IMG/VR virus record: IMGVR_UViG_3300027808_000165
Location: 1 to 24,166 of that record
DNA length: 24,166 nt
From: a virus
Lineage: Duplodnaviria > Caudoviricetes
Direction: 5' to 3' (one strand)
Shown here: positions 1 to 24,166 of the stretch, piece by piece
Position numbering within the stretch: the stretch's first letter is position 1
Layout of the letters: each line of letters starts with the position of its first letter
Program-made: the position numbers and the translations under genes
The notes under the pieces: model-generated
What the model saw: the letters and a program-made list of their open reading frames with translations, nothing else
What the model was told of the DNA's origin: nothing
Databases searched by the model: none

Positions 1-67
1 CATACAAGTCTACTACTACTGCAGCTCCATTGCTGGCCTTAACGGTTAATATTACTGTTGGCCTCAT
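1..67 (-). CDS. 5' end of a probable tail protein (runs off the window)
   Basis: ATG at 67 overlaps the stop of 64..1344 (ATGA). Reads MRPTVILTVKASNGAAVVVDLY and stays open to the edge, in tail-module context. Confidence 0.55.
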   Translation of the reverse strand, partial: MRPTVILTVKASNGAAVVVDLY

Positions 68-1344
68 GCTGTGTAATCGTTACTGAATTTTAACATCAAT
101 TCTAAATCGGTCTTACGTGAGCTTCTGCTCTTTACTGCAGTATAGTTATTGCTATCTATTAGCACTGGTGTAGCTGAGCCATCAGGATTAATGATGTAAA
201 CTGATTCGGAGTAGATAAGATTCTTTAAGTATTCAAATTGCCCTTCGGTTAAGAAGTCAGTTCTTATACGCATCATCTTCTCTACAAATGGGCTGCGCTC
301 AGTTAAGCCTCTATCATAAGTATTAAATCCAAACGCTTCACCTGCATCAGCAGTGCCATAGTTACCTACTACCTTTCTATAGCGCTTGCGTTCCACTGAG
401 TAACTTTCCTCAGAGCGTTTAGTAAAATTGAAATAATCCCACCCACCTCTGCTATTGGTCCAGCCTAATCTTATCTTATCAAATCTGCATTCATCTGCTG
501 CTTTGAATACAGCTATTGATCGTGCAGTTGCTGTGCCTCCTGCATTTCTAAAGTTCAGTAGGTAGTGATGCCAATCTGCATCTAATCCAAATATATCATT
601 TATGTTAGCAGGCAGTAGCGGTAAGTGGTTAATAGTGCCTGCTGCTATTATACAATTTAAAACGTCAGTCTGCAGTAATGCTCCTGCCTCATCAAATTGC
701 AGTATCTGAATGTCATCTATAGCATTGCCAGTCAAAACTGAGCCATCATCTGCAGGAATAGTAAACACTCCGTAGTCATCACTAAAGCCTGTTATGCCTA
801 TTGTGTTAGCGCCTAACGAGTATTGGCTTAGCATGTCATCTAACGCATAGGTGCTTCTAACTAAATCACTCATGATGTAGCTCCCTGCTGAGTCTAATGA
901 GAAGTAGTCAGCAGGATCAGGATTAAAGCCATCGCTAATCTGAAAAGCTGCATTAATTAAAGCGCTGCCGTCTAATGGGTAAGTTGTAGCCTGCACCTCA
1001 AATAAGCCAAGCACCTCATAGCCCTCTTGAATTAGAGTACTAATGCCTAAGATATTACGTGATGTAGCAGCATCTTGCACCGTTGTAGATGCAAATAAAG
1101 ATGGCACCGCATCAGTGCTATTTACTCCTAAATCCATTGCAGAACTAACTACAGGATTAAGGTCAAATACTAAAGCTCCGTTCAGATTTGGCTGCACGTA
1201 AAAGATATTTGTAGTAGTGCCATTGCTAACAGTTAGCACATATCTAAAGCCAGGCTGCCCGATGTTAGTAGATGTAGCCACTACTATAAGCTTCTGCTTT
1301 AGAGCTGTGAATTCGTAGGGCTGCTGATGTATTGTAATTGCCAT
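64..1344 (-). CDS. putative tail/baseplate (distal tail-like) structural protein
   Basis: 426 aa, beta-rich, with a C-terminal 'RLGWTNSRGGWDYFNF' block of a type I associate with tail proteins of Bacteroidota phages; tail-module position. Confidence 0.5.
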   Translation of the reverse strand: MAITIHQQPYEFTALKQKLIVVATSTNIGQPGFRYVLTVSNGTTTNIFYVQPNLNGALVFDLNPVVSSAMDLGVNSTDAVPSLFASTTVQDAATSRNILGISTLIQEGYEVLGLFEVQATTYPLDGSALINAAFQISDGFNPDPADYFSLDSAGSYIMSDLVRSTYALDDMLSQYSLGANTIGITGFSDDYGVFTIPADDGSVLTGNAIDDIQILQFDEAGALLQTDVLNCIIAAGTINHLPLLPANINDIFGLDADWHHYLLNFRNAGGTATARSIAVFKAADECRFDKIRLGWTNSRGGWDYFNFTKRSEESYSVERKRYRKVVGNYGTADAGEAFGFNTYDRGLTERSPFVEKMMRIRTDFLTEGQFEYLKNLIYSESVYIINPDGSATPVLIDSNNYTAVKSRSSRKTDLELMLKFSNDYTA

Positions 1345-1345
1345 T

Positions 1346-1969
1346 TTATGAAGGTCTAATGTTAGTTAGTTTTCTCGTTTGATTTAAGATGTAGATGTTA
1401 ACTGCATCACTCATGGCAGCGTTAAGCTGCGGAGCGTAATCAGGTAGCCACTCTAAGTATGCATCTCTAAAATAGTAGAGAGGTGCAATACCTTTTTTCT
1501 CAATGCTCTTTGCCATAGCGTTAGCCACTCTTCTGCGCTGATCCTCATCTTTGTTAGCTGCGCTCTTAGCGAACTTAGTCATCTTGCCAGTCTCACCCAT
1601 AGCTCTCAGCTTAATCTTCTTTAGATTCATCCACGTTAAGATAGCTTCCACCGGAGGCTTGGCTGCGCTTGCTGCAAATCGTGTATCTATTCCTTTGTAG
1701 TTACTCTCCTTACCTTGTCTACCATACTCTACCCACTTAGCGTAATCAGCAGTAGAATCAAAGCCGATAGATGGCAGTGTGCCTGTTACATCTATGTTGT
1801 AATAGAGCGAAGCTGCAAGCGTGCCTGTAGTGTTAGCCTTGCGCTTCTTGCCATACCTTGTCTGCTGGATGCGAATGTTTGAGCGTGCGCTCTCAGTAAC
1901 GGATTCCCCGAAATCTAAGAGCACATCGTAAAGTGCTCCCTGTTCAAACAGCTCAGCAAGTATGCTCAT
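1346..1969 (-). CDS. HK97 gp10-like neck/tail completion protein
   Basis: Motifs TGTLAASL, YAKWVEYGR and KPPVEAILTW; basic; 207 aa. Confidence 0.6.
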   Translation of the reverse strand: MSILAELFEQGALYDVLLDFGESVTESARSNIRIQQTRYGKKRKANTTGTLAASLYYNIDVTGTLPSIGFDSTADYAKWVEYGRQGKESNYKGIDTRFAASAAKPPVEAILTWMNLKKIKLRAMGETGKMTKFAKSAANKDEDQRRRVANAMAKSIEKKGIAPLYYFRDAYLEWLPDYAPQLNAAMSDAVNIYILNQTRKLTNIRPS

Positions 1970-2088
1970 TCTTTGTCAGCCTCTTCTTTTATCTTGTTGA
2001 AGAATTGAATCAATGGTAAGCCAAATTTGACAGGCATCTCTTGAATGAAAGCGTCTAACTGCTTCAAATGTTCCTCTGTAAGATTCAT
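1966..2088 (-). CDS. small hypothetical protein (40 aa)
   Basis: MNLTEEHLKQLDAFIQEMPVKFGLPLIQFFNKIKEEADKE. The ATG at 2088 follows the upstream stop and the stop overlaps the next ATG, so I prefer it to the 2163 start. Confidence 0.6.
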   Translation of the reverse strand: MNLTEEHLKQLDAFIQEMPVKFGLPLIQFFNKIKEEADKE

Positions 2089-2090
2089 AA

Positions 2091-2345
2091 TTAGAAAGAT
2101 AAAATTGTTACTCCTATTGCACTTGCTACGCATTGCGCGACATACTCGTTGTCGTATCCCCACCCTGCGAATTCCTCTTCGGTCAATGTGTAGTTACCAT
2201 TGCTTAGTACTTTGCCTTCATCTGATTTCAATTCGTAATAGGTTGTGCAAGTCGTTGCGCTTGTTTCGAAGTTGAGAATGAGAACACTCATCTCTGTTGC
2301 TGTTCCTGCATTAAGAGGAAAGATAACGGGTTGAATTTTAGCCAT
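2091..2345 (-). CDS. small fibre-associated protein (possible fibre chaperone)
   Basis: 84 aa directly after the fibre gene, with a strong A-rich start region (AAACAAAATACAATG). Confidence 0.5.
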   Translation of the reverse strand: MAKIQPVIFPLNAGTATEMSVLILNFETSATTCTTYYELKSDEGKVLSNGNYTLTEEEFAGWGYDNEYVAQCVASAIGVTILSF

Positions 2346-2364
2346 TGTATTTTGTTTGTTAATT

Positions 2365-4620
2365 TTATAATGATGTTACTACTTCCCAACCTGCATTACC
2401 ACCTACTACCAATTTGCCTAAAGTGCTGTCATAAATCAAAGCACCTTTAACATAAGTAGGGCGTGAGCCTGTTGCGTATTGTTGAATGTTTACGCGACCT
2501 CTTAAAATCGTGTCTACAATAGATGTGTTTCCAAGTGTTGCAGTATTACTCCCCGCTCCTGTTGTGTCAAATCCGATTACTATTTGATTAGTTTGACCAT
2601 TAGCCAAAGCTCTTGTCTGTTGTCCTAAAAATACACTATTGCTTCCTGTTGTGTTGGCAGTTGAGCCGTCTGCGATATGCCTTCCCGACCATACCCCGAT
2701 AGCAGTATTTGCAGCACCCGTTACATTCATTAATGATTGTGAACCAATGGCTGTATTGTTATTCGAAGTAGTGTTGGAAATAAGCGCTTCATTTCCAATG
2801 GCTGTATTTTGAGCAGCACCTGTAATTGCGTTACCTGCTGACTTTCCGATGACAACATTGCTCGCGCCTGTATTGTTAAATCGTAACGCTTGAAATCCGA
2901 TTGCTACATTTGAATTTCCGCTTGTTATACTTTGCCCTGCTTCAAATCCAATTGCAATGTTATTACCTCCAGTTGCTGTTGCAGTCATTGAAGCAACACC
3001 GAAAGACATATTTGTTGAAATCTGTCCACCGCCTAAACCAATTGTCAGGGTATTAATTCTCGCCGTTCCATTCACATCAAGCTTGTACCCTGCGTCTGTT
3101 GTTGTGCCGATGGCTACATTGCCTCCACCATTATTTATGTAAGTAAATCCGTTATTTAGAGAAATTAATGTCTTTATATTAAAAGACGCGTCTTGAAACT
3201 GAAACTGATTTACAGCAGCTCTGAACCTTGCAGTAGTAGTGTCTGTTAAATCTTTAAAAACTATAAATCCTTGATTTGAAATATGAAGTGTATCATCACT
3301 ATTACCAACAGGTTTTAAAAATGTCTGACCTCCTGTAACATGAAGTCTATAAGCAGGAGAAGCCGTACCAATACCCAACCTACTATTCGTATTGTCCCAA
3401 AAGAAGTTAGCACTCTCCTGCAACACATTGCCCGTTCCTTCGAACAACACTCTTCCTACCGTTCCGCTTGTGATAGGTGTAGTGCCTACCGTTAAGCCTG
3501 TCGCTATCGTGAATGTTCTATTGGCTGATAAGTCTTGAGTAGTGCCGTTGATTGTGAGGCTGCGAGTAGCTGGTACTTTTGAATTAAAGGTAGTCCAATC
3601 AGTTGCAGACAAATAGCCGTCAACAGTTGTAGTCGCTTGCGGAATAGATAGCGTTCTATTAGCTGACAAATCACCGCCTCCTGTTAGTGGTGCTGTTGTG
3701 CTTATTGTGCGAGTATCAGGAACTAACCCTGCTATCGAAGGAATGGTAGGCTTGTTAAGAATCTCACTTACTCCACTAACGCTGTTCCAATCAGAGTTAA
3801 CCTGAGCAGCTGGTATGGTAGGTAAGTTATCTAAATCTCCATAGTCATTGCTAAAAGCCGTAGCTCCTAAATCAGCTGAGTTAGCCTTTAGAGCTACATC
3901 AGTTTGCAGAGCTATGATGTCATCTACTATGCCTATGATAACAGCGCAATCAGGTAAGGTTTCACACGTCAGCCCTATGTTATCTACTATTGCATACCAT
4001 CCCTTTATCCCTGCTGCATCAGTTCCATAGTAGTAACTGTTACCTGGTGCTTCCTCATCATTCAGCAAGCTTACAAATACACCATTCTGATCTAAGCTCT
4101 CAATAAATTGAAGCGCTCCAAATCCATCGTTAGGCGAGTTAGTAGGTGTGTTATAATTCCAGCTTGCAGGAATGCTGCATGCGCTCCAATCGTAATCTAA
4201 GTTAAGCTCTATGATACCTGTTACCCCTGTTAGCGTGTGAGTATACTGCTCTACAAATGGCTCAGAGTTTACCGGGCGAGTAAGCACTACATCATCACCG
4301 AACATGTGCCCTAAATGAATCTCATTGATAAGGTCTTGAAAGATAAGTGAGCAATCAGTAATGCTCTCCGCTTGGTAGCTTGTCTTATCTTCTTTGTCGC
4401 GAGGTAGATCAGAGATAAATACCTCAAAGCTAAAAGCTCTTGTGCCTGGTGAATAGTTAATAGCTCGTGGCTTAACGTGCATCCATGGCCATTCAGCTTC
4501 CTTCTCTAAATCGGCTTGGCTAATCTCTCCATGCGTAAACCTACGCAGCTGAAAGTGGCCTGCTGCGAACTGTCTAAACCTATCTACAATAACGTTATAA
4601 GTGTAATTGATTGTGCTCAT
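2365..4620 (-). CDS. tail-terminator-like N-terminal domain fused to a fibre/adhesin
   Basis: The first ~150 aa form an alpha/beta domain ending in CSIP. Fibre motifs follow (QVNSDWN..ILNKPTIP, TTAPLTGGGDLSANRT, a second DLSANRT, RLGIGT..P..LHV, YKLDVNG) and ~14-aa NxAIG beta-roll repeats. Confidence 0.65.
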   Translation of the reverse strand: MSTINYTYNVIVDRFRQFAAGHFQLRRFTHGEISQADLEKEAEWPWMHVKPRAINYSPGTRAFSFEVFISDLPRDKEDKTSYQAESITDCSLIFQDLINEIHLGHMFGDDVVLTRPVNSEPFVEQYTHTLTGVTGIIELNLDYDWSACSIPASWNYNTPTNSPNDGFGALQFIESLDQNGVFVSLLNDEEAPGNSYYYGTDAAGIKGWYAIVDNIGLTCETLPDCAVIIGIVDDIIALQTDVALKANSADLGATAFSNDYGDLDNLPTIPAAQVNSDWNSVSGVSEILNKPTIPSIAGLVPDTRTISTTAPLTGGGDLSANRTLSIPQATTTVDGYLSATDWTTFNSKVPATRSLTINGTTQDLSANRTFTIATGLTVGTTPITSGTVGRVLFEGTGNVLQESANFFWDNTNSRLGIGTASPAYRLHVTGGQTFLKPVGNSDDTLHISNQGFIVFKDLTDTTTARFRAAVNQFQFQDASFNIKTLISLNNGFTYINNGGGNVAIGTTTDAGYKLDVNGTARINTLTIGLGGGQISTNMSFGVASMTATATGGNNIAIGFEAGQSITSGNSNVAIGFQALRFNNTGASNVVIGKSAGNAITGAAQNTAIGNEALISNTTSNNNTAIGSQSLMNVTGAANTAIGVWSGRHIADGSTANTTGSNSVFLGQQTRALANGQTNQIVIGFDTTGAGSNTATLGNTSIVDTILRGRVNIQQYATGSRPTYVKGALIYDSTLGKLVVGGNAGWEVVTSL

Positions 4621-4626
4621 ATCTTA

Positions 4627-4634
4627 TAGTGGAA
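4627..4634 (-). promoter_or_regulatory. TTCCACTA intergenic motif, copy 1 (candidate late promoter element)
   Basis: Identical 8-mer at 4627, 11374, 22564 and 23189, always intergenic and in the same orientation. Confidence 0.5.
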
Positions 4635-4635
4635 T

Positions 4636-4906
4636 TTAAGTAAGCTTTTGTTGCATGCTGTTAGCGTAATCCATCGCATAGGTCAAATGGGTAAAGATGG
4701 TAGTGGCTCTCTGATTAGTTATGGCATCGAACTTAGTTACATCGCGTTCTGCCATCTCCTCTATCACGTGCCACCACTGATACACTGATGCTAATGTTTC
4801 ACCTCTTCTGCTAACTGAGTTATCTCCCTCTTCAGCGTCTCCAGCTCCTTCTCTAAATATTCGGGTGTACTGCTCACTAAATCGTTTCTGAGTGTCGAAA
4901 AAAAAA
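4636..4906 (-). CDS. -1 frameshift extension of the tail assembly chaperone (gpGT-like)
   Basis: A T9 run at 4906-4898 on the - strand. The -1 frame stays open (FDTQKRFSEQYTRIF...YQWWHVIEEMAERDVTKFDAIT...MQQKLT) to TAA at 4638-4636 and fills the gap before the next gene. The +1 frame stops within a few codons. Confidence 0.75.
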
Positions 4907-5375
4907 GCAGCGCAGCATTGACATTAGCTAAGTTAAGCTTACGCATCTGAGGCACATACTTAAGATGCACATCACTATCGTAATCCTCTATCTTATACTG
5001 CAGATTAATCTCTGCCGTTACAGGTCTATACAGAATACACATAAGCTCAGGTAGCTGATGGGGAAAGTTCTTACTGAATTCAGATAGATCTAACCACTCT
5101 CCAAAGGTCATGCTCTTAAGGTTAGGATGAAACCCGAACTTCACACCATCAATATCTATAAATTGTTTAAATACCTTCTCATCTTGGCGCAAGCCATTAG
5201 AGTAAGATGCTACTATCTTCTCAACAGTAGCCATATCTATCTTTCTAATGTCATCACGCTTTAATCCTGTTATTGCCTGAATTTGGCTGATGCTATCAGT
5301 TCCGGCATTAAGGAAATCTACATAGGTGCCTAATGTTTGATCACTGTACTTAGTGCTTATTATCTTCTCACTCAT
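4791..5375 (-). CDS. tail assembly chaperone (gpG-like, 0-frame product)
   Basis: FGFHPNLKSMTFGEWLDL and LMCILYRP motifs; slippery ALLFF site. Confidence 0.7.
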   Translation of the reverse strand: MSEKIISTKYSDQTLGTYVDFLNAGTDSISQIQAITGLKRDDIRKIDMATVEKIVASYSNGLRQDEKVFKQFIDIDGVKFGFHPNLKSMTFGEWLDLSEFSKNFPHQLPELMCILYRPVTAEINLQYKIEDYDSDVHLKYVPQMRKLNLANVNAALLFFSTLRNDLVSSTPEYLEKELETLKREITQLAEEVKH

Positions 5376-5377
5376 GA

Positions 5378-5785
5378 TTAAATGTTTGTACCGTCTATTG
5401 TAATGTTAATACTCTTTATCTCAGTGCTCAGCTCTTGCCTTTCGATGTACCCTCTCTGCTTGCCTTGTGTCTTAAGGTAAAAGATTATAGCACTTGTGTT
5501 AGGTGCATCTTTAATTGTTACTATCTCCCCATCGTGAGTTAATGCCTGGCGCTCTGCTCCTTCCATAAGCTTCTTAAGCTGCGATTCTGCAAAATCTAAA
5601 GCTACATTTTTAAGTGAAGCTACAGCAGCACTATACTCAGCATCATCTTTAAGCCATGCGTAATGCGTCTCTCTTCGTATGCCTATCTTCTCAGCTGCCT
5701 CAGTTACATTACCTAAGCTTGAGGTAAGTGCCTGAATCATAGCATCTTTTTTAATCGTTAGATTATGTGGTTGCTCCTCACTCAT
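5378..5785 (-). CDS. putative terminase small subunit
   Basis: N-terminal HTH (GNVTEAAEKIGIRRETHYAWLKDD), LDFAESQL helix, AIIFYLKTQGKQRGY and a C-terminal beta-strand. Confidence 0.7.
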   Translation of the reverse strand: MSEEQPHNLTIKKDAMIQALTSSLGNVTEAAEKIGIRRETHYAWLKDDAEYSAAVASLKNVALDFAESQLKKLMEGAERQALTHDGEIVTIKDAPNTSAIIFYLKTQGKQRGYIERQELSTEIKSINITIDGTNI

Positions 5786-6135
5786 GCTAACTTATTCTTA
5801 AAGTGTGTTATTAACTGCTCCATCTTAGAGTCATAGTATTTCGCAAAGGTAGTAAATCCCTCACTATCAACCTCATAAACTCTAAACATTATACCTCTTA
5901 ATCTTTGAGAAGGTTTCTTTAGTGTATCTTCTAACTCTGATTTAAGTGATTCTACTGCATCCAGCTCCTCACGTCTGAAGCTCTCATCTTTAAATGCAAG
6001 ATAACCGAACTGATTGGCAGTACCGAACAGTTCAGCAGCCTGAGAAGGTGTAAGCTCATTAGTGCCAAAGGTAAGTTTAAGAGTCTTATCTTTCCTTGTG
6101 CCTACTGATTCGAGCTGTGCTGGTATTAATATCAT
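5782..6135 (-). CDS. hypothetical phage protein
   Basis: 117 aa, ATGA-coupled on both sides; KPSQRLRG motif. Confidence 0.7.
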   Translation of the reverse strand: MILIPAQLESVGTRKDKTLKLTFGTNELTPSQAAELFGTANQFGYLAFKDESFRREELDAVESLKSELEDTLKKPSQRLRGIMFRVYEVDSEGFTTFAKYYDSKMEQLITHFKNKLA

Positions 6136-6314
6136 TGAGGTAATCTTTCGTAACTAAAGTACTTTAAAAAGTTGCTCATCATAAAATGAGTGTTAGTGCT
6201 GCCACCTGGTGTATAGTCTTTAGATAAAGCATTATCCATTGCTATGCCTGCAGCAAGTGCTTTCTTAAAGTCTTTGTGATTAGCGTAGTAATCAATAGCC
6301 ATTTGTTTATACAT
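6132..6314 (-). CDS. hypothetical protein (60 aa)
   Basis: ORF whose stop overlaps the next ATG. Confidence 0.55.
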   Translation of the reverse strand: MYKQMAIDYYANHKDFKKALAAGIAMDNALSKDYTPGGSTNTHFMMSNFLKYFSYERLPQ

Positions 6315-6315
6315 G

Positions 6316-6363
6316 ATATTTTTAGATTACAATCGAAAAAAACTATAATATTTTTGGATTACA
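6316..6363. repeat. 16-bp direct repeat ATATTTTTRGATTACA x2
   Basis: 6316-6331 and 6348-6363, 15/16 identical, 32-bp period. Confidence 0.7.
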
Positions 6364-6421
6364 TGTTAAATTATTTACCATAATTCGGTTATTTGTATAA
6401 TTGATTATTGATATTTAACAG

Positions 6422-6571
6422 TTATGATCCACAATAAAGGCAGTCAGGATCCTCAGCTCCCTCTCCAGCATTTAGAATCTTCTCACATTCTTTATCAATT
6501 TCTTTATCTGTGAAGTTAGGATTAAACAATTTCACTTGAGCCCTCAAAAAGTTATACTTATTATCATTCAT
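6422..6571 (-). CDS. 49-aa peptide ending in DCLYCGS (RNR C-terminal tail-like)
   Basis: MNDNKYNFLRAQVKLFNPNFTDKEIDKECEKILNAGEGAEDPDCLYCGS*, with an A-rich start region (ACTACAAATG). Below the ORF-track cutoff. Confidence 0.7.
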   Translation of the reverse strand: MNDNKYNFLRAQVKLFNPNFTDKEIDKECEKILNAGEGAEDPDCLYCGS

Positions 6572-6574
6572 TTG

Positions 6575-6700
6575 TAGTTAAGATTAGTAATATTAGTAAT
6601 AATTTAGTAAGATTAGTACTATAGTTAGTGTAATAAGCTTGAGCTATTAGCTTATAGCAGTTAGCTTATTAGCTAAGCTATTAGCTAAGTTAATTAACAT
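6575..6700. repeat. AT-rich tract with phased TTAG(T/C) repeats (candidate origin element)
   Basis: TTAGT at 6584, 6593, 6604, 6613, 6625; TTAGC at 6647, 6661, 6669, 6681. Confidence 0.55.
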
Positions 6701-6704
6701 CAAC

Positions 6705-6758
6705 AAAAGAAAAGAAAGAAAAAGAAAAAAGGTAAAAAGAAAAAGAAAGAAAAGAAAA
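6705..6758 (+). repeat. perfect homopurine mirror repeat (H-DNA/triplex-forming)
   Basis: Arms 6705-6729 and 6734-6758 are exact mirror images around AGGT. G pairs: 6724/6739, 6718/6745, 6714/6749, 6709/6754. Confidence 0.85.
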
Positions 6759-6890
6759 AGCTCCCCATAAAAACAAACTGCCTCACTCTTAAAAGAGTAT
6801 TTGTGCGATCCAAGCATTGATATTTTGCAAGTGTAGTCATTGGTTACTGAGCTTTGACTTACTCAGGTGAGTGATGTTAGCCATTTCTAT

Positions 6891-6982
6891 AAATAACAAA
6901 ACCCCAAAGAACGTATGCGCCCGTTCAAAGGGGAATTATTAAACCTTAAATCAATAATATGTCTAACAGTAATGATGCGCAT
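6891..6982 (-). ncRNA. candidate leader/attenuator RNA
   Basis: Follows a TATATTTG promoter. Ends in hairpin CCCC-UUU-GAACG(GGCGCAUA)CGUUC-UUU-GGGG plus UUUUGUUAUUU. The loop GCGCAU is complementary to the 5'-end AUGCGC. Confidence 0.5.
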
Positions 6983-6986
6983 GAGA

Positions 6987-6994
6987 CAAATATA
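6987..6994 (-). promoter_or_regulatory. Bacteroidota sigma-A -7 element TATATTTG
   Basis: Exact TAnnTTTG match in an intergenic region; -33 spacing is imperfect. Confidence 0.6.
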
Positions 6995-7030
6995 TTTAAG
7001 ATGCGTTACAAATTCTACCAATGTTAAAAA

Positions 7031-7222
7031 CTATTTTGGCTGTTGAAAACGTAGCACAGTAATGTATATCCAAAACGGAAGCCATACAAAGCCTGTAAAG
7101 ATAACACCCATGTAAGCGTACCAATGGAAAGAAGATAAGTGCCTCTGATGTCTGTAGATGTTTAGGCACAGTATGCCAGTGTGAATTAGGAAGCCTACTA
7201 AGTAGATAATTAATAGTGTCAT
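7031..7222 (-). CDS. small membrane protein (2 TM)
   Basis: 63 aa with two hydrophobic segments; ATGA-coupled. Confidence 0.65.
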   Translation of the reverse strand: MTLLIIYLVGFLIHTGILCLNIYRHQRHLSSFHWYAYMGVIFTGFVWLPFWIYITVLRFQQPK

Positions 7223-7737
7223 AGTTTTTTACGTTTAGCTTTTCTTTTCTTTTGTATTGGCTCAGGAGTGAGCTCTAAGTTAGTTAATTCTATCAATGCT
7301 TGAGCCGATTCTAATTTAGTTAGCTCAGAGATTAGCTGCTGCTCTACATCATCTACATATTTTTTAGCACATGGACCGCAGCTTGTACCAGGGTAATCTA
7401 ACTTAGTGTACTTCTTTCTCAGCTCACCAATCACTTTCATATCTTGGCTCGTTACCTGATTCTTACGCTTTAAAGATTCAATAAAGGCCAGCATGTTCTC
7501 AATTACTAATCTATCATTTAAGATAGGCCATTTCTTAGCTGGGCAATCTTTGACTGCATACATTGCCAAGTGATCTATAGGACAGCCACATGGCTTGAAT
7601 AGATGCCCATTAAGCTCAGTTGGTTTAGCGAATGGATTAATAGCATTAGTAGGAGGCCCACACGTCTTATATCGCGTGTTAAATACTTCGCAGTTATTGC
7701 AGATTTGAATCCTCGCAGCGTAGTTTTCTTTAGTCAT
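7219..7737 (-). CDS. Cys-rich (probable Zn-binding) protein
   Basis: CNNC, TCG, PCGC, CPAKKW, then SCGPC; basic C-terminal tail. Confidence 0.6.
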   Translation of the reverse strand: MTKENYAARIQICNNCEVFNTRYKTCGPPTNAINPFAKPTELNGHLFKPCGCPIDHLAMYAVKDCPAKKWPILNDRLVIENMLAFIESLKRKNQVTSQDMKVIGELRKKYTKLDYPGTSCGPCAKKYVDDVEQQLISELTKLESAQALIELTNLELTPEPIQKKRKAKRKKL

Positions 7738-8234
7738 ATCTGTAGTGAATTTCTAAGTGTTACTTTAGCTTTCTTAATTGTACGATAAAGATAGTTAAGA
7801 GGTATGCCTGTCTCTTGAGCTAACTCTTGGTAGCTGAAATCATCTAATGCATAAAGAAAGAATAGCTCTCTCTCAAAGTATGGCAGCCTGCTGATAAAGA
7901 TATCTAACTGCTCATTCTCTAAGCGCATCCCTACACTTTTGTTTACATCATCAATGATATCATTCTTTAAATCACTTCGTATCTTCTCAAATCTTAAACG
8001 AGTGTAGTTAAATGAGCTGTTACTGCAGCGTGCAGATAGTCTAATAGCATTGCTAACGTAATTGTTTAGCTTACCTCGGTTATGAATATCCTGCAATTTA
8101 TCATTATCACTTTCTAATATCTTCAGCAGCGTATCGTGTAAAAGCTCATCAGCTAAATCTAAACGAGTAACAGTTGCTGCTACTCTGCGCCATTCGGCAT
8201 AGCATCTATTAATTTCAGATGTGTAGGTACTCAT
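7734..8234 (-). CDS. ECF-like sigma-70 family RNA polymerase sigma factor
   Basis: Region 2-like ADELLHDTLLK..YVSNAIR and region 4 HTH LPYFERELFFLYALDDFSYQELAQETGIPLNYLYRTIKKAK. Confidence 0.8.
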   Translation of the reverse strand: MSTYTSEINRCYAEWRRVAATVTRLDLADELLHDTLLKILESDNDKLQDIHNRGKLNNYVSNAIRLSARCSNSSFNYTRLRFEKIRSDLKNDIIDDVNKSVGMRLENEQLDIFISRLPYFERELFFLYALDDFSYQELAQETGIPLNYLYRTIKKAKVTLRNSLQI

Positions 8235-8562
8235 CTATAATTAATTTAGCCTCATCAAAACCTTTACAAATAGCGCAGAAATATCCCCTCTCAGTTAGCT
8301 TCTTATGCCACTCTTTTTGATGTAAGCTTACTACTCCTCCCTTTTCTCGCTTCATCTCAATAGCTAAGCCATGGAAGGCATCACGAGGCTCATAGATGAA
8401 TACATCAGGAAAGCCTTTAACATATCCTGTGCGCTTCATCATAATGGCTTGACGCATTGAAGTTCTAACACCTCCAGCACTCGCACAGTAAAGAGTGCCA
8501 GGATACTGAGCATTAACATAGTTAATAACAGCCTCTTGAATTAGAGCCTCTTCGTTCTTCAT
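8215..8562 (-). CDS. VRR-NUC domain endonuclease
   Basis: EALIQ, GFPDVFI, AIEMK and SLHQKEW (PD-(D/E)xK nuclease). Confidence 0.85.
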   Translation of the reverse strand: MKNEEALIQEAVINYVNAQYPGTLYCASAGGVRTSMRQAIMMKRTGYVKGFPDVFIYEPRDAFHGLAIEMKREKGGVVSLHQKEWHKKLTERGYFCAICKGFDEAKLIIDEYLHI

Positions 8563-8567
8563 GTGCT

Positions 8568-8575
8568 CAAAATTA
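8568..8575 (-). promoter_or_regulatory. sigma-A -7 element TAATTTTG (near-leaderless start for VRR-NUC/sigma operon)
   Basis: TAnnTTTG match 5 nt upstream of the ATG at 8562. Confidence 0.5.
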
Positions 8576-8592
8576 GTGTATTAACTTATCTC

Positions 8593-8624
8593 ATTTGAAC
8601 ATCTTGTTAACATACTTATTCACA
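8593..8624 (+). promoter_or_regulatory. three phased DnaA-box-like nonamers
   Basis: ATTTGAACA (8593), TTGTTAACA (8604), TTATTCACA (8616; matches TTWTNCACA). Confidence 0.45.
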
Positions 8625-8638
8625 TAGCAATTAAGTAA

Positions 8639-8646
8639 TATATTTG
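8639..8646 (+). promoter_or_regulatory. sigma-A -7 element TATATTTG on the non-coding strand
   Basis: Exact TAnnTTTG match; a same-strand terminator starts ~55 nt downstream. Confidence 0.6.
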
Positions 8647-8651
8647 GCTAT

Positions 8652-8733
8652 CCATTTTAGCCTTTTGGTTTAGGCTTATATTGATTATTTGATTACAGGA
8701 TAGGCTTGCAAACGTGCAGGCCTATTTTGTTTT
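8652..8733 (+). ncRNA. candidate trans-acting antisense sRNA (~80 nt)
   Basis: Bounded by a promoter and a terminator; hairpin AGCCU(UUUGGUUU)AGGCU; segments complementary to start regions of phage genes. Confidence 0.6.
8700..8733 (+). terminator. intrinsic terminator (+ strand)
   Basis: ATAGGCTTGCA-AACG-TGCAGGCCTAT stem with a U-G wobble valid only on +, followed by TTTGTTTT. Confidence 0.7.
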
Positions 8734-8791
8734 ATACCCTTTTGCGTATAATTTGAGGATATTAGCAGATATTATACGTTATCGGGTATAA
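8732..8791. repeat. tandem palindromic sites TTATAC-N8-GTATAA x2 (operator-like)
   Basis: 8732-8751 and 8772-8791, 40-bp period, together forming a larger dyad. Confidence 0.7.
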
Positions 8792-8796
8792 TTTTA

Positions 8797-10116
8797 TTAG
8801 ATAAAAGCGTACTTAGTATAGTTCCTATTGAGCTCAAAGTAAGCTCGCATCATTATAGCATCTGCTATATCGGGAGAGATTCCTCCGGTGCGCTGGCTAA
8901 TCGTGTCTTTAGATGTTACTCTTAGCTTTCCTTCCTTATCGGGATCTACTCTTCTAATCAATTCTAACTCTTTGCAGATATCTTCCTGCCATTTGATAGG
9001 GAAAGTAATCTCATTCTTATCTATCAGCTCGCCAAGTCTAAAGTAGCAGTCTGCTTTTAGATTCATGTACTGAGTTCCTCTCACAGCTTTACTGCCATTC
9101 ATAAACTCTCTGCATCTAAGACTATCTACCAAGCCACCGCCTACCCCATCAGCATCGGCAAGCACATTAGATAGCCTAACACTATACTGATTCATTAAGC
9201 GCTGTATCTCTGCCTTAACTTCATCTTGTCGCTTCTGCCTAAGCACTACTATATCAATACAGCTCAATCCTTTCCATACACAAAGCACTGTTCTATCCTT
9301 TCCAAGTCGCGCTATATCTGCTGTGATGTATCCTTCACCTACATTCATAGGCTCTCTAAAGCAGCGCATCAGCTCATCATAAAGATAAAGTCTATCACTG
9401 CTGTTATCAAATTCCCAATCACCCTCTAAGAGTCTCTTTCTATCAGCTTCGGGAAGCCTGCTAAGGCTTGTTACATAAGCTTCGGGTAAGTGTATATTAT
9501 CACCAGGTAGCGCCTGCACAAAAGCAAGGTGATCAGGCAGATTCTGATTCTTGTATGGTAAGTAGAATTGGTTATAGATCCATCCCTTCGAAGGATTGCA
9601 CGTGAGTAGAATCTTTGGCTTAAGTCCAAACTCATTAAGCTTGTACCGGATACGTGAGCACACTACACTGTATGCCTTCTCACTTATCTCTGTAGCTTCA
9701 TCTAAAAATACATCTGTTAGCTCTAATCCCCCAAGGTCCTGATAATGTGGATCTGAGGGGTAAAATTGCAAATCGGCTAAGATTATCTCTGAGCCATTGC
9801 TGAACTTAATAATATGTGATTGCTGATTATAGCTAAAATCTTCTCCTGCTTTCAAGCCGATATCATTAGCTACCTGAAAAAATGTATTCATGGTAGTCTT
9901 TTTTAGAGTGTCTAACTTAGCTCGGCCTATGAGAGATCGTGTACCTGGATACTTTAAGCGCCTAAGAATCTGCCACATGCAGCCTAACATAGTCTTACCA
10001 CCGCCTGCAGCTCCTCCATAGAGGATTGTTTCTACTTGTGAATCTGCTGATAAGAATTTTAAAGCTTCAGATTGCCTTGTTAGTGGCTTAAAATTGTAGT
10101 TTATTTGTCTCTCCAT
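8797..10116 (-). CDS. terL: terminase large subunit
   Basis: Walker A YGGAAGGGKT, Walker B VFLDEA, LTCNP motif III, nuclease acidic residues ADIAR..D and SPDIADA. Confidence 0.93.
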   Translation of the reverse strand: MERQINYNFKPLTRQSEALKFLSADSQVETILYGGAAGGGKTMLGCMWQILRRLKYPGTRSLIGRAKLDTLKKTTMNTFFQVANDIGLKAGEDFSYNQQSHIIKFSNGSEIILADLQFYPSDPHYQDLGGLELTDVFLDEATEISEKAYSVVCSRIRYKLNEFGLKPKILLTCNPSKGWIYNQFYLPYKNQNLPDHLAFVQALPGDNIHLPEAYVTSLSRLPEADRKRLLEGDWEFDNSSDRLYLYDELMRCFREPMNVGEGYITADIARLGKDRTVLCVWKGLSCIDIVVLRQKRQDEVKAEIQRLMNQYSVRLSNVLADADGVGGGLVDSLRCREFMNGSKAVRGTQYMNLKADCYFRLGELIDKNEITFPIKWQEDICKELELIRRVDPDKEGKLRVTSKDTISQRTGGISPDIADAIMMRAYFELNRNYTKYAFI

Positions 10117-10979
10117 TGTACAAAAGTAGGTATTACTAATGTAGTGTCAACGGGTTTAGTTATTCTTTCTAAATCTAACTGCAATAGATAAGCGCCTAAA
10201 GGCTTAGGAGGTCTCATGCGCTCTACGTGAAAGCCCATAAAGCCTTCATCATATTCCTCTTTATAACTTGCTGTACGAATGTGATGCACATATCTCATAT
10301 TGATTCTATAGCCACCATTTGCAGCATAGCATAACTCCTCTACCATATCAGAGTGATGGTAAAGTTCATGCACGTGGCCTGCCCAAATGCAATCAGCTCC
10401 ATCTATCATTACACCCATACGGTTGTTCTGAATTACTCCCTTCGTAACTACTCCTCCTCCTCCTGATCCATGATAGTATTTAGTTTTAAACACCATCGCG
10501 CTCTTATCGTTTTTCATTACTCTATGAATCCACCACCCACCATATCCGCCTACTAAAACATTAGTGCCAGCTTCTCTATTTAATCCGCTTACAAAGCGCT
10601 CTATTAAGTCAGTCTCACAGTTCTTAATTATTGCAGTCTCATGATTACCATAGCCCACGAATACCATTAAATGAGCGTATGGCTTAAACCAATCTATTGC
10701 AGTGTTCACAAGCGCATCTAAGTAGTTAGCTACGTTGTGCTCCGGTAAGATGTCTTGCTTACTTCTACGCGGATCGTATTTACCTTGCATGCAGCAAAAT
10801 AAATCTCCATTAACAGCAAAGCTTATGTTTTCTGCCAAGCACTTATCTAAGTGAGCCTTGAGTAGCTTTCTATCGCAATGGGGATTATCCCAGTGCAGGT
10901 CGCTCATCAATAAGAATTTATCTCCACTCTTGCAAGTAGTGATTATGACATTTCTACCCTCGCGATATGATGTAATCAT
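10101..10979 (-). CDS. calcineurin-like metallophosphoesterase
   Basis: SDLHWD, NGD, GNHE, YHG and GHVH motifs in order. Confidence 0.85.
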   Translation of the reverse strand: MITSYREGRNVIITTCKSGDKFLLMSDLHWDNPHCDRKLLKAHLDKCLAENISFAVNGDLFCCMQGKYDPRRSKQDILPEHNVANYLDALVNTAIDWFKPYAHLMVFVGYGNHETAIIKNCETDLIERFVSGLNREAGTNVLVGGYGGWWIHRVMKNDKSAMVFKTKYYHGSGGGGVVTKGVIQNNRMGVMIDGADCIWAGHVHELYHHSDMVEELCYAANGGYRINMRYVHHIRTASYKEEYDEGFMGFHVERMRPPKPLGAYLLQLDLERITKPVDTTLVIPTFVQWRDK

Positions 10980-11310
10980 TTGTGATTATGTTAGATTTTA
11001 ACTCCTGAAAATTCTTTTTGAATTGGTTATAAGGTACATCTATTATTATTGCATTATCTATGCCTTGCATCAGCGCTAACGTGCGCTCTCCTACGTAGTA
11101 TGTACCATCTTTTCTAAACTCTACTTCAGCCTGGATGCCTACGCATTGGCGAGCATCAAACATAAAAGGAATATCCTCAGCATAAGTAGACTCAAGGCCT
11201 ATATCTTCGCTGTAATTCCACTGTATAATTGTGCAGCTGCACAGCTCAGGTAACAGCTTCGCGTTTAAATCTATTGGCTCCTTTTTCTTTCTAAATAGAT
11301 TCATGTTCAA
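10954..11310 (-). CDS. hypothetical protein
   Basis: 118 aa ORF overlapping the next gene start. Confidence 0.65.
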   Translation of the reverse strand: MNMNLFRKKKEPIDLNAKLLPELCSCTIIQWNYSEDIGLESTYAEDIPFMFDARQCVGIQAEVEFRKDGTYYVGERTLALMQGIDNAIIIDVPYNQFKKNFQELKSNIITNDYIISRG

Positions 11311-11315
11311 AGGTT

Positions 11316-11344
11316 AATAAAAAAGCCCAGCGTAGTGCTGAGCT
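11316..11344 (-). terminator. intrinsic terminator
   Basis: AGCTCAGC-ACTAC-GCTGGGCT followed by TTTTTATT. Confidence 0.75.
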
Positions 11345-11373
11345 CTTTAAGTTAGTTACTAACACCTATTTGT

Positions 11374-11381
11374 TAGTGGAA
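11374..11381 (-). promoter_or_regulatory. TTCCACTA motif, copy 2
   Basis: Same 8-mer, intergenic, preceded by AATTTC. Confidence 0.45.
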
Positions 11382-11398
11382 GAAATTAGATAATTCAA

Positions 11399-11749
11399 TC
11401 AGAATAGTGCTAACTGCTTTTCTATTACTACCTCTTTACCTGGTATTGCTATCTCACCCATTGCCATAAGAATGCCATCAAATCGGCCATTGTAGTTAGC
11501 TATAATTAAAGCTTGCTTCATCTCCGATTTAACCAATGCTACAGCCTCTTCTTTAGATGCGCTAACATCTTCCTCTTCCCAAGATAAAGGCCTGCTGATA
11601 GTTGTGCTTATACCTTGTATGTGATATGTGCGAGCATAACCATTTTTATTCTTAGCTATTTCATAGTTAGCTAAAACTCCATCAGCTTTATACCACATTG
11701 TATCTGCATTAGTACAGTTACCATCTTCATCATAAATATACTTGCTCAT
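11399..11749 (-). CDS. hypothetical protein
   Basis: 116 aa, ATGA-coupled; ends QLALF, which resembles a beta-clamp-binding QLxLF motif. Confidence 0.65.
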   Translation of the reverse strand: MSKYIYDEDGNCTNADTMWYKADGVLANYEIAKNKNGYARTYHIQGISTTISRPLSWEEEDVSASKEEAVALVKSEMKQALIIANYNGRFDGILMAMGEIAIPGKEVVIEKQLALF

Positions 11750-11940
11750 ATCTTACCCTCCCTAATCTCTATCTTGAAAAGCTCTTTAAGTATTTCTATC
11801 TCATGATCTTTAAAGTTGCTTATGCCCTGCTCGCGCAGACAGTAATTACTTTGCTCTATACCTAACTTGTATGCCAGGTAATCTTGGCTGTATCCATAAA
11901 AAAGCCTATAACATTTAATGCTTCTGTGAAATGATATCAT
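11746..11940 (-). CDS. XRE-family HTH protein
   Basis: IKCYRLFYGYSQDYLAYKLGIEQSNYCLREQG. Confidence 0.8.
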   Translation of the reverse strand: MISFHRSIKCYRLFYGYSQDYLAYKLGIEQSNYCLREQGISNFKDHEIEILKELFKIEIREGKI

Positions 11941-12683
11941 TCTTTCTCTTTGTTTATTTGTTTAATAATGTCAATGTAAATTAATCTACTCAGCTCAATC
12001 TTTTGCAAGCCATCAAATTCAGCTTGTGCAGATTCACCTAAGATAACTTTGTTAGATGCCTTGAATTTAGCCTCTACCTTTTGCTTGGCAATATCTTCAA
12101 AGCGTGCCCATACTTCGGGTGCCCACATAGATTTCTTATAGATGCCACTCTTAAACAGGCGCTGGCAGTTGTAAGGTGCAGATATTTCTACCCAAATTTC
12201 TTTACGCTGATTCCATCTATCCACATCAGCGTACAAAACATTTACAGGATCCGTAGGCTCAGGTCTTTTTATCTCAGCTTCCGGTAAGATGAGCGCCTTA
12301 TTCAGCTCTCTCCATACCTTAGCCTTATACTCTTCATAGCGTTTCAATACATCAGCCATAAATGAGATGCTGAATAGGTTAAAAGCTTCTACTCTTTCAA
12401 AGTCTTTACCTATTGCATTGTACAGGAATGCATTTTGCCAATCTTTAATACTTGTAGTCCGATACGTATTTTGTGTAAGTTGCTGAAGCAGAGTAACTTC
12501 TATGTCTGAAGGTAAAGCTTTAATCGAATTGATTACAGCAGCCTGCGCTATCAGCTCTCTGAACTCCTGCTCATTTAATGTATGCAGCTTAGGTGAGCTA
12601 ATGCATTCAGCAATAGCTCTCTCTTCAGCGCTTAGTGAACGATTGAAGCTCTGCTGTACTGATGCGGCCAATTCTTTGCTCAT
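11937..12683 (-). CDS. hypothetical protein (possible replication/helicase-loader partner)
   Basis: 248 aa helical ORF overlapping the replication-domain gene; function inferred from position only. Confidence 0.5.
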   Translation of the reverse strand: MSKELAASVQQSFNRSLSAEERAIAECISSPKLHTLNEQEFRELIAQAAVINSIKALPSDIEVTLLQQLTQNTYRTTSIKDWQNAFLYNAIGKDFERVEAFNLFSISFMADVLKRYEEYKAKVWRELNKALILPEAEIKRPEPTDPVNVLYADVDRWNQRKEIWVEISAPYNCQRLFKSGIYKKSMWAPEVWARFEDIAKQKVEAKFKASNKVILGESAQAEFDGLQKIELSRLIYIDIIKQINKEKE

Positions 12684-12948
12684 CTTGTATTGTTTTATTT
12701 TGGTTTATCTCACGTGCTCTCCACTGATCTGCAGCTGCTCGCCAGCTCTTCATAGAATTCTTACCTACTTTCCATCCATTAGATTCGTAATGGCAATAGA
12801 ATTTCTTAGCTAAGACTAAATCTTTCAGGTAGTCTACTACATCTGATAGTGATGGGGGTGTGAATTTGGTAGAGGATGCACGCTTTGTTTCAAGCGCTCG
12901 CACCCTTTCCTCAAGCGCTTCTATGCGCTTTAAAAGTATAGTCATCAT
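12625..12948 (-). CDS. phage replication-initiator C-terminal-like domain protein
   Basis: FTPPSLSDVVDY..FYCHYESNGWKVGKNSMKSWRAAADQW motif behind a short coiled coil. Confidence 0.6.
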   Translation of the reverse strand: MMTILLKRIEALEERVRALETKRASSTKFTPPSLSDVVDYLKDLVLAKKFYCHYESNGWKVGKNSMKSWRAAADQWRAREINQNKTIQDEQRIGRISTAELQSFTKR

Positions 12949-12959
12949 TTGGTTTAAGA

Positions 12960-13343
12960 TTATCGATTAGCCAAATATAGTAAGATTCTCTTCCACCAGG
13001 GTAATGCTACAGCTTTTTTTACAGGATTACTCTTTGGCATATTAACTAATCCGAGCATATCAATATCTGCTTTTGATGCCTGAATCTCACTGTAGTATTT
13101 ATTCTTTGCCTCAATAAACTGATTGAACTTATCCTGTCTAAGATGCTTTGCAGCTTCCCACTCACGTAAGCCTACCTTTTTAATAATGCCTACCTCTCTC
13201 ATGAGCTGCAGATATTGCTTGCCCATTCGTTCAGTTCTTAGCGCTGCGCTTGGAGTCATACCAGCGTTAACTAATACGCATACTCTTTTTACTCGGTCTA
13301 TGGTTACCTTACCGGTATCATAGCTAATGGTTAATTGCTTCAT
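12960..13343 (-). CDS. hypothetical protein
   Basis: 127 aa, A-rich start region, amphipathic PWWKRIL tail. Confidence 0.65.
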   Translation of the reverse strand: MKQLTISYDTGKVTIDRVKRVCVLVNAGMTPSAALRTERMGKQYLQLMREVGIIKKVGLREWEAAKHLRQDKFNQFIEAKNKYYSEIQASKADIDMLGLVNMPKSNPVKKAVALPWWKRILLYLANR

Positions 13344-13361
13344 TTGATTATTTGATTTATG

Positions 13362-13850
13362 TTATTTACTTAAACGATTAAATGCTCTATTCAAATCTTG
13401 GTTATCAATATGATTTAATATCTGCTCTACTCCAGCTCTATACATAGCATCGGTTTCTATCAGCCCCTCTACGTGCTTAACTGCATGTAGTACAGTTGCA
13501 TGATGCCGATTAAATACCTTGCCTACATCATAGAAGCTCATAGACGTACCCTTACGAATAATCCACATAGCTATCTGCCTAACATCATTCATTTCACGCT
13601 TTCTACATTTGCCCTTCATCTGATCCCAATCCACCTGGGTAAGATTGCATACAATCTTCATCATGTCATTAGTGAGCTTCTCATTAAGACTCTCTACTTC
13701 TCCGTTAATTGATTGCCAATTTAATTCGGGTATATTACTCTCGTTTACTACTCTAATGATATTATCAATTCGCTTGCGTGCAAAGTGCTGCTGATCTGAT
13801 GGTATCAGCAATATTAAATCTGCTATCTTTCTTTCTAATACGTGGCTCAT
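13362..13850 (-). CDS. stand-alone DnaA C-terminal (domain IV) DNA-binding protein
   Basis: RKREMNDVRQIAMWIIRKGTSMSFYDVGKVFNRHHATVLHAVKHVE fits the DnaA domain IV signature; no AAA+ domain. Confidence 0.85.
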   Translation of the reverse strand: MSHVLERKIADLILLIPSDQQHFARKRIDNIIRVVNESNIPELNWQSINGEVESLNEKLTNDMMKIVCNLTQVDWDQMKGKCRKREMNDVRQIAMWIIRKGTSMSFYDVGKVFNRHHATVLHAVKHVEGLIETDAMYRAGVEQILNHIDNQDLNRAFNRLSK

Positions 13851-14080
13851 TTGCTATCCTTCATTAATTCGATTATGTATGGTATCTCTTCCTCAGTTAT
13901 TGTAGCAAGCTTACCTATGTGCGTTACCTTCATAGTAAATGGCTGCTTAATAAACTTTTGAGCTGTTGGGTAACTTACCTCCAGCACTTCCGCAAAGGCT
14001 GCGACAGTCATAAAATGACTGCGCACCCATGCGTGAAATGGAGTAAGCTTAGAATGGCATTTCATCGTCTGCGCTTTCAT
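13847..14080 (-). CDS. small HTH-like protein
   Basis: TVAAFAEVLEVSYPTAQKFIKQP; the true start may be 14065. Confidence 0.6.
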   Translation of the reverse strand: MKAQTMKCHSKLTPFHAWVRSHFMTVAAFAEVLEVSYPTAQKFIKQPFTMKVTHIGKLATITEEEIPYIIELMKDSK

Positions 14081-14678
14081 TTGTTACTGCTTTAATTTGT
14101 ACTGCTTCTACTTCCTCACCTTTTAACCATGCTAAGAATATCTCAGCTGTATCTAACACATCACCTGGCTTACTACCCTTAACATCTTTGCAGAATAGCA
14201 CAGCATTGTTTAGAGCTACTGATTTAGAAATAGAGTTCTGAACATCCGGGCTTTCTTTGCGGTAATTAGAGCCGCTATTCACCGCACCGCTTGGAGCAGC
14301 TGCAGTACCTGAATACTGCATTGGATTCTGCATTTTAAAGTTAGTGCTCTTCTTGCCTGTTGGGCCAGTGCGCTCTTCGCTTGTGTAGTGAATGGTAGCG
14401 CCTACTGCTATCTTAGGGCTTTTCATATCCTTTACACCAATCTGCCCTACTTCATTTAAACCATTATTTGACTCTACTACCAAATCAAAATAATAGATTG
14501 TGCCGCTTGGGCCATTCCAATCTCTAACAAATTTCTGACTTTTAACAATTCCTTGTTTCATAACTGTGTTGTTTTTATTTATGTATTTACTTAACTTATC
14601 TGCTAACTTTTCTTCCTGCTCATCCCAATCAATAGTTGGCTTAAGCTTATCCCAATTAGGCTCTCTTGTGTAACTCAT
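14049..14678 (-). CDS. putative single-stranded DNA-binding protein
   Basis: OB-fold-like beta region, flexible linker and acidic aromatic tail ADDEMPF. Plausible starts at 14678 and 14561. Confidence 0.6.
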   Translation of the reverse strand: MSYTREPNWDKLKPTIDWDEQEEKLADKLSKYINKNNTVMKQGIVKSQKFVRDWNGPSGTIYYFDLVVESNNGLNEVGQIGVKDMKSPKIAVGATIHYTSEERTGPTGKKSTNFKMQNPMQYSGTAAAPSGAVNSGSNYRKESPDVQNSISKSVALNNAVLFCKDVKGSKPGDVLDTAEIFLAWLKGEEVEAVQIKAVTNESADDEMPF

Positions 14679-14811
14679 CAGGATTGTTTTGAAAGTATGA
14701 GCGCCAGCTCTCATAGACTATCTTTTCTGCTATTTGATTGAACTCTAACTCCTCTCCCGGTAGTGAGCTTTGTACGCAGATGAATCTGCTGTTGTAACGA
14801 TCAAATAACAT
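14656..14811 (-). CDS. hypothetical protein (51 aa)
   Basis: MLFDRYNSRF...; ATG at 14811 overlaps the end of the upstream gene. Confidence 0.55.
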   Translation of the reverse strand: MLFDRYNSRFICVQSSLPGEELEFNQIAEKIVYESWRSYFQNNPDELHKRA

Positions 14812-15031
14812 AGCGGTCAGACATAAAATAGTCATGTATATTCTCTTCGCCTTCACTTTCGAATTGAAATAGGAAAGTGCCATCATCAGGAAATACTTCC
14901 CCATGTTTTTTAGCTGTTGAGAAATCAGTTAGAGAGTAGCTGTGAGCATTTGTGTACAGCTGCCATTTGCATCCTTCGGCATCCCACCGAGATACGATTA
15001 CCTTACCGGTAACATTGTTTGGTTTGTTCAT
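14801..15031 (-). CDS. hypothetical early protein
   Basis: 76 aa, start region AATAATCAAATG. Confidence 0.65.
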   Translation of the reverse strand: MNKPNNVTGKVIVSRWDAEGCKWQLYTNAHSYSLTDFSTAKKHGEVFPDDGTFLFQFESEGEENIHDYFMSDRYVI

Positions 15032-15058
15032 TTGATTATTAATTAAGTTGCTAATATA

Positions 15059-15295
15059 CTAAATTCTTTTTATACTAATTACTACCTCATCATTTTCCCA
15101 CTCATACAGTGCGCCTTCGTTGTATTCATTAATCCACACTGGCGTATAGTCGAACTTGTAGATCTTCATGAGTAATGGTAGCATCTGCTGCGCTATTTCC
15201 CACGTATCTGCTATGAATAGGTTAGCAGTTCCTAAGCGCTCAGCTATAGAGATTTGCACCTCATCTAATGGGGTAACAGTTACATGGTATTTCAT
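15059..15295 (-). CDS. hypothetical early protein
   Basis: 78 aa, ATGA-coupled. Confidence 0.65.
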   Translation of the reverse strand: MKYHVTVTPLDEVQISIAERLGTANLFIADTWEIAQQMLPLLMKIYKFDYTPVWINEYNEGALYEWENDEVVISIKRI

Positions 15296-15474
15296 AGCTC
15301 TACCTCCTTACTTAGTAATACAGTCTTAGTAGGTATCCAGGTGATAGCTTCCTCATACTCAGCCTTAGCCTCTTCAAAGGTGCTAAAAGATTTAACATAG
15401 CTGCCATCAATTTTAAGATAGTAGCGTGTGCCATCATATTTGGCTTGCTCTTCAATTTCAAATAGTTTAGTCAT
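15292..15474 (-). CDS. hypothetical early protein
   Basis: 60 aa, coupled to its neighbours. Confidence 0.65.
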   Translation of the reverse strand: MTKLFEIEEQAKYDGTRYYLKIDGSYVKSFSTFEEAKAEYEEAITWIPTKTVLLSKEVEL

Positions 15475-15476
15475 GA

Positions 15477-15593
15477 TTATTTATAATTTATATTGGTTTC
15501 TATTTTTTCTAACTCTGCTGTTTGCGCATCGAATGTGCCAGCAATTAACATTCCTGCGAAGAGGACTAAGATGATGAGTAGTGCTTTTTTCAT
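15477..15593 (-). CDS. 38-aa membrane/secreted peptide, first gene of the early operon
   Basis: MKKALLIILVLFAGMLIAGTFDAQTAELEKIETNINYK*, directly after a consensus promoter. Confidence 0.65.
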   Translation of the reverse strand: MKKALLIILVLFAGMLIAGTFDAQTAELEKIETNINYK

Positions 15594-15616
15594 TTGCTTA
15601 TTTGATTTAATTTTAG

Positions 15617-15647
15617 CAAATGTACTACAATATTTTAGATATGCAAA
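15617..15647 (-). promoter_or_regulatory. Bacteroidota sigma-A promoter (early)
   Basis: TTTG (15647-15644) - 19 nt - TACATTTG (15624-15617), matching TTTG-N19-21-TAnnTTTG. Confidence 0.8.
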
Positions 15648-15694
15648 AAAAACCTTACTAATTATAGCAAAGTTATTAACAATAAATTGTTAGC

Positions 15695-16093
15695 TTAGAA
15701 AAGTAGAGTGAAGATAATACCTCCTACAAATGAGATAGGAATACCTATAAGCGCCACGCTGCGCCAAGATTCTTTACGTGCAGCTTCTTTGTACAGCTCT
15801 TGCTGGACCTTAACTAACTGCTGAGCTTTCTGCTCATTAGCTATGCTGTATGCGTCTATGGTTTTAGCTTGGTCCTTAATGACAAAAGATGCAATACTAT
15901 CACTTTTTGATAATAAGCTTACCTGAGCTTTTAGATAATCACGCTCTGCCTTTAATTTTAGCAGTGATCTAACTTGCTCAGTCGTTAGACTGACCAGCGT
16001 ATCTTTCTGAGGTAAGGCTTGAGAGTAGGTTGTGCATGGCACGCTTAAGGCCATTGCGATCAAGAGAATCAATAGCGCTGATGTTAGCTTCAT
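15695..16093 (-). CDS. spanin-like protein (signal peptide, coiled coil, C-terminal TM)
   Basis: MKLTSALLILLIAMALSVPCTTYSQ..., C-terminal VALIGIPISFVGGIIFTLLF; overlaps the upstream gene in another frame. Confidence 0.5.
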   Translation of the reverse strand: MKLTSALLILLIAMALSVPCTTYSQALPQKDTLVSLTTEQVRSLLKLKAERDYLKAQVSLLSKSDSIASFVIKDQAKTIDAYSIANEQKAQQLVKVQQELYKEAARKESWRSVALIGIPISFVGGIIFTLLF

Positions 16094-16334
16094 ATCTTTT
16101 ATTATTGTTTTCAATCTGCACATTCAGTTGTGCAATCTCTTGCATACGCTGCACGTTAGTAGCTTCTAAAGAGTCTATCACATGAGTAGCTCTTTCAGCT
16201 CTTCTCTCATATCCTTCTAATGCTTTCTTACTGTTTTTTAAAGCAATGTATAAGCATTGAATAGTTATGCAGATGGTTAGCGCTACTACCATAACTGCAG
16301 CTGCTTTAATTTGATTCTTGGCTTCTTGTGTCAT
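15978..16334 (-). CDS. i-spanin-like protein
   Basis: N-terminal TM (AAAVMVVALTICITIQCLYIAL) followed by a long coiled coil; lysis cassette position. Confidence 0.55.
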   Translation of the reverse strand: MTQEAKNQIKAAAVMVVALTICITIQCLYIALKNSKKALEGYERRAERATHVIDSLEATNVQRMQEIAQLNVQIENNNKRYEANISAIDSLDRNGLKRAMHNLLSSLTSERYAGQSND

Positions 16335-16551
16335 TTGATTTCTTTTTGTCAAAGATAGACTCTATAACTGTTAATCCCAAACCACCCCCGGCTAAAATAA
16401 GCAAGCCGTCAAACATGTATTCAGGAGTTTTATACTCAGTAAAGGTGCCGATGTAAGATAAGTTAATGCATACTATAAGAGCTAAGATAGATGCCACTCG
16501 TTTAGAGCTTGCATCTCCTTCGTTACTAAATATGCTCTTTAACCATTTCAT
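16306..16551 (-). CDS. putative holin/antiholin (2 TM)
   Basis: SSKR followed by two TM segments and a charged C-terminus; next to the lysin. Confidence 0.55.
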   Translation of the reverse strand: MKWLKSIFSNEGDASSKRVASILALIVCINLSYIGTFTEYKTPEYMFDGLLILAGGGLGLTVIESIFDKKKSNDTRSQESN

Positions 16552-16721
16552 CTCTTCTTACGCATCTTGTAGATGGTAAAGATAGATGCTGCTGCTGATA
16601 AGATTAAGCAAAATATCTTTAGCGCAAATTCTACATCTAACATCCACGCTGGCACTGATAACAAGATGCTGCTAACTGTACCGGTAACTCCTTCGGCTAT
16701 CTGCTGCTGATTATTACTCAT
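16548..16721 (-). CDS. putative holin (57 aa)
   Basis: MSNNQQQIAEGVTGTVSSILLSVPAWMLDVEFALKIFCLILSAAASIFTIYKMRKKR*; ATGA-coupled at both ends; not in the ORF track. Confidence 0.65.
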   Translation of the reverse strand: MSNNQQQIAEGVTGTVSSILLSVPAWMLDVEFALKIFCLILSAAASIFTIYKMRKKR

Positions 16722-17263
16722 GATTCTTTAAGTAGTGTGTAGGTGAATGACTTTTTACCACTCTTAATGCATGCTTGAATAAGCTCTTTGAAATCTTTAG
16801 GACTATTCAGCACTTGACAGCCCGCACTCCACTTATCTATATTCTTAGATTCAGTAGATTCATTAGCTCTATGAATGTTAATGCCAAACAATCCCGTATC
16901 TTCTTTACCTTGCTCCTCAGCTATGTTATCTTTATCAGCATCTCTATACACTGTAACTTTTTTTGACTGCTTTAAAGCGGTGTATTTGCCCTGATGCAAG
17001 CCTATTGTGTAAGTATCTACATATTGCCCTGCCTTTAACACTGCTGTGCCTAAGCTATTCATAGGTGAGTTAAGCCAAAAAGTACCTGGGTTAGTTGTAC
17101 CGGTGTACCAATTCACCTGATCACCTTGCACCATTCCTATTAGATCATCAAATTTATTAGGCTCATTAGCTTTGGACCTGATACCTACCACGTGAATAGA
17201 TGGCCACTTATAGCCAAGCTCTGTGAATTGAGCTTTAAGCTCTTCTATTGTTGGTGCTTTCAT
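16718..17263 (-). CDS. putative endolysin with L,D-transpeptidase-like (YkuD) catalytic motif
   Basis: GINIH-x14-SAGCQV resembles HxnS(H)GC; immediately upstream of holin- and spanin-like genes. Confidence 0.6.
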   Translation of the reverse strand: MKAPTIEELKAQFTELGYKWPSIHVVGIRSKANEPNKFDDLIGMVQGDQVNWYTGTTNPGTFWLNSPMNSLGTAVLKAGQYVDTYTIGLHQGKYTALKQSKKVTVYRDADKDNIAEEQGKEDTGLFGINIHRANESTESKNIDKWSAGCQVLNSPKDFKELIQACIKSGKKSFTYTLLKES

Positions 17264-17354
17264 TCTTTCTAAGTTCTTTATCTCGTTTAGTTAGGTAGAC
17301 CTTTAGCTTTCGCTCATAGTCTTTACGTGTTTGCTGCTCCTTTGTTAATTTCAT
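17235..17354 (-). CDS. 39-aa basic peptide
   Basis: MKLTKEQQTRKDYERKLKVYLTKRDKELRKNESTNNRRA*; fills the gap between adaptor and lysin. Confidence 0.5.
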   Translation of the reverse strand: MKLTKEQQTRKDYERKLKVYLTKRDKELRKNESTNNRRA

Positions 17355-17356
17355 TC

Positions 17357-17932
17357 TTAGTTAGTAAAGTCTCGCACATTAAATCTGCTCCATGGACTCT
17401 CCATATTATTCATACTTCTGCTAAATGATATTTGACTCTGCCTGTTAACTACGCGAATGGGTGTAATGTTAGGGCTTGTGTTATTGCTATATTCTGGATA
17501 GTCTGAGTTATTAGCACAAAGGTAATCTACCAATCTTTGAGTATAGTAGTTAGCATTCTCTCTTGCCATATCTCTTAGAGCTGATAGCTCACCTTGAGTA
17601 ATGGCTGTAGTGTTCTCAGATTGGCGAGTAACTAAGTTACCGTTATCATGCTTATACATGAGCATAGGATAGAGCTCTACCATAGTCCACCAAGCTGTTG
17701 GCTTTACAATGTATTCATTTAGCAAAGTCTCATAGACTCCTGCTAACGTGCCTGCGCTTATCTCATTCTTAATCTTGTTGGTAAGGTTAGTGCCAAGCCA
17801 AAGAGTAATATACTTATCTTGAGCTAAGTAAATTGCAGGCCTAATTAAGTTAGTGTCTACAGCCTCATTGAGCTGAGTATATTTCTTTAAAAACTCTTCG
17901 TTAATGAATAATATTTCGGGTGCTATTGCCAT
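17357..17932 (-). CDS. putative head-tail adaptor
   Basis: 191 aa helical protein directly after the portal; AQDKYI..LGTNL..KI and YTQRLVDYLC motifs. Confidence 0.55.
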   Translation of the reverse strand: MAIAPEILFINEEFLKKYTQLNEAVDTNLIRPAIYLAQDKYITLWLGTNLTNKIKNEISAGTLAGVYETLLNEYIVKPTAWWTMVELYPMLMYKHDNGNLVTRQSENTTAITQGELSALRDMARENANYYTQRLVDYLCANNSDYPEYSNNTSPNITPIRVVNRQSQISFSRSMNNMESPWSRFNVRDFTN

Positions 17933-17944
17933 TGTTTTATAGTA

Positions 17945-19954
17945 TTAATTTGTTCCTGGGTATCTGCCATTATTTGGCAAGTCAAAAGTGCGAGTATTAG
18001 CTGTAGCAAATCCTTTAGCTATATCTCTTAAAGGCATGCCTGCTCTGATTGCTTTAGATACAGAAATTTCATCAGATGATTCTAAGCCATTATCAGCAAT
18101 GAATCGGCCCTTCTCTCTCTTTCTAAAATACACTCTACGCTCCCAATAATGCTTACAATTAACTGATCCTTTATACAACCACACGCTATAGGTAGAGCCA
18201 TTGTGGCCCATGTTAGGATTAAGCTCGTTAGTGTCTGCGCTCATGCCAGTTAAATCTTCGTAACGGTAAACAAAGTTAGCACGTGAAGCGCTTACCATTT
18301 GTCTGCAGAACTTTCTGCTATTTCCGCTAAGATTCTTTGAGTATGCGTATCTAATTTTGTAGAGTCCGCTATCCATTTCAGATGGTCTATCAGGATCAGA
18401 GTAGCTTCTAACTGATGCTAAGTTAACAGGCTCAGCTTCTATAAGCTCCCACTCCTCCTCATCTACTATCTCGCCCTTATCTTCTAAGAATTCGCACCAC
18501 CACGTCTCATCTTCATCTGTAAAGATTGGAGGCTTTTCTTGTGGCTCTAAATTAATCTTTTTTTTTTGAGCAGATAGTTTAGCTACAGCGCTCCCTCCCG
18601 TAGGCTCAAACATTGCAGTCGCTACGTCAATAGGTAACTGTAAGAACTGTACTAAGAATACTATTGCCTGCTCTACAGTTAGTGCTCCTGTGCCTACAGC
18701 TGCTACAATCTCAAGTGCACTTGCTATCTGAGCACCGTTGTAAGTTACATCACTTACTGATGCTCCTGCTGGTGCTACCGGTGCAGCTGTATTAGTGTCA
18801 GTTGTTGCAGAATCTGCAACAGTTGTAGGTGTAGTTGCTGCTATTGCCGCATCCATCTCATCAGAGAATATATCATTAGACTCAATATAAATATCAGCCA
18901 CAATGCCCATACCTTTAAATATCTCTTCAAAGCTATCTGTAATTATTTTTTGATAAGGCTCAATAATGTTCTTATTAAAGATTCTATAAGCCTGCTTCAT
19001 CTCATCAGCATTGCTACCTAATCCTCCTGAGTCTCTAATACCAAATAGCAGAGGTGAAGTAACTCTATGAGCTGCTAAGATATTCTCTCTTGACTGAGTG
19101 CTTAACTCTTGCCACTGCTTATCTGCATCAGTCATAGGCACAAGGTCCAAACGTGGCGCTCTATCTGATGATTCGTTAAATGTGAATACTACCTTACCTG
19201 CTTTTCGTGCACCCACCATCGTCTCCCAGTTCCTTCTGATAGCTAACTGCTCCTCAGGATCAGGGATGCCATTGTTAAAGTGCAGCATGTAAGAAGGTGC
19301 CATACCATTACTTAAGAAAGCTCTATAAAATTCGCTTATCTCTCTTGTAATTTCTATGTAATTGATGGCACTATAGTAATCAGGCTTAGGATAGTAAGCG
19401 CTGCCTGGAGTCATTATCCCAACAAATAGCACCTGAGATGGCTCATCTGCTTTTGAAGTAGGGTTATACATCGGGATAAATACAGGGATGTTCTTCTTTT
19501 TGCGCATATCATTCCAATCTTTAGAATAATAAATGCCAGGTATAACATCTTCATCATTAGCCACAGCCAATCTGCAATTCTCATAAGGCAGCTCGTTAAT
19601 TTTAGCTATGCTATTTCTATCTACGCTCCAAATAATTTCTAAGTAGTAGCCACCTTGCATCTTAGCATCTAATGCTACAGGCCTTCTAATGCTATTTAGT
19701 TTAAGTCTATCTATCTCTCTTTGTGCTGCAGGATTATTACTTTTAATTTCTCTACCTGCTATCATGAAAGCTATGCTCATGGTAAGAGCAGAGTGCACCG
19801 GTGAGCTGTAATATAAATCTATTAAGTAATTACTAAATGAGTTAGCCTCACCTAATGTTACCCATCCTTTAGGAGTCTCTTTCTCGTTAGCTTCCTGAGG
19901 CATTGCTGCTCCAAGATTAACTAACATAGGTGCCGCGTGTTTTATTTTATCCAT
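17945..19954 (-). CDS. portal protein with C-terminal extension domain
   Basis: YLIDLYYSSPVH, GGYYLEIIW, YYPKPDY, NGMAPS and ILAAHRVTSPLLFGI are portal-like. A Thr/Ala linker follows, then a SRKFCRQM...KGSVNCKHYW domain. ATG at 19954 preferred over TTG at 19963. Confidence 0.8.
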   Translation of the reverse strand: MDKIKHAAPMLVNLGAAMPQEANEKETPKGWVTLGEANSFSNYLIDLYYSSPVHSALTMSIAFMIAGREIKSNNPAAQREIDRLKLNSIRRPVALDAKMQGGYYLEIIWSVDRNSIAKINELPYENCRLAVANDEDVIPGIYYSKDWNDMRKKKNIPVFIPMYNPTSKADEPSQVLFVGIMTPGSAYYPKPDYYSAINYIEITREISEFYRAFLSNGMAPSYMLHFNNGIPDPEEQLAIRRNWETMVGARKAGKVVFTFNESSDRAPRLDLVPMTDADKQWQELSTQSRENILAAHRVTSPLLFGIRDSGGLGSNADEMKQAYRIFNKNIIEPYQKIITDSFEEIFKGMGIVADIYIESNDIFSDEMDAAIAATTPTTVADSATTDTNTAAPVAPAGASVSDVTYNGAQIASALEIVAAVGTGALTVEQAIVFLVQFLQLPIDVATAMFEPTGGSAVAKLSAQKKKINLEPQEKPPIFTDEDETWWCEFLEDKGEIVDEEEWELIEAEPVNLASVRSYSDPDRPSEMDSGLYKIRYAYSKNLSGNSRKFCRQMVSASRANFVYRYEDLTGMSADTNELNPNMGHNGSTYSVWLYKGSVNCKHYWERRVYFRKREKGRFIADNGLESSDEISVSKAIRAGMPLRDIAKGFATANTRTFDLPNNGRYPGTN

Positions 19955-20357
19955 TGTATGCAATGTCTGAATCTATGGTTAGGTTAGGCTCTGTAAATCG
20001 GGGAGTAGTTATATCTTCTACTATCAAATAACCCATTTGGATTACCCCTTCCACAACAGCATCTGTAGGATCTAAGTTAGTGCTGCTATTCTGCCCATAA
20101 ACTACGTAGCTGAATCGTGCTGGGTAGTTAATTAGTAGGCTCGCAGCTGTTGGTGTGTTGGCATTGGTGCCAATCTGAATGGTAGTATACCTATCATTCT
20201 GTGCTATCTGAGTAGGGATAGCATAAAGCTTCTCAAGTGTCTGCTCGTTAGTTAGTTCTAACAAGTAATGCGTATAGGTATTAGCAAGCAAAAGCTCCCC
20301 TTCCTTTAGACTAAGGTAGAGGAGCTGTGCTGCTGTATTTTTTAGTAAGTATATCAT
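19947..20357 (-). CDS. hypothetical virion protein
   Basis: 136 aa beta-rich ORF between tail tube and portal. Confidence 0.55.
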   Translation of the reverse strand: MIYLLKNTAAQLLYLSLKEGELLLANTYTHYLLELTNEQTLEKLYAIPTQIAQNDRYTTIQIGTNANTPTAASLLINYPARFSYVVYGQNSSTNLDPTDAVVEGVIQMGYLIVEDITTPRFTEPNLTIDSDIAYNG

Positions 20358-20381
20358 GCTTTAAATATAGCACAATTTTAC

Positions 20382-20930
20382 TTACAATGTAGCTTGAACT
20401 ACAGTAACTGTAGCGAAATCTTCAAATGGAGTATCTCCTGCATCCTGATCTAACAAGTATGCTTTATCTTTCTCTTCGCCTGTGAAGGTAATAGTATAGC
20501 CACTCATATCTCCCTTAGCTGTTCCTGAAGCTGTAGTAAAGGCAGTAACCTCTACTCCATCTTTGTAGCCACACATCCAAATGTTATCATTATTATCCTG
20601 TACGAATAATACGTTACGACCTTTAGAAATGTTTTGAAGCTCAAATGAACGTGCAGCAGTCATGCCATGAAACATAGCTACAACAGTTTGTGTGTAATAT
20701 ACAGTGCCATTCTCAATGCTGATAGCAGCCTCTTCTGTAAATGATCCTGTATGCTTAGGTAGCTGAAATTCGTAAACATCTCCTGTAGCAAGAGCAGTAA
20801 CTAAGTTAGTTCCTGCATTGATAGTAGCAGTGTTTGCGAATGTAGCGTAATCTCCTAAGTATAAGGCTTTTATCCCTCCGATTGCTTCTTTGCATGCAAT
20901 CAATATGCCAGCGGTAGTCAGACAGCTCAT
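20382..20930 (-). CDS. major tail tube protein
   Basis: CKEAIGGIK, ENGTVYYTQ and SGTAKGDMSGYTITFTGEE motifs; acidic, 182 aa. Confidence 0.65.
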   Translation of the reverse strand: MSCLTTAGILIACKEAIGGIKALYLGDYATFANTATINAGTNLVTALATGDVYEFQLPKHTGSFTEEAAISIENGTVYYTQTVVAMFHGMTAARSFELQNISKGRNVLFVQDNNDNIWMCGYKDGVEVTAFTTASGTAKGDMSGYTITFTGEEKDKAYLLDQDAGDTPFEDFATVTVVQATL

Positions 20931-20965
20931 AATTATTTTTTTTTATTTAGTTAAATATTCTTTGC

Positions 20966-21000
20966 AAAGAATGGGCAGCTATTAGCTAACCCACTCTTTT
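20966..21000 (-). terminator. stem-loop after the capsid gene (terminator/stabiliser)
   Basis: AAAGAGTGGG-TTAGCT-AAT-AGCTG-CCCATTCTTT; weak U-tract. Confidence 0.6.
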
Positions 21001-21016
21001 AACAAAGGAGTATTAT

Positions 21017-21940
21017 TTAGTTATCGAATCCAATAACGATATCACCTAAAACAGCGTACTGAACACCAGCGCGGAATCTCATTGCCATTCTCACGTTGTC
21101 AGATGCATCAGTGAAGCTCATATCTACTACTTTCACCTCGTTGAAATCTGAATTCAAATCAGTTCCGAACACTAAGTTCTCAGGTGTAGCTAAGATAACT
21201 ACTGAATCAGAGATACCTGGGCAAACATACACATCGTATCCGTTGAAGGTCAATGGGAATTGAGCAGTACCTTGGAAAGTCTGAAGGTAACCTGCAGTAG
21301 CCAAAGCTTGACGATATAACTGTGCAGTCTTACGGTTAACGTAGATCTTAAGGTCAGGGCTTCCTACCAATGTAGCAGGCAATGCATCTGTACATAACTG
21401 CAATTTATCAATTACGTTAGTAGCATCCAAAGAAGCAGCGAAATCTACATCAGGTGTACCACCTTTGCCAGCATCAATTAAGTACTGCAATCCGTTGAAT
21501 CCTGTGAATCCTGAAGATGGCCAGTTACCTTTCCAAATATTGCACTCTATCTCTTGTGCTACTTTAGCAGCCAAGTGAGAAATCAAAAAGTCAGAGAAGT
21601 TAGCAGGAACTACATCGTTTATAAAGCCACGACCTGTTTGAGCCGCTTCCCAATCTTTTGTAAATTCAGCCTTGCACAATTGGATATTAACCATAAGGTC
21701 AGTAACCGTTAACACTTTCTCCTGTAAAGTAAGAGCAGATGTAGAGTTGTCAAAGTCGCAAGTAGCAGCTTTAACTAATCCTGTAGAAGCAAGAATCTTA
21801 AGTACAGCTTTGTACTTTACGTTCTCTTTAACAGTGATGTAATTGTTTGCAATAGTGTCTCCTGAAAGAACTGCTGCAGCAATGTACGGTAGCGCTAATT
21901 CGCCAGCGTAGGTTGAGGTGATGGTCAAGTTATCAGCCAT
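21017..21940 (-). CDS. major capsid protein
   Basis: 307 aa after protease and scaffold; TYAGE start and IWKG..FTGFNG motif; very A-rich start region and a downstream hairpin. Confidence 0.75.
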   Translation of the reverse strand: MADNLTITSTYAGELALPYIAAAVLSGDTIANNYITVKENVKYKAVLKILASTGLVKAATCDFDNSTSALTLQEKVLTVTDLMVNIQLCKAEFTKDWEAAQTGRGFINDVVPANFSDFLISHLAAKVAQEIECNIWKGNWPSSGFTGFNGLQYLIDAGKGGTPDVDFAASLDATNVIDKLQLCTDALPATLVGSPDLKIYVNRKTAQLYRQALATAGYLQTFQGTAQFPLTFNGYDVYVCPGISDSVVILATPENLVFGTDLNSDFNEVKVVDMSFTDASDNVRMAMRFRAGVQYAVLGDIVIGFDN

Positions 21941-21964
21941 TTTGTTTTGTTTTTGTTTTTGTTT

Positions 21965-22549
21965 TTAGTTGTTTTTGTATCTTGCTACTATAGCACGAGT
22001 TCTATCTTCGATGTTACTCATTGCTGTAATGTTTAAAGGTGCTTGAGGTGTAGCCTGGCGAGCCTGCTTTACAGTAGTTGCTGCCGGTGCTTTACTTAGC
22101 TCAGTAATCTTTTTCTCAGCAGCGCTAAGCTTAGCTTCGAATTCAGAGATTACATTTTTAAGTAAACCTTCTACTTGCTCTTTGCTGTAAGTCTCAGCTA
22201 CTTCCTGCTCTACTTCAATCTCTACAGTAGGCTCCTCTTCCTCTTTTGGTACTTCAATAGCACTTGCAATAATGCCAGCTGCTACTACGATTACCATACC
22301 GTTATCAAGTGTATACTCTCCATCGGCTAAAGGTGTAGGATTGCCATCTGCATCCATTACGAATACCTCTACTCCCTCAGCCCATACTTCAGCTGGTGAA
22401 TAGATCATAGTGCCATCAGCTAAAGCACCCTCTACCATCATCTCTACCTTAGTAGCTTCCGGTGCAGCAGTCTCTTCTACTGATAGCTTTACTCCATGCT
22501 TTGCAAGCTGCGGAGCGAACTTCTTTAAAATGTCTTGAATCATGTTCAT
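21965..22549 (-). CDS. capsid scaffolding protein
   Basis: Acidic; LADGT, PLADGEYTLDNG; C-terminal coiled coil; lies between protease and capsid. Confidence 0.65.
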   Translation of the reverse strand: MNMIQDILKKFAPQLAKHGVKLSVEETAAPEATKVEMMVEGALADGTMIYSPAEVWAEGVEVFVMDADGNPTPLADGEYTLDNGMVIVVAAGIIASAIEVPKEEEEPTVEIEVEQEVAETYSKEQVEGLLKNVISEFEAKLSAAEKKITELSKAPAATTVKQARQATPQAPLNITAMSNIEDRTRAIVARYKNN

Positions 22550-22563
22550 TGTGTTATATTAGT

Positions 22564-22571
22564 TAGTGGAA
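22564..22571 (-). promoter_or_regulatory. TTCCACTA motif, copy 3
   Basis: In the 26-nt gap before the scaffold gene. Confidence 0.5.
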
Positions 22572-22575
22572 AAAA

Positions 22576-23172
22576 TTACAAATTCATTTCAAGCTGTGCA
22601 GCTAATTCAGCTAATAGCTTCTCAAGATCCTTCTCAGTTACATCACTTTCAGACATTGGAGCAAACCATCCCTCTATAGAAAAGCCTTTAACCTCGCCAT
22701 TCTTTACAGCTTGCCAAGTCTTATCATCATCTACTTTTACCCCTATCATCCAGGTACCCTCCGGTAAGTCAAAGCCATAGTTCATGCTCTTATCATGTAC
22801 TCCTGTAGTTACCCAAGATTCTACTACTGTTAAATTGTTTACCGGCATCTCATGCTGGATAGTATGGTTATGGTGCATGTTGCGCTTAAGAAATTCCTGA
22901 GCAGTTTGCTCTATGGTCTCTTTAGAGTAAGTGATAAAATACTTTTCGTTATTACCATCATATCTAACTATAGGTTGGTTAGGAATAAGTGCAGGGCCGT
23001 ATAGCATGCGCTTCTCTCCATCCTCTACTCTTGCTAACAACAAGTTAGATTTAGACAGTGCTACAAAGTCTACCATTATAGCAGGCTCAGATACTAAGCT
23101 TACAGCGTATACCCCCATGTTATCCTCCTCCTCACCTAAGCCGTATTCTATTAATTTCAATTTATCATTCAT
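22576..23172 (-). CDS. XkdF-like putative prohead serine protease
   Basis: AVSLVSEPAI, GPALIPN, HTIQH, VVESW, PEGTW and VKNGEVKGFSIEG. Confidence 0.85.
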   Translation of the reverse strand: MNDKLKLIEYGLGEEEDNMGVYAVSLVSEPAIMVDFVALSKSNLLLARVEDGEKRMLYGPALIPNQPIVRYDGNNEKYFITYSKETIEQTAQEFLKRNMHHNHTIQHEMPVNNLTVVESWVTTGVHDKSMNYGFDLPEGTWMIGVKVDDDKTWQAVKNGEVKGFSIEGWFAPMSESDVTEKDLEKLLAELAAQLEMNL

Positions 23173-23188
23173 ATCATTGCTTTTTTAT

Positions 23189-23196
23189 TAGTGGAA
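23189..23196 (-). promoter_or_regulatory. TTCCACTA motif, copy 4
   Basis: In the 29-nt gap before the protease gene. Confidence 0.5.
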
Positions 23197-23201
23197 AAAT
23201 T

Positions 23202-24166
23202 CTATAAATGTGATTGGTCTATTATCTTTTGACGCGCCTCTAATGCATTAGCTACGTTACCGGCAAGTACATAAGTCTCTAATCCACCTGGCGCATTGTT
23301 AGCGATATTAGCTCCGCTAAAATCTATAGCCGGTGCGTTGGTGCCTGTTGGTGCATTTAGATTAGCATTACTTCCTCCACCTGCGCCACCTCCTCCAAAT
23401 TGAGTCTGATTAATCTTAACTATGTTAGCTATTCCTGCTGCTGCTAATGCTGCTGCTTTTACAAAATTCATTCCTGTTAATTGATCCTGTGGTACAGCTA
23501 ACTGTTGAACTATACCTGAAGCCATGGCTATAGTAGCCTGTGCTTTTTGTAGCATTTTGTTACGCTCAAAAGTCTTACGCTGGCTTGCCTCATCTCCCTT
23601 AGCAGCTGCCTGATTCAAATCCATTAAAGCACCTACTGCAAGATCAGCCATTTCAAAATTTGCTGCAATATTTGCCATTCGTAAAGCTGCCTTTTCTTCT
23701 TCTAACTTTTTAGCATCAGCTAACTCTTTAGCTGCTAAGATTGCATTAGCCTCATTCTGCTTTTCTCTTGCTTCCTTTTCTTCATCTGCATATTTCTTTT
23801 GAATATCAGCAATTTGCTTACTTAAATTCTCAGCTATCAAAGCTTCAGCTGCAGCATCCTCTCCTGCTAATCTATAAAGCTCTTCACTTGCTTCAATAGC
23901 TGCTGTAATTTCTTTCTCTATTGCAGATTCTTGAATAGCCTGCATAGCTTTATACTTAGCATCTTCCGCAGCTATCTCTGCATCTCTTCTTTCTTGGTAG
24001 AGTTTCTTTGCGGCATCTAATTCATCTTGCGCTTTCTTTCGTGCATCTTCAGCTTTCTTATCTTTCTCTTTCTTAGCATCGTCATCTATCTTCTTAATAG
24101 ACAGTTGAAAGCCTATGTAATCACTCTCCATCTGAGCAATCTCATGGCGCTGCTTATCTAACGAAT
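23202..24166 (-). CDS. tape measure protein, C-terminal part (5' truncated by the window)
   Basis: The frame is open to the window edge. Long Ala/Glu/Lys coiled coil, hydrophobic Ala-rich segment, Gly linker and terminal YVLAGNV motif. Confidence 0.65.
   Translation of the reverse strand, partial: SLDKQRHEIAQMESDYIGFQLSIKKIDDDAKKEKDKKAEDARKKAQDELDAAKKLYQERRDAEIAAEDAKYKAMQAIQESAIEKEITAAIEASEELYRLAGEDAAAEALIAENLSKQIADIQKKYADEEKEAREKQNEANAILAAKELADAKKLEEEKAALRMANIAANFEMADLAVGALMDLNQAAAKGDEASQRKTFERNKMLQKAQATIAMASGIVQQLAVPQDQLTGMNFVKAAALAAAGIANIVKINQTQFGGGGAGGGSNANLNAPTGTNAPAIDFSGANIANNAPGGLETYVLAGNVANALEARQKIIDQSHL

Follow-up and report, generated by a model that had tools for sequence, protein, structure and literature searches.

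What is the function of a short unit that lies between two genes of a phage and is oriented against all of them? The window analysed here, that is the whole stretch of 24,166 nucleotides of the viral record IMGVR_UViG_3300027808_000165, is a 24-kb fragment of a tailed phage, and its minus strand holds all recognisable genes. Complete relatives have genomes of 29.6-31.3 kb. The cultured terminase nearest to that of the window belongs to Flavobacterium phage 11b (46%). Among terL relatives in genome contigs, the best are Flavobacteriales records, many others are from Bacteroidota, and several other phyla are represented too. Because of these relatives and the TAnnTTTG promoters, the sequence points to a host in the Bacteroidota. 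The original prediction took positions 8639-8733 for the candidate gene of a small RNA that would silence early and replication genes. This unit sits in a 234-bp intergenic gap (8563-8796) between the following genes of the terminase and the VRR-NUC nuclease, the latter being followed by a sigma-factor gene:

8797..10116, minus strand: terminase large subunit gene (terL; PF04466), predicted leaderless
8215..8562, minus strand: VRR-NUC nuclease gene (PF08774, E 5e-7)
7734..8234, minus strand: phage sigma-factor gene (PF08281; phrog_1740)

The unit consists of these parts:

8639..8646, plus strand: sigma-A -7 box of Bacteroidota type, TATATTTG, with a predicted start at about 8651
8651..8733, plus strand: predicted small RNA of about 83 nt, with a better fold on this strand than on the minus strand in 60/60 units
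8659..8676, plus strand: hairpin 1, whose loop (8664-8671) is seed 1, UUUGGUUU, the complement of AAACCAAA
8681..8694, plus strand: seed 2, predicted to be mostly unpaired, read in RNA as UGAUUAU(U)UGAUU and complementary to AAUCA(A)AUAAUCA
8700..8733, plus strand: intrinsic terminator with stem 8700-8710/8715-8725, loop AACG and T tract 8726-8733

In Flavobacterium, the TAnnTTTG box is located at -12 to -5 (PMC9723704, in part), and therefore the start would be near 8651 and the RNA about 83 nt long. The promoter and the strand-specific terminator of the original prediction were both recovered: TATATTTG is at 8639-8646, the plus strand from 8646 forms a small hairpin, an open stretch and the long terminator with its T tract (z = -4.5), and the terminator has a G-U pair on the plus strand only. 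There are 8 plus-strand TAnnTTTG octamers in the window in all. The promoter of the RNA gene has no -33 element, and a DnaA-box-like 9-mer stands in its place. A scan for sigma-70 promoters and terminators gave counts at chance level and missed the long terminator. An alternative hairpin at 8646-8662 was rejected because it starts 5' of the predicted transcription start. In Rfam 15 the unit matches no family at the gathering score; the best match, rseX, reached 25 bits against a cut-off of 50 and was regarded as chance.

A terL search gave 135 matching viral loci, and 80 of them were taken for comparison. The unit, whose recurrence in related phages the original prediction had proposed as a check, is present in 74 of these 80 loci, and the remaining 6 are truncated by contig ends before it; since the relatives are close kin (terL 87-100%), these and the following unit counts are non-independent samples. 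Locus L221 is almost identical to the window. Although the gap can be as short as about 165 bp or as long as 515 bp, the order and spacing of the unit are constant. Among 60 distinct units, drawn from all retrieved loci, the -7 box is TATATTTG in 37, TATCTTTG in 22 and TATCTTTA in 1, and 59 share the same 8-nt loop. The stem of hairpin 1 occurs in 11 variants, with G-U on the plus strand in 13/60 units and changes on both sides in 4/5 pairs. The terminator stem also has 11 variants, every one more stable on the plus strand, with 97% of cells paired and 3 pairs changed on both sides. In a covariation alignment of the window and 32 of the 60 distinct units (n=33), 97.5% of the cells in the stems of the whole unit are paired and 7/16 pairs have changed on both sides; the covariation score was reached by 0/500 shuffles, and slid controls were only 18-53% paired. 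The loop has a column identity of 1.0 and seed 2 one of 0.97; the segments that flank seed 2 have 0.55-0.69, and the stem arms and linkers as a whole 0.55-0.72. The 5' segment, which had also been regarded as an anti-start match, does have its octamer match at 1341-1348, but the octamer is not conserved among relatives and was rejected as a seed. A conserved cassette of promoter, hairpin, seed and terminator, opposite in strand to all phage genes, is very likely to make an RNA of about 83 nt.

Outside this clade, four motif patterns searched in viral contigs returned only the same clade among the matches listed. A strict scan of 132 loci with terL of 28-59% identity gave 4 antisense promoter-terminator units, none resembling this unit; the scan covered flanks of up to 10 kb, some on contigs of mixed gene orientation, and does not establish absence in distant phages. 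Other short antisense promoter-terminator units, unrelated in sequence, are seen in the distant phages L495 (near 6835) and L536 (near 7029).

It may be asked whether the minus strand is the working one. The region would then supply terL read-through RNA with decoy copies of the early leader motifs, be what is left of a gene start together with the mini-ORF, or contain binding sites that act as DNA, and the leader motifs would be protein or polymerase signals instead of pairing sites. We give this explanation little weight. The G-U pairs, the T tract and the promoter all indicate the plus strand, and the stem that holds the loop covaries. The minus-strand mini-ORF, the conservation of which in place of the plus-strand unit had been named as the contrary case, has no ATG in 10/67 units and varies from 6 to 22 aa. 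In favour of the minus strand, the sequence resembles an early gene start when read on it, some minus-strand ATG is retained in 57/67 units, which is only partly explained, several targets lie directly behind -7-like boxes, and one contig of RNA run X4 reaches 8627. Comparison of the units supports the view that the conserved feature is a plus-strand non-coding unit and not the mini-ORF.

In 9 lake metatranscriptomes, 0.05-0.08 of the window words were present. No contig of 7 RNA runs spans 8651-8733, and assembled contigs cannot reveal an RNA of about 80 nt; one short piece from an RNA run touches 8725-8759. RNA contigs end at 8544-8548 with no loose end in 6/7 lake runs, and the contig of X10, a run of unrecorded type, continues. 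These ends, from runs that may share one campaign, weakly suggest that a 5' end is located near 8562.

The two seeds find their complements in front of early genes, as follows:

15594..15607, minus strand: leader of the first early gene (15477-15593), 13/14 match to seed 2
15474..15482, minus strand: leader of gene 15292-15474, 9-nt match
15018..15040, minus strand: colinear complements of both seeds, across the leader and first codons of gene 14801-15031
13344..13357, minus strand: leader of gene 12960-13343, 14/14 match to 8681-8694, abutting the ATG at 13343
12948..12979, minus strand: own -7 box and leader (about 19 nt) of gene 12625-12948, both seed complements in antiparallel order
12698..12707, minus strand: weaker target upstream of gene 11937-12683, 10-nt loop match, variable in relatives

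Every match quoted in the original prediction is present, namely 13344-13357, 15594-15607, 15032-15040 (9 nt, in the leader of gene 14801-15031), 15474-15482, 12698-12707, 12948-12956 (9 nt, to the loop) and 1341-1348. The site at 13344-13357 is the best seed-2 site of the window and ranks top at -14.8 kcal/mol. The first early gene is located behind a full TTTG-N19-TAnnTTTG promoter. In the leader of gene 12625-12948, TAAACCA is kept in 47/47 and TAATC in 45/47 relatives, and its -7 box is conserved. The label of replication genes that had been given to 12625-12948 and 11937-12683 was not borne out, as they have no Pfam match and no named PHROG match, and the Atlas gave a DnaT lead at only 0.76.

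Target regions were defined as -22..+8 of 12 early starts (11399-15593) and were compared with 10 middle and 19 late starts; the starts were taken from a seed-blind tiling, from which four dubious ones (6982, 6817, 4755, 24131) were dropped before the statistics. At early starts, 0/500 dinucleotide shuffles paired as well as the seed segment 8677-8697 or the whole body, whereas 126-429 of 500 did as well at middle and late starts, where there is no enrichment. The expected concentration of matches at gene starts over shuffled controls was found, for the early class. For the loop the expectation held in part: outside the unit, 4/5 mRNA-strand copies of the complement of the loop 7-mer are near early starts (2.3% of the strand), but on duplex energy alone the loop is equalled by 29 of 500 shuffles, which is not significant. 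When intramolecular folding was included, mean early binding was matched by 22/60 and 40/588 shuffles and was not significant, and the early-minus-other contrast was reached by 1/588 shuffles. Across 25 relatives in which both regions are available, the target motif, chosen from the seeds, precedes 133/363 early and 4/423 other starts; the contrast exceeds the null mean in 25/25 relatives, but at most 5 of 100 shuffles reach it in just 14/25. About half of the early starts are addressed (5/12 carry the motif and 6/12 pair at -7.5 kcal/mol or better), and several of the unmatched early genes overlap the preceding gene. Most of the predicted duplexes are rich in A-U pairs, and at -8 to -10 kcal/mol they are weak.

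Could the main targets be host mRNAs with similar A-rich leaders, so that the RNA serves host shut-off and the match to the phage is a by-product? Host mRNAs had been mentioned as further targets. In two Bacteroidota proxy genomes (200 kb each, with roughly called starts), the motif occurs at 6-7% of starts, and 3/168 and 4/150 starts pair at -10 kcal/mol or better. The motif is found before 11/168 and 9/150 of these proxy starts as against 5/12 phage early starts (133/363 in the relatives), and it is nearly absent at other phage starts. This, together with the fact that the seed and its own leader change together, makes host shut-off an improbable main function.

Three other features of the coding strand were observed. 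A 10-nt complement of seed 2 at 6400-6409, 85 nt upstream of gene 6132-6314, is a possible non-early target, and the start of this gene also pairs at -10 kcal/mol. Gene 14801-15031 is preceded in 32/32 sequences by a variant -7 box, TAnnTTAG (about 15050-15060, minus strand), which may be an internal early promoter. Stretches of GGAGG like Shine-Dalgarno sequences, unusual for Bacteroidota, are found on the minus strand upstream of overlapping early genes (before 15295 and 11749), and these genes have no target motif of the small RNA.

Seed 2 has a long and a short form, one base apart, and the spacing in the first early leader agrees with the form of the seed in 26/27 genomes when scored with a pattern anchored in the leader. 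All long forms are in one terL clade, which amounts to one change on the tree and one exception (L019). With three early leaders, the RNA of the same phage pairs better than a swapped RNA does (1, 5 and 4 of 5000, the latter two for the leaders of genes 14801-15031 and 12960-13343); these permutation counts are non-independent, since on the terL tree the indel covariation is a single change. In this test the rows for the first early gene of L004, L070 and L061 were mis-assigned, which diluted the count. The leaders of genes 15292-15474 and 12625-12948 gave no signal (2087 and 4272 of 5000).

The RNA probably pairs with and represses the early mRNAs of its own phage. Repression is proposed because the duplexes would lie over positions from about -14 to -1, and in this phylum it is upstream adenines, when left unpaired, that initiation relies on and is promoted by (PMC6847099, in part). 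In Bacteroides, FopS-10 pairs close to the start codon and so blocks translation (PMC11697453, in part).

When would the RNA be made? The gap and the early region contain the following elements:

8604..8612, plus strand: DnaA-box-like 9-mer 1, TTGTTAACA or TTATTCACA, 28 nt from the divergent -7 box, in 75/81 sequences
8616..8624, plus strand: DnaA-box-like 9-mer 2, which reads TTATTCACA or TTATGCACA and precedes the -7 box of the RNA gene by 14-15 nt in these 75 sequences
15673..15681, plus strand: DnaA-box-like 9-mer upstream of the early promoter, kept in the early promoters of the listed relatives
8568..8575, minus strand: divergent -7 box, TAATTTTG, of the predicted leaderless VRR-NUC/sigma transcript, 4-5 nt before the ATG in 75/75
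13362..13850, minus strand: early gene of a DnaA C-terminal helix-turn-helix protein (PF08299, E 3e-19)

We take the 9-mers at 8604, 8616 and 15673 to resemble the DnaA-box consensus. Their pattern occurs 4 times in the window: two in the gap, one at the strong early promoter and one within a gene. The protein of gene 13362-13850, a candidate binder of these 9-mers judging from its domain, is 162 aa long; its match is restricted to the C-terminal DNA-binding domain of DnaA, and its PDB matches are DnaA chains only. Among the same phages, VRR-NUC alleles are 66-98%, DnaA-domain alleles 51-100% and terL 87-100% identical, and the boxes are unchanged. At terL, TAnnTTTG is exactly 4 nt before the ATG in 80/81 sequences. 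Since the -7 boxes are 4-5 and 4 nt before the starts, the VRR-NUC and terL mRNAs are predicted to be leaderless, a class that is rare in Flavobacterium (5.5%; PMC9723704, in part).

From these elements we propose the following order of events. Host sigma-A polymerase would transcribe the RNA from about 8651, and its loop and single-stranded stretch would pair with the short A-rich early leaders so that their translation is blocked. The promoter of the RNA lacks the -33 element and has two DnaA-box-like sites in common with the nuclease/sigma operon, so the early DnaA-domain protein of the phage, or host DnaA, might turn on the RNA and this operon together, and therefore early translation would stop at the onset of the late programme. 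With no leader predicted for them, the mRNAs of the nuclease and the terminase would escape the RNA. A -7 box on its own could also fire from the start of infection, which is a point against a timed switch. Timing by the DnaA-domain protein is accordingly put forward only tentatively. A role in lysis or dormancy, which the original prediction had considered, has become less likely because the tyrosine integrase (PF00589) is found in 0/5 complete relatives. No integrase or antirepressor was found among the window proteins scanned with Pfam and PHROG, and no close prophage in GTDB genomes. It is conceivable, and in our opinion somewhat doubtful, that this non-integrating phage passes from early to late expression by means of an RNA, with a shared leader as the address and the DnaA-domain protein firing a divergent pair of promoters.

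The same RNA with the same targets may instead be present as soon as infection begins and set a threshold for early expression or dampen it, or its main use may be superinfection exclusion, through the early genes of a second, related phage. The host sigma-A -7 box of its promoter fits either use. The loop target is invariant across the clade and thus any relative would be hit, and STnc6030 is a precedent of a phage antisense RNA that excludes superinfection (PMC12197685, in the part available). The better pairing of the RNA with its own leaders than with swapped ones, however, points to self-regulation and not to a weapon against kin, and the -33 element is replaced by conserved boxes common to the divergent operon. 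We regard this alternative as rather unlikely.

DnaA-box-like sites also raise the question of whether the phage replicates from here with the help of DnaA, the region being an origin or a primer unit and the short RNA serving replication. Two such sites are present beside AT-rich DNA, and the phage has a DnaA-domain gene. There is no change of skew at the unit, whereas the skew flattens at 6001-7000; the phage protein, with its 162 aa, matches the C-terminal DNA-binding domain only; and the complementarity to early leaders is left unexplained. An origin at this place is thus very improbable. An AT-rich intergenic stretch at 6570-6900, with short ACTAAT- and AGCTAA-type repeats and flattened GC skew, is an origin candidate.

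Several further elements were seen in and near the control region. Between the terminator and terL (8734-8796), the relatives have a hypervariable mosaic of 1-341 bp, absent in 13/56, which is made of recurring imperfect palindromes of 16-35 bp and has no ATG-started ORF over 47 aa (examples are L010:2710-3060, L025:2897-3250 and L073:4837-5180). An array of decoy sites for protein binding is one possible reading of this mosaic, and a set of recombination modules is another. The motif TTCCACTA, a candidate element for the phage sigma factor, is located in intergenic DNA on the minus strand at 23196, 22571, 11381 and 4634, before three structural genes and a terminator near 11345, and words like it occur on the opposite strand in the palindrome mosaic of the relatives. 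At 11320-11385 (minus strand), a conserved terminator 20-50 nt after TTCCACTA closes the early block; this pair is possibly a second tiny RNA or an attenuator.

Taken together, a trans-acting small RNA with multiple targets that represses early translation is, in our judgement, probably the best explanation of this locus. If this is true, the leader sequence would double as an address for regulation in a system that lacks Shine-Dalgarno pairing. The idea can be tested cheaply, as natural compensatory variants of seed and leader exist, the RNA has 83 nt and the leaders 19 nt.

Which known systems does the unit resemble? FopS and GibS of Bacteroides thetaiotaomicron, a host of the same phylum that has no Hfq, come close in the portions of PMC11697453 and PMC7366714 that were available. 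Like the unit, they have a single-stranded seed and an intrinsic terminator, together with a promoter of the sigma-A type (FopS) or two seeds (GibS), and they have several targets, pairing at the initiation regions of the first genes of operons. They are, however, host RNAs for glycan-use genes, with one FopS copy seen in a phage, whereas the present unit is phage-encoded and single-copy, has early genes of its own phage as targets, and displays one seed in a hairpin loop. In a comparison by description, it was not assigned to FopS/GibS, and it has no Rfam 15 match at the gathering score.

The available part of the review PMC12197685 describes small RNAs of enteric, Vibrio and Pseudomonas phages, most of which have a single gene or the host as their target; neither 'Bacteroid' nor 'Flavobacter' occurs in this review. 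OOP, aQ, sar, sas, PreS, VpdS and 24B_1 share with the unit the post-transcriptional tuning of phage development, but they are cis-antisense to one gene, Hfq-dependent, aimed at the host or linked to the lysis-lysogeny decision (PMC12197685, in part). The present unit is not cis-antisense, as it is intergenic (8563-8796) and its targets are 4-7 kb away. A phage RNA aimed at the shared leader of its own early class was not found in the portions of the literature available, PMC12197685 included.

The c4 antisense RNA of P1/P7 is similar in size (about 77-80 nt), acts in trans on mRNA of its own phage and exposes two segments; it has three stem-loops, is cut by RNase P from a precursor and serves immunity and lysogeny (PMC5320573, in part). 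The unit differs in that a single hairpin is followed by a terminator, that it has a promoter to itself and about six targets, and that its phages show no tyrosine integrase. The C4 model gave no Rfam match up to E 10, and the integrase count (PF00589, 0/5 complete relatives) does not indicate that the unit is part of a temperate immunity region. We presume that the P4 CI RNA belongs with c4 as a similar system.

The RegA and RegB proteins of T4 shut off early mRNAs via a motif at initiation regions. They are like the unit in the post-transcriptional shut-off of an early class, and differ in that they are proteins and not a pairing RNA. Sigma factors, anti-terminators and nucleases are the usual explanation of temporal control in lytic phages. 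If an RNA does address an entire class of genes via a motif in their leaders, this would be a different way to time infection.
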